A DNA stretch of 64,000 nt from a virus (taxonomy: Duplodnaviria > Heunggongvirae > Uroviricota > Caudoviricetes): IMG/VR virus record IMGVR_UViG_3300032167_002916. One strand, given 5' to 3'. Numbering within the stretch: position 1 is the stretch's first letter; each line of letters begins with the position of its first letter. The notes beneath the pieces were generated by a model that saw only the letters and a list, made by a program, of their open reading frames with translations, had not been told where the DNA came from and searched no databases. Below are positions 1 through 64,000 of this stretch, piece after piece. Position numbers and translations under genes: made by a program.

Positions 1-3000
1 CATATGCAATACCCTTGCTGTAGAATGTAACCTCGTCATCGTCAGGAACGGGGTCGTGCATCAGATGGTAGCTACTGGTGTTTTCATCGCACTCGATCAA
101 ACACTCAGTTTCTAGATACTCAGGGGTAACACCTTCGCCCATGGCCTCGATGTTCTTCTTAGAGTTACCAAGGTTACCAACGGCATACAGAGCAGTTGAT
201 CCGGCTGCGTACTGAGTACTACCAGCCCACACGGCTTCGGAGTTTGTGTTGTGGAAACACATAACTGCCATGCGGAACTCCATGGTGTCACGAACGTTGG
301 GGTTAGCTACACGTGCAGGGCGCAGATAAGGATTGAACTCCTGGAAGTCGGACGCATACAGCATGTTCTTATAGTTTTCGCTGGATGCGATATTAACCTT
401 ATAGTTCAGATATGTAACAGGGATGGAATTTTCAGTTAGCGCAAGACCTTCTGTGGTTGTGCCGTCATCCCATGTAATTTCACTCTGCAGATTGATATCG
501 ACGTTCAAACCGCCATCAATATAACCCATAGAGGAAGTGCCCTGTCCTCTGAACTTACACTTTGCTGTACCATGTTTGCCGTCGATATAGAAATCAACAG
601 TGCCGGTAACATAGTTTGCACTATCCTTACCAATAGTCCACTGGTCAGCATTGATAACGACCTTAACCAAAGACTCAGGCAGTTTATCAAAATCCAGAGA
701 ACCATCCTGTGCGTAGATGTCATTCCGCTTATAACGGTTAACCATCTCTTCGCCACTGGGGGCATTCATGATCCAGTCGTCAGTGATTTCTTCGTCTTCC
801 CAGCTGTTGTCTGCAATCTTTACCAGATACAGGTGGACTTCGCATTCGTCGGAACCGAATACAAGGGAAGAAGCTTCATTCTGAGCAAAGCCATCATCTG
901 CTGTGTACTGGATAACCTGTGCGGGGCAACCACTCATCCAGAACTGAATGAGTCGTTCCTGAGAACTCTTCTGAATATTGATATCCATCTCAACTTCTGG
1001 CAGATCGAAGTACAAGTTCTTGTCGTACATATAACGAGAGGACAGGCTTGCATTCTGTTCGGTGGTAATGGTTGCCATGGTAGGAGTCATAACCAGACCA
1101 ACACCGTTTGCGTTGCTGGCTGCGTCAACGCAGGACAGCCAAGGAGTAGATCTGTTAGCAACTTCGGTAGTATTGAAGCATACCTTAATATGACGGCCAG
1201 TAGGCTTACAGTCGGAAGCAAAAGGAGCATAATCGATAGTCAGTCTGTCGCCAGACATAATGCAGAAGTATGCGTTGCCAAGAGCGTCATACTGAATACC
1301 GCCGTTTGTCCAGTCGAATCCATCGTTGACAGAGCAGGCAATTTCATTGCCGTTGCTGTCGACACAAATGCCAGCCAGAGGATTGGCATCAGAGTTCTGA
1401 TGACCTGACGGGCTAAATTTCATGCTATAAATAGCAACTTCCTGCAGGGAATCAGGAATATCAACTGCTGTAACCTGAACAACAAAGTTACGAGTGGTCT
1501 GATTATCGCCTTCACCGGCGCGAATACCGATGGTGTGCTGACCGCCCTCAGTGGGCTTCCACATCCAGCTCTGCATAACACGCTCGACTTCAGCGTCTTC
1601 TGCGTATACTTCGCCATCAACTAAGCGGGTAACATCGGTCTCTGCGACTAAAGGATCGTAGACGAAATAGTTAACTGTCTGTGCGGTATATTGCTGCAGA
1701 GGTTCCTCGGTAGAGAAGTCAGATGCAATAATTACTTTTGTATTATCAGCGTCTGCAAACAGGACGTCAAATCCTGTAATAGAGCTTGTGATGGTAGAAC
1801 CATCGTCCATGGTCAGAGTTGTCCACAGTCTCAAGCGGTACGTGCCGTGTTCCTTATGAGGAATGGTGAGCGTCTGCCAACGACCAACTGTGGGGTTCTC
1901 AACTGTTGCGAGAGGGGCATTTGCCAGAGTCGCATTCATGGTAACTCCGGTACTGCCACCAACACGCCAACGAACAGTTGCGTCGCCAGTGTTTACAGTA
2001 GTCCAATCGTAGTCGACTTCCAGAGTCAGGACCTGTGCAGTGACAGTCTTTCTACGAGTGGTTGAGTTGCCTTCGCTGTCTGTAATCTGAACGATCAGAG
2101 TGTTATTACCGGAACGTAGCCACTGACCGAAATCAAACTCAATAGGGTCTCCATCTGTAGGAGCCTGAGCAAGAGTCTTAGTAGCACAGCGGGTCGTGGT
2201 AGTACCGCTCTTCACAGAGAACACGATAGTACCATTGCCGGTGCTGCCGCCGTCTGCATATGTGGAAGTCCACCAGAAAGCAAAGGGACAGGGTTTGCCA
2301 AGCTCAACACTGGATGGAGTAGAGTCTGCAATGGTCACGCTAATTGAACTGGTGGCTGTGCTATCGCTTCCGCCGCCAGTAGAGACGATAGCGTCGCCCA
2401 GCTTCTCGCCAGTAGAGCTAACCAGATACTGACGGGTAACGCCGTCATCGTCCTGGATAGACTGAATAGACACACCAACGAGAGCGAGTTGTTCCTTCAG
2501 CTCCTCAATATCGCTTGTGTGCTGCTGAACTGTAGCAGCATCAGGAACTGTTGCCAACAGTTCATCTACTTCAGGCTTTGTATAATAATTGGACAGAGCT
2601 TCAGCTAAAGCTTCTTCGTCCAGAGTACCACTTCCGGTACCAGCACCGCCGACCTGCACAGGTTCTCCGTCCTGGTACAGATAGATCAGCAGCATTGCAC
2701 CGTCTTCAGACGGTACGAAATACAGAGTGTCTGCCTCGCCAGTTTCAGGCAAAGCATCCACCTTCAAACTCTTAAATCTCTTAGCGATTTCTTCGTTAGC
2801 AGTTCCAATTTGTGTAGTGTGGTCTGCTACGGTATTTTGAAGGCCAGTGACAGTCTGATTATTTTCTTCGATGCGCTGGATGATATCGAGATATTGAGTG
2901 CCTGCCTCAACTAAGGCAGCAGCCCACTCCGCCTCAGTGCCGGTAAAACCAGCATCTACAGCCATCGCATAAGAAGTTACAGAACCAAGATCAATCTTAC

Positions 3001-3007
3001 TCGGCAT
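1..3007 (-). CDS. Large tail or host-recognition structural protein (over 1000 aa; C-terminus runs past the left window edge), Thr/Gly-rich beta-rich repeats
   Basis: Manual translation of the minus strand shows a frame with no stop from the ATG at 3007 (MPSKIDLGSVTSYAMAVDAGF...) down to position 1. The ATG overlaps the TAA stop of the upstream gene by 4 codons. The gene is absent from the ORF track only because there is no stop codon in the window. Confidence 0.6.
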   Translation of the reverse strand, partial: MPSKIDLGSVTSYAMAVDAGFTGTEAEWAAALVEAGTQYLDIIQRIEENNQTVTGLQNTVADHTTQIGTANEEIAKRFKSLKVDALPETGEADTLYFVPSEDGAMLLIYLYQDGEPVQVGGAGTGSGTLDEEALAEALSNYYTKPEVDELLATVPDAATVQQHTSDIEELKEQLALVGVSIQSIQDDDGVTRQYLVSSTGEKLGDAIVSTGGGSDSTATSSISVTIADSTPSSVELGKPCPFAFWWTSTYADGGSTGNGTIVFSVKSGTTTTRCATKTLAQAPTDGDPIEFDFGQWLRSGNNTLIVQITDSEGNSTTRRKTVTAQVLTLEVDYDWTTVNTGDATVRWRVGGSTGVTMNATLANAPLATVENPTVGRWQTLTIPHKEHGTYRLRLWTTLTMDDGSTITSSITGFDVLFADADNTKVIIASDFSTEEPLQQYTAQTVNYFVYDPLVAETDVTRLVDGEVYAEDAEVERVMQSWMWKPTEGGQHTIGIRAGEGDNQTTRNFVVQVTAVDIPDSLQEVAIYSMKFSPSGHQNSDANPLAGICVDSNGNEIACSVNDGFDWTNGGIQYDALGNAYFCIMSGDRLTIDYAPFASDCKPTGRHIKVCFNTTEVANRSTPWLSCVDAASNANGVGLVMTPTMATITTEQNASLSSRYMYDKNLYFDLPEVEMDINIQKSSQERLIQFWMSGCPAQVIQYTADDGFAQNEASSLVFGSDECEVHLYLVKIADNSWEDEEITDDWIMNAPSGEEMVNRYKRNDIYAQDGSLDFDKLPESLVKVVINADQWTIGKDSANYVTGTVDFYIDGKHGTAKCKFRGQGTSSMGYIDGGLNVDINLQSEITWDDGTTTEGLALTENSIPVTYLNYKVNIASSENYKNMLYASDFQEFNPYLRPARVANPNVRDTMEFRMAVMCFHNTNSEAVWAGSTQYAAGSTALYAVGNLGNSKKNIEAMGEGVTPEYLETECLIECDENTSSYHLMHDPVPDDDEVTFYSKGIAY

Positions 3008-4346
3008 ATTCTAGAATCAACCTTCCTTCCTCAGATATCGTAAAGTTCAAATCTTCCGATACATTATCTGTTCTTGTTTCGATAAGCCTGCCATCAATGA
3101 TCTCAAAGTAAAAATATCCATTTTTCTCTGCGATCTGTTGAGCTGCTTCGGCATACATGGCGGCACTATCTTCGCTTTCTGCTGCGGCTTCCGCACTTGC
3201 AGCGGCTTCATCAGCAGATGTTTTTGAATTAGCAGCATGCGTTTCGGCATCAGCTGCGGCTTGGATGACGGTATCGCACTCCGTCTGAATAGTTTCAATT
3301 GCAGTATCCCTGGCCTCATTAACCTTGTTAACAGCCTCATCAACATTGGTGACGCTTTGTGCGGCGGCTTCTTCTGCTCTCTCAGCGGCTTCTTCTGCGG
3401 CAGTATGTGCTTCTGTTGCACTTTCGGAGGCGTCTTTTGCGTCCTGGACGTGACCAGCAATTTGCAGCGCAATTTCCTCAGCTTCCTGAGCGGCTTGCTC
3501 TGCGGCGGCTTCCGATGCGGCAGCTCTTGCGGCAACATCGTCCATACCTTCTGCAGCTTCCTTGGCTTCCTCAGACCATGCCTCAGCAGCCTTTGCGTAA
3601 AGCCGTGCTCGCTCAGCATTATTAGCAAGGTCTTCGATATCGCCAAGCTTAGATAATATGTCTGCGGCTTCTGCAAGCTCTCTCACTTCGTCAGCTGCGG
3701 CAATCGCATCTTGAACATATTGCTGAGTGTCGTTAGCCGCATCTCTTGCCTCAGTCGCACTAGCTGCTGCGTTGGATGCATTATTAGCAGACTGGTTCGC
3801 ACTGGCTTCTGCATCTGCCTTATGTTGAGCGGCTTCATCTCTTGCCGCATTAGTCTCTTCGAGAACGGCCTCGGCTTCCGCTACGATTTCTTTAGCCTTC
3901 TCAAGGTCAACTTCGATTAACGCATTTAGACCGGGGACATAAAGCGGATCGAGAACATCGTTGCCCTGGATGTCCAGCAAATGCAGATATCCTTCGTCGT
4001 CATAAGTCCAATCAACAAAACCAAGTCCACCGCCTTCTCCGCCGAGCGGGCCGTACGGTCCTTTAACCACCTCTCCGTTACATAACAGATACAGGTAGCC
4101 AAACTTGTCCAACTCAACATCATCAATTTTGGTGTCGAGAATGTCCTGCAGATCCGTAATAGCACCAATGGGGTGCTGATCGGGGATATCTCTGTTAGTT
4201 AGGAGGTTGTGGTATCCATCTTTAGTTGCCGCCGCCGGAGCGCCATATCCGTTCAATACGGAAGGGGAGGAGACAGCGCCAGTAACGGTAGGTCCCGATT
4301 TAACCACTGCGGTCAAAACTGGAATGTTTGGATTAGTAGTTGCCAT
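2997..4346 (-). CDS. Tail-associated structural protein with a Gly-rich segment and an Ala/Glu-rich coiled coil
   Basis: 449-aa ORF with an AGAGGTGG Shine-Dalgarno sequence upstream of the ATG at 4346; sits in the tail fibre gene block. Confidence 0.55.
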   Translation of the reverse strand: MATTNPNIPVLTAVVKSGPTVTGAVSSPSVLNGYGAPAAATKDGYHNLLTNRDIPDQHPIGAITDLQDILDTKIDDVELDKFGYLYLLCNGEVVKGPYGPLGGEGGGLGFVDWTYDDEGYLHLLDIQGNDVLDPLYVPGLNALIEVDLEKAKEIVAEAEAVLEETNAARDEAAQHKADAEASANQSANNASNAAASATEARDAANDTQQYVQDAIAAADEVRELAEAADILSKLGDIEDLANNAERARLYAKAAEAWSEEAKEAAEGMDDVAARAAASEAAAEQAAQEAEEIALQIAGHVQDAKDASESATEAHTAAEEAAERAEEAAAQSVTNVDEAVNKVNEARDTAIETIQTECDTVIQAAADAETHAANSKTSADEAAASAEAAAESEDSAAMYAEAAQQIAEKNGYFYFEIIDGRLIETRTDNVSEDLNFTISEEGRLILEYAE

Positions 4347-4702
4347 TAAGTAACCACCTCTGAGAGCGTGATGTTGTACTCAATATTGAATTTGCTGCAC
4401 TCAATCACGTTGTAATAATTGCTTCCGCTCTGAAGTCCGATATCGTAGTAATAGGTGCCAAAATCCAAAGGCTCTGTGTCAGATGGGACGAGCGTTAAGA
4501 TATATGCACCGCTCTCGCTTAGATTTGCGGATGTCATTTCTTTTTCGATAAGATACGCACCACTAGGGTTATCGAACTTCTTCTTGACACCGAAACGCAG
4601 AATTTCACCATCTGCAAGCACATAGTTGGAACCATCGGTTGCTTTGACTACAATGCTGATGGGCTGTGTAGTGCCACGAATCATAGAAATTGGTTGCTTC
4701 AT
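4346..4702 (-). CDS. Hypothetical tail-module protein (118 aa)
   Basis: ORF 4346..4777 trimmed to the internal start MKQPISMIRG, which is preceded by AAAGGAGG. Confidence 0.45.
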   Translation of the reverse strand: MKQPISMIRGTTQPISIVVKATDGSNYVLADGEILRFGVKKKFDNPSGAYLIEKEMTSANLSESGAYILTLVPSDTEPLDFGTYYYDIGLQSGSNYYNVIECSKFNIEYNITLSEVVT

Positions 4703-4823
4703 ATAAACCTCCTTTGCATATCTTCTTGGTGCAAAATAAAAAGGCGTAGACCGTGCGTCTACACCATTGCAACACATATAAAAAATCCGTGTTCAGACAG
4801 TCCAAACACGAAGTACGAAACAC

Positions 4824-5072
4824 TTATTTTACAGGCACATTCTTGCCTGCTGCCTTTTCAAGAGCTTCCTGATAACTCTTCATATCGTTCTCAAGCTGTC
4901 TCTTTGAAATCAGGCTGATTTGGTTGTATGTGTCTTTCAACACTTCCTCAATAACGAATGGAGGGAGCATACATTTGTTAATGAGGTCCGTCAAATCGTT
5001 AATGAAATCATTTCTAGCCACAGACATGGGCTTCAAAATAGGTTCTTTTTTCACTGGTATAATTCCTTTCAT
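4824..5072 (-). CDS. Hypothetical small protein (83 aa)
   Basis: ORF trimmed to MKGIIPVKK; abuts the stop of the upstream gene; weak RBS. Confidence 0.35.
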   Translation of the reverse strand: MKGIIPVKKEPILKPMSVARNDFINDLTDLINKCMLPPFVIEEVLKDTYNQISLISKRQLENDMKSYQEALEKAAGKNVPVK

Positions 5073-5073
5073 T

Positions 5074-5943
5074 CTAACTACACATACTCCACGATGACCC
5101 GTTATAGACATATGGGCAATACATATCCCAACTGGAACCGTTGTAAATAAACACCTGATAGGCATCAAATGAGGTGCCGTTATATATGTACACAAATCCA
5201 AGCGCCTTCCAAACAGCATACAGGGTCAAACTTGATGAAGGGGTGTATTCTCCAGTAGTTCCTGAACTTGCCGTTGCACTTGTTGCCCACCCTAAAAACT
5301 CATATCCACTTCGAGTTGGCGTTGGCAATGTCACCGAAGCCGTAGATGTTGACGATGTGTAGATCGCATACAAATAAAGATCAGCATTGGTTGAATAAGT
5401 TTGACCGGAACTATATGACGTTCCGTTTCCGTTGGAACGTGTATTCCACTTACTAAAAGTATACTTAGTTGTACGTGTTGCAGATAATGAGCTTTCACTG
5501 CAACTGCCTCCATTAGCATTCAAAGTTACAGTATAAGATCCAGCAGACGCATTTCCTTTGGTTGGTTTTGTAGTACTTAACTTGATTGAAACACCGTGTG
5601 TTTTGTACTGGGTGCTAGGAGCACCACTGCCGCCATTGGCATTATACGAAATTGTGTACGTTGGTGGATCTGGTGCTGTAACAGTAAACGGACCCCAGTC
5701 AGAATGCCAAGATCCAGCTCTAAAACACTGCAAATAGTATTGAACACCAACCGTCAAATACTCGCCGGAATTTATCTTGTTACTACTATTGCCCTTTTCA
5801 ACAACAGCAAATGTTCTGCCGTATATGTTTCTATTTTCTTCCCACCACATATATGCGGTAGTGTCTCCGTATTCACATTCCCAATATACGGTTACTTCCC
5901 ATCCGTTGCCAGAATCGCTATAAGTTACTTCAAATTGTGCCAT
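5074..5943 (-). CDS. Tail fibre or cell-surface binding protein with Listeria-Bacteroides-type (NANGG) repeats
   Basis: Repeated YNANGGSGAPS / TVTLNANGGSCSES units typical of the Flg_new / InlB B-repeat family; Ser/Thr-rich; located in the fibre block. Confidence 0.55.
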   Translation of the reverse strand: MAQFEVTYSDSGNGWEVTVYWECEYGDTTAYMWWEENRNIYGRTFAVVEKGNSSNKINSGEYLTVGVQYYLQCFRAGSWHSDWGPFTVTAPDPPTYTISYNANGGSGAPSTQYKTHGVSIKLSTTKPTKGNASAGSYTVTLNANGGSCSESSLSATRTTKYTFSKWNTRSNGNGTSYSSGQTYSTNADLYLYAIYTSSTSTASVTLPTPTRSGYEFLGWATSATASSGTTGEYTPSSSLTLYAVWKALGFVYIYNGTSFDAYQVFIYNGSSWDMYCPYVYNGSSWSMCS

Positions 5944-5944
5944 A

Positions 5945-7543
5945 TTACGTTACCCGCTTAAAGTATACTTGGCCTATCTCTGGATTTGGGATAGCTGATT
6001 CTGCGTCTATATCGCCAAACATATCTGCGCTTAGAATCTTCATCAATGAACAGATATAGTCAGCTAACGTTTGACTTCGATTTTTAATATAAACTTCATT
6101 GAAGAAGACTGTTTCCATGGAAACTTCCATACCCTCAGATTCACAGATTTTGCCCACACCAAGTCCGTCACCACCAGACTTAAAATCGAGCAACACTGTA
6201 ACCGTAGATGAGAAAGCGTCCTTTTCAGAACTATTTCCAAGCGCATCAGTCACGACAACTTTGAAGTTGTAAGATGACTCTTCGTTTGGAGTAAGACTGG
6301 TTAATGTGAAGGCTGTTCCGTTAGTTAACGTTCCGGAGTGTACTGTCCAATCTTCTGCTGTGGTGACTTTATAATAAACTTTTGCGGTGACTGAATTTCT
6401 TCCACCAACAGTGTCATAGGTCCATGTTGCAGTGGCGACCATTTTGCCACTGTCATTTTTTGACATAGACAGCTTCTTTGCTCTTGGGGCAGTGTACGCA
6501 GTAAACGCAATAATGTCGGACGTATACACTTTTGAAGTCCTGCCACGACTGTCTGTGCATGTTAACATGAATTGTTTATTACCAGACGAAGAAATAATGC
6601 TTCCGGTGTAGTCCAAAGAGCTGCCTGTCAAGGACGCACGATAGCTGCCGGTGATAGAGAAACTACTAACAGTTGAACCATACGCACCAGATGCATCAGC
6701 AGCAATGTTTATCCTGGAATAGCCAGCCAACGCAATTCCCCACGATTTAACAGTGTCGTTTGAGCTGTTATCGATAGAGACCGTACAGCTATCAATAGTT
6801 GGAACAACGTCATCTGCTAAAGTGACTGTAAACGAAGACGTTGATGTTGATCCGATTTGCGTAGTGCACGAACTGCTGTTGTACGTATATAGAGAAACCG
6901 ACATTGAGCCAGACACCGTGTTTGGGATCTGCTCCGCAAATGATAATGGTATTGTATATCCAGTATAGGCATATGAACTTGTGGTTCCGGGCTTAATTGC
7001 GGAAGTTGTATAGCTCTTAGATCCAAGACTGAATTTTAACTTATAGTAAAAAGATGATGATAGGGGAGTCCATGTAATTTGACATGGATTTCCAAAGTAA
7101 ACATCTTTCACAGCTGAAATCGAAGACGCTCTTGGAATTGTTGGAAGTGAAATTGTTCCATCATATGTCAAACTTTCACCATCCCATGACAGTCCAGAAG
7201 GTGGGTAGGCAGATATTTTGACATTGCATGTTACAGATCCGTTGCTGTTGTGTGGCACCGTGAACGATGCAACACTGTTTCCCGTATCCGAACCATAACA
7301 ATAATAACTTGTGTACGGCAATGCATAGCCGCCTTTAGATCCAAGCGTTATTGTCTCGCCTGCGACAGTGATTGAAACATCCCATGTGCCACTATTTGTA
7401 CCAGACTTAAAACCGTCTTCCTTAATAGCGTATACCTGAATATCAACATAAGAGCAATTATTCGAAACGCTCTGCGTATAGTCATATGTAAAATATCCAG
7501 ACCATGCTGTCGATTTACTTGATTTTAGATTAACAGTTGCCAT
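5945..7543 (-). CDS. Tail fibre or receptor-binding protein (532 aa)
   Basis: Ser/Thr/Gly-rich beta-rich composition; directly downstream of the Tal-like gene. Confidence 0.55.
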   Translation of the reverse strand: MATVNLKSSKSTAWSGYFTYDYTQSVSNNCSYVDIQVYAIKEDGFKSGTNSGTWDVSITVAGETITLGSKGGYALPYTSYYCYGSDTGNSVASFTVPHNSNGSVTCNVKISAYPPSGLSWDGESLTYDGTISLPTIPRASSISAVKDVYFGNPCQITWTPLSSSFYYKLKFSLGSKSYTTSAIKPGTTSSYAYTGYTIPLSFAEQIPNTVSGSMSVSLYTYNSSSCTTQIGSTSTSSFTVTLADDVVPTIDSCTVSIDNSSNDTVKSWGIALAGYSRINIAADASGAYGSTVSSFSITGSYRASLTGSSLDYTGSIISSSGNKQFMLTCTDSRGRTSKVYTSDIIAFTAYTAPRAKKLSMSKNDSGKMVATATWTYDTVGGRNSVTAKVYYKVTTAEDWTVHSGTLTNGTAFTLTSLTPNEESSYNFKVVVTDALGNSSEKDAFSSTVTVLLDFKSGGDGLGVGKICESEGMEVSMETVFFNEVYIKNRSQTLADYICSLMKILSADMFGDIDAESAIPNPEIGQVYFKRVT

Positions 7544-7563
7544 TTATCTTCTCCTTTCCTTCA

Positions 7564-10500
7564 TTATTCTTGCCATGTCAGTGAAACGCCACCATCTTCG
7601 CGTGGGGAGAAGAAGAAGTTGCCTAGAATAAGGGTGTTCTCAATCACGGCATTGGGAATATGTAATTGATTGTTGTCCACATAAGAAACGATTATGTCTT
7701 CCTGTTTGAAATACAAGCCTGTATTATCAATAACAGTTTTGAATTTGCTGGAAGTAGCGCCGAGGGTTAATCCATCATCATTGAATGTCATATATTGACC
7801 GACCTCAGCTTTATGTGCAGCAAGCTGGTCATTGACATCGGATATTATTGCAGCATACTTTTTGTCAATTTCACTGGAAGCTGAGTTAATCTGATCTGTA
7901 ACCGAGGAGTTGATACCTGCGATTTTATCGTCAATCGTTGTGTTGATTTTTTCAGACTCAGACTGGATAGCATCATACAAATTGTTTGTGTTGTTTGTTA
8001 TAGACGCATTTAAGTCGTCAGTAGTTGTCTTGAACTGCTCTCTCAAAGCAGCGATATCATCAGCTACATCGTCAGTAAATACCGTCCATTCATAATCGTC
8101 AAAGACTTCCGAATCTTCTGTGTTAGTGTCGATATACGTACCAATGTATAGACCAATTTCAGCTCCGGTCTCGACGTTTGCATCTCTCATGTCTGGAATT
8201 ACTTCTTCGTTTTCAAAATAGGAAACGAAAGAATCGTATGTGTCCGTTCCGCCAGTTCCCTGAAGCATCACTCTAAAGTAATAGATACCATCCGGCACTT
8301 CGATTGTCAGATTGGAGGACAATTCAGAACTTCTGACATAGTTACCATCAACGTCATATTGTTTTATGTAAACCTTGATGCTATCATTGTTGGAAGTAGC
8401 CACATATTGAGTGCCAGGTACAACTGGGATAGCATCCACATAAGTAATGTAGTGCGTGTATCCGTCAACAACAACGCCTGTGTCAATCGTATCTCTTGAA
8501 GGGGCAACACCGCTAACCCATTTATCGATATTCGTCGATAATGCGTTTCCAGTAAATGTCAGGCAATCGTCAGAGTACTTGATGTGCAGATACTGCGGTC
8601 CGACACCGCCGCCAGACGCCAGATCTTCTAGGTTCGTAGAATCACCGGAACTGGTATAAATACTGATAGTACCGTTAAGTACGAGGTTGCCGTTGTCGTC
8701 AATATACAACTGCTTGGAGTAATACTCATTACCAGAATCATCTAACAGCTTCTTCTGAATTGTGAATACCATCCGGCTCGGGTCGTTGGACGTGTAATCG
8801 GAAGTCAGCGTAAAACCATTATTGTCCAGCGTAATACTGTTGTTCGTGTTATAGATACCAACTTCTTCAGACAAGACCATACTGCCAATAAGGGTATCGG
8901 CAATCACACCATAGCGCTCTTCGACCTCACCTGTGAATGGGTTGTTAAACAGGAAGCTGCCAATGGCAGTGCTTGCGGTCTCCCAGCCATCGTCAGTGAA
9001 AACAATGGTCTGGTTGGTGATCTTGATTTGCTTCGGGCCGTACTCTCCGTTTTCCAGTAAAGTGCGTCCCAGAATGCCAGTATCGTCGATGATGATCTCC
9101 TGATTTGCGGAAGCAAGTGCAGCATTTTTGGTCAGAATACCAGAAGACTCAATTGCTTCCTTCATCATGTCAAATTCGCCATCCTTGACAGGGTAGAGAA
9201 TCTCCTTGATGTAGTTGATGGAGTTCGTGGATTTCTTGATATCGCCAAGTACGCCATTAAAAATGGCCTTCGGGTCGAATCGGCTAAAGCGATTTCCGAA
9301 GGTCATCTGCAAAGACTTGTCCGCATAGTTAACGGTTATATTCGATAAGAAGAGCAAGGCCACATCGTCGACTTCAAGCTCCACGTTGATTAAACAGCCA
9401 GTCTCAAGCTGTTCGCTCCATTCTTCGAACTCCTTCGCAAACAGGAAGTTCTCAACATCCATTGAGAACTCTTGCGTAGGTTCGGAGACACGACTCAGTC
9501 TTGTAACAGCCCGGTCATATAGAGTCTTCATCTGCTGGAACTTTTCTGAGTAGGTCATTATACTGGTAACAGAAATGTACTCGTCAGTATAACTTCCCTC
9601 ATAAATGTAATTGCTTAATTCATTGTACTCAGCTTCTGTGAAGTAGGAGGTAATAGCAACACTTTCATGAATTGCCACAATTGAATCAAGTAGTCCAGAG
9701 ACTTCTGCAGCAGCATCGTCGAGGTCTGCTTTCGCCTGTGCCAGGTCATTCTTAGCATTTGCGATCAAAGTATCAATCTCTGCAAGAGTGTCTGCCAGTT
9801 CGTTCTGAACGCCAACAGGAACACCACCATTTTCTTCGATCACTTTGTTATAACTTGGCACAGTAGCTGTCGAACCATTGGCGACAATGTTATCCCGGCA
9901 ACGCTGGTACATTTCAATCTGAATGTTTATTCTGTCAATTTCAGAATTCAAATCAGACTGTGAGGTCAGATTCTCGTAATAAGCAAGATTGAGGTCATAA
10001 TACTCAGATTCTTTGGAAGCAACCAGCTCCTGCCATGCGACCACTTTCTCACGAAGGGAGTCTGTCATCCAGTCCAGATAGTAGTCAAAGTTGTAGATCA
10101 CATTTGTGCCGATTGGGTTGACAGGGGAGATGTTCAGATTTTCATCGCCCTGAACGTTAAGCGCAGTATACAAATCCTCAGACCCCTCGGAGATCGTGAG
10201 TGTGTTAATCACGTCAGCCTTGGTGATATGGATTTGTGTCTCTGCAAAATAGTTGTTCTGATCGTAGACATCGATCCTACGATTGATCGTGTCAAAGTGG
10301 AAGATACACTCATAAGCATCCTGCATGTTCTCTTGTAGAAATGCCAGGGCGTTCAGTTCGGTGCTTACGCCTTCAAAGGTTCTATACTTCTTTGCGACAT
10401 CGCCATTGACCTCACCAATAGTCCACATCGGCAAAACTGCGACAATCTTTTCTAGCAGATCTGTAAACAGGTACGTTCCGTCTTCAATGTAAGGAACAAG

Positions 10501-10872
10501 CTTGTTTTGAATCTCAACCTCACAGGATTCTGCCTTAATGTCCTTGTAATGGACACCATTGACATAATCGTCGGAAACACTTGAGATTGAGAAGTAGCCT
10601 ACGTCTTCCACGAATATGAGGCGTCGGTTCTGCAATGCACGATAAAGCATTAGAGTGTATGCGTTTTCGTCTGGATCTTCTCTCTTAATACGGTTGATCC
10701 GAAAATTCAATTCTGACATGGCACCAAAATTTAGCACCAATTCCTCGTCACTTGTGTCAGATAAGCAGCCAAGAACATTGGTCAATAGTCCAGACTTATA
10801 TTGACTGCCTGGGCTGCACACAAAGAACTTCGGCACCTCAAAGCGATTGAGTGAATCGAACTTTACCTTCAT
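7564..10872 (-). CDS. Tail-associated protein (Tal-like baseplate or host-specificity protein, 1102 aa)
   Basis: Size and position immediately after the Dit-like gene and the tape measure gene. Confidence 0.6.
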   Translation of the reverse strand: MKVKFDSLNRFEVPKFFVCSPGSQYKSGLLTNVLGCLSDTSDEELVLNFGAMSELNFRINRIKREDPDENAYTLMLYRALQNRRLIFVEDVGYFSISSVSDDYVNGVHYKDIKAESCEVEIQNKLVPYIEDGTYLFTDLLEKIVAVLPMWTIGEVNGDVAKKYRTFEGVSTELNALAFLQENMQDAYECIFHFDTINRRIDVYDQNNYFAETQIHITKADVINTLTISEGSEDLYTALNVQGDENLNISPVNPIGTNVIYNFDYYLDWMTDSLREKVVAWQELVASKESEYYDLNLAYYENLTSQSDLNSEIDRINIQIEMYQRCRDNIVANGSTATVPSYNKVIEENGGVPVGVQNELADTLAEIDTLIANAKNDLAQAKADLDDAAAEVSGLLDSIVAIHESVAITSYFTEAEYNELSNYIYEGSYTDEYISVTSIMTYSEKFQQMKTLYDRAVTRLSRVSEPTQEFSMDVENFLFAKEFEEWSEQLETGCLINVELEVDDVALLFLSNITVNYADKSLQMTFGNRFSRFDPKAIFNGVLGDIKKSTNSINYIKEILYPVKDGEFDMMKEAIESSGILTKNAALASANQEIIIDDTGILGRTLLENGEYGPKQIKITNQTIVFTDDGWETASTAIGSFLFNNPFTGEVEERYGVIADTLIGSMVLSEEVGIYNTNNSITLDNNGFTLTSDYTSNDPSRMVFTIQKKLLDDSGNEYYSKQLYIDDNGNLVLNGTISIYTSSGDSTNLEDLASGGGVGPQYLHIKYSDDCLTFTGNALSTNIDKWVSGVAPSRDTIDTGVVVDGYTHYITYVDAIPVVPGTQYVATSNNDSIKVYIKQYDVDGNYVRSSELSSNLTIEVPDGIYYFRVMLQGTGGTDTYDSFVSYFENEEVIPDMRDANVETGAEIGLYIGTYIDTNTEDSEVFDDYEWTVFTDDVADDIAALREQFKTTTDDLNASITNNTNNLYDAIQSESEKINTTIDDKIAGINSSVTDQINSASSEIDKKYAAIISDVNDQLAAHKAEVGQYMTFNDDGLTLGATSSKFKTVIDNTGLYFKQEDIIVSYVDNNQLHIPNAVIENTLILGNFFFSPREDGGVSLTWQE

Positions 10873-10884
10873 ATCACACCTCGC

Positions 10885-11718
10885 TTATAGGTAGCGACGA
10901 TTCTGGAATTCGAATTCAATTCCGATTATATCGCCATAAATTGATATCTTATTCTCACCATCAAGCAGGCGAATGAAGTTCCGGTTCGAAAACTTTAAGT
11001 AATTATCCCCGGAAACATAGTTGATTCCTTCGCCTTTCATTGTTAGTGTTATATTCGGTGTTAATCCATCAAAAGATGTTGTCCGCGTTGAGTCATCCGT
11101 TAGATTGGAAATGATGATATCGCCACCAGTACTGCCGATAGAGATAACGACTTTCGGATACACATAATCTTTGCTATCTGTATCCACATTAACAGAGATG
11201 ACTGTATTGAACGTGTCACCAGCACTATCAAAGGTGTAAGAGTAACCCACAGGGTCTTGCCATGCCATTCTGCTATCACACTCAATAGTAAATTTGTAAC
11301 CGATGATACCGTTTGCGGATTCTATTTTTTCTGCATTTGTGAATCTGCAGCTTAGATACAGCTGCTTATACTCGCCGTTGATTACTTCGTAAGTATCCGA
11401 AGATACGTCACAGCACTCATCCACGTACAGCTTTCTGTAATCATGCTGGTGGAACAACCATTTTTCAATCTCTCTACGAGTCCATCTGTCCAGGCTGTGC
11501 TCATCTTCAGTAATTACCTCGGCGTCAAAAATAAGAGGTGAACTCTCAAAATCTTCACCGATAAAGTAATTCTTCTTTCCGCTTTTGTTATACACAGTCA
11601 CAGAAGAAGATTCACCGGCAAGGGAAGATAATCTGCTTGTATCTACGTTTGCAAAAATTAAACCGTATTGCTCAGATGCAACACCATTATAAATAAAATG
11701 ACTGCCCGAAAGTTCCAT
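10885..11718 (-). CDS. Distal tail protein (Dit-like, 277 aa)
   Basis: Conserved siphovirus gene order: tape measure - Dit - Tal. Confidence 0.5.
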   Translation of the reverse strand: MELSGSHFIYNGVASEQYGLIFANVDTSRLSSLAGESSSVTVYNKSGKKNYFIGEDFESSPLIFDAEVITEDEHSLDRWTRREIEKWLFHQHDYRKLYVDECCDVSSDTYEVINGEYKQLYLSCRFTNAEKIESANGIIGYKFTIECDSRMAWQDPVGYSYTFDSAGDTFNTVISVNVDTDSKDYVYPKVVISIGSTGGDIIISNLTDDSTRTTSFDGLTPNITLTMKGEGINYVSGDNYLKFSNRNFIRLLDGENKISIYGDIIGIEFEFQNRRYL

Positions 11719-11770
11719 TCGATCACCTCCTATATAGTTATGGCTCCCCTGTAATATGGGGAGCCATTGT

Positions 11771-14700
11771 TTATTTGTTCAAGCGTGTAAACTGCTTGAG
11801 GATATAGTCGATACCTTCACGTTGTGCTCTGCGGATCTCAGACACGGTCTGCTGATCGGCATTGCCCTGAATGATGATATCTCCAGTCGATAGCTGAATC
11901 GGCTGGGATTGTCTGCCAATGCTGGTCAGGTTCACTGCATTCAGCAAACTAGCAAACATATTAGACAGTGCGTTTCCTCTGTCCATAGCAAAGTCGTACA
12001 GGAATTTAGTAGCTTCTGTATTCAGAACCATTTCGCCACCAGAGAAGACACGGTACTTCGTGCCATCGCCAGAAGTGAACAGCCATTCTGCGCCCTTCTC
12101 ATCGACCTTCTTGACACCCGGCGCAGCACTACGAGTACCGGTCGCGTATCCCTCGGAAGAAGATGAACCAGGGGAGGCCACAAGGATGATGTCCTTATAT
12201 GCTCTTCCGAAAGTATCCAGGAAGTCATCCAGAGATGCCTTTGCTTCATCCCACATGGTCTTGACTGTCTCTGCGTTTCCGTCTCCGTACTTAGCGTTAT
12301 ACTCGACCATTTCAAGATACAATGCTTGAGTGTTGTTCTGAATATCCCGCAAAGCTTGGTTATACAGAGCCTCTGGATCGTTCAGCTGTGCTTCAATTGC
12401 TTCAATCTCTGCATCGATCTGAGCGGCCTGCTTCTCATAGATAGCATCCAACAGGTTCTGAGTGTTGTCCAGAGCCTGTTCCTTTTCAAAGTCGTCAAGA
12501 TCCTTTTGTGCAACAGAAAGTTCTTCCTGCAGTTCCAGCTTGCGCTTTTGCGCCCAAGCGGAATCATCAAACTTCAACTGGTCAAGCTCAGCTTCAATGT
12601 CAGTCTTAGCCTTACGCTTTTCATTTCTCTCTTCGAGAGTCTTTTCATCATCGTAAGCCCGCTGCAGTAAATCCTTCTGCTCGTCGTAGAAGTCCTTCAG
12701 TGCATCCTTTTTATCTTCCAGAGCATCCCGTTCATTCTCAAGATCCTGCTTTAGCATCTTGATACGATATTCAATCAGGTCTTCAACTGCGCCCTTCGCA
12801 TCATCGGTTGCGTCCTCACGGATGTCCGCAATCTCGTCTTCGTAGTCACGCTGTTGCTCTAAAAGCTCCTGAATATACTCATCGTTTTCGTCGAGACCTC
12901 TGGCTCTTGCTAGAGCAATTTCTGTCTTGATATCCTTTATCATGCCAAGGTACAGATTGATAATCTGACCCTCGGTTCCATCAAGACGCTCCAAACCAGC
13001 AATCTTAAACTCAAGATCGTTCAGATAATCTTGGAATAACTCTTTGCGGCCTTCATATACTTCTTCTTCGTACTTGTAATAGTCTTCGAGTTCGATTTCA
13101 CCATTACGGTACGCATCTTGGTATGCCTCTTCTAGCCAACGAAGATAATGCTCAAGATCCTCCTGCTCCATTGCAAGCAGGTGCTGATGATATTTGTATG
13201 CCTCTTCAAACGCATTCTTAGCATCTTCGGCAATATCGGATTCAGAATTGTTATTCTGATTATTGTGGTAGTTACCAGAACCTCCGTAGTTGCCGCCAGA
13301 ACTGCCATTTCCGTTGCCCCACATTCCAGTAATCGGAACAGAGCCAGAGACCATTGCAGTACCGGATACCATGGCATCTCCACGTCCAGCAACATAGCCG
13401 TATTTCAGCAGAGATTCACTCTGCTTGTGGTTAAAGATAATCGCATTCTTAGGGATGTCTACAAATTCAGCGCCCGTATCACCGACGGTATACCATCTAC
13501 CAGTATGCGGATCAACTACAATTTCTGTTCCTAGTTCACCAACTAGAGTTTCACCGCCAGGGGCGGTTCCCCAGTCACCACTTGCTCGCGCAGTACCAGT
13601 TAGATGCGCAGTGCCATTTACACCTTGGCTGCCTCCGTTACTCCAGTTCACAGTACCAGATGCAGTGAAATGAGTTCTTACGTTTGAAGTGTTATTTCCC
13701 CAATTGACTACACCTTGGGCGTACTTTGTAGCCGTTGAATAAGCATCAACTTCACTAGTATCATTTCCCCAAGTAACAGTACCTTCAGCGTCATGCTCGG
13801 CCTGTTGGAAGCCTATAACAGCACTTTCATCTACACCGGCCTTAACAATTACCTCTGCATCTAATGCGGCGATAGATTCCGAAATAGTTTGAATAGAAGT
13901 GGTATCAATCTGCAAAGCCATTGCAACATTCGGGTCTAACTCTTGAATTGCACTGGCTACAGATGCTAACTCCGCTTCTGCTGATGAGGTATCAATATCC
14001 AGAGCCTTGCTCATTTCAATCTGGCCTTGCAGAGAAATGAACTCCTGCATCAATGTAATAGCATTTCCTAGAGCACCCTCGACAACAGATGTATCAACCT
14101 TCATTACATCAGGAGCAGTCAATAGTTGCTTTTGAGCTAAACAATACTCGATAATCTGGTTAGCATATTCAATCTCAGACGAATCAACACCAGGCTTTAC
14201 CTTCAGATTCTGCATTTCTTCGATTGTTGCCTTAAGAGCATCAATCTTTTCGTCTTTATTCTCGATATCGCTAACATCAATGTTAAGCTTTAGAGTCTCA
14301 TTTCCTTCTATACCACGAAGTGCCTCAGCCGCTTCTGTAGCGGTAACAGCCAGATCGCCAATAGTCTTATTTGCTTCGTCAGCCCAGTCAAACTCTGCAC
14401 CGAACTCTTGCAACTCACCAAACATCGCTTGGACAAGCGGTAAGGATAGTTCAAGACCGTTGGCAAAATCTTCCATGGTTTTGCCGCCAGCAATTTCATA
14501 AGCAGTTCCGGCCTCATTAAGAACCATTAAGCCGGCATCAACAGCTTGCTGACAGAAATTCGCAATGTTCAATCCGGTACGATTTCCGTCGGAATCGTAG
14601 GTGAACATATCGCTTATACTTTCAAGATACGAATTAACAGCGGCAGTGTCTTCTGCGTCTACAGTATCTGGAATGATAAAGTCGATTGCTGCCTGGTAGT

Positions 14701-16639
14701 CAGATCTGCCGATTCTACCATACATATCAGACTCTGTATTATTCAGCGTATCATTGATATGCTGAATAGCGCTCAGTGCGCTATCGAACATATCTCCCGT
14801 CTGAGACGCACCTTGTGCATTCAACCAATGTTGATATGCGCTGGTCGCCTCTCTAAGAGATGCGCTCATCACATCGTACTGTGAACAGATCGTCTTGAGG
14901 GAATTATTTTCTGCTAATAGGGAATCTATATTAGCGTTTATTTCTGCCCGAAGGCCCTCTTCGTCGTCACCAAGCCCGGCAAGCTGTTCACGAAGACGTT
15001 TGATTTCTGCGGCATTTTCTAGATATTCAGACTGAGCGATTGCCTTAGCGGTATCGTTATGGGCAATCTGCTCTTCTGCTTTAGCCTTAATAAGCTCGTT
15101 TACCTTTTCTGCATTTAACTGTAAGGTTCCGTTATTGTACTCCAAAGCATCAGAGTAACCATTTAGAGCTGCTGCGTTAAAATCGTCAACAGAAATAGAC
15201 ATACCGGTTCCCTGAGAATCGAGCATTCCCTGAACATCGGTTATACTAGAAAGTAAATTCTTATTCGTCTCAGCGGCTTCCGCTGCAGAGGTTTTAATTT
15301 CCTCAAAAGTATGAGCGGCCTCTCTACGATACTTAATAACAGCCGCTGTAATCTCATCCCATGATGTAACACCTTGGTTGATGACTAGATCGTATACGTG
15401 CTCAAGTTCATCAGCAGACAAACTATTCAGAAGATTCTTGTATTCTTCTACCTTGTTTGTATACGCCTCAAGTGTGCGGAAGTGAGCCATTGTTCCTTCG
15501 TCATACTGTTCGTAGTCTTTTGGAACTAGAGGGATCAAAACATCTTGAATTTCTTTTGTTATTTCTTCCGCAGTTTTACCTGCAGTAGATTTTGCATTAT
15601 CAAAAGTAGCTTCATCAACCTCAATACCAAGCAGTACTTGAACTCTGCCAGCAGTATTCTCAAACCCAGATTTTACTGTTCCATCTGGATTCAGCAAATC
15701 TTTGTATAACTCTAGTATTTGAGTTTCTAGATCAGTTACTGTTTGCCCGAGGCTATCTCTGCGTTGCTCTAGTTGACTGATGTGTTTTTCATAAGCTTCA
15801 TATGCAGCTGTTCCAGGTTCAAACTCGGCAAGTTTATCATATGCACTAGATAGTGACTCTTCCACACCATGTAGCTCATCTTGATATGCCGCCGCCTCTT
15901 CGATAATATCTCTCCAACCGAATTCTGGGAGGAATAAACCAGTATCCGTATTAGTCGTACCACCGGTCGAGTATAGGGATTTTGCGGTCAACGCATCATT
16001 AGCTGCATTAGCTACAGCTCTGTCTTCATAAGTTGCTCGCTGCCGGAGAAGTTCAAGTTCTTTCTCCAACAAAGGTATCGAAGTTTCAAGCTTCTGAATT
16101 TCGGCTTCTTCAACATATGTTGGTGCCTCAATTGCACTAAGTTCCTCAAGTCGCTCTTTGCTAGTCGCTAACTCGCCTTCAAGAGACTGAATTTCTGACG
16201 TTGTTTGCTCAAATACAGATGAAAGTTCCTGATGCTTCTCAATGGCTCTCTCGTCTGCAGATGCGAGATACTCAAATGCTTTTGCGACTGCAAAAATACC
16301 AGCAACTGCGATGGTAGCCATACCAAATGGCGTCATAGCCCACGCTTTTGCCTGAGCAATTAAAGATGCAGTGATACTCTTAAGAGACACTGTCAATCCA
16401 CCATTTGCGGCAATTTGAGCGCTGGTCGACTTTAGCAGACCGGCTTCAGCAAGAATACGCTTTCTTTCTTCTCTTGTAACACCAGCCATCTGCAATGCAG
16501 TTGAAGCTTGTGCAACGTTCAATTTATTTGATGTAATAAATGCAACTTGCTGACTGGATGAAAGCTTTGCCATCGCTGATGCCAAACCGTTAATCACATA
16601 TTCAGACTTACTATCAGTAAATACAGATTTGAATGCCAA
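11771..16639 (-). CDS. Tape measure protein, C-terminal segment (1622 aa; apparent TTG start, no Shine-Dalgarno)
   Basis: Contains the hydrophobic MTPFGMATIAVAGIFAVAKAF segment, long coiled coils and Gly-rich tracts typical of tape measure proteins. There is an in-frame TAA only 4 codons upstream of the first TTG and no RBS, so independent translation is doubtful. Confidence 0.7.
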   Translation of the reverse strand: MAFKSVFTDSKSEYVINGLASAMAKLSSSQQVAFITSNKLNVAQASTALQMAGVTREERKRILAEAGLLKSTSAQIAANGGLTVSLKSITASLIAQAKAWAMTPFGMATIAVAGIFAVAKAFEYLASADERAIEKHQELSSVFEQTTSEIQSLEGELATSKERLEELSAIEAPTYVEEAEIQKLETSIPLLEKELELLRQRATYEDRAVANAANDALTAKSLYSTGGTTNTDTGLFLPEFGWRDIIEEAAAYQDELHGVEESLSSAYDKLAEFEPGTAAYEAYEKHISQLEQRRDSLGQTVTDLETQILELYKDLLNPDGTVKSGFENTAGRVQVLLGIEVDEATFDNAKSTAGKTAEEITKEIQDVLIPLVPKDYEQYDEGTMAHFRTLEAYTNKVEEYKNLLNSLSADELEHVYDLVINQGVTSWDEITAAVIKYRREAAHTFEEIKTSAAEAAETNKNLLSSITDVQGMLDSQGTGMSISVDDFNAAALNGYSDALEYNNGTLQLNAEKVNELIKAKAEEQIAHNDTAKAIAQSEYLENAAEIKRLREQLAGLGDDEEGLRAEINANIDSLLAENNSLKTICSQYDVMSASLREATSAYQHWLNAQGASQTGDMFDSALSAIQHINDTLNNTESDMYGRIGRSDYQAAIDFIIPDTVDAEDTAAVNSYLESISDMFTYDSDGNRTGLNIANFCQQAVDAGLMVLNEAGTAYEIAGGKTMEDFANGLELSLPLVQAMFGELQEFGAEFDWADEANKTIGDLAVTATEAAEALRGIEGNETLKLNIDVSDIENKDEKIDALKATIEEMQNLKVKPGVDSSEIEYANQIIEYCLAQKQLLTAPDVMKVDTSVVEGALGNAITLMQEFISLQGQIEMSKALDIDTSSAEAELASVASAIQELDPNVAMALQIDTTSIQTISESIAALDAEVIVKAGVDESAVIGFQQAEHDAEGTVTWGNDTSEVDAYSTATKYAQGVVNWGNNTSNVRTHFTASGTVNWSNGGSQGVNGTAHLTGTARASGDWGTAPGGETLVGELGTEIVVDPHTGRWYTVGDTGAEFVDIPKNAIIFNHKQSESLLKYGYVAGRGDAMVSGTAMVSGSVPITGMWGNGNGSSGGNYGGSGNYHNNQNNNSESDIAEDAKNAFEEAYKYHQHLLAMEQEDLEHYLRWLEEAYQDAYRNGEIELEDYYKYEEEVYEGRKELFQDYLNDLEFKIAGLERLDGTEGQIINLYLGMIKDIKTEIALARARGLDENDEYIQELLEQQRDYEDEIADIREDATDDAKGAVEDLIEYRIKMLKQDLENERDALEDKKDALKDFYDEQKDLLQRAYDDEKTLEERNEKRKAKTDIEAELDQLKFDDSAWAQKRKLELQEELSVAQKDLDDFEKEQALDNTQNLLDAIYEKQAAQIDAEIEAIEAQLNDPEALYNQALRDIQNNTQALYLEMVEYNAKYGDGNAETVKTMWDEAKASLDDFLDTFGRAYKDIILVASPGSSSSEGYATGTRSAAPGVKKVDEKGAEWLFTSGDGTKYRVFSGGEMVLNTEATKFLYDFAMDRGNALSNMFASLLNAVNLTSIGRQSQPIQLSTGDIIIQGNADQQTVSEIRRAQREGIDYILKQFTRLNK

Positions 16640-16664
16640 TCTAATATATTACTTACGGTGTATA

Positions 16665-16693
16665 TTGACCCAAGGGTTTACGTTTGATATACT
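16665..16693 (+). promoter_or_regulatory. Sigma70-type promoter TTGACC-17-TGaTATACT for the Zn-ribbon gene
   Basis: -35 at 16665-16670, 17-nt spacer, extended -10 at 16685-16693; 18 bp upstream of the GAGGTGA Shine-Dalgarno and GTG start. Confidence 0.55.
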
Positions 16694-16710
16694 AATAGTG
16701 AGGTGATATT

Positions 16711-17289
16711 GTGAGTAACACAAAAAAGTGCCATAAATGCAACAGCGAGTATTCAAAGAAGCTTTTATTCTGCACAAATTGTGGCACGATAGACAGAGAT
16801 AGAGCTTTACAGATTTTGAGTTTAGAAAATAAAGCAAGAGGTCACAAGGAGATCGGAGTTAGATGCATTAAATGTGGATCGATATTCCCAAACAACCAAG
16901 GGAAATGCCCATACTGCGGTATTGCTGCCAATCATGAGTCGACAAAATCAATCGCCTCTCTTACAAATGAGGCCATTGAAAAGATGAACACTCCGATCAA
17001 GAGCCACTTTTCCGGGAATAAGCTTAATGCCAAAAGCGCAAAAACTCCGACCACACAGTATCAAATGATTCCTTGTAAAGTATGTGGCAAAAAACTATCA
17101 GCAAAAGCAGAAACATGTCCAGGTTGCGGAAATCCTACAGGCGTTCATGTTTGTCCTAAGTGTGGAAGTGCAAACACTAAAGCAATTTCGGGCGCAAGTA
17201 AGGCCACGTCTGTTCTTCTGTGGGGGCCATTCGCCGCCAATAAGGTTATTTCTCAATTCCAGTGCAAGGATTGTTGGCATAAGTTTTAA
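16711..17289 (+). CDS. Protein with four CxxC...CxxC zinc-ribbon modules (192 aa), opposite strand to the surrounding tail genes
   Basis: GTG start with a GAGGTGA SD; motifs CHKCNSEY..CTNCG, CIKCGS..CPYCG, CKVCGK..CPGCGN and CPKCGS. The gene has its own promoter and downstream terminator. Confidence 0.55.
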   Translation: MSNTKKCHKCNSEYSKKLLFCTNCGTIDRDRALQILSLENKARGHKEIGVRCIKCGSIFPNNQGKCPYCGIAANHESTKSIASLTNEAIEKMNTPIKSHFSGNKLNAKSAKTPTTQYQMIPCKVCGKKLSAKAETCPGCGNPTGVHVCPKCGSANTKAISGASKATSVLLWGPFAANKVISQFQCKDCWHKF

Positions 17290-17683
17290 TCTATCTAATA
17301 ACTCTGACAACCACACAGACTGCGTTGATTGACATTTTCTCTGATTGGGATTATAATACTCATTGACCTGACGACCCAGACCGTCGTCGAGGCAAGACTT
17401 CAAAAAGGAGGCCAGTTATGTTAGGTAAACTTTTGAACTTGCCTGTCTCTGAGGTAACACCAATGCGAGGGCAAGGCGAATAATTTCGTGCCTGCGGAAC
17501 CCACCCGCTAAAGTGCGGTTGCCTTGAGTAAGAAAGGATAGACGCATCCCATCCGATGATAGTGCGGTAGCAAAGTGCGCACGTCCTGCTAAGGAATAAA
17601 AGGAGAAAGGGTCGACAGGGTAGCAACTGAAGACCGCCAAACACTATCGTTGCTGCAAGGTTCAGAGAAAACAAATATGGGCG

Positions 17684-17724
17684 AAGAACTGCTGAGAAGA
17701 TGCGCTCGGCAGTTCTTTTGTTTA
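17684..17724 (+). terminator. Intrinsic terminator (GAAGAACTGCTGAG / CTCGGCAGTTCTT stem plus T-run)
   Basis: 13-bp stem followed by TTTTGTTT. Confidence 0.55.
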
Positions 17725-18181
17725 TGTGGCTGTCAGAGTTATTAGAATGTATCCACGCATAACGGTGATAAGCCGCCGTAATTTCAGATAGGGGAGATAT
17801 GCGTTTCTTCCCAATAAGTAACCGATCTGCTCGGATTAGATTAGAGTACACCTTCACGATATCCAAATATAGAGACCGCGTGGCTATGATACTCGTTGAC
17901 CACTCCTGTCAGAGACAGGTCAGGTGCGGATTATCCCATTTTCAATCTTTTTACTATACCAACTCGCTTTCACGGTTGCCACTATAATGTCACCACCATA
18001 GTTTAGTAATTGAAAATTATGAGAAGTTCCCGTCCTTACTTATTAAAAGGAGTACGTTTCTTACACGTACCATTTACAGGGGTAGTCCCCCCCCAAGCCA
18101 TTTGCTTCATATCGCCTTACTGGATGTCCAGCTCGTTCAATGTTACCATCACGATATGGCGGGCGTATTCAAATAGGAGCG

Positions 18182-20077
18182 TCATTTTGCCCCACCCGCG
18201 AAATTATTTATTGTAGTATATAGTGCTTCGAACTTTAGTTTAATTGGCTCAATTTGTAATGCTGCGATGAACGCCGGTATCGTACCCAACGCAAGACCCA
18301 AAGAACCAACAGAGTCGATTACCCAATTTATCGCCTCAATGAAGCCACGACCGAAGTCAACAATTCCCTTTACAACATTACCGTTAACGATAGTTGCAGA
18401 CAGTGCTTGCCAAGATGCCTGGAACTGAGAAATCTTTCCTTCGATAGAGTCAAGATACTTTTCGTTTTCTGCAAGAGCAGAACCTGCAGCACTTGCGGAG
18501 GTTTTCTGTGCATCTTCTGCTATAGAGAAGTTCTCCATCAGTGCAGAGACAACGTTACTGTTACGTTTGCCGCCAATCAGCTCAAGAATGTTTGCCTGAG
18601 AAACGTCGGTCAAAGTATCCCAAACCTGTGACAACTCTTTCAAAATCTGATAGGTAGATTTGAAAGTGTCTTCATCAATTTGGATATCAACTTTTTGTCC
18701 AGTAAGATCCAGTATTTCTTGACGTAGTTCTGAAACACTGTTTGCCATTCCCTCTGTACTTTCGCCCGCTTCCTCGGCTTCCGTTTTAGCGGCACGTAAG
18801 AACATTGACACAGTTTTCAATGTAGTACCAACAGAATCGGGATTTTGCACGATCGTGTTGGCCGCAGTAATCAGAGCAATCGTTTCATCAAGAGTATTGC
18901 CAGCTGCATTCATCGCAGCTGCAGACTTCTGCAATGCTTCACCAATACCAGTGGAAGAAATTGCGAAATTATTACCTACAGCATTGAACTTATCTACGAT
19001 AGACATAACGTTGGATGTTTCGATACCAAACGCCTGCATAGTAGAAATAATACTCTCGGATGCCTGTGTTACACTCTCAATACCGTCGCCGACATTTTTG
19101 TATATCAGTGCGGCATCAGCAATGTTGGATGCTTCACTAACGTTATATCCAAGTCGAGCGAAATCGGCGGTCGCTGTCACGACATCACTTAGAGTAGCAC
19201 CAACATTTTTAGCTCGCACAACGGCATTGTCTAGGAATTTACTGTAAGTTGCCTCAGTTTCATTGGTGACCTTTCTCAACTCTGTCATAGCTGTATCTAG
19301 ATCAATAACGCCCTTGATCATTTGTTTTACCGACTCAACGGCAAACATAATCATCTGAGAAACACCAAACCATTGGGTAAACTTAGATGCAAGCTTTCCA
19401 AAATGAGCACCTAGTGTTTGCGTGTTTTCTCCGGCACCTTTAATATTACTAGATAGAACATCGAACTCGCCAGACAAATTAGTTACGCTGTTTCTGAATC
19501 CATCAACGTTAATTTTGCCATTGTTAAAATCATCGATTAGATTCTGCATAACAAGAATATTATCTTTTATCTTGTTATAGGATGCCTGAGAGCTTCCAGT
19601 GGCAGCCTTTGTCCAATTGGCTTCGGCATTTTGCATTTTTGCAAGCAATGAGTTTGCCTGCTTCAGAACAGTAACCTTTTCTCTCGCCGCTTTTATTGCT
19701 TTTTTAGCAGCAGCCTCCTGCTTTTTCTCAGCAGTTTCTGCGCTGTTGCCCATCTGCTTTGCAGCAGCAGATGCTTCTTTGGCGGCATCAGATATCTTCT
19801 TAATTGATTTCGCTGCATTTTCAGCCTGAGTGTTAATTTCACCCACACCATCAATTTTTAGTGATAGCTGTGAACCATTTGATAGTGAAAGTCCATTAAC
19901 TATTTTGGAGAGCTGTGAGCGAAAGTTGCTCAGCGCTTTGGCGCTGACCTCAACGCCAACTTCTACTTTCGGGGGATCTCTATTTATTTGAGTTACCAGG
20001 CTGTTTATGCCTTCTCTAAATTTTGATACATCTGCAGTGCCGGTTTGTACACCCACCGACAGCAAAATATCAGCCAT
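18182..20077 (-). CDS. Tape measure protein, N-terminal segment with a TP901-type core region (631 aa)
   Basis: VGATLSDVVTATADFARLGYNVSEASNIADAALIYKNVGDG matches the tape measure core region; AAGGTGGTGAAG SD precedes the ATG. Confidence 0.7.
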   Translation of the reverse strand: MADILLSVGVQTGTADVSKFREGINSLVTQINRDPPKVEVGVEVSAKALSNFRSQLSKIVNGLSLSNGSQLSLKIDGVGEINTQAENAAKSIKKISDAAKEASAAAKQMGNSAETAEKKQEAAAKKAIKAAREKVTVLKQANSLLAKMQNAEANWTKAATGSSQASYNKIKDNILVMQNLIDDFNNGKINVDGFRNSVTNLSGEFDVLSSNIKGAGENTQTLGAHFGKLASKFTQWFGVSQMIMFAVESVKQMIKGVIDLDTAMTELRKVTNETEATYSKFLDNAVVRAKNVGATLSDVVTATADFARLGYNVSEASNIADAALIYKNVGDGIESVTQASESIISTMQAFGIETSNVMSIVDKFNAVGNNFAISSTGIGEALQKSAAAMNAAGNTLDETIALITAANTIVQNPDSVGTTLKTVSMFLRAAKTEAEEAGESTEGMANSVSELRQEILDLTGQKVDIQIDEDTFKSTYQILKELSQVWDTLTDVSQANILELIGGKRNSNVVSALMENFSIAEDAQKTSASAAGSALAENEKYLDSIEGKISQFQASWQALSATIVNGNVVKGIVDFGRGFIEAINWVIDSVGSLGLALGTIPAFIAALQIEPIKLKFEALYTTINNFAGGAK

Positions 20078-20100
20078 ATCTTCACCACCTTATTAAAGAA

Positions 20101-20125
20101 AGGGCTTGGCGCAAAGCCAAGCCCT
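20101..20125. terminator. Perfect 9-bp hairpin (GGGCTTGGC gcaaa GCCAAGCCC) flanked by T-rich runs on both strands
   Basis: Lies between the chaperone-region gene and the tape measure N-segment start. Confidence 0.4.
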
Positions 20126-20133
20126 AAAACTTT

Positions 20134-20706
20134 TTATTCTTCATATACAGGATCAAGCGTTACATAAACGTCGTAAACAGCACCATATGTGCTATTAAAT
20201 TCGTTTACAGCTGCCTGCATGAAGTGTAATCCTTCTCGTGAACCACGAGCATGGACATATTCACCGTGCCAAAAACCAGACACTTGAGATATCGCCTCAG
20301 AACGACCTGCGCTCTGTGGATAACCATTATTAAAAATGGCTATAATGTTTTTTGCTCCACCATAGTCATATGGTTGCAGTGACGCCCTGGTTAAGTCATC
20401 CGCAAATGAAATCTCAATTTGATAAGAACCATCGGCCAATTTTTTTGGCGGTGTACTTTTCAAAGAACTAAAATGATCCGCTACCGAAGACGGCAGTCCA
20501 GCGGCAGACTTAGCTAAGATACGAATCAAAATGTCCGCCATTTCTTTCATCCTGCCTAGCGTGAGGACGCTATCACCAGCTTGCGTTGTCTTAACGCCAG
20601 TCTGAATGTATTTGTCAATTGTTGCTTTCATTCTTTTCTGTCCGGCATCGGAGTTCTCCCACGCCTTGACTTTGTTAAGAATAGAGCCCATATTAACCGT
20701 TGCCAT
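20134..20706 (-). CDS. Hypothetical tail-assembly-region protein (190 aa)
   Basis: ORF trimmed to MATVNMGS, which has an AGAAGG SD; overlaps the upstream stop by 4 codons. Confidence 0.45.
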   Translation of the reverse strand: MATVNMGSILNKVKAWENSDAGQKRMKATIDKYIQTGVKTTQAGDSVLTLGRMKEMADILIRILAKSAAGLPSSVADHFSSLKSTPPKKLADGSYQIEISFADDLTRASLQPYDYGGAKNIIAIFNNGYPQSAGRSEAISQVSGFWHGEYVHARGSREGLHFMQAAVNEFNSTYGAVYDVYVTLDPVYEE

Positions 20707-21292
20707 TTTCAGCCTTCTTGTGTGCCATATATGCTTTGACGAGACCTTCATCGGTGAAATTGTTATTCGCCATTGCATTGGTTAGATTCTTAATATCATC
20801 TGCAGTAACATTTTCGAACAAAGAACCCACCTTGTTCTGTAAATTCTCAAAAGCAGAAACAACCTCATCGAATTTCATAGTCATTACCTGGATATTTGCA
20901 CTAGCTTGATTATCAATTTTCGCATTGATTGCATTCATTAGTTCATGATACTGAGCCATATTGATATGATCCAAAATCATTTCAAATGCACCGGAACACA
21001 TAGCCAAGATATACTTGTGCTCGTTATTCTCTGGGAGGGAAAAATTTGCGTATGTATCCATAACATTGCAACGGATTGCAAAATTTTTAGCCTCCGGTAG
21101 ATAAGCACCAGTTACGATATCGAAGCAACTTTTGGTAACACTGTCCGCAAAGCGTAGCATTTCTTCAAGTGACAGCGTCGGTTTGATAGCAACCTCGATG
21201 CCGTTCCATTCTACCACCTTAATAGGCCGATAATTCTGCTTAACAATGTCATCCAATGCAGAAATAGAGACTCTCTTAATCTTCTTAGCCAT
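20693..21292 (-). CDS. Hypothetical protein, candidate tail assembly chaperone (199 aa)
   Basis: Position between the tail tube and tape measure genes. Confidence 0.4.
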   Translation of the reverse strand: MAKKIKRVSISALDDIVKQNYRPIKVVEWNGIEVAIKPTLSLEEMLRFADSVTKSCFDIVTGAYLPEAKNFAIRCNVMDTYANFSLPENNEHKYILAMCSGAFEMILDHINMAQYHELMNAINAKIDNQASANIQVMTMKFDEVVSAFENLQNKVGSLFENVTADDIKNLTNAMANNNFTDEGLVKAYMAHKKAENGNG

Positions 21293-21295
21293 AAA

Positions 21296-21781
21296 TCATT
21301 TCTCCTTTAATTCCTCTGTTGTATCATCAGTGAGTATTCTGCTCACATAAATTTCGATTTCAGTGCGTGGGTTATCTTTATCAACGAAGCATTGCAGTAT
21401 CAAAGTCCTAATATGCCTACTATCATCATCGACGATAAAACCACTCTCACAAAGACCATCAATAATAAATTTGGGACAGGAGTTGTCCACATCATGCCTG
21501 CGATTTGTTTCGTAATATACAGTAAACCGAACAGCGCACTCATCAATCCTCATTCCAGATAATCCTTGCTTATCAATAAACCAGACGATAAAATCTAACC
21601 ATCGTTGTTTTAGCGCATTCATCATCATCCGTTTCATAATCATCCACTTATTCATGGATTCGTGATATGGATGTGTAATAGGTTTTTTCTTTGCTTTCGG
21701 ATGAAGTGCAAAGTAATGCGCTTCGTACTCTTGTAAAATGGTGTTGTCAATCACCAGTTTGATGACCTCGATATTAAACAC
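21296..21781 (-). CDS. Hypothetical tail-module protein (161 aa)
   Basis: Tight packing within the operon. Confidence 0.4.
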   Translation of the reverse strand: MFNIEVIKLVIDNTILQEYEAHYFALHPKAKKKPITHPYHESMNKWMIMKRMMMNALKQRWLDFIVWFIDKQGLSGMRIDECAVRFTVYYETNRRHDVDNSCPKFIIDGLCESGFIVDDDSRHIRTLILQCFVDKDNPRTEIEIYVSRILTDDTTEELKEK

Positions 21782-21827
21782 CCCGTTTATTAAAATAGGG
21801 GAGGTATATACTACCTCCCCACAAAAA

Positions 21828-22085
21828 TTACTTGTCTTTTGCTACAGACTTTTTTCTTGTACGCTTGGGCTTAGGAGCCTCAATTGCATCTTCAGCAATA
21901 GAAGCTACAACGGTCTCATTAGCCGCAGGCTTACGAGATTCTAAGATCCGAGCAAGGTAAACTTGTCCACATTCAGGGGAGCAAGCGACGTCTTTCCAAC
22001 GGTATACTCCCTCTACTCGCTTTGCATTGCGGCAAGCTTCATACTCCTTGCCGCATACACGACACTTTTTGATTGCGCCTGCCAT
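21828..22085 (-). CDS. Small zinc-ribbon protein (85 aa)
   Basis: CRVCGKEYEACRN...CSPEC motif. Confidence 0.4.
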   Translation of the reverse strand: MAGAIKKCRVCGKEYEACRNAKRVEGVYRWKDVACSPECGQVYLARILESRKPAANETVVASIAEDAIEAPKPKRTRKKSVAKDK

Positions 22086-22099
22086 ACTGAAACCTCAGA

Positions 22100-22891
22100 T
22101 TAAGCGGTAACGTCAGCGGCATTAGCACCGAAGATGGTGTAAGTCCACAGAGCAGCGGAACCACCGCAGCCACCGGCCAGAGCTTCAGCTTCGAAAGAGT
22201 GAACAGTCTGGTTGTCGCCCATTTCCAGAGAGAACTCACCAGAGAAGTCAGCCTTGGGGATATAAATCTGAATACGGTAGACATTGGCACACTTATCTTC
22301 GCCCAGAGCGTCGATGTACAGGGAGCACTTGCCAGAGTACTGGTCGGACAGGTTCTCCAGGGTGTTGGCCTGAATCTTACGCATGTAATAAACCACAACT
22401 TCAGTGCCATCTTCCAGACCGGAGAAGGTCAGCGCCTTGGTAGTGGGGGTATAAGTGAACTTGCCTTCAGCGGCAGCATCGGACTGTTCCAGCTGAGAAC
22501 CCAGAGTGCCGTCAGAATTCTTCACATAGATGCCGTTAATTTCAGCACCAGCAGTACCAACAGCGATATAGTTGGTGGCGGCAGCATTCTTGGAAACAGT
22601 CAGGTAGTCAGTCCACATGACTTCGGTAGCAGCATCCACGAACTTATTGCCAACCTGCAGCTCGAACAGGCCACCAGACAGCAAACCATTAGTGCCGGAA
22701 ACAGTGACAGCCTTATTCCGCTTCAGGGAGGTCAGCTTACGACCCTGCTTACCGGTAATATCCTGCTTTTCTTCGGAGTTAGCGATGCTTGCATTCTGCA
22801 GCTCGTCCAGAGTAAACAGGTAATTGCCGGTCAGAATATCAAAGCCAGTAATGGTTTCCAGGCTGGTGATTGCGATATCGTTAATATTCAT
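22100..22891 (-). CDS. Major tail (tube) protein candidate (263 aa)
   Basis: Size and position upstream of the chaperones and tape measure. Confidence 0.5.
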   Translation of the reverse strand: MNINDIAITSLETITGFDILTGNYLFTLDELQNASIANSEEKQDITGKQGRKLTSLKRNKAVTVSGTNGLLSGGLFELQVGNKFVDAATEVMWTDYLTVSKNAAATNYIAVGTAGAEINGIYVKNSDGTLGSQLEQSDAAAEGKFTYTPTTKALTFSGLEDGTEVVVYYMRKIQANTLENLSDQYSGKCSLYIDALGEDKCANVYRIQIYIPKADFSGEFSLEMGDNQTVHSFEAEALAGGCGGSAALWTYTIFGANAADVTA

Positions 22892-22907
22892 AAGACAATC
22901 CTTCCTC

Positions 22908-23624
22908 CTATTTATGTATTAGCCAATTTAAGTCATCAGGGCTTAAATCCTTGGCGTTTATAGTACCGGCATAAATGCCGTACATTTTGTTGTCGTAATC
23001 GACTTTCTTGATTATTTGGCGAACACTCTCATTGAACTGGTAGATTGAAAGTTCTCGTGTCCTTTCAAAATCGTACTTGTATTGCTCGGTGTTCACCATT
23101 GCAACGATCAATGATTCAAGCTGAGAGTCTTTTGTGCGATCTCTATGACAACGCATTTTCTGACGTGCTCGCTCAATCATATATTTTTTGGCGTCCTCAT
23201 TCGCAGGTTTACGCCTATTCTTTTCAAGGTGGTGTATCTTTCGCAATGCACCTGCAATCATTGCGTGAACATTCCTGTCAATCTTGATATCGTTCTCAAC
23301 ATCAATGAGCAAAGGCTGATTATTTGCTTGATTGATACCAAACTTGAATTTCGTCAAATCTAAATCACCGAATATTAGCCGTGTATCTCGCTCCTTCAAA
23401 CCCTCGAACATGAGCAAGAATAGCTCGTATTCATTGATAGAAGTGAAATCAATTCCAACATCATCCAACTGAACCATTAGATCGATCGGCATTGCTGTGA
23501 GCATACCGACAAGGTCATAGTACCCATCCTCATCTTCGAGAATTTGACCAACCTGAGGTATAATCACGCTAATATGCTCATTGACAGGATAGTTTGGTGC
23601 ATAAAGAATATTTCGCGTAGCCAT
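22908..23624 (-). CDS. Head-tail connector or tail completion protein (238 aa)
   Basis: Operon position. Confidence 0.4.
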   Translation of the reverse strand: MATRNILYAPNYPVNEHISVIIPQVGQILEDEDGYYDLVGMLTAMPIDLMVQLDDVGIDFTSINEYELFLLMFEGLKERDTRLIFGDLDLTKFKFGINQANNQPLLIDVENDIKIDRNVHAMIAGALRKIHHLEKNRRKPANEDAKKYMIERARQKMRCHRDRTKDSQLESLIVAMVNTEQYKYDFERTRELSIYQFNESVRQIIKKVDYDNKMYGIYAGTINAKDLSPDDLNWLIHK

Positions 23625-24130
23625 TAGCCACGTTTTCTATTCGATGGGATTGGCATCTTTGATGGAGCCGGTCTATTCCAGTCTTTTGCATGGAAAGTCA
23701 TTACTTTTCCCTGATAATCAGTAACTGGAGCAAACCTTTTTACAGAATATAGATCCAACTCACCAATGCCATAAAGTCTGCTTCCGTTAATTGCTTTGGC
23801 AATCTCTGAAACAAGCTTGTCTGTCCGTACACCACCTTCGGGCAAACGCAGCTTTGACTTATGAGAAAATACCCATACATAAAGGACAGGGTATAAGAAT
23901 GTTTTGTCTGGAACCTTTTGAACATCTACATCACAGCAAATAAACGTATGTGCATGCTCAATAGTATCCGGGATGTATTCATATGGGAAAACCTGTTCAT
24001 AAACCAGCGAAGGTGCACTTTCAGTTGTGGCGTCTTCGTCAATCAGCTTTACTATGGTGTCGACTGTAAGCAAATCTTCCATAAGCTGATTCTTGTAATC
24101 AAACAGCTCTTCTAACTGCATTAAATCCAC
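23624..24130 (-). CDS. Head-tail connector protein (168 aa)
   Basis: Operon position. Confidence 0.4.
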   Translation of the reverse strand: MDLMQLEELFDYKNQLMEDLLTVDTIVKLIDEDATTESAPSLVYEQVFPYEYIPDTIEHAHTFICCDVDVQKVPDKTFLYPVLYVWVFSHKSKLRLPEGGVRTDKLVSEIAKAINGSRLYGIGELDLYSVKRFAPVTDYQGKVMTFHAKDWNRPAPSKMPIPSNRKRG

Positions 24131-24927
24131 ACCTTTCTATCGTCTGAATTGACCTTGTCCTGCTTGCCATTACCAGAATCTGCCGCGTCCTCACGAGGGA
24201 AATAGTTGTAATAGTCAGCAACACGAAGTTCTTGATTATCTTCATCTGTTGTATTTACTTCTTGTAAAACAAACTTAAATACACCATCTCCGTTGTACAC
24301 GCCACCCAGCTTAAACGGTTTTGTCAACTGATACGCCAGCATATGGGCTGAATCCGGATCATCAATTAAGAAACGCCTGTCTCTATCAAACTTGGCAGTT
24401 TCTGCATTTCGTGCAATTGTAAGTCCCAGGCGAGAGTCACCACGGGTGACAATGTAATCACGATCTTCATATTCACCGGTTAGATACTTAGTTCCATCCT
24501 CAACGATGCACCATTGTTCATGAATGCTGTGATCCAGTCCGACCCAACGCAATAGATAATTGCATTGAATCATCTTGGCTCGTGTATACAATTCATTCGC
24601 AGCGTCCTTCTCAGTAATAAGCCAGAAATTATTCATCCAGGAAACAAGGCCGCCGTGCCTTATATCTTCGCCTGGCATGGAGTAGATAAACTTCTCATTG
24701 AGGTTGTCTGTGTTAATGATGAAGGTTTCTTGTAATACTCCATCAATTTCGACTTCGAACCGGGATAGATTTTCGTCTGCTTTGGTGCTCAAAAATCTGG
24801 ATTCACGAACGAGCTTGGCGTTTCGTTTTGTTCCGCCCTTTGCTTCTATCCGAGACTGATAAACATCCCAAATATTCATTTGACCACCGCCGATTCTTCC
24901 GCGTATTTCGCTTTCAGCTTGTTGCAA
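24121..24927 (-). CDS. Head-tail connector or head closure protein (268 aa)
   Basis: Operon position. Confidence 0.4.
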   Translation of the reverse strand: MQQAESEIRGRIGGGQMNIWDVYQSRIEAKGGTKRNAKLVRESRFLSTKADENLSRFEVEIDGVLQETFIINTDNLNEKFIYSMPGEDIRHGGLVSWMNNFWLITEKDAANELYTRAKMIQCNYLLRWVGLDHSIHEQWCIVEDGTKYLTGEYEDRDYIVTRGDSRLGLTIARNAETAKFDRDRRFLIDDPDSAHMLAYQLTKPFKLGGVYNGDGVFKFVLQEVNTTDEDNQELRVADYYNYFPREDAADSGNGKQDKVNSDDRKVWI

Positions 24928-25235
24928 ATAGAAATAGCCCGAAACACCTCACGTCTTACAGTCATCAGTGAGCATTCCGGGTTGTCAATCAAATATTGCA
25001 AAATATTAAGTAGGGAAATTAAAAGAGGATCTTCGTGAATAGTAAGGATAAACTCGTTACATCCGAGTAGTTCGGCTTGTAAACTTCTCATATATGTCTC
25101 AAGTGATTCCTCACTGTACTCATCTCCGTTTTCTTTAATAGGGAGTATCTTGAAGAAACGGTTAATTAAAGAACGCACATAATTATTAAACAACCGTGTA
25201 TCCATCGGTACACCGGCGCTAGTTTCGATAATCAT
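24876..25235 (-). CDS. Hypothetical (119 aa)
   Basis: Operon position. Confidence 0.35.
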   Translation of the reverse strand: MIIETSAGVPMDTRLFNNYVRSLINRFFKILPIKENGDEYSEESLETYMRSLQAELLGCNEFILTIHEDPLLISLLNILQYLIDNPECSLMTVRREVFRAISICNKLKAKYAEESAVVK

Positions 25236-25678
25236 AAATGCAGATCCGTCAGATCGCCGTGATTATACGAATACTCCCTAATCATCTGCGTATAATCTCT
25301 TTGAACTTTTGTGTAAGCACCACTAATTCTTAACAGCAATTCTGCCGGAGAATAAGTAGTAAAGTCACGAGTATTTAACACGGCCTCTAAGTTTTCCTGG
25401 CGATAAACATATGGTTTCATCCATTGGACAAGCATTCCCTCGGAAACGATATCAACGATTTCATCGATTTCGTCTTCAGGAATGTCTACAACAAATTCAC
25501 GAATAGCATCGTTACCAGAAGATAAATCATATTTGCAAACTTTATTAAAATTTGCACATGCAGCTTTCATGTATTGGTCAATCATCTGGTTGCGACTGTG
25601 TCCTTCCATCTGTACAAAATCGAACTCAGTAATTTTGCTTAAGAAAGCACCTGCGAATAAATCATAGGAGATACTCAT
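25232..25678 (-). CDS. Hypothetical head-tail adaptor (148 aa)
   Basis: Operon position. Confidence 0.4.
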   Translation of the reverse strand: MSISYDLFAGAFLSKITEFDFVQMEGHSRNQMIDQYMKAACANFNKVCKYDLSSGNDAIREFVVDIPEDEIDEIVDIVSEGMLVQWMKPYVYRQENLEAVLNTRDFTTYSPAELLLRISGAYTKVQRDYTQMIREYSYNHGDLTDLHL

Positions 25679-25690
25679 GTGTGTCCCTCC

Positions 25691-26320
25691 TTATTTCTCG
25701 GGCTTTTCAACAAGTTCAATTCCAAGAGATCTTTCTAATGCTGCGATGGCTTTGAAGGAATCTATTTCGCCAACAGCAATAAGTTGTTTTGCCCGGTAGC
25801 TAACAGACCGCTTTTGCCCGGCAGACAGGTTTGACACAGCCTTCTCGATTTCGTTGGGTGACATCTTAAACAAACTATCAAACTCATCAATTCTAAGAGC
25901 ATACTTGTAGTACTGTCCCATACCAAGGTAATCCACAACCCACGCATACTCTTCGTCGAACATAAACCAATTGTTTATAAAGTACTTCTTCCAAGTATTC
26001 TTAGCGTTTCTGAGTTCTCTTAGTTCAACCATCTGTTCGGAACCGAATTCAGGCCAAACAAATTTCTCGTTTGTTCTTGCGCTCTTATACACCAAGAGAC
26101 CCTGGTAACCATTCAGGACAGGGATTAGTTGATTCAGGTCAACTTCCTTGGGAATAAGCGGTTTTGCCTTCTCAACGCGAGGCTCATTGTCAACAGTTGC
26201 ATCCTTCGCAAGCTTATCAACGCTGACATTGTCAACGGTTGCGGGTTCAGCTTTCTTGGCTCGTGATTTTGTTGAAGTTTTTGCTGTAGTTTCATTTGCC
26301 ATAAATACATTTCCTTTCAT
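25691..26320 (-). CDS. Hypothetical structural protein (209 aa)
   Basis: Directly downstream of the major capsid gene. Confidence 0.4.
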   Translation of the reverse strand: MKGNVFMANETTAKTSTKSRAKKAEPATVDNVSVDKLAKDATVDNEPRVEKAKPLIPKEVDLNQLIPVLNGYQGLLVYKSARTNEKFVWPEFGSEQMVELRELRNAKNTWKKYFINNWFMFDEEYAWVVDYLGMGQYYKYALRIDEFDSLFKMSPNEIEKAVSNLSAGQKRSVSYRAKQLIAVGEIDSFKAIAALERSLGIELVEKPEK

Positions 26321-26369
26321 TCCATATGCGGGGTTCGTAATGAACCCCGCAAATATGTTTATTTAATGA

Positions 26370-27383
26370 TTAAGCCATCTCGTAACGGCCAATACCGGCA
26401 TTGCCGCCAGCCAGGACGATACCCAGACCGTACTTTTCGCCGTACAGGTATTCGTGGGTGAAGTCAGCATTCTGCATGGGATCGCCCATCAGAACAATGG
26501 GATTGCCCTCATAGACACACTTGATGGGCTTGTCATCACCAGCGATAATGGTCAGCACGTCGTCATTCATAACGAACTCGGTAGAACCAACCTTGTGACG
26601 CTGAGGAGTGACAACAACAGGAGTGCCGTAGAACTTGCCAGCATAACCCATGTTATACAGGTCGTTCTTGTAGCCATCGCTCTCGATAGAGGGCTTCAGG
26701 TTACGAATAGCCTTCTTGGTACCAACAATGGTAGCGGGCTTGCCACCGGCAGCTGCTTCGACATGAGAGATCAGCTCCATCAGCTCATCCTCATCGTAAG
26801 CACCGGCTGCGGGGAAGTAAGTAACGCCACCCATCTGCTCGGCGGTAACACCGGACCACAGAGCATAAATCTCGTTCAGCAGATGCTGACGGAAAGACTC
26901 TGCAACCTTATTGATGAAGTGGTTGAAGTCGACACGACCAGACAGAACACGATTCAGCTCCTCGTAAATCTTGACCACCTTCAGAGAAGTGGGGATGCTG
27001 GTCTCGGAGCTGCCGCCCAGTCTCTGACGACGGATACCCTGAGTACCATCAGCAGCTTCTGCCACCACAAACAGGTTGTCGTCTTCGATAACGAACAGAT
27101 TCTTGTCGCCCTCTGCAACATTGCGGAAGTCGACCATAGAGTTGAAGAACTCATCGCCCTGCAGACCCTCCACGACAGTACGGGACAGGATAGTTTCAAT
27201 CAGGGTAAACAGACCCTTGCACTCACCGTCGCGGATCTTTCTGTAGTCCAGAACGGTGCTGCCACCATTAGCTTCGACCAGTGCCTGACGCAGAGTGTCC
27301 ATGGACTGGCTAACGGTATACTTCTCGCAATTGCCACGGTAGGCATCAACAGCGAGTTTAACAATATCATTCATTTCAGCCAT
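26370..27383 (-). CDS. Major capsid protein (337 aa)
   Basis: Size, composition and position after the scaffold and protease-region genes; strong SD. Confidence 0.6.
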   Translation of the reverse strand: MAEMNDIVKLAVDAYRGNCEKYTVSQSMDTLRQALVEANGGSTVLDYRKIRDGECKGLFTLIETILSRTVVEGLQGDEFFNSMVDFRNVAEGDKNLFVIEDDNLFVVAEAADGTQGIRRQRLGGSSETSIPTSLKVVKIYEELNRVLSGRVDFNHFINKVAESFRQHLLNEIYALWSGVTAEQMGGVTYFPAAGAYDEDELMELISHVEAAAGGKPATIVGTKKAIRNLKPSIESDGYKNDLYNMGYAGKFYGTPVVVTPQRHKVGSTEFVMNDDVLTIIAGDDKPIKCVYEGNPIVLMGDPMQNADFTHEYLYGEKYGLGIVLAGGNAGIGRYEMA

Positions 27384-27410
27384 TGCTATTTCCTCCTTTG
27401 TAATCTACCA

Positions 27411-27902
27411 TTAAGCCTTAACGATCTTAATGGTGTAGTAGACGTAGCGGCCAACAGTCTCAATGTGGACGCACTCACCAAAACCGGTAGCAGCTGCATC
27501 CAGCTTGCCGTTTGCACCGATGCCAACCTTGCCGCCCACTGTGGGAACAGCCTTGTTCACGAAGCCATCTTCGGTAACAGCAAACAGATTGCGATTACGA
27601 GGGATATAGCCACGAACGGCCTTGCCAGCCTCGTTAATGAACTGATCCAGATTCTTCAGGCGCTCGTCATACATAACTTCGGGAGCAGCGATGATAGCGC
27701 AATTATCAATATCAGAATCAGCAGTAGCGGCGACAGCCTTCATAACTTCGCGCTGGCCGTCTTCATAACCCTGCAGCTCAGCAATGACGCCATTCTCAAC
27801 TTCAGCGACCTTGCCTTCTGCATTGTAGAAACGCAGAGAAACCAGATCAGCGGGCTGCTTAGTGCCGCTCATCAGATCAGTGCGGATAACACAATATGCC
27901 AT
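27411..27902 (-). CDS. Head protein (scaffold or decoration candidate, 163 aa)
   Basis: Position between the morphogenesis gene and the major capsid gene. Confidence 0.4.
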   Translation of the reverse strand: MAYCVIRTDLMSGTKQPADLVSLRFYNAEGKVAEVENGVIAELQGYEDGQREVMKAVAATADSDIDNCAIIAAPEVMYDERLKNLDQFINEAGKAVRGYIPRNRNLFAVTEDGFVNKAVPTVGGKVGIGANGKLDAAATGFGECVHIETVGRYVYYTIKIVKA

Positions 27903-27994
27903 GTGAATTTCCTCCTTAAAAAATGTAAATAAAAATGCCCACAGGCACTTTGCTGTGGACGATCATGTAGCACTATGGAATTTGTAATATTGGA

Positions 27995-29572
27995 TTACAT
28001 CTTGGGTGGGTACTTAACAAACAGGCCACCGTAGGGTTCGTTAGTAGGTGCGGTCTTATCAACAACAATTCTAGGGTTCTTTGTGTTCATGCTGTATTTA
28101 ACAACGGTGTTATGTCTGCCACGAATAGCAAAACACTTTTCCTCCAGAGTGGCTGGTTCATAATTAGCACAATCTTCTTTCAAAGCATCAAATTCCTCGA
28201 CACCAACTAGGTCTTCGAACTGAGCGAAGACTTCTTCCAGCGCTGCATCATTAGCAGCTTTTTCGGTGTCAGTCTTAAACTGGCGCAGAGTGCCAAGCTC
28301 ATCTTCCATAGACGCAATCGTGTCGGAGGCAGCCTGATACTTTTCAGACCACTGGGTATCGTTTGCAGTGTACTGGGTTGAGATCTGCTCAAAAATGCTG
28401 TCAAAGGGCATAGCTTGTTCACCCTCATCAAAGTCCACAATTGCAAACTTCATTCGCTTCTTGCTCTCAAAATCAACGACGACGTTATCTCCATTCATAG
28501 AGAAAGTAAAGCCATACAGTCTCCAATGGTCGTCTGCATCGAAGCAATATACCATCTTTGCGTCAGCGTCGAAATCAACGACAGAGTAGCGGGGCATCTT
28601 ACCCCAAGAGCGTTCAACCATTTCAGCTTCAACGGCACATCGAATCTCTTCGCACATCTGACTGTTCAGTTCAAACTCTTGTACCACAGCAGGTTCTTCT
28701 GCAGGTTCCACTGGGTCTACAGCAGATTCCATATTCTTTTCTGCTTCGAATTTTTCCTTCAGCTCTTCCAGGGAGAAGTCCTCGATAGAAAATTCCAGAT
28801 CGTTAACGTCCAGTCCATATTCTGCAACTAATGCAAGCTTCTCTTCCAATACCTTTTCTCCTCCTTCCATCGAAATAATGTGTGGGTGTGTATTGTCATC
28901 CCCATCAGGGGGTGTGACTGATGTAAATGATTCTTTTAACTCAGACATCATCTGAGCCATTTGCTGCTTAAGTTCATCATAAGCAAACAGGCTAAGTGCA
29001 GAGCTTTCAAAACAAGGCTCGTGGTCTTCGCCGAGTAAACAGAAAGCAGTAAATTCAAAGTCTTTGATGACGAACACGCCATTTTCCATCTCGCCGTCCT
29101 TGACTGTCAGCTCCATGGAATGGCTAGTTATACCATCCTCCTTGATCTTCTTATATGCCTCCTGCCGTTTCCAAACGAGAATATCTGCGCACAGATACTC
29201 ATTAGTCGTACCATCTTCTTCTTCGACAACACTCCAAAAATGTCTGCTACTTTCTGGAATCACGCCGACCGGAACTGTGACATTTACAATCTTCAGGTCG
29301 CCACTTTCGTTGGCAACAAGTTCCATATCATGTCCGCCGATTGAGTCAGTTTCACGATCGTAGTTGCATACAATTGGACAGTTATACATTGTGTCAATGC
29401 ATCTCTCAAACGTTTCCTTGGAGATATAACTTCCGTTTCGATTCTTTCCGTGGTAAGCAATACGCAGAACACCGGTGTCGAAAGATGAGTTTTTCTCACA
29501 GAGAGAGGATAGGGAAGAGGAGTACGACATGTGAACGACTTTGTTCACTGTAATCACCTCCGAGAAATACAA
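27995..29572 (-). CDS. Head morphogenesis or scaffolding protein (525 aa, acidic coiled-coil C-terminus)
   Basis: Position directly after the portal gene. Confidence 0.45.
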   Translation of the reverse strand: MYFSEVITVNKVVHMSYSSSLSSLCEKNSSFDTGVLRIAYHGKNRNGSYISKETFERCIDTMYNCPIVCNYDRETDSIGGHDMELVANESGDLKIVNVTVPVGVIPESSRHFWSVVEEEDGTTNEYLCADILVWKRQEAYKKIKEDGITSHSMELTVKDGEMENGVFVIKDFEFTAFCLLGEDHEPCFESSALSLFAYDELKQQMAQMMSELKESFTSVTPPDGDDNTHPHIISMEGGEKVLEEKLALVAEYGLDVNDLEFSIEDFSLEELKEKFEAEKNMESAVDPVEPAEEPAVVQEFELNSQMCEEIRCAVEAEMVERSWGKMPRYSVVDFDADAKMVYCFDADDHWRLYGFTFSMNGDNVVVDFESKKRMKFAIVDFDEGEQAMPFDSIFEQISTQYTANDTQWSEKYQAASDTIASMEDELGTLRQFKTDTEKAANDAALEEVFAQFEDLVGVEEFDALKEDCANYEPATLEEKCFAIRGRHNTVVKYSMNTKNPRIVVDKTAPTNEPYGGLFVKYPPKM

Positions 29573-29774
29573 AACCCCAACACTATTTGTGTTGGGTTAA
29601 AATATAAGAGTGTCAGAGTAAGCAAAGCGAATTGTCGAAAAATCAAATGTCAAATCAGCTTTGTTTGCGAAAACATAGATATTACTGCGTTCGTTGCTAG
29701 TTAATAGAGTGTAATTAGCTTTGAGTAAAGTATCTCGATTTTCTTTTCCAAAAACATAGAGGAATCTTTTCATA

Positions 29775-31286
29775 TCAGGCATCCTCTCGATTCTGTACGC
29801 CGCTTTCAGTTAACTCTTCATCGTCTTTCGTAGGTGCTCCACCCTCATCAGTTGCGGCCTGTGAGTCAATATCGGAAGAACTTTGTGTTGAAGAACTCTT
29901 TAATGGAACAAACAACTTCTTTATTTCTAGAACATCATTTTCAAGGAAATTCATAGAATCCAGTTCTGCTTGACCTAAACCCTGAGATGCGCAATACATA
30001 CTTACGGTTGGCAAGCCATACTGCGCAGCCTTTAAGTACATATCTCCCATCTCTTTTCGATTGAATGGGGAAACATCTAAGAAGTTTACCTTAAAATTCT
30101 TTCCGTAACTCTGCGCTTGAATAAAGCGGTTGACCATGTCCTCAATACTTTTTACAATTCCGTAAGTAATAGCTTGGTCAGCTTTGATGGACAAGCTTAA
30201 AGCATTTGCGGATGCTTTCTCATTATTAAATAACAATGATGAAACGCCTGCAGCAGAGAATAGATTCTGCTCTGCCTCGGCCACTGTGTTTGTACTTGCA
30301 GTATTTGCCTTTTCAAAACTAATCTTCTCTACGGGCATAGGTGTCAATACAGATCCGATCTCTTCTGGGAGAACGGCATCTAAGTTCCTCCAGAAATCTC
30401 TTGCCTTGTCCAGATCCATTTGCCAATTGCCATCTTTGTCCATACCTAGGGTCATAACGACCATTGCATAATTCTCAAGAGACGTCTTTGACAACTTCAA
30501 CTGTTTATAGTCTTCGATGTCATAGATCTCTCTCAAAATGCCAGCAAACGGCGGAATGGCATAGTCTAAAATGTCACGATTGCATTTAATAGCAAAAGAG
30601 GTTGGGGAATCCAATTCAATCCATCTGGTCTGACGATTGGATCTGTATACTTCATATTTTGACTGGAACTCTTTTGGGAAATATTCCAAAAGAGCCTGCC
30701 TGGAATCAAAATATGAAAAATCAAAAGTAACATTCGGGACGTTACCCTCAACAGTAGATATTGAGCAATAGTCGCTCGGCAACTGTTGGATAGTGATATT
30801 ATCGTTCGTTACCCACAAGGTTCCATAAAACACGTCGTCTCTCAAACATACAGTAAGTATCTGTGGGAACTGTGTTTTAATGCTCATTGCTGATAACGTA
30901 TTTAATACCTTTCTGTAGTTCCTATTAACAGATTGTTTATTCGCCTTTTTAGGATCTACTTTATAAGGTTCAACGACATAGCATAGGTCGTTAAGACCGA
31001 CAAAGTACTGAATCAGTCTGCGGAAATGTGAGCTCGCTCCATAGATGTACTTCACCGCATTACGAAGCTGTTGTTCATATCTATACGGATCAGAAAGGTA
31101 GGTATTGATATTGTCCTTTGAATAGAGGGAGAAGGTCGGTGTATTTGTATTGTTGTTCAAATCCCGAGTAATTAGTTTATTTAGGATTGCAAACTTACTT
31201 GAAATGCCAATTAGTCCATCAAAACCTTGACGCTTCTTCTCTTGAACAACGGTATCAGTACCAGCTTGGTTTCGTGCTCTTGCCAT
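29775..31286 (-). CDS. Portal protein (503 aa)
   Basis: Immediately downstream of, and overlapping, the terminase large subunit gene. Confidence 0.6.
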   Translation of the reverse strand: MARARNQAGTDTVVQEKKRQGFDGLIGISSKFAILNKLITRDLNNNTNTPTFSLYSKDNINTYLSDPYRYEQQLRNAVKYIYGASSHFRRLIQYFVGLNDLCYVVEPYKVDPKKANKQSVNRNYRKVLNTLSAMSIKTQFPQILTVCLRDDVFYGTLWVTNDNITIQQLPSDYCSISTVEGNVPNVTFDFSYFDSRQALLEYFPKEFQSKYEVYRSNRQTRWIELDSPTSFAIKCNRDILDYAIPPFAGILREIYDIEDYKQLKLSKTSLENYAMVVMTLGMDKDGNWQMDLDKARDFWRNLDAVLPEEIGSVLTPMPVEKISFEKANTASTNTVAEAEQNLFSAAGVSSLLFNNEKASANALSLSIKADQAITYGIVKSIEDMVNRFIQAQSYGKNFKVNFLDVSPFNRKEMGDMYLKAAQYGLPTVSMYCASQGLGQAELDSMNFLENDVLEIKKLFVPLKSSSTQSSSDIDSQAATDEGGAPTKDDEELTESGVQNREDA

Positions 31287-33069
31287 ACGGGCTACTCACC
31301 GTCCTTCTTCTGTAATTTGGTGCTTTAATCGTAAAGATATTGTCGGTATTTCGGTTGTAGTTCTGACGTCCAAGCTTATTCTCCAATTGTGTTGCAACAT
31401 AGTAGTTGTAGCTCAAGCTAGAGTATCTATCTTTGCGCATTCCAGAACGTTCGAAAATCCTCACTTTGCCGGCGGACTCTTCATACTGTAACTTAGTCAA
31501 TTCATTGATTAAAAGCGTAGTATGTGTATAAGGCAATAGCACTTTTTCTTTCTCGCCGTCGGACAACGAATTAAAGCCTTTAATATCTCCAAATAATTTT
31601 TTGGCATCATATTCCGTGATAAGCAGTCTAATTCTGCCACTACGGAAAGCCTCGCGAAGCAAAAATGCACAGTCGGAGTTGAACTGAGCACTTGCCTTTA
31701 TTGCCCAAATAACTTTGTCAGCACTCGGCACCGTACAACGAGCAGCCATTTCTGGATTGTTGTAACAAGACAAAGCGGGGTATATCTCTCCGGTATCAGG
31801 ATCGACCATATCTCTTGCGAGGCAGTCATATACGCCTAATCCCAAACCGTTAGCGTCAAGCACTAAGTAATCACATGAAAACTCATCATATAGCTTACGT
31901 ATGACAAGCGCTTGATCGTCAGTACGGAGACCTTCGCATACATCGCAATAAACAATATTGCTGACATACCGACCAGCCTTCGTAGGAACCATCTGGTTAA
32001 TGAAAATAGCAGTTGCGTCATTGTTATGGCGCTTGCTGGACATCAATGCAATATCGGCAGATAGTATTCGTTTCTCACCGTTTTGCTTTTTGGGAATCGT
32101 TATTTTCTGGTTGTATCCAAGGGCGGCTGCACGGTGATCTGGCATCATCGGATATTTGATATGCCTATTTTTCGAGATCGAATTATAGTCAAAGAAAGCC
32201 CCTTCTTCATCACCGAACCATAATGCTTCCATTTCCATTGACCACTTGATTTCATTGAAATCACTTTCAAGCATGTCACCTTCAACGTCTTCTGCAAATA
32301 ACAGACCCTCTTGGATGGACAGCTCATATGGGAAACCACACATGAAATCAGTGCCATTGCCCTTTAACATAGCGTCCCATGTATCCATCATCTTGTTGAA
32401 TGACCAATGATCCTTGAAATACGCAGATGAGAGGAAGCAAGACTTATTTGGCTCTTTGGCATATTCAGCCTTACGCTCTTCTTCTGTAAGTTCTAAATAG
32501 GGAGGCATACGTCTGCTTGTAAGGAACTTCTTTAGAACGGTATCAATGGTGTCTTTGTTAACCATGCGGAACTCATCCACAATCAAAATGTTCGCACGAT
32601 TACTTCTCGCATTATCCGATGCGGTAACAACCTTTATGTAGCTTGAATTCTTGAACATAACTTTTGCATCTTGTCCAGAGAACTTGCTCTTTGTCATATC
32701 AATTTCATTACGTAAATTTGCAGACCTTGGCATAAGGTCGGTCTGAATCTTCTCCAAGACGTTTATACTCTGTCCTCGTGTGCCGGATGTAATAACGACC
32801 TTTGTTCCTGGATACAGAATGCATCTGCAGACTGCAAATATTGCGATAAGAAATGATTTGCCCATACCACGTGCTGCAATCCATAGGAACACTCTGCATC
32901 GATTCATCATGACAAGAAGAATTGTCTGGAACCACTTCAAGAAAGAAAAGTCAAGATATTCAACAACAAAGACATCAATATTCTCTCTATAATAGCTACC
33001 CCAGATTGCCATTCCTTCGATCACGCGGTCACGACGACTTTTAGTCAATGTGTTACTCATCGTCATCAC
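31255..33069 (-). CDS. terL: Terminase large subunit
   Basis: Walker A motif WIAARGMGKSF and Walker B motif ILIVDEF; about 600 aa; positioned before the portal gene. Confidence 0.85.
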   Translation of the reverse strand: MMTMSNTLTKSRRDRVIEGMAIWGSYYRENIDVFVVEYLDFSFLKWFQTILLVMMNRCRVFLWIAARGMGKSFLIAIFAVCRCILYPGTKVVITSGTRGQSINVLEKIQTDLMPRSANLRNEIDMTKSKFSGQDAKVMFKNSSYIKVVTASDNARSNRANILIVDEFRMVNKDTIDTVLKKFLTSRRMPPYLELTEEERKAEYAKEPNKSCFLSSAYFKDHWSFNKMMDTWDAMLKGNGTDFMCGFPYELSIQEGLLFAEDVEGDMLESDFNEIKWSMEMEALWFGDEEGAFFDYNSISKNRHIKYPMMPDHRAAALGYNQKITIPKKQNGEKRILSADIALMSSKRHNNDATAIFINQMVPTKAGRYVSNIVYCDVCEGLRTDDQALVIRKLYDEFSCDYLVLDANGLGLGVYDCLARDMVDPDTGEIYPALSCYNNPEMAARCTVPSADKVIWAIKASAQFNSDCAFLLREAFRSGRIRLLITEYDAKKLFGDIKGFNSLSDGEKEKVLLPYTHTTLLINELTKLQYEESAGKVRIFERSGMRKDRYSSLSYNYYVATQLENKLGRQNYNRNTDNIFTIKAPNYRRRTVSSPYGKSTKPSWY

Positions 33070-34054
33070 CCAACATGACTTCTAGTACTGTCTCATCGTC
33101 CTCATCGTCCAGATCTGGGCGCTCGACACGATAGCGTGCCATGGCATCTTCGTACATCTTGGAATAACGATTCTTAATGCCTGCCATTCTGCAGGCGTGA
33201 CCAAGATACCATGTAGTGATGTTCCTAATTACGCCATTAACATCCTTTTTCTCTTTGGGTGTTGCAGGAAGGGGGCGATAGTTCTCCCACTTTTGAATTC
33301 CGACGCCGAGCGGCATTTTTTCTAGTTCGGTATCTGCTTCTTCCTTTTTCTGTGTGGGTCTTAAGTTAGCACTACCAAGGACTGTATTAAGAGAATTGAC
33401 ATATTTGTCAATTGGCTTACCCTCCATACGGGCTTTGTTTATATCGATTTCAAGGCTACAAATCTGGCGAATTAAAGCTTCAGTACCAATGTCCAACTCT
33501 GTACCATCAGGGTACCGAGACATCCAATACGCTCTTCTCTTCTCCAATTCCATATACATCGACGGGGTGTATCCGGGACCCCAGAAGATGGTCACCTCGT
33601 CTGGAACTTCGACAACCTCTTCGATAGGAGCCTGTTCATCCTGTGCATTTTGTTCGACAGGAGCGTTATACAAAGAAGGTATAACCCACAGAACACCCTC
33701 TTCTCGTAGGGTATCGTCATATGATTTGCCCGCCTGCTTAATTGCGTTAATTTTCGCAATGTATCCGGTCATAATTGATCTGGTCGCACTTTTTTTATCA
33801 ACAGATTCAAATATCTTTTCGTTCCAATACAGGTCTAACTTTCTGCACATTTGGCGTACTGCTACTTTAGAATCTTTGCATTCTGCCAAATAAGTCGCAT
33901 ACATTTCATCTACACATTCTCTGCAATACGCTAGATATCCCGTTCCCTTGTATAAGAAACTGTAACTAACAGGGAAGTACCCTTTCAATCGGCCATATGC
34001 ACGTCCACACTTTCTGCAAACAGAACTGGATGCATTTACTTCCAATGAAGCCAT
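33053..34054 (-). CDS. Terminase small subunit candidate with an N-terminal zinc finger (333 aa)
   Basis: Overlaps the terL start; N-terminal CRKCG...CREC motif. Confidence 0.45.
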   Translation of the reverse strand: MASLEVNASSSVCRKCGRAYGRLKGYFPVSYSFLYKGTGYLAYCRECVDEMYATYLAECKDSKVAVRQMCRKLDLYWNEKIFESVDKKSATRSIMTGYIAKINAIKQAGKSYDDTLREEGVLWVIPSLYNAPVEQNAQDEQAPIEEVVEVPDEVTIFWGPGYTPSMYMELEKRRAYWMSRYPDGTELDIGTEALIRQICSLEIDINKARMEGKPIDKYVNSLNTVLGSANLRPTQKKEEADTELEKMPLGVGIQKWENYRPLPATPKEKKDVNGVIRNITTWYLGHACRMAGIKNRYSKMYEDAMARYRVERPDLDDEDDETVLEVMLGDDDE

Positions 34055-34515
34055 CAGACATCACCGCTTTCTGAATCATCCATCGGTGGCGGGAGGATGT
34101 CTTGTTCTGCTTCTTTTAGAGATAGCTCATACAGGCGTGCTGCCATGCGCAGAGTTTTGCCATAAGAAAACTTTGGAATATATCTAGCCTCTACTTCACA
34201 TGGCTCTCCGTAATACGGATCTATAGTAGTTCTAGCTGCTCGATAATGCAGACCAAGACAACCGTAGCCATGGATATTGATCTCTTCACCATTTTTGAGT
34301 GCATCCTCAATTACAGCTAGACAGGCATCAATAATGTTCGTAGTATCTTCAATCGTATAAATAACAGATTTGTTTTTCTGCTTGACAATAAAGTCAGCAT
34401 TATTGCCGTCATTATCAGAGATATGAAATACATGCTTATTTGCAGAAATGGGCTTTCGGGTATCATTTTCTCTGAGAACTTCGGTAACTCTAGTTGCGAA
34501 TTCCTTTTTATTCAT
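34054..34515 (-). CDS. HU/IHF-like (DNABII) DNA-binding protein with an insertion
   Basis: MNKKEFATRVTEVL N-terminus and a C-terminal IHGYGCLGLHYRAARTTIDPYYGEPCEVEARYIPKFSYGKTL beta-arm pattern. Confidence 0.55.
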   Translation of the reverse strand: MNKKEFATRVTEVLRENDTRKPISANKHVFHISDNDGNNADFIVKQKNKSVIYTIEDTTNIIDACLAVIEDALKNGEEINIHGYGCLGLHYRAARTTIDPYYGEPCEVEARYIPKFSYGKTLRMAARLYELSLKEAEQDILPPPMDDSESGDV

Positions 34516-34542
34516 ATATTCTCCTCTCATTCAATGCAGACA

Positions 34543-35571
34543 TTACATATCTGCAAGTCCTTTCTTTTCAGGTACGGCGATGTCTCCATTCGCAAAATAC
34601 ATACCAATCTGTTCGTCGGTATCAATATCCGTATAGAGCCGCACCATATCACTGGACTCCCAGGCAACGATACTTTGGATAACACCGTCTGGTATACCTG
34701 CTCTCGCGAGACTTGTAGTAAAGTAATGTCGCAAACTGTGAGTATAGAAATCTTTTCCGGTCAATCTAGAAAAAGTCTTTGCCCAACTATTAACCGTAGG
34801 AATTCCGATATGCTCTTCTGGGTCTGAATTAGAGGGAAATAACCATTCACTCGTAATGCCTAGTTCTTCTCGCTGCTTACACCACAAATCAAAATACGGT
34901 CTAAACTTTTTAGCTAATGTGTAGCACGGTATATACTTTCCGCCGCCCCGACCCTTTGTCTTGATTGGAGAACTCTTATATAGAGCTCCATCGCAAACGA
35001 GCTTATCCTCAGAAAAATCAGAGACCTTAAATCTGCATAGCTCAGACTTACGGCGTCCACTATACATTGCGAGAGCAAGGAAGCACGCTTTTTCGTAATG
35101 CTTCATGTCCACTAATATGGCGAGTAAATCTTCAAGTTCTTCGTCTTCCCACACCGTTTTCTCGCGGACAACTTGTAGTGTGGGGTTCTCTATTTTTCTT
35201 ACGATAGAACGGAATCCTTTGAACTCAGGTTCTTCGTCTAAAATAGCTTCAACAAAATTACTTAGCGAGGAAATAGCAGACTTAAGTCTACGCACACGTG
35301 AAGAGCTATTTTGGTTCTCGTTTAGAAGCCAATTCTGATATGCAACCAAATCTCTTTTGGTAATTTCCACGAATGGCTTATTGCGAGCATTATGCAATAC
35401 CCACACAAAGAAGATATCAAGATCATTGCTATATCCAGAAATTGTTCCTGGACTTCTCTGGATCGATTTCAAATAATCCAGAAAATCGTTTTTTAACCTG
35501 ATATTTTCTGGGTTTATCTGTGCAACAAGCTCGGGGCTTGTAATCGAATTCATTTTTGTTTTTCGTGACAT
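34543..35571 (-). CDS. int: Tyrosine integrase
   Basis: Arg box GRRKSELCRFKVSDF, HSLRHYFTT (HxxR) and a C-terminal LY motif. Start trimmed to MSRKTK so that it does not overlap tRNA-Asn. Confidence 0.75.
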   Translation of the reverse strand: MSRKTKMNSITSPELVAQINPENIRLKNDFLDYLKSIQRSPGTISGYSNDLDIFFVWVLHNARNKPFVEITKRDLVAYQNWLLNENQNSSSRVRRLKSAISSLSNFVEAILDEEPEFKGFRSIVRKIENPTLQVVREKTVWEDEELEDLLAILVDMKHYEKACFLALAMYSGRRKSELCRFKVSDFSEDKLVCDGALYKSSPIKTKGRGGGKYIPCYTLAKKFRPYFDLWCKQREELGITSEWLFPSNSDPEEHIGIPTVNSWAKTFSRLTGKDFYTHSLRHYFTTSLARAGIPDGVIQSIVAWESSDMVRLYTDIDTDEQIGMYFANGDIAVPEKKGLADM

Positions 35572-35598
35572 ACAAGCCACCTCCTTCGTTATTTTTTT

Positions 35599-35675
35599 TG
35601 GCGATTCCTCCTGGGTTCGAACCAAGGACACATGGGTTAACAGCCCATTGCTCTTCCTGCTGAGCTAAGGAACCG
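35599..35675 (-). tRNA. tRNA-Asn(GTT)
   Basis: Hand-folded cloverleaf: T-loop GGTTCGAACC, anticodon loop CTGTTAA, encoded CCA. Confidence 0.85.
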
Positions 35676-35679
35676 TATC

Positions 35680-35760
35680 AGGAATAGGTAATACTTCTAA
35701 TCAGTTTGTTTGGACACTGCCCCTTCGGGAACTGTAAGTTCTCTAACCAAACCTATTCCT
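35680..35760. other. 81-nt element with a perfect 10-bp outer stem (AGGAATAGGT/ACCTATTCCT), an inner GTTTGG/CCAAAC stem and a CUUCGG tetraloop; located between two tRNAs
   Basis: Inverted repeats read directly from the sequence; no tRNA T-loop consensus. Confidence 0.4.
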
Positions 35761-35761
35761 T

Positions 35762-35838
35762 TGGCGACTCCGAACGGACTCGAACCGTCGACCTCCAGCG
35801 TGACAGGCTGGCGTTCTGCGCTACTGAACTACGGAGCC
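35762..35838 (-). tRNA. tRNA-Asp(GTC)
   Basis: Cloverleaf with anticodon loop CTGTCAC, T-loop GGTTCGAGTCC, encoded CCA. Confidence 0.85.
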
Positions 35839-35885
35839 AAATAATAAAGCCGGGGTGCCGTAGCACACCCGACTATGATCTGATA

Positions 35886-36080
35886 TTATTCTTCTTCACC
35901 TTCAGGCAATACCAATGCAGCGATCAAGTAGGCAAACCCGCCGACGCCAAAACACAGAATGCTGATAGCTAGAATCAGTCTGATGACAGTTGGATCGCAA
36001 TTTAGATACTCTGCAAGTCCACCACAAACACCGAAAATCTTCTTGTCCTTACAACTTTTAGTTAAACGTTTCTTTTCCAT
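35886..36080 (-). CDS. PspC-domain small membrane protein (64 aa)
   Basis: FGVCGGLAEYLNCDPTVIRLILAI signature followed by a transmembrane helix. Confidence 0.5.
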   Translation of the reverse strand: MEKKRLTKSCKDKKIFGVCGGLAEYLNCDPTVIRLILAISILCFGVGGFAYLIAALVLPEGEEE

Positions 36081-36103
36081 ATTGCGTCCTCCTTATGAAA
36101 ATT

Positions 36104-36183
36104 ATGGTAGCGAGATGTGGGAGTCGAACCCACTCCTCAGGGCTTATGAGGCCCGCGACTTAACCGCTTGTCCTATCCGCCAT
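36104..36183 (-). tRNA. tRNA-Met/Ile2-like (CAT anticodon) with imperfect acceptor pairing
   Basis: T-arm GTGGG-TTCGACT-CCCAC and anticodon loop CTCATAA are clear; the acceptor and D stems pair poorly by hand-folding. Confidence 0.5.
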
Positions 36184-36185
36184 AT

Positions 36186-36260
36186 TGGTGGGAAGGGTTG
36201 GTATCGATCCAACCTTTCTGGATTTTCAGTCCAGCACACATCCATCTATGTCACCTTCCC
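36186..36260 (-). tRNA. tRNA-Phe(GAA)
   Basis: Acceptor GGGAAGG/CCTTCCC, anticodon loop CTGAAAA, encoded CCA. Confidence 0.85.
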
Positions 36261-36265
36261 AAATG

Positions 36266-36341
36266 TGGTGATGCCGACAGGATTCGAACCTGCGCATATA
36301 AGGATGAAAACCTTATGTCTTAACCACTTGACGACGGCACC
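36266..36341 (-). tRNA. tRNA-Glu(TTC)
   Basis: Anticodon stem TAAGG/CCTTA with loop TTTTCAT; T-loop GGTTCGAATCC; encoded CCA. Confidence 0.8.
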
Positions 36342-36343
36342 GT

Positions 36344-36428
36344 TGGTGGGTCAGGTTGGACTCGAACCAACGTAGGTAAAACCGGTGGATTTACAGTCCA
36401 CTGCCATTGCCACTAGGCGACTGACCCA
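36344..36428 (-). tRNA. tRNA-Tyr(GTA), type II with a long variable arm
   Basis: Anticodon loop CTGTAAA; long variable arm; T-loop GGTTCGAGTCC; encoded CCA. Confidence 0.85.
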
Positions 36429-36491
36429 TATAGGTGCACCGCCCATATCTCAGGGCAGTGCAAATTGTTTAATTAGCAAGACGATAAAAAA

Positions 36492-37721
36492 TTAAAATGT
36501 ATCACATTTCAGGCGATACTCAGCATCAACACCATACTTCGGATCAACAATAAGTAATAGCTGTTCGGGGTGAGAGTATAGACGTTTATCATTTGCGTAA
36601 TCATCAGCCCCACATAAAGAACCACATATTGTCGCAGTCACACCGAGTTCGTTGAAGCTTTCACGATGATGCTTGTCACCGAGTAAAATGTACTCAATGT
36701 TCTTCCCGTATTTCTTCTGGAAGACTGTAGTTAATAGTCTCGGAGAAGTCTTTACGGTATCAAGATCGCCATGGCTTGCACAAATATCATGTCCACAAGC
36801 ATCGATGAACAAGAACTCATTTTCGCTCTCAGGCATGACAGTAATGTTATCATACATCTGGAATCTCTGCTCAAGCCACCATGGAACGATTCTCTCCATA
36901 TTATCTCTATGTAAGCTGTCGTTCTTATTCTGGACAGTCCTGGAATGGTTGCCGTAAGTCACGTAGACCTTAGTCTCAGAAACATATTGTCCTAACTTAA
37001 GAATTGCTTGCGCCAGTATTTCGGAGACTTGCATCAGCTGATCGCATACTAATTCATCGGATGCTACTCTGGCACCAACGTGAATTGCCCCATGGCAAAC
37101 ATCACCAAGCACAACGACATGCAGCTTATTACATCTATGTAATCTTATTCTTTCGATCGCCGCATCTACAACCGTAGCGACTCTCTTTTTACAGATGTCG
37201 GTATTATACTCATTGAATACATTATTTGTCTTCATTCCATAATGCCAGTCGCTGAACACAAGTACCGCCTCGTTATCATTGGAGTATGCCAAATCGAAAT
37301 AATTGTCGCTGAACATAACCCCAACTGTCTCCACGAGATTGCCGGCTGCCTCTGCGAGCATATCATAAACATGCTCTCTTCGACCATCTGAGTATACCAA
37401 CTTATGATACTCTCTGCGCTGATCCCAAAACTTCTGCTGCTCTCTTTTTAGTACAGCGGTCTTTTCTTCTATCTCACGAATTACAGCATTGTCACTAATG
37501 CCTCGAATCTGCTCCTGGTCAAGTAACTCAAGTGTACGTCTACTGCCGTACATCATTCTTCTAGCAACATCGCTTGAATATGACTGACCGTATACAAGTT
37601 CGGCCAACTCGGAGTAGTCGCAATCTGCAAGAGTTTTGTCAGTGAGCTTGCCATGAATCAAACGCTTGTGATAGTCAAACGCTGATTCGTTCTCTGCTCT
37701 CTGCAGATCCATCTGACTCAT
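36492..37721 (-). CDS. Calcineurin-like metallophosphoesterase (409 aa)
   Basis: Motifs LGDVCHG (GDxHG), GNHS (GNH) and GHDICASHGD / GDKHH. Confidence 0.65.
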   Translation of the reverse strand: MSQMDLQRAENESAFDYHKRLIHGKLTDKTLADCDYSELAELVYGQSYSSDVARRMMYGSRRTLELLDQEQIRGISDNAVIREIEEKTAVLKREQQKFWDQRREYHKLVYSDGRREHVYDMLAEAAGNLVETVGVMFSDNYFDLAYSNDNEAVLVFSDWHYGMKTNNVFNEYNTDICKKRVATVVDAAIERIRLHRCNKLHVVVLGDVCHGAIHVGARVASDELVCDQLMQVSEILAQAILKLGQYVSETKVYVTYGNHSRTVQNKNDSLHRDNMERIVPWWLEQRFQMYDNITVMPESENEFLFIDACGHDICASHGDLDTVKTSPRLLTTVFQKKYGKNIEYILLGDKHHRESFNELGVTATICGSLCGADDYANDKRLYSHPEQLLLIVDPKYGVDAEYRLKCDTF

Positions 37722-37927
37722 TTTCTAACCTCAATGACGCCTGCATTTCGCATGGTGTTCAGCAGCTTCATTACTTTTGGGCTCTCAGTGCAGAAATAAT
37801 GCTTTCGCTTAGAGTCCTGCCGCATAGTGCGAACAATATGGGTATTGGGGTACTTAGCTAAAATAGCGTCCTTCTCGGATCTGGAAATTGCAATCATATG
37901 TATATCATCCTTTACTTCAAATTTCAA
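37718..37927 (-). CDS. Hypothetical small protein (69 aa)
   Basis: Start overlaps the downstream gene by 4 nt, indicating operon coupling. Confidence 0.35.
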   Translation of the reverse strand: MKFEVKDDIHMIAISRSEKDAILAKYPNTHIVRTMRQDSKRKHYFCTESPKVMKLLNTMRNAGVIEVRK

Positions 37928-38044
37928 AATTGCAAAAAGTGATTATCTCTTTCATAATAAGGGCTGGTGCACGCCCCCGGGGAGCCATTGCGGTGCAACG
38001 TCTCTTGGGGTGTCATTTTTGCACCATTTTTTTAATTTTATGCA

Positions 38045-38815
38045 TTATATTGCAGCCGAAATATCGCGATTCATAACTGAATTCACCTTATTCTTGACAC
38101 GTATTTCTGTTGCACAACAGTTGCAGTATTTTTGCTTTCTGCCAACGCCAGGGTTATTTCTCTTTGTAGTGATGCCACAATGAGAGCAAACAAAATAAGG
38201 TTCTCCGTATTGCTTCATATATTGATATCCAATATTGCGGAAGTCGATGATATTCATCACCGGTTCATCGGTATCAGCAAATAACACACGAACACTCAGG
38301 TTATCAATTTGTTTGGAAAACTGGATAAGGCCATTATCTCTCAACTGTCTGAAAAGCGCACACTGCCGATGCACAGAGGCACTTATATTAGCCATACGAA
38401 GAATTTCGTTATCCGGTGTGTTTACCCAGTAATTGGTATTTGGGTCAACTGCATAATTGTATTTTGCTATGCATAGCAGGGTGAAGGCAAGCCTCCGTGC
38501 CTGCTTACCTTCTATCTTTTCAATTCTGCGCAACTCATTTCCGGTAATGGAAATGCTGTCAATAATAACGAGCGGACGCTTAAACGCTACTTTAATAATA
38601 CCGTCCAACGGCTCTGACCATTTATGTATTGGAAATGACGGATCGCAGCTTAAAATAAATGCCTCCACATTATTCCTGACTTCTTTCTTTGAGAGTCCTT
38701 TATGAGCGTAATACTTTGAAACCATCATAATAGTTTCATATGGCTTCTTGCCAAGCATCTTTTCACGGATTGCATTCTCTGCCCACACGAGCTCATTCAA
38801 AACAATACTCATCAT
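38045..38815 (-). CDS. Hypothetical replication-module protein with a C-terminal Cys4 zinc finger (256 aa)
   Basis: CSHCG...CNCC motif; overlaps the stop of the 888-aa gene. Confidence 0.4.
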   Translation of the reverse strand: MMSIVLNELVWAENAIREKMLGKKPYETIMMVSKYYAHKGLSKKEVRNNVEAFILSCDPSFPIHKWSEPLDGIIKVAFKRPLVIIDSISITGNELRRIEKIEGKQARRLAFTLLCIAKYNYAVDPNTNYWVNTPDNEILRMANISASVHRQCALFRQLRDNGLIQFSKQIDNLSVRVLFADTDEPVMNIIDFRNIGYQYMKQYGEPYFVCSHCGITTKRNNPGVGRKQKYCNCCATEIRVKNKVNSVMNRDISAAI

Positions 38816-41459
38816 TATCCTCCATGTTAACTTTTATTTCTTTGAATCTCCTTCCCTGGTAGAGTATGTCTCCATCATCGGCACACACCGGAACAGAAAC
38901 TGTGCCCCCATTCTTTGATAGCAGATTATTTACGATGTCTGCACCACAAATGTCCCACGCAAACTTCTTCGACGCACTTCGTTTGTAACATAGATCCAGC
39001 ACGATATTACATAGGGTCGACCTGTTCTGGCAAACTGCTTCACACTCTCTAACAAATTCATCACGCATACAAGAGATCGTTGTTTTGGACTCAGCAACAT
39101 CCACTCGTTCATAGTATGTGTAAACAAGATAGCGTTGGAGTTTGTGGTTATATTCCTCATATAGCTTACGGATAGAGGACATCTGTGAATATGTATATTC
39201 TGCGTCAGATTTCATTATTGAATAATCAAAATCTGTGACCTTATTAAATTTACCGATGTAGCCATCGAACTCTTCTTCAAATCTCCAACAGATCTTATTC
39301 ATTACGCATGGATTGGTTCCGGCAGGAAGTCGGGATTTATAATAACGCAGGAAGTCGAGCTGGCGCTCAGTAAGTTCACAGTGTGGCATTGCATCAAGTT
39401 CATCAACGGTAAGGCCAAACTCTCTGATGGCGTTCCTATCTGTGTTCTTCTTATAAGTGCTATACTGTTTCATCAACGCCGGATATATATAACACATGAA
39501 ATACGGCTTGCGGTCAGCGACGATACTCCTGTAGTAACGCTTCATATCTGTATTCTCTATCAGATTGACGGAGTGCCGGTCGTGCCATTCTCTCGGCATG
39601 GGCTTTGCGATAATGCCTTTAGCCTTGTCGATTGCGTTCTGCTGGAATAGCTGACCACACTTAATACGATAGGCAAGATCCGAATATTCTTGGGAACTCT
39701 TAGGAAATTTAGATTGAACTTCGAACATAGAGGTAATCCAATTAGTAGTTTTTCCGATATCATTGCCGAAGCTCTCAATATTAGATTTGATGAAATCCTC
39801 TTCGCATACAACCTTTTTTGTAGCTCTACGCTGAGCGCACATTAGTGCAGGCAGTTCGACTAATTTGTCGACAAGAACTTCATTGTCGGTTAACATAACT
39901 AAATCTCCATCAAAGTCCATACCGTTCAGCGCAGAAGCTGCAGTGTCCCAACCGTTAAAGATTGTACATGTTGTCATATACTGAAACCAATACTTTGCCT
40001 CGTCAGAAGTACATGGATGAACCGCTCTTATATTCGCATGGCATGTCATAGGCGCTCTGAAACAGGCAAGCTTCTCAGCTCCGTAATCTCCCCAATACCT
40101 ATTGTAGATTTCACCGGCTTTAAGCAATCCAGTCTTCTCCTGTCCAAACACGCTTTGACATAGGAGGTAGGGATCGCCAGATACTATGGAATAATTGCCG
40201 TGGACTTTTAGTACGCCAACCTTTGCTTCGTTGATTCTGTTTCTAATCAACTGATATATGCTACTCCGCACATATGGATCGTCTACCATCTTTGGGTTAA
40301 CCAGTATAGCCTTGAGATAACTGTCTTCCAGTCGTTCAATATTATCTGCACGAAGACTATCGCCCTTTAGAAACAAAACTGTCTTATGCCAATCGCCGCC
40401 TAGTACCTCTTTAATCTCATTCATCGTGGGTGTAATTAGGCGTTCAATGTCGTCGTCGTCCAAATCATAGCTCTGGATGAACTGGTAGTTGAGGCAGCGT
40501 TCTCGTTCCAACTCCTTTGGGCACGTCTTTGCTACACTGAAGGTATAACCATTATCCATACAGCACTGGATGTAGTGGTCGCAACTTTCGTAGCTGTCCC
40601 AAAGCTTGACCATAGATGTGGTCAGCATCAGATCAACATCTCGGATGTCAACCTCATTTCCCCAGGCGTCTTTGATTATATAAGTTCCGGCGACTTTCTC
40701 GGCATAATCGTGGAAATCAAATGTGAAAACCATTCCTTTTTCAAAGGAAAAGCGAGTGTTCACACCACTTACCAAGTAGTCCAATCCAAGATCTTTACTC
40801 CATTGCTCAGCCAAAGAGGGGAGCATCAGCCCATATCCGTCAGATGCATTCATCCGGATCGGCACCTGTTTCCGTTCCTCCATTACAGGTTCACCATCAG
40901 CTTCATCTGTTAAGTAGACAATATCAGACAAGAACTCTGTTTCGCAATCATCAACAACGACAATGCCCTTCGGGAACGATACTGGAGTTGATGCGCTGCA
41001 TGTCAGAGCTTTGTATGCTTCAAGCTTTGCCGGAACCAATTTCTTTTCCAGGTCACGTCCATTATCAATTCGACGACGAAGTTCATCAGCGTGACGTTCA
41101 CTCACAAAAACAATCGTGCTATTCTTAATTCCGCCATTTGTACCGAGCAGCCGCTTATAGTTGATACCATTGATGCTGAATCCTTTACAGGCTCTGTAGT
41201 AATCTTTCTCTTTATCAATAATCAAACACATATAGTCTGGCTTAAATTGGATGCTGTCCAGCTGAGCATAGAGCTGCTTTACGGCACGTCTGTTCTGAAC
41301 GGTGTTTGCTTCTTTGCGAAGCCGTTTAATCTCCTGCTTAATTTCTTTTGCCTTACTCTCAGCGTCCGTAATGCCGTTCAATTCATCAAGCCATCTTAAG
41401 ACTTGGCTATCGGCGAGGGAAATCACTTCATCGTTTCGCCTGGCCTCGGCGATGCCCAA
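38793..41459 (-). CDS. 888-aa protein carrying a DFDGD motif; candidate YonO-like single-subunit (two-barrel) RNA polymerase
   Basis: NGMDFDGDLVML is near-identical to the Mg-binding loop NADFDGDQMAVH of the multisubunit RNA polymerase beta-prime subunit; size is similar to YonO-type enzymes. No search was run. Confidence 0.5.
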   Translation of the reverse strand: MGIAEARRNDEVISLADSQVLRWLDELNGITDAESKAKEIKQEIKRLRKEANTVQNRRAVKQLYAQLDSIQFKPDYMCLIIDKEKDYYRACKGFSINGINYKRLLGTNGGIKNSTIVFVSERHADELRRRIDNGRDLEKKLVPAKLEAYKALTCSASTPVSFPKGIVVVDDCETEFLSDIVYLTDEADGEPVMEERKQVPIRMNASDGYGLMLPSLAEQWSKDLGLDYLVSGVNTRFSFEKGMVFTFDFHDYAEKVAGTYIIKDAWGNEVDIRDVDLMLTTSMVKLWDSYESCDHYIQCCMDNGYTFSVAKTCPKELERERCLNYQFIQSYDLDDDDIERLITPTMNEIKEVLGGDWHKTVLFLKGDSLRADNIERLEDSYLKAILVNPKMVDDPYVRSSIYQLIRNRINEAKVGVLKVHGNYSIVSGDPYLLCQSVFGQEKTGLLKAGEIYNRYWGDYGAEKLACFRAPMTCHANIRAVHPCTSDEAKYWFQYMTTCTIFNGWDTAASALNGMDFDGDLVMLTDNEVLVDKLVELPALMCAQRRATKKVVCEEDFIKSNIESFGNDIGKTTNWITSMFEVQSKFPKSSQEYSDLAYRIKCGQLFQQNAIDKAKGIIAKPMPREWHDRHSVNLIENTDMKRYYRSIVADRKPYFMCYIYPALMKQYSTYKKNTDRNAIREFGLTVDELDAMPHCELTERQLDFLRYYKSRLPAGTNPCVMNKICWRFEEEFDGYIGKFNKVTDFDYSIMKSDAEYTYSQMSSIRKLYEEYNHKLQRYLVYTYYERVDVAESKTTISCMRDEFVRECEAVCQNRSTLCNIVLDLCYKRSASKKFAWDICGADIVNNLLSKNGGTVSVPVCADDGDILYQGRRFKEIKVNMEDNDEYCFE

Positions 41460-41595
41460 TGTCAGTTTCCACTTGTTCTCCCTCAGTCTTCTGCTGTGTA
41501 GTTTGTATATGTATTTCTGGCAGGTCTGTTGCTTAGCTATATCGTTCCATCTCCTTGCAAATTATTTAATCAACATGACGTGGTTTAATTTTTAG

Positions 41596-41775
41596 TTCCA
41601 CTGAGTAATGTAGCTCCACCACTCATCGTAGAACGCATCTCTTCCTTCTTCAATGTATGTATCAATATACTCGTCTTCTGCGGAGTCGTCCGCAGGGGAG
41701 TAATGTGGGCAGCCATATGCAGGGTCACAAATATCTCGGAACAGGCAAGCTCCGCACTTAAGTTTATTCATCTAT
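41596..41775 (-). CDS. Small Cys-rich protein (59 aa, below the ORF-track cutoff)
   Basis: Manual translation gives MNKLKCGACLFRDICDPAYGCPHY...; overlaps the P-loop gene stop. Confidence 0.35.
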
Positions 41776-42981
41776 GTTATCTCCTTTGCTCATATCTTCA
41801 ATCCAATTTTGTAATAATTCACGCATCCGGCGACTTGGTATGTATACCCTGATCGGCTTATCGTCGCGGATGGCACTTCTCCAGATCCACTGCAGCATCT
41901 CTGCCAAAGCGAAGTGATCTGCGTTAATTGTAATACCTCTACTCGAAAAAAACTTCATCAGATTAGGATCGACAAACCGATTAACCATGTATGCGATATC
42001 AGTCTTGCTTCTATATTCGTTGGTCGCTCTGGCGCTAACCTGTAGGAAGTTATTACGGAAACGTCCAGTGCGGACATCGACCAGCTTGCTCTGATCATCC
42101 TTAAAAGAAGTCCAGAGTCGAGTGTCGGCCTTGCTGTCTGGTGCCGTTCTAAAGAACTGTCTTAATCCGTTTCTCAAAGCACGAATATCATCATTGTCAT
42201 ATCCACGTTTCATAAACCAGTTCTTAGATAGTGCATATCTGCTGTGTCCTGGCTTGTTCAATTTTGGATCATCAACGATCTGAATTAGATTGTGGTAGTC
42301 CAGTGGGGGAGGGGCGTCCGGTTTATCTGAGAAGTAGAATCCATGTTCATCCCGAAGAACACCGATAATGCGGTATTCGAACCCGAAAAATTCAAGGTAA
42401 GCTTTCTGATACTGACCATCAAATAGATAGGTCAACATGAACACTTCATCGAAAGCTCGCAACATCTCTGGGTTCATTATGCTTAGTAATGCACTATCCA
42501 AACGAAATAGTGTGCCGGTGTCTGCCATCTCTTTGTAGTCGGCAAATCTGCCTACATACTCTTTATCTATCCAACGCAGATATCCACCTTCGTCTTCCTC
42601 GACCAGGCGGCCAACAATTAAATCAAAGTCCTTGCTGGAAATATTAAGTCGTTCGATGACCTGGATGCTTTCGTCGACGATAAGGGAATAGTTCATCTCT
42701 TTAACAAGTTCAAGCGCTTCTTCATCCATAAGATGGAATAGAGAATGGGTGGCAGCAATGTTCTTGCCCTTTCTCATGTGGAGCTTTAACTCCAGAGATT
42801 TGCTCATATAGTCACTCTCAGATTGGTCGAAGTCGCATTGCTCGCAAATTCGGTCGACCTCGTTCAAATATGGAGTGATGTACAAGAATCGCTTGGTACC
42901 TTTGTGTTCATTCATATATCGTATTGCGGCGGAAGACTTACCTCTGCCCATCCGGGCATCCACCACTGTAATTTCATTCAA
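41764..42981 (-). CDS. P-loop NTPase (405 aa), probably replication- or packaging-associated
   Basis: N-terminal Walker A motif ARMGRGKSSAAI. Confidence 0.55.
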   Translation of the reverse strand: MNEITVVDARMGRGKSSAAIRYMNEHKGTKRFLYITPYLNEVDRICEQCDFDQSESDYMSKSLELKLHMRKGKNIAATHSLFHLMDEEALELVKEMNYSLIVDESIQVIERLNISSKDFDLIVGRLVEEDEGGYLRWIDKEYVGRFADYKEMADTGTLFRLDSALLSIMNPEMLRAFDEVFMLTYLFDGQYQKAYLEFFGFEYRIIGVLRDEHGFYFSDKPDAPPPLDYHNLIQIVDDPKLNKPGHSRYALSKNWFMKRGYDNDDIRALRNGLRQFFRTAPDSKADTRLWTSFKDDQSKLVDVRTGRFRNNFLQVSARATNEYRSKTDIAYMVNRFVDPNLMKFFSSRGITINADHFALAEMLQWIWRSAIRDDKPIRVYIPSRRMRELLQNWIEDMSKGDNIDE

Positions 42982-43209
42982 AATTTATCACCTGCTTTGT
43001 ATTTATAAAATTCCAGGACACGAAAATTTTTGTCGGACGAGCTATACTGCTGATTTCGGGAATCATAACTACTTGGTATACACAAAAATAGTTATATACA
43101 TAATTGGTTCTTCTTTTATTTATAGGAATACCTACTTCACCCATTGCAACGCAACGTCTCCTGGAAATGCCAGGACACACGGCGTGTCCCAGACGTGTTT
43201 TGAGATACT

Positions 43210-44034
43210 TTATCCGGCAGAAATATCCATCTCAATGACATTACCATCAATCAAATAATTGCAAGTAGTACTACCCAGATTAAGACTCCGATAAGCTTCT
43301 TCAATCTCTTCGCCGGTAATACCAATATAATCCAAAGTCTGAGCTGCACTGGAATGACCCATCATCTTTTGCAGCAGAAGAAGCTTTCGTGGGTCGTTAT
43401 GGCTCATAAGCATCTGATGGTAAGCGAAGGTCTTTCTCAGAGTATGAGTAGACATATGAATGTTCATATCCATGTCGGCAGCAATACCCTTCAGGATCAT
43501 ATCAATTGCTTTACGAGAAATAGGAGTGTTATTTGCCTTGCTATTGTTGGATGCACTTCTAAACATGTAGTCGCTCAGAGATACATTAGGAGTATTCTCC
43601 AAATAGAGAATAACAGCATCTTGGACCGCAGTATTGATTGTGATGTAGCGATTACGCTTATGCTTACGGGTGTTACGAGTCTTCTGCTCGAAAATAGGGA
43701 AGCTGTCTCTGAACATCTGGACACCGTTATTGCTAACAATCAGATTGGAGAACCGGAGCATCCGGAGATCGCTAACTCTGAGTCCAAAGTTAATGCCTAC
43801 GATAAAGAGCATGTTGTCTCTGAACCTCTTATTCGCAATAAGGTATTTAGAAACTCTAATGATATCGTCCATGCTCTTAATTGGTTCAGAGGTATGTTCC
43901 GGTGCAAGAACGCTTGACGTATCCTCAGTAGCAGGAGCAATCAAGCCGGCCTGCAGCCTACGTGTATTCTGTTGGATGGATGCTACGTTGATAGCGTTAT
44001 TTCTCTTCTCAAGATCAAGAACGATAATACTCAT
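43210..44034 (-). CDS. Second, small tyrosine recombinase (XerD-like, about 274 aa)
   Basis: GLRVSDLRML, HTLRKTFAYH and MMGHSS...LDYIG motifs. Confidence 0.7.
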   Translation of the reverse strand: MSIIVLDLEKRNNAINVASIQQNTRRLQAGLIAPATEDTSSVLAPEHTSEPIKSMDDIIRVSKYLIANKRFRDNMLFIVGINFGLRVSDLRMLRFSNLIVSNNGVQMFRDSFPIFEQKTRNTRKHKRNRYITINTAVQDAVILYLENTPNVSLSDYMFRSASNNSKANNTPISRKAIDMILKGIAADMDMNIHMSTHTLRKTFAYHQMLMSHNDPRKLLLLQKMMGHSSAAQTLDYIGITGEEIEEAYRSLNLGSTTCNYLIDGNVIEMDISAG

Positions 44035-44472
44035 ATACAAACTTCCTTTCGTGCAAACTATTTAATTAGCATTACATGAGCTTAAAATACAGGATCTTTC
44101 GATCCGGCTGTAAATTATTTAATTAACTTATATTCTCTTATATTATATCATACGAAAGGGCTTATGTCAAGCGATTTTGACCCGTTTTGAAAAATAAATT
44201 TATAAATATTTTTGAAAGAAATTGTTAGGCATTATTAAGCTAATTTCGGAAATACCAGGATATTCAATAGTTCAAAGTTTTGGAAAAGGATCTGCTTAGT
44301 GGTGACGATTTGAGGGGCAAAAAGTTAGGAAAATGGTGACAGTTAGATGAACCGACTGATACCATTTACGATTCACATAGGGGGTCAAAAAACCATAACT
44401 ATCCCCCTGTTGTACTTCCTCTTGTGTGAAATTGTGAAGTAGAAAAAAGTTGACCGAAATGAAAAAATCAGC

Positions 44473-44501
44473 TTGACAAATGGAATAGCCTATGATATAA
44501 T
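44473..44501 (+). promoter_or_regulatory. Consensus sigma70 promoter TTGACA-17-TATAAT
   Basis: Exact hexamers at 44473-44478 and 44496-44501. Confidence 0.6.
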
Positions 44502-44594
44502 CCCAGTACAGTCAAGCGACGGACAACAGATCCCACCTGGTCAACACAAACCAGACGGACACAAACCGAAGCAAGACTAAACCACAATAGCACA

Positions 44595-44646
44595 AACGGA
44601 CACTAAAAAATTAGTGCTTGACAAAATCAAAATTGTATGGTACAAT
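44595..44646 (+). promoter_or_regulatory. AAACGGACACTAAAAAA box plus TTGACA-17-TGgTACAAT promoter
   Basis: -35 at 44618-44623; extended -10 at 44638-44646. Confidence 0.6.
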
Positions 44647-44687
44647 GTTTACACGGTCAAGCAAGGCAAGTAGCCAAGCACGGACGG

Positions 44688-44853
44688 ACGGCACACGGCG
44701 GAGAGCGACAGTAGACCGGACGGACAAAAGCAAAAGCTAAAGCCAAACGGACCAAAAGCACATACCACACAAAAGCGAATAGCCAAGCAACCAAACCAAA
44801 GACAGATAGACCAAACACGGCACACGGCGGAGAGCGACAGTAGACCTTGCAAG
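44688..44853 (+). repeat. 30-bp direct repeat ACGGCACACGGCGGAGAGCGACAGTAGACC (two copies) embedded in T-depleted A/C-rich sequence
   Basis: Copies at 44688-44717 and 44824-44853. Confidence 0.7.
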
Positions 44854-44871
44854 GTCAAACATCTGGACTAG

Positions 44872-44925
44872 GAAACGGACACTAAAAAATTAGTGCTTGA
44901 CAAGTACAGAAAGTTGTGGTATAAT
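44872..44925 (+). promoter_or_regulatory. AAACGGACACTAAAAAA box plus TTGACA-17-TGgTATAAT promoter
   Basis: -35 at 44897-44902; extended -10 at 44917-44925. Confidence 0.6.
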
Positions 44926-45816
44926 CAAGGCACGGTGGAAACACCGGAACACCGGACGGAATACATACGCAAGCCGGACGGAATCAGAACTAAAAAGCAT
45001 AAACCCTAAAATCCCCATTCGTATGGTTGGATATAATAGGTATAGTAGGTACTGCCCTGTATACGTTGTTCTTGTATCCTTTGGATTAAGGGTTAAAATG
45101 CGGGATGGAAAACGGACACTAAAAAACGTTTGACGTCCATGTACCTTGAAAAGTGAAGAACCGCAGAACCTGAAATGAGCTATGGACTATGGGGAAAGTA
45201 TACCCAAAAGCTAGGAGGTCGAAAGACAACTAGGCTAGTGTATATATGCCACGCCTTGAAATGTTAGTAGCTGCCACTTGACAGGAAAAGTGTACCTTGT
45301 CAAGTTCAGAATGTGTATGGTACACCATGCACAGGCTATGGGAATGATACGAAAGTATTAAATGCTGTCGGTCGGCTGAAATGTACCCAAAAAGGGGAGT
45401 AGCCAGCGTGTGACACCACGCCGTGAAGCTATAACCAAAACGGTACAGAGTTGTCTAAGCCGTGAATAAGACAATGTTGTTAAGACTATTCAAGAGCCAG
45501 GTAGCGCCAGGATCACTATGGGACAAGTATACCCAAAAGGGCGAATGGCGGTGGGTAGATACCATGATACAATGGTGAAAACGTCCAAACGGACGGATGG
45601 AAAGTCCCACATAACTCCACCCCGGACTGTAACCAGGTGAGCGCATGAACGTATCATCAAGCGCATTACAGCTGACCTATACATATCATCATGACCTATC
45701 TGGCTCTTTTTCAAGCTCAGAAAACGGACGCTAAAAAACTCTAGCTTGAGCGCATAAATATGTGCGTTGAATCAAGAGTTTTAACCGCTAACTATAATTT
45801 TTTGGAGGGTATTGCT

Positions 45817-46782
45817 ATGAAGTACGAACGTGTAAAATTGAATGAGGAGATTGCAAAGATTCGCAATCAGTATGAACTGGCGGACACTATGCCCGCTCTG
45901 GATGTTTTCAACCATAACATCCACATGAAATTCCAGGCTTTTGTCCGGTTTTGTGATAAACCCCGGACTGAGGAAGAAAAGAAAGCCATGCTCGCCCCTG
46001 TCAACGTGGCAATCGCCATGTATAACGATGAAATGCGCAATCAGCGGCTTGAAACCCTGCTGGATATGAAGTTTAAGGATGCTTTTGCAGATTACCTGCG
46101 CACTCAGAAAGTCCCCGGCTGTAAGCTCGTCAACACCAAAGACACCGGATATTGCCTCACGGCGGACGAGAATGTATACCTTGACCCCTATGATGTGATT
46201 TCCGCACTCTGCGCCACTGAGCTGGACTATATTCTGGATATGGTTTGCATCTGGGCGGATAATGTTGCTCGGTTCGATGCCCGCAGCGATTCTGCACACA
46301 TGACCGTAGCGTCCATGCACTCCTCCTACGTTGATTTCAGAAAGCGGCTGGGCTGGGATGTTCCTGCTGAGGAGCTGAGCTTTAATAAGCTGTTGAAGCA
46401 GCTCAATGAGCTTGCTGCGAAAATTACCTGCGGAACTGCGCCGACGTTGAATGTTTCCGACCTGGTTTACATTCATGATGGTATCAAGATTTCTAAGGAT
46501 CAGGCGGACCAGAATGGCTCTGCCCAGGTTCGCAACGAAAAAACGATTATCAAGTATATTTTCCGGGCGATTTTTACCCGTGTGAATAACGGTGCATATA
46601 ACACCGGATTCGATACCCATGCAGGCAAGCAGGGTTCTGTGCCTCGTACATATAAGGCAAATAAGACCGCAGGCGAAAGCCCTAAACTGCCTGAGTTTTC
46701 TCCTGCACCTGTTGTGAAAGCCGGTCCTGTGACCGCTGGAAAAGCACCTGCAAAGAAGCCTGCAAAGAAAGCGGCAAAGTAA
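45817..46782 (+). CDS. Hypothetical protein with a Lys/Ala/Pro-rich basic tail (AGKAPAKKPAKKAAK), 321 aa
   Basis: GGAGGG SD precedes MKYERVKL; first gene after the promoter array; the H1/HU-tail-like C-terminus suggests nucleic-acid binding. Confidence 0.55.
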   Translation: MKYERVKLNEEIAKIRNQYELADTMPALDVFNHNIHMKFQAFVRFCDKPRTEEEKKAMLAPVNVAIAMYNDEMRNQRLETLLDMKFKDAFADYLRTQKVPGCKLVNTKDTGYCLTADENVYLDPYDVISALCATELDYILDMVCIWADNVARFDARSDSAHMTVASMHSSYVDFRKRLGWDVPAEELSFNKLLKQLNELAAKITCGTAPTLNVSDLVYIHDGIKISKDQADQNGSAQVRNEKTIIKYIFRAIFTRVNNGAYNTGFDTHAGKQGSVPRTYKANKTAGESPKLPEFSPAPVVKAGPVTAGKAPAKKPAKKAAK

Positions 46783-46797
46783 CGTAACATTCCAAAT

Positions 46798-46859
46798 TGG
46801 GGGCGGGAAACCGCCCCTGTTTACCTTTGAGAAAACCGCCGAAGTCCGACGGTTTTTTT
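46798..46859 (+). terminator. Two hairpins (GGGGCGG-gaaa-CCGCCCC, then CCGCCGaagtcCGACGG) followed by T8
   Basis: Read directly from the sequence. Confidence 0.55.
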
Positions 46860-46888
46860 TGAGCGGTAAACGAAACGGAGGGATTTCC

Positions 46889-47128
46889 ATGTGGAAATGT
46901 TTTGCAATCCGTAGAAAGTCCGGGCGGTTTTGGCTGGATTTTACGGTTAAATCCAAGATCACGGGGGAAGTGTTTCTCCTGCGGTTTAGTAAGCTGCGGA
47001 AATGGAAGCGGTCTATCGCTGAGTTGAAGCGGTTAAAGCGGCACATCCAGGAGGTTCGTATGCTGCAAAAGAATGGGTTTGTCAAGTTTAACGGCAGGGA
47101 AGTCGTGCTGCTTGACGGCTACATTTAA
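46889..47128 (+). CDS. Hypothetical basic protein (79 aa)
   Basis: Start MWKCF is preceded by the GAAACGGAGGGATTTCC context. Confidence 0.45.
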   Translation: MWKCFAIRRKSGRFWLDFTVKSKITGEVFLLRFSKLRKWKRSIAELKRLKRHIQEVRMLQKNGFVKFNGREVVLLDGYI

Positions 47129-47143
47129 GAAAGAGGGTTTATT

Positions 47144-47332
47144 ATGCAGGTGCTACGGCGGAGATATGAGTATATCAGAATTAGGCTTATTGATAAAGCA
47201 TTGCACTATATCTTCGAGAATCTGGTTTATTGTGATGAAAAGACGGTGCAGACCGTTCTGGCTCTATATGAGCATTTCCAGTTTCTTGAGTTCCGCAGAA
47301 TGGCACGACATAAGGGGGCATTGCATTGGTAA
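47144..47332 (+). CDS. Hypothetical (62 aa)
   Basis: AAGAAAGAGGG SD, then 7 nt, then ATG. Confidence 0.4.
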   Translation: MQVLRRRYEYIRIRLIDKALHYIFENLVYCDEKTVQTVLALYEHFQFLEFRRMARHKGALHW

Positions 47333-47715
47333 TTCATTTCGTAGGTGCTTTGCTGGGTAATTCGGCAGAGTACAAACCGCTTGAAGCGTTTCAAAAATCG
47401 CTACCCTGCGATTTTGAAGGGGAAGCTCTGGAATTGTTTATCGAAAATACTCTGGATGATTTTTCCTCTGAACACAATGAGCGCAATTCCCATTTCATCT
47501 GGGGATATACTCACGAAAACTCTATGGAAGAACTGATGCTTGGTTTTACGCAGTATTATAATATGCGGGAAACTCAGCGGGTAAATGATTATGCAGAAGG
47601 TGTTTCTGACAGTTTTCTGAGTGCGTATAGTGGTAAACCCTGGCAACCTTATTCTGAGCCGAAGCTTCCGAAACGGAGGGATTTCCATGCCCAAAAGCAA
47701 GAAGCGGTATGTTAA
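47326..47715 (+). CDS. Hypothetical acidic protein (129 aa, TTG start)
   Basis: AAGGGGG SD 8 nt upstream of TTG; translation is non-repetitive. Confidence 0.4.
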   Translation: MVIHFVGALLGNSAEYKPLEAFQKSLPCDFEGEALELFIENTLDDFSSEHNERNSHFIWGYTHENSMEELMLGFTQYYNMRETQRVNDYAEGVSDSFLSAYSGKPWQPYSEPKLPKRRDFHAQKQEAVC

Positions 47716-47845
47716 AAGGGTTTTAGCCCAGCGCCGCAGAGAAAGAAGAGCCAGAGTTATTGAAAGGATTTGCTATGCTTTCCAATGTTTCATTGCAATG
47801 GTTTTGTTTGAAGCATTGATGATTGCGTTTGTGATTGCTGCTTGA
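47687..47845 (+). CDS. Small basic protein with a C-terminal transmembrane helix (52 aa)
   Basis: MPKSKKRYVKR... start preceded by ACGGAGGGATTTCC. Confidence 0.4.
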   Translation: MPKSKKRYVKRVLAQRRRERRARVIERICYAFQCFIAMVLFEALMIAFVIAA

Positions 47846-47920
47846 TGCTGATAAAAGCCGCCGTGTTTTACGGCGGTTTTAGTGAGTTTCAAACTCAGCG
47901 AGGAAACGGAGGGAATAAAC

Positions 47921-48412
47921 ATGGATGTGACAGTTTTAGTCGCGCCTGCTGGATGCGGTTCTAAACCGGTGAAATTTCTGCCTAAGACACATGTTGTTTG
48001 CGTACCTGAAGGTGTAGATGCAGAGGATTTCATGGAAAGATACACGGAAAGACTGGTTAGCCAGTACCATTCCAAGGTATATACATGGGAATCTGTTAAT
48101 CCTTCGGCTGATTTAATGGCAAAGTTTGAGCGGTATGTTGCATCATGTGAAATCGAAAGGCTTTCCCGTCGGAAGAACACTGCAATCAATAATGCGTATA
48201 GCGCATTGTCCAGGATTTATAACAACGTTTATCGAATCAATGTGGTATTCGATGAATTTGTTGGAGCTCTCCGCCCGGTAATTCCCGGTATGAACGGAAG
48301 TGTCGGCAAGTGGGTTCTTGAGAACTCATATAAAGACGGCGTAGTTTGTACTATGCCGGACTTTATCAAGATTGTTGACCGCGCTGTAATTATCGGCCAG
48401 AAATGTGCATAA
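47921..48412 (+). CDS. Hypothetical (163 aa)
   Basis: ACGGAGGGAATAAAC precedes ATG (MDVTVLV). Confidence 0.5.
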   Translation: MDVTVLVAPAGCGSKPVKFLPKTHVVCVPEGVDAEDFMERYTERLVSQYHSKVYTWESVNPSADLMAKFERYVASCEIERLSRRKNTAINNAYSALSRIYNNVYRINVVFDEFVGALRPVIPGMNGSVGKWVLENSYKDGVVCTMPDFIKIVDRAVIIGQKCA

Positions 48413-48422
48413 GAGGGATTCT

Positions 48423-48635
48423 ATGGAGGAATTACGGCTGATAGATATATTGGCACAGTTCTTTGTTGCTGATCCTAAAAGTGTCAAGTGGGATGATTCT
48501 GGGTCATGTGATACGATAACGTTCACAACTTCCGGGAAGAATAAGCAAAAGTTTTTCTTGAAAATGGCGAAGGACAACGTCCAAAGTTCAAAAGGAAATT
48601 GCGTAGATTTTAGAGTTCGGGTAATTTCCATGTAA
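48423..48635 (+). CDS. Hypothetical (70 aa)
   Basis: AGAGGGATTC precedes ATG. Confidence 0.45.
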   Translation: MEELRLIDILAQFFVADPKSVKWDDSGSCDTITFTTSGKNKQKFFLKMAKDNVQSSKGNCVDFRVRVISM

Positions 48636-48732
48636 GCTAACCATCGCCCGGCCTTTCATACATATTGTTTTGAAAGGGTGATGGGTTTGACTTTAACTTG
48701 GGTTTATGCTATCATTATTCAGGGTGATAGCT

Positions 48733-49638
48733 ATGTATAATCCTGAGATAAAAGAGCGGTTTTTGAATGAAAATGCTAATGCAAAATTTATCTTGTCTAT
48801 GTGCGCAAGGTACGAAGAATCGATAGGCAAGGATATTTCTCAGATGAATAAGCATGAGGCAAACTTGGTTTTGCAGTCGGCTGATTTGTGTGAGCTAAGT
48901 ACAATAGAAGGAATGTTGTCGGTTGGTAGCACTTATACAAAATGGTGTAAGGACAATAATTTGCTACCTGATATCAGTGATGGGTTTACGTCTATTGATG
49001 TCAAGGACATCGATCCTTCTGCGGTAATGGCAAAAATGTTTTTCCGTGATGAAGAAGACTTTATTCGCTCAATGCGCAAAGTTCGTGAATTTGATGAAGG
49101 CTATCCGGAGATAATTGGATTAGTTTTTGTATGGCTTGGATTGGGTTATAATGAAGCAACTACGTTAAAAGATACTTGTGTGGATCTTAAAGCGAGAGTT
49201 ATTTATGATAATGATGGTAATGTTTTGATCCATAGTTTCTCAGATGGAATCCATAGTATCTTTGAGCAATTTGTAAGATGTACGAACGGGAATCGTGGCG
49301 CATACAATGTTGTAAAAGATAGATCCTTGGATTTATTCTTGAAACGTATGTGTTCGCCGTCTTCGCCAAAAATGGGAACACCTATTTTGCCAAGGCAACT
49401 TACAAATGCAGTCAATAGGATGAACTTCCAGTACGAGGAGCTGGGGTATCCGCCTAGGTTCTCTATGTTGAACGTAAAAAGATCTGGTTCTTTATATCGG
49501 TTATGGTTAGCCGAACAAAATGGACTTGATGTAAGTGACAAAAATAATCGTGAGGAAGTGGAACGGGTTTATTGCGGTAAGAAATACCGCAATATTATCT
49601 GGCAATATAAGTATTACAAAAAGGCTTTCAATCTGTAA
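48733..49638 (+). CDS. Hypothetical (301 aa)
   Basis: Long clean ORF starting MYNPEIKERF. Confidence 0.5.
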   Translation: MYNPEIKERFLNENANAKFILSMCARYEESIGKDISQMNKHEANLVLQSADLCELSTIEGMLSVGSTYTKWCKDNNLLPDISDGFTSIDVKDIDPSAVMAKMFFRDEEDFIRSMRKVREFDEGYPEIIGLVFVWLGLGYNEATTLKDTCVDLKARVIYDNDGNVLIHSFSDGIHSIFEQFVRCTNGNRGAYNVVKDRSLDLFLKRMCSPSSPKMGTPILPRQLTNAVNRMNFQYEELGYPPRFSMLNVKRSGSLYRLWLAEQNGLDVSDKNNREEVERVYCGKKYRNIIWQYKYYKKAFNL

Positions 49639-49889
49639 ACATCGGATTGGTTTTCAATCTGGAAAACATAGTATTCCTCAAACTCGTCCCGGAAATCCTC
49701 CGGGACGTTTCTTTTTACTACAAGAGACCACTCGTCATCATCTTCAATCAGGTAAGCGGAGGTAATAGGGAAGTAGGTTTTGCGTTCAAGTTCAGCGAAA
49801 TTGGTGCTGCTAAATACTTCGATGTCTGCTTCAGCAGGTTTTGCGTTTGAAATTTCGACAGCTCCTAGTTGTGTGATATGTAAAATCAT
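49614..49889 (-). CDS. Hypothetical acidic protein (91 aa), convergent to the neighbouring gene
   Basis: GGAGGTG SD precedes ATG (MILHITQ). Confidence 0.5.
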   Translation of the reverse strand: MILHITQLGAVEISNAKPAEADIEVFSSTNFAELERKTYFPITSAYLIEDDDEWSLVVKRNVPEDFRDEFEEYYVFQIENQSDVYRLKAFL

Positions 49890-50125
49890 GTTGCACCTCC
49901 GACTTTTTCTAATATAAACGAACACCTGTTCGACAACAAAAACAATTATTGCACATTTCTCTTGGGATGTCTAGGGGAAATTTGTCGAAATTCATGTTGT
50001 GTCCAATAAAGGGGACATTATAAGGGACATTTCATGTCACATTAGCATGGCAATTCGCCGCCCGGTTACTTACCGAGCGGCTTTTTGTATATAAACAACT
50101 GAATAGTTTTGGGAGGAAATCAAAA

Positions 50126-50491
50126 ATGAGAACGGTAAAAGCAACTCTTGCAATCATTGACAAGAGTTCCAAAGGGTTTCCGCTGTATGTGGCGGAGCTT
50201 CCTGTCGGTTCTGATGTACTGTGGAACTACTACCACAAGCACGACGATACTCTGATCCGATTCGCAAGAGCAGCGTTGGGCATCCCTGATAAATCCAAGG
50301 TTTCTCATGCGGTATATGCTGAGTATCTGATTGACCCCAAAACTGGCAAGGTTCATTTCGGCAAGGATGCAGGTATCGGGGAGTTCCTGTGCGCCGTTGC
50401 TAATAAGCGGCAAGAGCTGCTGAAAACACAAAAAACACCCTATAAACCCCGGTTTTTGAAGGAAAACAAGGGTTTAAGGGTGGTTTCATAA
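50126..50491 (+). CDS. Hypothetical (121 aa)
   Basis: GGGAGG SD. Confidence 0.5.
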   Translation: MRTVKATLAIIDKSSKGFPLYVAELPVGSDVLWNYYHKHDDTLIRFARAALGIPDKSKVSHAVYAEYLIDPKTGKVHFGKDAGIGEFLCAVANKRQELLKTQKTPYKPRFLKENKGLRVVS

Positions 50492-50739
50492 GCCAATCAC
50501 CTGATCTTTCAGGTTGATAATACACCTCCTTTCATCTTGGGACGAGGGTTTTCTCCTTCTTTCTTTTACCTCGTCCCGCTTAACACGGCTCTGTATATCA
50601 GAACGGTCACAAGCCCGTATAAACTGTGGAGTGAGCAAACAGCAAGGTTGTGTTCTGACAAAAGAACAACCGCCGGAAGTGTTGCGAGCACTTCCGGCGG
50701 TCTACCATTCATAAAAACAGGTTATGAAAGGATGTCTAA

Positions 50740-51807
50740 ATGTTATCACAAGCAGTTACAAAAGTCAACTGTGATAACGAACAAAAGTTCACAGAAGATT
50801 CTGTAAATAATGTTCGAGTTTCACAGAGTAAGCCCCAAGTATCTGGTGCAATCCAGAAGCTGAGGGAGCGGGGTAGGGAAAGAGATATTATTTCTGCCCT
50901 TGTTTTAGAGGGAACAAACGAGCGAGCCATGGATATCCTAAGAGCTTGTAACTGCGATGCGTTTGTCCCTGGTACGATGTTTGTTCCTATGAGCCGATTC
51001 GCTGAGTTCTACGGTGTGACCGAGAGTTATATCACTGGTATTTTGAACCGCTATGGAATCACACATAACAAAATGCCGAATGATGTAAAGCGGTGTAGTG
51101 TTCGCCATTTCCTGCAGGAACATGGTGTGGCGGATAGATTTTCATGTAGCTATCAGTACCACAGCACAGTAGTTCTTTGTGAAAAGGAGTTTCATAAACA
51201 GTATAGCTTTAAGCAGATTAAATCTGCTAATTATTATTCTGCCAGAATTGTTCTGGCTTTTGCATCCATGATGTACTTTGCCAGAGTTAACAGGGAGAAG
51301 GGCAATGCAGTATCGATTTTTAATACACTGATGAAGAGTGCGTATCGTGATGCAGCCATCGAAGAAATGAGGCACAGAGAAGAACTGTGCGCAGAACAGG
51401 AGGTCGAAGTTATGCAGAGTGCAGATAATCAGCAGCCGGATTCCAACAGCGCAATTTTGACACAACAGGGCAATCTCGTTTTGACGAGTGAATTCTTTGC
51501 AACTCTTATCAAGACTGCGGTAAGAGAAGCAGTTGCCGAATGTGCCAAGGAGTTTGTTCCCAGATCTCAGTGCGCCATGAATGAGGTGCAGACTGAGCCT
51601 AAGTCTGATAATGAGAATGCCGTGTTTAGACCTGTGGCGACCGGCAATACCAGGGGCTATCGTAAAATAACGAAGCCCAAGAATTGGGATCGGGTTGTCA
51701 AGAAGCAGAAGGACGGTCTGATCTCCAAGGTCGATGCTGCGAAGCTCACAGATATGAGCGTTCCCAGCTACATTAAGTACTCGACAGGAGCAAAGAGCTT
51801 CTCCTGA
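50740..51807 (+). CDS. Hypothetical, possibly a DNA-binding or antirepressor-like regulator (355 aa)
   Basis: Clean ORF; weak resemblance to phage regulatory N-terminal domains only. Confidence 0.45.
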   Translation: MLSQAVTKVNCDNEQKFTEDSVNNVRVSQSKPQVSGAIQKLRERGRERDIISALVLEGTNERAMDILRACNCDAFVPGTMFVPMSRFAEFYGVTESYITGILNRYGITHNKMPNDVKRCSVRHFLQEHGVADRFSCSYQYHSTVVLCEKEFHKQYSFKQIKSANYYSARIVLAFASMMYFARVNREKGNAVSIFNTLMKSAYRDAAIEEMRHREELCAEQEVEVMQSADNQQPDSNSAILTQQGNLVLTSEFFATLIKTAVREAVAECAKEFVPRSQCAMNEVQTEPKSDNENAVFRPVATGNTRGYRKITKPKNWDRVVKKQKDGLISKVDAAKLTDMSVPSYIKYSTGAKSFS

Positions 51808-51954
51808 TTTTTTGAGTATAAAACTTAGCTTTTGTGTCAAATGCAAAGGCAAAAATCTTTGAAAAAAAGGAGTGTTTTGCATGAAAATTGCAAGATCACC
51901 CCCTAAAAAGTAGGGCTTTCAAACCTGCAAAATACATAAAGAGGAGATTAACAA

Positions 51955-52122
51955 ATGAACCCATTTTTCTGGTTACTTGTAATCGCCGCTCTCGTACTTA
52001 TCTGGTTCCTCCTGAGTTTCGCATATGAAGGAATCGGAAAATTCGCATCGAAATTGTTCAACGATGCAATGGATGAAATCAACAAAGACGAAACAAAGGA
52101 GAATGAAAACAATGAAAGCTAA
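51955..52122 (+). CDS. Small single-pass membrane protein (55 aa, below the ORF-track cutoff)
   Basis: AAAGAGGAG SD; MNPFFWLLVIAALVLIWFLL transmembrane segment; its stop overlaps the start of the SPFH gene. Confidence 0.4.
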   Translation: MNPFFWLLVIAALVLIWFLLSFAYEGIGKFASKLFNDAMDEINKDETKENENNES

Positions 52123-53035
52123 GCTCGGTGCAATTCTGCTGGCGCTGATTCTGATCGTCGGCCTGATCGGTTGTATTTCCTGCCTGGAACAGATTCCCGC
52201 AGGCTATGTCGGTGTCGTTTACAACATGAACGGCGGTGTCGATGGTGAAGTCCTTACTCAGGGCTGGCACCTGGTTGCTCCCACCAAGAAGGTGACTGAA
52301 TATTCTGTGAGTCTGGAACAGTCTTACCTGACCTCTGAAGATAAGGGCGACTCCCCGAAGGATGAGAGCTTCAACATTCCCACTTCCGACGGCAAGACTG
52401 TTCGAGTAAATCTGGAGTTCAGCTATCGATTTGACATTGATCGAGTCGCTGATACTTTCGTCATGTTTAAGGGCAAGAATGGTGACGAAATCAAGAACAC
52501 CTTTATCAAGCCCAAGGTAATGGCATGGACGCAGGAAGTTTCCGCACAGTATCCCGTCACTGATATCTTCGGCGACAAGCGTACCGAAATCAATGAGCAT
52601 CTGGATGTGCATCTGCGTGAGAAGTTTGCAGATTATGGTATCATCATTGACACTGTGAACTTCACTGATATTTCCGTGGACAACGAAACCGCTGCAGCTA
52701 TCCAGAAGAAGGTTACTGCACAGCAGGAGCTGGAACTGGCGAACATTGAGGCTCAGACCGCAAAGATTCAGGCAGAAAAGGACCGTGAGGTCGCACGAAT
52801 TGCCGCAGAGAAGGATAAGGAAGTTGCCCAGATCAAGGCAGAACAGGCTATCATTAAGGCCGAAGGCGAAGCTGAGGCTCTGCGTATTGCAGCTGAAGCT
52901 GAAGCAGCAGCCAATGAAATGATTGCTGCATCTCTGACTTCCAATCTGATCGAGAAGATTAAGTACGAGCAGTGGGATGGCAAGATGCCCACAGTTAACG
53001 GCAGCGGCGCAACGATCGTCGATGTCAATCCCTAA
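52112..53035 (+). CDS. SPFH / band-7 (stomatin-prohibitin-HflKC family) membrane protein
   Basis: N-terminal transmembrane helix, then GYVGVVYNMNGGV...VLTQGWHLVAP...EYSV (SPFH core), then an Ala/Glu-rich coiled coil. Confidence 0.7.
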   Translation: MKAKLGAILLALILIVGLIGCISCLEQIPAGYVGVVYNMNGGVDGEVLTQGWHLVAPTKKVTEYSVSLEQSYLTSEDKGDSPKDESFNIPTSDGKTVRVNLEFSYRFDIDRVADTFVMFKGKNGDEIKNTFIKPKVMAWTQEVSAQYPVTDIFGDKRTEINEHLDVHLREKFADYGIIIDTVNFTDISVDNETAAAIQKKVTAQQELELANIEAQTAKIQAEKDREVARIAAEKDKEVAQIKAEQAIIKAEGEAEALRIAAEAEAAANEMIAASLTSNLIEKIKYEQWDGKMPTVNGSGATIVDVNP

Positions 53036-53043
53036 GTAAAGTG

Positions 53044-53075
53044 CCTGCCGCCCAATTTAAGGGCGGCAGTTGCCT
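53044..53075 (+). terminator. 9-bp perfect hairpin CTGCCGCCC-aatttaa-GGGCGGCAG with a weak T tail
   Basis: Read directly from the sequence. Confidence 0.45.
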
Positions 53076-53550
53076 TAATGCGGCTACGCTAACCGGTCCA
53101 TGGCGTAATGGTCACCAGCCCATGTAAACGCAGAGTGGGGCAACAAATACGACGGTATGTGTTGATCCCGATTAAAACCATTTAAGACCACACTTGGTGA
53201 ACCTTGCGGGAGCATTGAAACTGAATTCTATTACTGAGCGGTTATGACGAGCCGCTATTCGTCACGGTATTTAGATGTGAAGCCCGGAGAGTGCGTGCAA
53301 AGGCTGTTGTGGTGAACTCTAACCAAACCTAAGCCTGTTAACCCTTTGACGGTTATATAGGCGAGATATTTTTTACTAATGATTATCTCGGCGGCATCGG
53401 ACCTGCGAGGTCGCCGGAGGCGAAAGGGTTGTTCGGTATATGCTGAATGACGTTCGCCTTAACACAGCTTATCCAACCGGATAAACAGTCGCAAGCCTGT
53501 GGAAATGTGGAGCGAGGCGAAAAGAATGAATTATTTAGGAGGAAATCATT

Positions 53551-53766
53551 ATGAAGAAGACTGCTAACAGAACTTTTAGTTCTTTCGATGAGCTGGGTGC
53601 GGCCATGGGTATCGAAAAGTCCGAAAAGACCTTCAGCAAGAAGTGCCCTAAGTGCGGCACTCGAATGAATCAGATCCCCGGAACCAACGTGTTCTTTTGC
53701 CCGGGAGAGACTGAGGACGGTCCCTGCGGTAAGCGGGTAATCAGTAACCTGCGGCCTGCATACTAA
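53551..53766 (+). CDS. Zinc-ribbon protein (71 aa)
   Basis: AGGAGG SD; CPKCG...CPGETEDGPCG motif. Confidence 0.5.
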   Translation: MKKTANRTFSSFDELGAAMGIEKSEKTFSKKCPKCGTRMNQIPGTNVFFCPGETEDGPCGKRVISNLRPAY

Positions 53767-53798
53767 TCTTGTCAATTCTGCTAAGGAGGATGATTCAA

Positions 53799-53942
53799 AT
53801 GATGAATGTCGTGTACATGGTTAAGAAATCCGGTGTCAAGCTGACTAAGTCATTTGATTCTGAGTTTCTTTGCAGAAAACTTGTGAACAAGCTCAAACAT
53901 TCTAAGACGTGCGAGCTGATATCGTATCCGCTATTCAGTTAG
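53799..53942 (+). CDS. Hypothetical basic small protein (47 aa)
   Basis: AAGGAGGATGA SD. Confidence 0.35.
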   Translation: MMNVVYMVKKSGVKLTKSFDSEFLCRKLVNKLKHSKTCELISYPLFS

Positions 53943-53958
53943 CGAAGGAGGCAAAACA

Positions 53959-54129
53959 TTGGGCATTTTCCAATATGCAATCATGGCATGGTTCATGGTA
54001 ATCCTGTTGATTGCATCCAATCAGCATGGCAAACAGCTGCACGGCAGAGTGAATTTTTGGGTTACTCTTGCAATTGTTGCAGTGAATGTCGCAGCACTGG
54101 CATTTGGTGGTTTCTTCGCCAATGCATAA
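53959..54129 (+). CDS. Small two-transmembrane-helix protein (56 aa, TTG start)
   Basis: GAAGGAGG SD 7 nt before TTG; hydrophobic translation. Confidence 0.35.
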   Translation: MGIFQYAIMAWFMVILLIASNQHGKQLHGRVNFWVTLAIVAVNVAALAFGGFFANA

Positions 54130-54199
54130 TACATAGATACCCAGCAATGGTTATCTGAGGCCGGGGTTTTCTCACCCCCTTTCACTCCGGTCTCAATAT

Positions 54200-54244
54200 G
54201 GGTAGGCTTGGCAAGCGGTTACGGTTCGAGTCCGTCCCTACCCA
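54200..54244 (+). other. tRNA-like minihelix: acceptor GGGTAGG/CCTACCC plus a T-arm ACGG-TTCGAGT-CCGT, with no D or anticodon arms
   Basis: Hand fold; the 15-nt T-arm is identical to that of the phage tRNA-Asp. Confidence 0.35.
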
Positions 54245-54463
54245 CACACGGAATTCTGAAAGGCCATACTTCGCTCTTCGAGGAAGTCGTCTAGTAGGCG
54301 CTGGCTATGCGTGAATAGCAAGTCTGGGAATGCGTACCAGGCGCGGGGTAATGTCGCTGAAGTGATACATATTATCCGATTGGCGGCAATAAGTGCATCC
54401 TGGCAGAGGAGGTTAGGTTAACTGCCAACCCCGTAAAATTGAACGGTCGGTAAAGGAGGACGT

Positions 54464-55636
54464 ATGATTCATAGTTATCAAAAGCCGCTGGAAGGTAACA
54501 GAGTTGGTATCGTTTTCGGTTCCTTTGCCCCTCTTCATCAGGGACATCTTGACCTGATTATGAGAGCGAAGAAAGAAAATGATGGTGGCTGTATCGTTAT
54601 CTCCTGTGGATTGGACGGTGATAAGGGCGAGCCCTTGATGCCTCACAAAAAGCGATACAGATATGTTCGTGAGTTTTTTGCTGACGATGATCTTGTCGCA
54701 GTATATTCCATCAATGATTCTGAGTTAGGAATCGAGGCTTATCCCCAGGGTTGGTCTGGTTGGATGGAAGAATTCGAGAAAATCTGGGCAAAGGCGGTTA
54801 AAAATGCCGCTGTGTTATATTCCGATGATGGCGATAAGTGCATGGTCGGTCCAGATCGTGTGTGGTATGTCGGCGATGAGAACTACTACAATGACCTGAC
54901 GGAGCGGGGAGAGATGTGCGTGTTGGTAGACCGTACTGCTACGAACCCGATTTGTGCTACAATGATTCGCCAGAACCCTATCAAACATTGGGACAAGATT
55001 ACTACGCCTTTCCGCCGACTGTTTAGTCATAATATTCTGATCTGCGGCACTGCTTCCGAGGGCAAGACGGTTATGACTCGTGACCTCGGAAAGTATTTCA
55101 ATGCCCCCTATAGTTATGAGTACGCTCGTGAATATATGAAGGAAAGCTGTGTCGCCGACTGGGAACTGGACGGTGCGGATTACACAGCATTCCTGCAGGG
55201 TCAGTACAATCTGAACCGCAGTTTGATTAACTCTCCCGGAAACCACGGCCTGTTCTTCGCCGATTCTGATTCTATGGTTACTCGGATGTATGCTGAGTAT
55301 TATGCCAAGGATGAAACTTGCGCACTGACACAGGAGGAGTTCCAGGAAGTAGCAGTTCTGGCTGACAGTCTGACCCGCAAGTGCAGATGGGACAAGATTT
55401 TCCTGATTGCACCTCATGGTGTATATGTCGATGACCACGAACGATTCATGGCACACTCCGGCATGAAGGAACGGCGTGAACTGTTCGCAATCCTGTGTGA
55501 GAATCTGAAACATTCCGGTAACTGGGAAAAGGTTACCGTACTGACCGGAAACTACTATGAGAATTTCATGGCAGTCGTAGACTATGTAAAGGATGTGATT
55601 GCCAATGGCAAAACTGATTCTGGTATCGGGATGTAG
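54464..55636 (+). CDS. nadR: Bifunctional NMN adenylyltransferase / ribosylnicotinamide kinase (NadR-like, lacking the HTH domain)
   Basis: FGSFAPLHQGHLDLI (HxGH nucleotidyltransferase motif), ICATMIRQ (ISSTxIR-like) and the C-terminal Walker A motif ILICGTASEGKT. Confidence 0.8.
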   Translation: MIHSYQKPLEGNRVGIVFGSFAPLHQGHLDLIMRAKKENDGGCIVISCGLDGDKGEPLMPHKKRYRYVREFFADDDLVAVYSINDSELGIEAYPQGWSGWMEEFEKIWAKAVKNAAVLYSDDGDKCMVGPDRVWYVGDENYYNDLTERGEMCVLVDRTATNPICATMIRQNPIKHWDKITTPFRRLFSHNILICGTASEGKTVMTRDLGKYFNAPYSYEYAREYMKESCVADWELDGADYTAFLQGQYNLNRSLINSPGNHGLFFADSDSMVTRMYAEYYAKDETCALTQEEFQEVAVLADSLTRKCRWDKIFLIAPHGVYVDDHERFMAHSGMKERRELFAILCENLKHSGNWEKVTVLTGNYYENFMAVVDYVKDVIANGKTDSGIGM

Positions 55637-56108
55637 TGCTGTAGGGAAAACAAGGTTTGCCAGACAGTTTGCGATTCGTAATGAGTTCCTGTATCTGAGC
55701 CCGGACAACATCTATGCTCTGCTGAATGGAGACGAGAGAATCCACAAAAACAAGTTTGAAGTATGGATGACTTTGTTCAGAGCAATTCATATCGCAGAGC
55801 AGAGTGGTACTGACTGTGTGGTTGACACAAATGCCCTGTCGCACCTTGACAGAGATCAGTTTTTAGGATGGTTTCCGTCCTTTGAGCATCATCTGGTGTT
55901 TATCTCCGCATCTCCTGAGCAGAGAAAACTGAATAATTCCAGGAGAGAGCGCCAGATTCCGAACTCTGTAATGGACGCAATGACTCGGTCTGTTGAAGAA
56001 CCTAAGTGGGAATCCCTCGATAGACGGTGGAAGTCATTCGTAAGAATCAACAATGTAAACAACAATTTCATCATTGCCGAAAAAGAAGGAGACGTTTTCT
56101 ATGAGTAA
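55599..56108 (+). CDS. P-loop kinase resembling the T4 polynucleotide kinase N-terminal kinase domain (169 aa)
   Basis: ILVSGCSAVGKT Walker A motif and VVDTNAL Walker B motif. Overlaps the nadR stop, and its own stop overlaps the pnuC start (ATGAGTAA). Confidence 0.55.
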   Translation: MPMAKLILVSGCSAVGKTRFARQFAIRNEFLYLSPDNIYALLNGDERIHKNKFEVWMTLFRAIHIAEQSGTDCVVDTNALSHLDRDQFLGWFPSFEHHLVFISASPEQRKLNNSRRERQIPNSVMDAMTRSVEEPKWESLDRRWKSFVRINNVNNNFIIAEKEGDVFYE

Positions 56109-56808
56109 GGTAAAGAATTGGTTCCTCCAGAATTTCTGGACTGGTTACAGTATGGGGGAGAAGCTGTTCATGGCATTTGCCATTGCAACGCAGATCGTAG
56201 TTTTCTGCATCACTCCTGACACTCCGCTGAATATCATTGCCGGCATCGCCGGCTGTATCTCTGTCATCCTGACTGCCAAGGGACGATGGATGATGTATCC
56301 CATTGGTTTCATCCAGAACATCACCTATACGATTCTCGCATTCCAGAACTTCTTCTATGGTGAGGTAATTGAGCAGGTGTTCTACGTTGTCACCATGATT
56401 TGGGGTATGTTTGCATGGGCAAAGAACATGAACACCAACGAAGACGGTACCCAGGATGTCAAGACCCGTAAGTTTGGTATTGCTGAATGGATATGTTCTG
56501 TTATTGCAACGGTCATCGCAACATACCTGTTCGGACGAGTTCTGGTATATCTGGGTGCAGCACAGCCCTATACAGATGCAGCTACCAATGTTATGGCAGT
56601 CTTTGCTCAGATTATGATGGTCAAGCGTTATCGTGAGCAGTGGGTCTGGTGGCTTCTGATCGACCTGTTCTGCATCAAGATGTGGTGGGTCGCCGGTAAC
56701 TGGTCTATGGTTGCAATGTATGTGGTGTGGACTGCAAATTGCATCTACGGCTGGTGGAACTGGTCTAAGCTGAATAAGATTCAGAGTGAGGTTCCCGCAA
56801 ATGCATAA
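56101..56808 (+). CDS. pnuC: PnuC-family nicotinamide riboside transporter
   Basis: About 235 aa; 7-8 transmembrane segments; Trp-rich C-terminal half ending WWNWSKL is typical of PnuC; AAGAAGGAGA SD. Confidence 0.75.
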   Translation: MSKVKNWFLQNFWTGYSMGEKLFMAFAIATQIVVFCITPDTPLNIIAGIAGCISVILTAKGRWMMYPIGFIQNITYTILAFQNFFYGEVIEQVFYVVTMIWGMFAWAKNMNTNEDGTQDVKTRKFGIAEWICSVIATVIATYLFGRVLVYLGAAQPYTDAATNVMAVFAQIMMVKRYREQWVWWLLIDLFCIKMWWVAGNWSMVAMYVVWTANCIYGWWNWSKLNKIQSEVPANA

Positions 56809-56834
56809 AGTAAATGTTTTCCTGCCGAATTTCC

Positions 56835-56845
56835 GGGGGGGGGGG
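56835..56845 (+). repeat. G11 homopolymer tract 5 nt upstream of the next gene's ATG, acting as its RBS
   Basis: ccgGGGGGGGGGGcataaATG, read directly. Confidence 0.9.
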
Positions 56846-56850
56846 CATAA

Positions 56851-57225
56851 ATGGAGAGTCAAGAAAGAGAATTTCCAAAGCTTGACCTGAGCATCCTCCT
56901 CGGAGAAAGCATGTATGCAGTACATTGTGAAAACGAAGACGATGCATCGGCTCTTATTCATGCGTTAATCCAAGAGTACCCAGAAAAGTGTAAGGGTTGG
57001 GACGTCGATCACCCTAGATGGGATCTTGATTTTGTCGAGATTGAAGGTGGCATGGCTTATTACCCTGATATTAACGATATTGAGCATGAAGATTTACTCC
57101 ATGGTTCGGTAGAGTGGGCACTTGAGCACGGCTACACAGTTGTCGAGTTCGAGGATCTTCTTGGTTTTGACGAAATGATGGAAGTCGGAGATATGTCCAT
57201 CGAAGACTTGCTTGGAATAATGTGA
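56851..57225 (+). CDS. Highly acidic protein A (124 aa)
   Basis: Paralogous to the next gene (AVHCxxE...YPE...EHGYTVVEFEDLL...DLLGI). Confidence 0.5.
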   Translation: MESQEREFPKLDLSILLGESMYAVHCENEDDASALIHALIQEYPEKCKGWDVDHPRWDLDFVEIEGGMAYYPDINDIEHEDLLHGSVEWALEHGYTVVEFEDLLGFDEMMEVGDMSIEDLLGIM

Positions 57226-57235
57226 GGTGAGAATT

Positions 57236-57580
57236 GTGTTGAATATTTCAATCATGGTTGATAGACCATGTGCGGTACATTGCGATTCTGAAGAACAGGG
57301 CAAAGCGATTGTCGATGCAATTCGAGAATTCTACCCCGAGATGGCTAAGCTTTGGAACTCAGATAACAACGATCATTGGTCATACTACGGGGATAGAACA
57401 TGTTATACTCTATATGACGAATGCTACGAAGGAGGGCTTGAGCTCGATAGATTGTACTATTGCAATAGAACATTCTATGAAGATCATGGATACGAAATCC
57501 TTGAGTTCGAAGATCTCCTCACTACAGATGTTGAAATCGTCGAAAGCGATATGCTGTTGGAGGAGTTCTTAGGTATTTAA
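57236..57580 (+). CDS. Highly acidic protein B, paralog of A (GTG start)
   Basis: GAGGTGA SD 5 nt before GTG; conserved blocks AVHCDSE, FYPE, DHGYEILEFEDLL, EFLGI. Confidence 0.5.
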   Translation: MLNISIMVDRPCAVHCDSEEQGKAIVDAIREFYPEMAKLWNSDNNDHWSYYGDRTCYTLYDECYEGGLELDRLYYCNRTFYEDHGYEILEFEDLLTTDVEIVESDMLLEEFLGI

Positions 57581-57644
57581 TCCTGTTGTCTTCTGTCGAA
57601 ATCTATGATAGAATATCGTGGATTATTCGAGAGGAGAACATGCA

Positions 57645-57878
57645 ATGATGCTTGTCCAATTTGATGACCTATCAGTTACGATTGATATAAAGAGGTGTGA
57701 GCTGCCGAAAGAGACCACTTTACGAAATGCTCTTGGCAGCCTCACTTCTAATTGGTCTGCTGATACAATTACGTTATCGGGCAAACCTATAACCGAGGTT
57801 ATGCTTGATTATGAATTGTGTGAGTTGTCAAAGAAAACGCACCAAGGAAAACCCTTTGTCTTAATCGAAAAACACTAA
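57645..57878 (+). CDS. Hypothetical (77 aa)
   Basis: GAGAGGAGAA SD; a TTGTCT-17-TAGAAT promoter lies at 57586-57614. Confidence 0.45.
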   Translation: MMLVQFDDLSVTIDIKRCELPKETTLRNALGSLTSNWSADTITLSGKPITEVMLDYELCELSKKTHQGKPFVLIEKH

Positions 57879-57882
57879 GTTA

Positions 57883-57917
57883 AACCGGGCTGTAAAAACG
57901 CAGCCCGGTTTTTTCTT
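57883..57917 (+). terminator. Intrinsic terminator AACCGGGCTG-taaaaacg-CAGCCCGGTT plus T7
   Basis: Perfect 10-bp stem followed by a T-run. Confidence 0.7.
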
Positions 57918-57929
57918 TCGGAGGTAACA

Positions 57930-58190
57930 ATGAAAAGAATTGCGATTGTTATTGCATTGTTCTTGGGGTTTATTGTGGGAGCCATGATCCCTACGACTGC
58001 AGATGCAGAGCAGAATTATCCACTCAAAATCTGGGCTCAGAATCAGAACGGAAAGTTTGAGACGTTAAATGTAGTAGATAGCGACACTGGTGTGAACTAC
58101 ATAGTTGTGTCAGAAGAGTATGGTAGTAACGTCGGCATCGCAATATGTCCGAGATATAACGCTGATGGTTCCCTTTATACAAGTAAATAA
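57930..58190 (+). CDS. Small secreted protein with a signal peptide (86 aa)
   Basis: MKRIAIVIALFLGFIVGAMIPTTADA signal-like N-terminus; GGAGG SD. Confidence 0.5.
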   Translation: MKRIAIVIALFLGFIVGAMIPTTADAEQNYPLKIWAQNQNGKFETLNVVDSDTGVNYIVVSEEYGSNVGIAICPRYNADGSLYTSK

Positions 58191-58206
58191 AATGAGACTT
58201 TGATAT

Positions 58207-58283
58207 GTGCCAGTAGCTCAGTGGAAAGCAGCAACTGCCTTCTAAGCAGTAGGTCACAGGTTCGAGTCCTGTCTGGCATACCA
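58207..58283 (+). tRNA. tRNA-Arg(TCT)
   Basis: Acceptor GTGCCAG/CTGGCAT, anticodon stem ACTGC/GCAGT with loop CTTCTAA, T-arm ACAGG-TTCGAGT-CCTGT, encoded CCA. Confidence 0.75.
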
Positions 58284-58298
58284 AAATGAGGTAACACA

Positions 58299-58559
58299 AT
58301 GTGTGAGTATTGCAAGAATTTCAGTAAACGAGGAAGTGAACTGGAATTAAATGACATCTTTCTCGTAGAACCTGCCAAATATACGTTTATTGGAGATGGT
58401 GCATCATATAGGGTGCCGATGAATTTCTGCTCTAACTGTGGTAGGGAATTGAGAAAACCCTGTATGCACAGGAAAGAAAATGGGATTTGCGGCAAAGGTG
58501 CAAGTTCATCCGGAGAGTGCCGCTATCCTTGCAGCCATTACGAAACCGTAAAAGAATGA
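58299..58559 (+). CDS. Cys-rich zinc-binding small protein (86 aa)
   Basis: CEYC...CSNCG...C...C...C pattern. Confidence 0.45.
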   Translation: MCEYCKNFSKRGSELELNDIFLVEPAKYTFIGDGASYRVPMNFCSNCGRELRKPCMHRKENGICGKGASSSGECRYPCSHYETVKE

Positions 58560-58576
58560 GTTTATAGAGGTGTAAC

Positions 58577-58846
58577 ATGAAAGTCATATACTTTATCTCA
58601 TTACTTCTCAGTATTATCACCTATGTTCTTGGCGTACAGAAAGTCAAGTGTATGTTTAGAAGGGAGTTTCCGGATGCTGTTCTTGAGAAGCATCCGTGGC
58701 ATGACGCCGTACTAATCTACATGAGACTCGGTGTTTTCATGGTATGCCCTATTCTCAACACGATATTTGCGATACAGTTGCTCTTTGACATGGATGCAAC
58801 ATGCGAAAGAACTATGGATTCTCTGAGAAAGAAGTATTCCAAATGA
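58577..58846 (+). CDS. Small membrane protein (89 aa)
   Basis: Two hydrophobic segments. Confidence 0.4.
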   Translation: MKVIYFISLLLSIITYVLGVQKVKCMFRREFPDAVLEKHPWHDAVLIYMRLGVFMVCPILNTIFAIQLLFDMDATCERTMDSLRKKYSK

Positions 58847-59058
58847 CCAATGAAGAATTCCTCCAACTAAAGAAGGGCGACCGAGTTCTGCTTTCAATCG
58901 GAGGCAGAGAGATCAAGGCAAGAATTCTCAGCATTCGTACCGATTCCCACGATGGAATCAGCCAAGATCCAAGAGCAAAAGTATCATACGGTCATAGCGG
59001 ATATGGTGCTGTTCTTAATTATGTGAGGCCAGCTGACGTTATCTGCAAGATTCAATGA
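58843..59058 (+). CDS. Hypothetical (71 aa)
   Basis: Trimmed to MTNEEFLQ. Confidence 0.35.
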   Translation: MTNEEFLQLKKGDRVLLSIGGREIKARILSIRTDSHDGISQDPRAKVSYGHSGYGAVLNYVRPADVICKIQ

Positions 59059-59066
59059 GGTGAACG

Positions 59067-59261
59067 ATGAATAACAATATAGTTGCATATTTATCTAACG
59101 GTACATATGCGTTTAATGCAACGTTACCGATTTCTCCTAGAGTTGGTGAGTTTTTTGAGAGCGGCGGCATGCTATTCGAAATAAAGCGAGTCACATACTG
59201 TGCAAATCCTGGATACGGTACTTGCTTGACAATCAAGCTTATTGTAGATCATATCAGATAA
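59067..59261 (+). CDS. Hypothetical (64 aa)
   Basis: GGTGAACG precedes ATG. Confidence 0.35.
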   Translation: MNNNIVAYLSNGTYAFNATLPISPRVGEFFESGGMLFEIKRVTYCANPGYGTCLTIKLIVDHIR

Positions 59262-59285
59262 AAGGTGGATTTCATGAGGTGAGGT

Positions 59286-59525
59286 ATGAAGGTTAAACGA
59301 TTCACATATAACGGATTCTGCGGCAAACTCAATAAGGGTTATGCAAAGTATACTGCAGAATTTAAGAAGTGGACCGAAGATCCAGGTGTTGCAGTCTGCA
59401 TCTGCAGCGACGGCAAGGAGCGTCTAATCCCGTCATTTGCACTGGAAGACTTCGATGTTAGTCTGTATCCAGAGCAGAATACAGAGAATAAGTTCATGTA
59501 TATGGGTGTTCCTTGTAAGAGTTGA
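59286..59525 (+). CDS. Hypothetical (79 aa)
   Basis: GAGGTGAGG SD. Confidence 0.4.
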   Translation: MKVKRFTYNGFCGKLNKGYAKYTAEFKKWTEDPGVAVCICSDGKERLIPSFALEDFDVSLYPEQNTENKFMYMGVPCKS

Positions 59526-59554
59526 GAGTATAAAAGTGTGTTTTGGTGGTGAAT

Positions 59555-59905
59555 ATGAAGTACTTAAAAGCGTACAGCCCACGTTGCGTAGGGTTTGATC
59601 CATCTTCGCTATATTACGCATTCTTCGACGAGGTGTTACATCCAGAAACCAAGCGTCGTGTAGATTCAATCCCGAAAGATGAACCTATGTTCACCCTTGA
59701 AGAAGATGGTTCTCAAAATTGGATTGCAGTATATGATGACTGGTCGTTTGCGATTGATCTCGATACGGGAAATGAATACTCTTATCCGACAATAACGCAA
59801 ATCCGTAAGGACATTGCTATACGAGGATGTCTTGCAGTTTGCTATAACCATCCTTTAATCGAGGTTACTTTTGACGATTTTGGTAAGAAAATCTATATGA
59901 AATGA
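59555..59905 (+). CDS. Hypothetical (116 aa)
   Basis: Trimmed to MKYLKAY. Confidence 0.4.
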   Translation: MKYLKAYSPRCVGFDPSSLYYAFFDEVLHPETKRRVDSIPKDEPMFTLEEDGSQNWIAVYDDWSFAIDLDTGNEYSYPTITQIRKDIAIRGCLAVCYNHPLIEVTFDDFGKKIYMK

Positions 59906-59924
59906 AAGCGTGTTTGATAAATAT

Positions 59925-60030
59925 GAAGCGGTACGTAAGCGGCTAAACGGCGGGCTGTAAACCCGTGTGTTGTACAGTATCCTAGGTAGTTAAACACCCC
60001 GATAGGTTCGACTCCTATCCCGCTTCACCA
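59925..60030 (+). tRNA. Atypical type-II tRNA-Tyr-like (GTA anticodon) with a 35-nt variable arm, 106 nt
   Basis: Acceptor GAAGCGG/CCGCTTC; D-stem CGT/ACG with a Tyr-like D-loop AAGCGGCTAA; anticodon stem GCGGG/CCCGT with loop CTGTAAA; T-arm ATAGG-TTCGACT-CCTAT; A-CCA end. There is one extra C before the 3' acceptor strand. Confidence 0.45.
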
Positions 60031-60305
60031 CGGGCGCTGCCTTTGAGACTCCAGCCTGAAAAGTCCCACGGTAGTAAGTGGCAGCACAATACCGGGGCAG
60101 TTATAGGCACCGTCATGAGAGATCATGCGCGGCGGATTACGCAACGCGTAAGCGAGACCGATTCTAAATCGGTACAACTGCTTGTATAGCATAACTAATG
60201 CGACTGCTAATACCAGGATTATGGTGGGTAAAATCCCCCTGCAAGCGCCAATGCAGCCGGACGACGGCAGGTTTCCCCGGGGTTGATCGCCCGGGGATTT
60301 CTTTA
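60031..60305 (+). ncRNA. About 270-nt structured non-coding stretch ending in a GC-rich hairpin terminator (60275-60305)
   Basis: No ORF; many local stems; CCCCGGG(G)/CCCGGGG hairpin followed by a T-rich run. Confidence 0.35.
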
Positions 60306-60337
60306 TAAAAGTTCGATTTGGTAAGGTGATTTTTCAT

Positions 60338-60772
60338 ATGACAGAACAAGAATTCAAAGCAAAATATGACGAGTTCATTTCTACCTTTACGAGCCCTGGG
60401 TCTAACCTCGCTGAAGCAATGTTTTTTGATGTTTCAAAGATGTGGAATGAGTGCAGGAATGATGAATACGAAGAACCTGTCGAGGAAGTGTTCGAGAGAT
60501 ATCTCTGTATTCTTGTTACCGCTAGAAGGCCATGGTTATTTACAGGTTTTGTAAACCATGAAAAGCTTACACGAAAAGACTTCACAAGCCTTGATGCATG
60601 GGCTAGATATAAAACCGAATGGGAGAGCAAAGACGAAAAATGTGCTGCGCTTATGAGAAAATTGCAAAAAGCGCACGATGATTACAGCAATAGCCATAGA
60701 TTTTGGTCCTGTATGTTCATCCTGCTGTGGGGCTTCACTCTGCTCGCGATTCATTCGATTATCAAAGTTTAA
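60338..60772 (+). CDS. Hypothetical with a C-terminal transmembrane helix (144 aa)
   Basis: Trimmed to MTEQEF; GGTAAGGTGA SD. Confidence 0.45.
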   Translation: MTEQEFKAKYDEFISTFTSPGSNLAEAMFFDVSKMWNECRNDEYEEPVEEVFERYLCILVTARRPWLFTGFVNHEKLTRKDFTSLDAWARYKTEWESKDEKCAALMRKLQKAHDDYSNSHRFWSCMFILLWGFTLLAIHSIIKV

Positions 60773-60775
60773 TTT

Positions 60776-60854
60776 GGGAGGATGGCGGAATGGTAGACGC
60801 TAAGGGACGCCGAGGATAACTTCCGTGTAGGTTCAAATCCTACTTCTCCCACCA
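60776..60854 (+). other. tRNA-like element with a Leu/Ser-type D-arm, canonical T-arm and A-CCA end but no foldable anticodon arm
   Basis: Acceptor GGGAGGA/TTCTCCC; D-arm TGGCGGAATGGTAGACGC; T-arm GTAGG-TTCAAAT-CCTAC. No placement of a 5-bp stem with a 7-nt loop pairs in the intervening 25 nt. Confidence 0.45.
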
Positions 60855-60879
60855 AATATAAATCAATGGAGGAAATAAC

Positions 60880-61128
60880 ATGAAAAAGATCTTTTGTTTC
60901 GCACTGTGTATCGTGATGATGCTGTCTCTGGTTGCGTGTGGCAACTCTCAGCTCATCGACACTACTTACACCTTTAAGTATGCTCAGGTGGCAATGCCCG
61001 ATGGCAGCTTCGTAGAGGGCAGAGTGGAGTCTTGGAAGGACTACGAGGCCAGCGACATGATGCAGGTCAAGATCGGTGGCAAGACTTATCTGACTCATTC
61101 CACCAATGTGGTTCTGGTAAGTGAGTGA
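60880..61128 (+). CDS. Small lipoprotein (82 aa)
   Basis: Signal peptide ending in the lipobox LVAC-G. Confidence 0.5.
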   Translation: MKKIFCFALCIVMMLSLVACGNSQLIDTTYTFKYAQVAMPDGSFVEGRVESWKDYEASDMMQVKIGGKTYLTHSTNVVLVSE

Positions 61129-61172
61129 ACAAAGCGAATCAAGTAAAATAAAACTGAAAAGGACGGTTTGAA

Positions 61173-63221
61173 ATGGATTTTGTTCAGTTCAAAGGCATCA
61201 TGCAAAGGAATTTTGCAGAGATGGTTGCAAATGCCGACACTCTGTTTGAGGTAGAGGTCGACAAGGATGAGTTCTGGAATCTTTATCTCGACAGCTTCCC
61301 TGCAGGAACCAATGAGGTTTTCCGGGAGCGTAGAGAATTTGATTGCAGTTGCTGCAGACACTTTGTCAAGAGCTTCGGCAATGTCGTTGTCATTAAGGAC
61401 AACAAGGTTCGTACCATGTGGGAATTCACCACTGGCGACAAGGTTTACCAGCCTGTAATCAATGCTCTGGATGCATATCTGAAGGCAAGAGCGGTAAACA
61501 ATATGCATGTCGCCAAGGAAAATTTTGCTGGCACGGATGCCAACTATGAGTTGGCTGATGGCGGAAAGTCTATCAGATGGGATCATTTCTATCTGAGTAT
61601 CCCCAGCAAGTTCGTTGATCGATCCAGAAGATCCATCGGTGAAATTCAGGGCGAGTTCAGAGATGTACGAAACGTATTCTATCGCTCCCTGTCTGAAATC
61701 ACTGAAGAAGCGGTTGAAACAGTTCTGGAGCTGATTACATCCAACACCCTGTATCGCGGCGCAGAATGGAACGCAGTTCTTACCAAGTTCCTGCAGTACA
61801 AGCGCACCTTTGATGGCCTGACTCCCGAGGAAAAGAATAATTTTGCCTGGGAAAATGCAAAGGCAGCCGGTGTGGCAATCGGTAAGATTCGCAATCACAG
61901 TATCGGCACACTGTTGGTGGACATCAGCAATGATGTGGATCTGGATACTGCGGTGCGTAAGTATGAAGCCATGGTTGCACCTGCAAACTACAAGCGCCCC
62001 AAGGCAATCTTTACTAAGAAGATGCTGGAAGATGCACAGAAGACTATTACTGAGCTGGGCTACATGGAATCTCTACCCCGTCGCTTTGCAACTTTGGATG
62101 ATATCACTGTAAACAATATTCTGTTCTCCAACAGAGATGCAGCAAAGCGAATTGTAGATGCGGCGGATGTGTTTGGTGCAATGATGGTAGAAGCAACAGA
62201 CTCCCCCAAGAAGTTCTCTAGAGTTCAAGAAATTTCCATTGAAAAGTTTATCTCTGATGTGCTTCCCACTGCAAAGTCCATCGAAGCATATCTGGAAAAC
62301 AGACATGCACCTAACATGGTTTCTCTGATTGCACCCAAGAATGCAGATGCACAGACCATGTTTAAGTGGAATAACGGAATTTCCTGGGCGTACAGCGGTA
62401 ACATTACCGACAGCGATGTGAAGCAAAACGTCAAGAGTGCAGGCGGCAAGGTTGATGGTGACCTGAGATTCTCCATTCAGTGGAACGAAGATGGTCGGGA
62501 TAATTGCGACCTCGATGCTCACTGTAAGGAGGCTGGCGGCTATGAAATCTACTTCAGCAGAGGTAAAAAGCCCGCCTTCTCTCCGACTGGAGGTCAGCTC
62601 GATGTAGATATTATCAGCCCTTGCGGAAGAGTTGCGGTTGAGAATATCACATGGGCAAACAGAAAGACCATGAAGCCCGGAACATATCGGTTCTTTGTAC
62701 ATCAGTATTCCGGCAGTGCAAAGAATGGTTTCAGAGCCGAGATCGAATTTGATGGAACTATCCACTCTTTCGACTACAGCAAGACCATGCACAGCGGCAA
62801 TATGGTGGATGTTGCAGAAGTTACTCTGGATGCAAATGGCAACTTCACCATTAAGGAGCTGCTCCCCTCCAATATTTCCTCCAGAGATGTTTGGAACCTG
62901 AAGACCAACCAGTTTATTTCCGTCACCGTAATGATGTACTCTCCCAATTATTGGGATGAACAGCAGGGTATCGGTCATAAGCACTACATGTTCATGCTGA
63001 AGGATTGTGTGAATCCTGAGACACCTAACGGATTCTACAACGAGTTCCTGAAGAATGAGTTGGCGCAGCACAAGAGAGTTTTTGAAGCACTCGGTGGTAA
63101 GATGGCTGTTGAGTCTGTCGACGATCAGCTGTCCGGCCTGGGCTTTAGCTCCACCAAGAGAAATGATCTGATCGTTAAGATCAAGGGTCAGACCGAAAGA
63201 ATTATGAGAATCAAGTTCTAA
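61173..63221 (+). CDS. Large hypothetical protein (682 aa)
   Basis: Clean ORF; GGACGG SD; contains a KVDGDLR (KxDGxR-like) motif of unknown significance. Confidence 0.55.
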   Translation: MDFVQFKGIMQRNFAEMVANADTLFEVEVDKDEFWNLYLDSFPAGTNEVFRERREFDCSCCRHFVKSFGNVVVIKDNKVRTMWEFTTGDKVYQPVINALDAYLKARAVNNMHVAKENFAGTDANYELADGGKSIRWDHFYLSIPSKFVDRSRRSIGEIQGEFRDVRNVFYRSLSEITEEAVETVLELITSNTLYRGAEWNAVLTKFLQYKRTFDGLTPEEKNNFAWENAKAAGVAIGKIRNHSIGTLLVDISNDVDLDTAVRKYEAMVAPANYKRPKAIFTKKMLEDAQKTITELGYMESLPRRFATLDDITVNNILFSNRDAAKRIVDAADVFGAMMVEATDSPKKFSRVQEISIEKFISDVLPTAKSIEAYLENRHAPNMVSLIAPKNADAQTMFKWNNGISWAYSGNITDSDVKQNVKSAGGKVDGDLRFSIQWNEDGRDNCDLDAHCKEAGGYEIYFSRGKKPAFSPTGGQLDVDIISPCGRVAVENITWANRKTMKPGTYRFFVHQYSGSAKNGFRAEIEFDGTIHSFDYSKTMHSGNMVDVAEVTLDANGNFTIKELLPSNISSRDVWNLKTNQFISVTVMMYSPNYWDEQQGIGHKHYMFMLKDCVNPETPNGFYNEFLKNELAQHKRVFEALGGKMAVESVDDQLSGLGFSSTKRNDLIVKIKGQTERIMRIKF

Positions 63222-63234
63222 GGAGGACAAAGAC

Positions 63235-63621
63235 ATGGATATGAACGCACTGTTTGTGATGGCAACCCGTGGTAAGTACAGATTCCCCTTCAAGGGTCAG
63301 ATTTCTGTGGAAGACCTGTGGGATCTGTCTGTCAAGAATCTGGATTCCATCTTCAAGACCCTGAATGCTGAGGCTAAGCAGGCCAAGGAAGAGAGCCTGC
63401 TGGAAGTGAAGTCTCCCGCAGACGCTGAACTGGAAGCCAAGATCGAAATCGTCAAGTACATCGTCAGGGTCAAGCAGGACGAGGCTGTTCAGAGGGTAAA
63501 TGCGATTGCATTGAACGAGCAGAAGCAGAAGATTGCTGCAGTAATTGCAGCTAAGGAAGACCAGGCTCTCCATGATATGAGCGTTGACGAACTCAGAGCT
63601 ATGCTTCAGAATATGGGCTAA
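63235..63621 (+). CDS. Hypothetical coiled-coil protein (128 aa)
   Basis: AAGGAGGACA SD. Confidence 0.5.
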   Translation: MDMNALFVMATRGKYRFPFKGQISVEDLWDLSVKNLDSIFKTLNAEAKQAKEESLLEVKSPADAELEAKIEIVKYIVRVKQDEAVQRVNAIALNEQKQKIAAVIAAKEDQALHDMSVDELRAMLQNMG

Positions 63622-63684
63622 TAGACAAGGCGGCGGTATTTATCCGCCGCCTTTCAAAAATCTATCGCAACAAGAGGTGAGACT

Positions 63685-63903
63685 ATGTTTTGGTTCTTAG
63701 CAATTCTGTATATTGCGATTGGTTCTGCGACTACATTCTTCTACAAATATGAATGTATGAAAGATTATGATAGCCGTTGGAATGATTGCGAAGGTGATAC
63801 TACCGCAGCTGTTTTTTCTGGAATATTTTGGCCGGTTGTTGCACCGATTACATTCGCACTTCTGTTTGCGAAAAAATATGCAAATCAGAATAAAAGGCGG
63901 TAA
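63685..63903 (+). CDS. Small membrane protein (72 aa)
   Basis: Two transmembrane helices; AGAGGTGAGA SD. Confidence 0.45.
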   Translation: MFWFLAILYIAIGSATTFFYKYECMKDYDSRWNDCEGDTTAAVFSGIFWPVVAPITFALLFAKKYANQNKRR

Positions 63904-64000
63904 TCAAAGATGGCAGATATCAACCTCGATTTCAGTGTTGTGGGGGACAGTTCCAAATATGCAATAGTCTGCAGGAATAAATTTGAGGTCCTTCATTGTA

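Follow-up and report, generated by a model that had tools for sequence, protein, structure and literature searches.

The variable region of E. coli tRNA-Tyr is about 13-14 nt long, and in phage T4 and murine gammaherpesvirus 68 small RNAs that are linked to tRNAs are released via tRNA processing. Work from 2024-2026 has shown that Septu and Retron-Eco7 defend against phages by cutting tRNA-Tyr in its variable loop, to disabling effect. PtuA-PtuB of Septu and of Retron-Eco7 cleave this loop at U47/C48 (PMC12673091, PMC13096335, PMC11555353), and T5-like phages escape with a slightly longer one: the tRNA-Tyr of the T5-like phage SP15, whose loop exceeds the E. coli one by 5 nt, is not cut, and swapping the E. 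coli loop into it abolishes counter-defence (PMC12673091, PMC13096335). In addition, over-expression of tRNA-Tyr, whichever its origin, neutralises the toxicity of PtuA-PtuB (PMC12673091), and engineered tRNAs that carry hairpin aptamers on the tip of the variable arm still translate (PMC7590224).

The locus described here lies in a 64,000-nt stretch of DNA from a virus of the Caudoviricetes (the window, which is the whole stretch analysed). Its first part is a tRNA-like gene with the following features.

59925-60030, + strand: tRNA-Tyr(GUA)-like gene with a giant variable arm and an encoded CCA, 106 nt (by sequence, minimum-energy cloverleaf, 59.7 bits with model R1, and covariation)
59925-59931 with 60020-60026, + strand: acceptor stem GAAGCGG/CCGCTTC, followed by A73 at 60027 and CCA at 60028-60030
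59955-59961, + strand: anticodon loop CTGTAAA, with GTA at 59957-59959, invariant in all eight members of the family described below
59967-60001, + strand: variable region of 35 nt, in which GTGTT/AACAC forms the outer stem and an inner hairpin displays the palindrome CCTAGG (59981-59986)
60019, + strand: an extra C after the T stem and before the 3' strand of the acceptor, placed by the model alignment and able to pair with G60001

The acceptor, D arm, anticodon loop, T arm, 35-nt variable region and extra nucleotide read exactly as the original prediction had given them. The D arm is CGT-AAGCGGCTAA-ACG with a Tyr-type loop (U8 and A9 are present), the anticodon arm is GCGGG-CTGTAAA-CCCGT, and the T arm of the window copy is ATAGG-TTCGACT-CCTAT. 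The cloverleaf of a canonical tRNA is complete, with four arms, a 7-bp acceptor, a 5-bp anticodon stem, a 7-nt loop, U33 and a purine at 37. The canonical tertiary nucleotides U8, A14, G18-G19, G53-T54-Psi55-C56, A58 and C61 are also present; they are read as the T at 59932, the GG in AAGCGGCTAA and the T loop TTCGACT, and their columns are invariant in alignment A1. The identity elements of bacterial tRNA-Tyr are there as well, namely the anticodon GUA, A73 as discriminator and a long variable arm of class II. The acceptor branch does not have the canonical 12 bp (7/5); rather, the pair G60001-C60019 gives the window copy a 6-bp T stem and a branch of 13 bp (7/6).

Standard tools pass over this gene. 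ARAGORN makes no tRNA call at 59925-60030, Rfam at gathering score (29 bits for the tRNA model RF00005) reports nothing there, and in E-value mode tRNA-Sec is the best Rfam match and the only one shown for the clan, with 31.1 bits where its gathering score is 47; this match arises because of the 13-bp acceptor branch. The minimum-energy fold is the cloverleaf, with an energy that by itself is not significant (z = -1.38). Taken alone, therefore, the window sequence would leave the element ambiguous; that it exceeds chance is seen from the comparative evidence of its relatives, not from fold energy. In IMG/VR the exact T-arm and acceptor pattern has no match, and the 37 matches to the anticodon-arm 18-mer share that arm only.

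Relatives were sought as a Tyr-type D loop, CTGTAAA and a T loop with an over-long variable region between them. The pattern scan gave one relative in IMG/VR (L055), and metagenomes gave L064, L079, L092, L108 and L132, the last of which is identical to L055 and was not counted as distinct; L211 and L245 came from look-ups of neighbour genes and a final motif scan. The family comprises eight distinct sequences (the window, L055, L064, L079, L092, L108, L211 and L245) on different uncultivated phage contigs. Common to all eight are a CUGUAAA anticodon loop, an encoded ACCA, an AAG(C/U)GG D loop and a variable region of 35-40 nt, and the tRNA features conserved across the family are U8, A14, G18-G19, U33, GUA, A37, the TTCGA T loop and A73-CCA. 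Nucleotide 26 is absent in every member, pair 1-72 is A-U in three of seven aligned members, and the acceptor branch is 7/5 in six of the eight, L108 having, like the window, one inserted T-stem nucleotide. A search of GenBank phages with a family member returned ordinary tRNA fragments only, and none of 74 pattern matches in 185,579 species-representative genomes is a family member.

A covariance model, R1, was built from L055, L064, L079 and L092 only, leaving out the window and L108. It scores L108 at 109 bits and the window copy at 59.7 bits (E about 1e-12), which is the top match in the window; the ordinary tRNA-Tyr at 36344-36427 gets 50.7 bits. The relatives are more easily recognised as tRNAs, since L064 (34.6 bits), L055 (33.7), L092 (32.3) and L079 (29.4) pass the 29-bit Rfam threshold. 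Alignment A4 comprises seven members, all but L245, which was found later. In it, 96.4% of cells are paired, two-sided changes occur in 19 of 28 pairs and all stems show compensatory changes, counts that flatter the structure, as the alignment was fitted to the model, although the effect is large nonetheless. None of 500 shuffles matches it, and slid alignments are only 35-56% paired. Even the close pair L055 and L211 shows a swap between G-C and U-A in the anticodon stem. Taken together, these comparisons show that 59925-60030 is a real, conserved Tyr-type tRNA-like gene and not a chance fold. The over-long variable arm that had been predicted for it is thus borne out by the R1 score and by covariation in the relatives; the covariance-model check that had been proposed fails with Rfam at gathering score, as does ARAGORN, and succeeds with the relatives-built R1. 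By its sequence the window copy is the most divergent known member of what is so far a small family from uncultivated phages.

The variable arm is itself part of this pattern, and both of its helices (4 and 5) covary in A4. The outer 4-bp stem (helix 4) has two-sided changes at all four pairs, appearing as UCCG/CGGA, GCGC/GCGC, GCAC/GUGC and ACUU/AAGU, with GUGUU/AACAC in the window; versions of the inner stem are GAC/GUC, GUC/GGC and AAC/GUU, and the inner arm of the window copy is unlike that of the other seven members. In all eight a 6-nt palindrome lies at the same place in the middle of the variable-arm loop: CCUAGG in the window, GUGCAC in L055 and L211, GGCGCC in L064, L079 and L245, GCGCGC in L092, and GUCGAC in L108. 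These are five different palindromes, and all changes between them are symmetric (position 2 with 5, 3 with 4), none asymmetric. Intramolecular pairing cannot explain the palindrome, because neighbouring nucleotides of a single strand are unable to pair and the flanking sequences are non-complementary, and a sequence-specific protein site at the hexamer was rejected since such a site would not drift by symmetric changes. The simplest reading, and the most likely one, is that the loops of two giant-arm tRNA copies would pair with each other. A literature search found no description of such a tRNA, nor of tRNA-tRNA dimerisation for any natural tRNA.

Downstream of the tRNA-like gene lies a second unit, which consists of the following parts.

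60034-60179, + strand: segment A, a structured non-coding RNA conserved in L211 only (96.6%, by BLAST), with no Rfam match
60180-60250, + strand: tRNA-like C, a degenerate tRNA-shaped element that scores 25.7 bits with RF00005, below the gathering score of 29; its sequence gives an acceptor GCTTGTA/TGCAAGC, a D arm GCAT-AACTA-ATGC, a 3-bp "anticodon" stem, a T arm GGTGGG-TAAAAT-CCCCC, and then G-CCA
60256-60268, + strand: a small hairpin, GCCG-GACGA-CGGC, kept with other sequence in L214 (GCCGG-TAC-GCCGGC)
60274-60305, + strand: an intrinsic terminator, TCCCCGGGG-TTGATCG-CCCGGGGA followed by TTTCTTT (the terminator scan gives 60274-60297 plus the T run)

This stretch had been predicted to be structured, untranslated, bounded by a hairpin terminator and part of one RNA with the tRNA. 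The terminator was recovered by the scan, and it is the 3' end of the conserved cassette, with homology to L211 and L214 stopping just after it. The stretch is also structured, in that it folds better than shuffles (z = -2.66), and it is non-coding, its open reading frames all being of 61 aa or less and broken by a 1-nt indel relative to L211. The view of the stretch as a single RNA tied to the tRNA found no support in comparison: L211 has an L055-type tRNA joined to a window-type cassette, with homology beginning at window position 60034, and L214 and L215 hold the 3' half of the cassette alone, that is, the tRNA-shaped element, the hairpin and the same terminator, with no segment A. Nor is there support for a 5' UTR specific to gene 60338, which had been named as grounds for refutation, since the same cassette lies before a different gene in L211 and in L214. 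The suggested kinship with large structured RNAs likewise found no support: between 59800 and 60900 no Rfam model for GOLLD, ROOL, HEARO, tmRNA, group I or any other large RNA matches at E <= 10. Across the window GOLLD, ROOL and HEARO have no match at gathering score, ARAGORN reports no tmRNA and RF00023 has no match, and in IMG/VR the segment A and tRNA-like C patterns have none.

The two halves of the cassette differ in how they have changed. Segment A differs from its L211 counterpart at five positions (3.4%), including one 1-nt indel, and two of the differences are compensatory, the pair G60112-C60130 being A-U in L211. From tRNA-like C through the terminator the window and L211 have 0 changes in 126 nt, and in the adjacent gene 12% of third codon positions differ; the 100% identity of this 3' half could reflect recent exchange rather than selection. 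The tRNA-shaped element of L214 and L215 keeps the D and T arms of the window, with two-sided changes at acceptor pairs 2 and 4 and a change of pair 7 from A-U to G-U. Its "anticodon" loop is unrelated to that of the window (CGAUAAG against CUAAUAC), and it has no CCA. A model of tRNA-like C (R2), run across 17 loci, has matches in the window, L040, L211, L214 and L215 only. These comparisons indicate that 60180-60250 is a conserved tRNA-shaped RNA, predicted to be unable to decode, and that 60034-60305 is a separate, exchangeable and composite cassette of no known RNA class, not one RNA. A long-range closing helix seen in the minimum-energy fold (GCGCTGC/GCAAGCGC) was rejected as a conserved pairing, because L214 and L215 keep its 3' strand as a compensated acceptor stem without segment A. 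Other candidates were also set aside: the hairpin ACCGA-UUCUAAA-UCGGU (about 60156-60172) has the CUA look of an amber suppressor, and no enclosing tRNA could be modelled around it; GAAAAGUCCCAC, a lookalike of the RNase P P4 region, has no RNase P model match; and AAAGTTCGATTT, considered as a repeated promoter, is not enriched within the window.

What follows the giant-arm tRNA varies from phage to phage. In L055 it is an unrelated RNA of ~165 nt, and in L079 and L245 an RNA of ~407 nt with covariation of its own (no pair is broken, 2 changes are compensatory and 12 affect one side yet preserve pairing), whose homology stops precisely where the closing helix does. Directly 3' of the tRNA, L064 and L092 have a gene; L108 has more tRNAs 3' of it and a normal tRNA-Tyr immediately 5'. 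L050, L051 and L213, which are close relatives, have another odd class-II tRNA in the same slot. Where a structured RNA follows (the window, L211, L055, L079 and L245, five of eight loci), it begins 1-4 nt past the CCA, and the three downstream RNA types have no alignable sequence in common. Because the tRNA and the downstream RNAs occur apart and in other combinations (L211, L214/L215, L055, L064, L092, L108), each is a module independent of the other, with recombination taking place at the CCA junction.

Among the gene products of the phage that carries this locus are tail proteins, three tyrosine-recombinase-like proteins, a terminase-like protein and a single-subunit RNA polymerase of the YonO type (PF05183). 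The phage is present in many metagenome assemblies, and 10 independent metagenome contigs are 100% identical across 59900-60340. Among GenBank phages the window DNA has no match, and neither does 59800-60400 in a distant-mode BLAST. A 682-aa DUF8224 protein that adjoins the locus is 62% identical to Bacillus phage proteins of the TsarBomba group, and there is no RNA at the equivalent site in TsarBomba and Emiliahah, the Bacillus phages that are the closest cultured relatives by this protein. PHROGs and Pfam give no hint of function for the neighbour genes, of which the 144-aa one has no relatives in IMG/VR. As had been predicted, an ordinary tRNA-Tyr(GTA) is found elsewhere in the window, at 36344-36427 (ARAGORN, Rfam); a degenerate tRNA lies at 60776-60854. 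Orphan structured RNAs are abundant in related phages (RAGATH-36, -4 and -16, twister-P1), and some contigs that bear giant-arm family members also carry FuFi-1, RAGATH and twister-P1 motifs, which are typical of gut Firmicutes phages.

The original prediction had proposed, with some reserve, a decoy or alternative tRNA that counters nucleases, and by analogy with the nucleases that cut the tRNA-Tyr variable loop this is the best available reading of its function. As in the T5/SP15 type, the phage has a tRNA-Tyr with a variable loop longer than that of the host, here 35-40 nt across the family. Because the decoding and charging elements are kept, the arm is rebuilt and a normal tRNA-Tyr lies alongside, either a resistant replacement or a decoy would fit. 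That 59925-60030 is a working tRNA-Tyr(GUA) variant replacing nuclease-cut host tRNA-Tyr we hold to be about equally likely to be right or wrong. Host TyrRS would charge the giant-arm tRNA, which would decode tyrosine once a PtuA-PtuB-type nuclease (Septu, Retron-Eco7) had cut ordinary tRNA-Tyr; the rebuilt, two-helix arm would remove or mask the cleavage site, as an extreme form of the longer loop that protects the tRNA-Tyr of T5-like phages. Two such molecules may pair via the self-complementary tip, most likely loop to loop. The cassette is probably co-transcribed with the tRNA, and tRNA-processing enzymes acting at both tRNA-shaped structures would free its RNAs. The giant-arm tRNA is an addition rather than the sole phage tRNA-Tyr, because the window and L108 each carry a normal one. 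The 13-bp acceptor branch of the window copy might impair use by EF-Tu or the ribosome, and the resistance model leaves the self-complementary loop unexplained. The absence of nucleotide 26 throughout the family, the A-U at 1-72 in three of seven aligned members and the deviating inner arm of the window copy also count against a working tRNA. We infer each of these steps, that is, transcription, processing, charging, nuclease resistance and dimerisation of the giant-arm tRNA.

These difficulties are smaller if the molecule does not translate. It could instead be a mimic of tRNA-Tyr, unused by the ribosome, that soaks up a defence protein targeting tRNA-Tyr or another tRNA-binding factor, with the dimerising arm as a trap. 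The same phage has a normal tRNA-Tyr, nucleotide 26 is absent in all members, the palindromic loop suggests a role in assembly apart from decoding, and PtuA-PtuB toxicity is neutralised by tRNA-Tyr over-expression (PMC12673091). However, the anticodon loop, A73-CCA and the tertiary nucleotides of the T and D loops are perfectly conserved, as is expected of a decoding tRNA, although a faithful mimic would retain them too. Such a decoy is unlikely but deserves weight, because a mimic that does not translate accounts more readily for the 13-bp branch of the window copy and for the dimerising tip. The close abutment of a conserved structured RNA 1-4 nt past the CCA at five of eight loci raises a further idea, that the tRNA-like gene serves mainly to recruit RNase P and 3' processing enzymes and so sets the 5' end of the downstream RNA. 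Yet in L064 and L092 the tRNA is followed at once by a gene and in L108 by further tRNAs, no sequence can be aligned among the three kinds of downstream RNA, and an invariant GUA loop and a covarying giant arm would be needless for a mere handle, which makes this role improbable.

The same modularity largely refutes a single ~380-nt RNA of the GOLLD/ROOL/HEARO kind with a tRNA-like 5' domain. The location in a phage beside tRNAs, the strong predicted structure and the wealth of orphan structured RNAs in related phages would suit it, but neither the region nor the relatives' downstream RNAs match any Rfam family at E <= 10, and with tRNA and downstream RNA found apart and in other combinations it is very improbable. 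It is just as hard to believe that the gene is a tRNA pseudogene in decay, that its variable arm holds inserted junk and that what follows is left over from a tRNA array. Tools that find tRNAs do miss 59925-60030, the slot is prone to recombination (other tRNAs lie there in L051 and L213), and tRNA-like C is degenerate, as is the tRNA at 60776-60854. Decay is nevertheless disfavoured by compensatory change in all stems, the inserted arm included, by the retention of the palindrome, by the identity of the locus in the 10 independent metagenome contigs, and by the cassette changing less than the third codon positions of the adjacent gene.

The preferred reading is thus that of a variant tRNA-Tyr that would replace the cut host molecule. 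A bolder and rather doubtful reading is that the giant-arm tRNA is naturally dimeric via its hexamer, that the dimer, charged or not, blocks or evades variable-loop nucleases, and that the RNAs abutting the CCA are accessory partners freed by tRNA processing. If the resistance reading is true, the tRNA-Tyr arms race reaches far past coliphages, to uncultivated phages, and has pushed tRNA architecture beyond the range of tRNA finders, so that such genes are systematically missed. If the family reading is true, large arms are kept by selection in nature, whatever the ribosome and TyrRS accept, and the family provides natural designs for tRNAs that bear functional variable-arm hairpins. A phage tRNA-Tyr is a known kind of molecule; what is new is a threefold longer, rebuilt variable arm with a covarying palindrome, a feature of the giant-arm tRNA that is unexplained and that makes tRNA-tRNA dimerisation a testable prediction.

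How the locus relates to known systems can be summarised as follows. The gene resembles a bacterial (Firmicute-type) class-II tRNA-Tyr(GUA) in its cloverleaf, its 3-bp D stem with a AAGCGGCUAA(A) loop, its CUGUAAA loop, its A73-CCA, its canonical T loop and its helical variable arm. Unlike that tRNA, it has a 35-40-nt two-helix variable region with a large loop and is missed by standard finders; nucleotide 26 is lacking, some members have A-U at 1-72, and the T stem of the window copy is 6 bp long. With tRNA-Sec and allo-tRNAs it shares a long variable arm, and the window copy also shares with tRNA-Sec, its best Rfam match, the 13-bp length of the acceptor branch, which is known elsewhere from tRNA-Sec. 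It differs from tRNA-Sec in having GUA instead of UCA, A73 instead of G73 and a 3-bp Tyr-type D stem instead of one of 6 bp, its branch is 7/6 rather than the 8/5, 9/4, 8/4 or 9/3 of tRNA-Sec and allo-tRNAs, and its 31.1 bits lie below the 47 of RF01852. The tip of the arm is like the HIV-1 DIS kissing loop, a purine-flanked, 6-nt self-complementary apical sequence that varies symmetrically between lineages, and the hexamers GCGCGC and GUGCAC are also the variants of the HIV-1 DIS; unlike the DIS, it sits on a tRNA variable arm in a loop of about 14 nt rather than 9, and its dimerisation is read from sequence only. The arrangement of a tRNA or tRNA-like unit abutting a structured RNA, presumably separated by tRNA-processing enzymes, is also that of the T4 species 1 and 2 RNAs and of the gammaherpesvirus TMERs, with which there is no sequence or model match and from which the family differs in having at least three unrelated, optional types of downstream module. 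Finally, the gene is like the counter-defence tRNA-Tyr of SP15 and T5, an extra phage tRNA-Tyr marked by a lengthened variable loop (PMC12673091, PMC13096335). In the T5 type that loop is 5 nt longer, whereas here, in another phage lineage with other presumed hosts, a putatively resistant tRNA has an arm ~20-25 nt longer, with a conserved architecture and a palindromic tip.

Short motifs recur at both edges of the RNA/tRNA slot, the position that holds the giant-arm tRNA-Tyr gene and its downstream cassette:
Window 59533-59544 and 59905-59916: near-palindrome AAAG(C/T)GTG(C/T)TTT
Window 60303-60320: ATAAAAGTTCGATTT

The near-palindrome, which may have a regulatory or promoter role, lies directly after stop codons ahead of the slot; the window has five copies where 0.8 would be expected. 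It is also found in L211, a giant-arm family member, in L051 and L213, close relatives with another tRNA in the slot, and in L214, which has only the 3' half of the cassette. ATAAAAGTTCGATTT is common to the 3' edge of the slot ahead of differing genes, being present also in L051, in L053 (another retrieved locus) and in the family member L055; no further copy was found elsewhere in the window. Base composition predicts ~12 copies of CCTAGG, the palindrome within the variable arm, in the window; there are three, including the one in the arm itself.

The reading of promoters in this phage is affected by one of the following genes:
Window 38793-41231, minus strand: 812-aa protein with a PF05183 match (RdRP fold)
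Window 34543-35571 (minus), 43210-44034 (minus) and 48706-49638 (plus): tyrosine-recombinase or MrpR-like genes

The PF05183 protein is of the YonO type, a single-subunit phage RNA polymerase; with such a polymerase, this phage's promoters may not be σ70-like, and the promoter scan is thereby limited. The recombinase/MrpR-like genes number three within a single 64-kb stretch.

Structured RNAs are present both in the window and in other giant-arm phages:
Window 17474-17718, plus strand: FuFi-1 match
L079 ~8640-9041, minus strand: structured RNA of ~407 nt
L245, ~410 nt downstream of the tRNA at 13512-13621, minus strand: the same RNA

The FuFi-1 match scores 59.6 bits, exactly the gathering score, and one of its hairpins holds a large insertion. 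The ~407-nt RNA, for which Rfam gives no match, begins directly 3' of the tRNA CCA and is closed by the helix GCCAUAC/GUAUGGC. Between its two copies, 2 changes are compensatory, 12 alter one side of a pair but preserve pairing, and no pair is broken. The motif GAAAAG(Y)CCCAC...GUGGC is common to this RNA and to segment A, the structured RNA at window 60034-60179. RAGATH-36, RAGATH-4 and RAGATH-16 are also present in the contigs of L079 and L064 (another family member), and a twister-P1 ribozyme scores close to threshold in L079.

A conserved element, AAAGCGGTTRCTRRACAAACTGTAAARTTGCC ... GGTTCGAATCC ... TTTAGA, was an accidental catch of the pattern scans. It recurs in Methanoregula chromosomes and in peat/wetland metagenomes (L157, L162, L173, L176, L189 and other Methanoregulaceae loci; L073, L074, L082 and others).

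Unusual tRNAs extend beyond the giant-arm gene:
Window 60776-60854, plus strand: aberrant tRNA, CCA encoded (41 bits, Rfam tRNA)
Window 36109-36180, minus strand: additional tRNA match (Rfam, 38.9 bits)
L051 1484-1570, L050 418-504 and L213 7625-7711: 87-nt class-II-shaped tRNA in the slot of close relatives
L079 9855-9944 (minus) and L064 8462-8552 (plus): odd long-arm tRNAs

ARAGORN calls neither of the two in the window. The first lacks a long variable arm; its D arm is Leu-like (GCGGAATGGTAGACGC), and its anticodon stem of just 3 bp carries a loop of 15 nt. The second adjoins the Asn/Asp/Phe/Glu/Tyr cluster. The 87-nt slot tRNA, which has the Ile anticodon GAU, A73 and a pyrimidine at 37, joins a long-arm body to an anticodon outside Leu, Ser and Tyr usage. 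Of the L079/L064 pair, one is a 90-nt "Asn GUU" lacking U33, and the other has a 4-base anticodon according to ARAGORN. Finally, a tRNA-like gene unrelated to the giant-arm family, found in three soil and rhizosphere metagenome loci (L085, L093, L109), combines the anticodon loop CUGUAAA with a D arm of the Ser/Leu type and G73; its variable region is ~45 nt long and its CCA is not encoded. It may be an independent example of a GUA tRNA with a giant arm.
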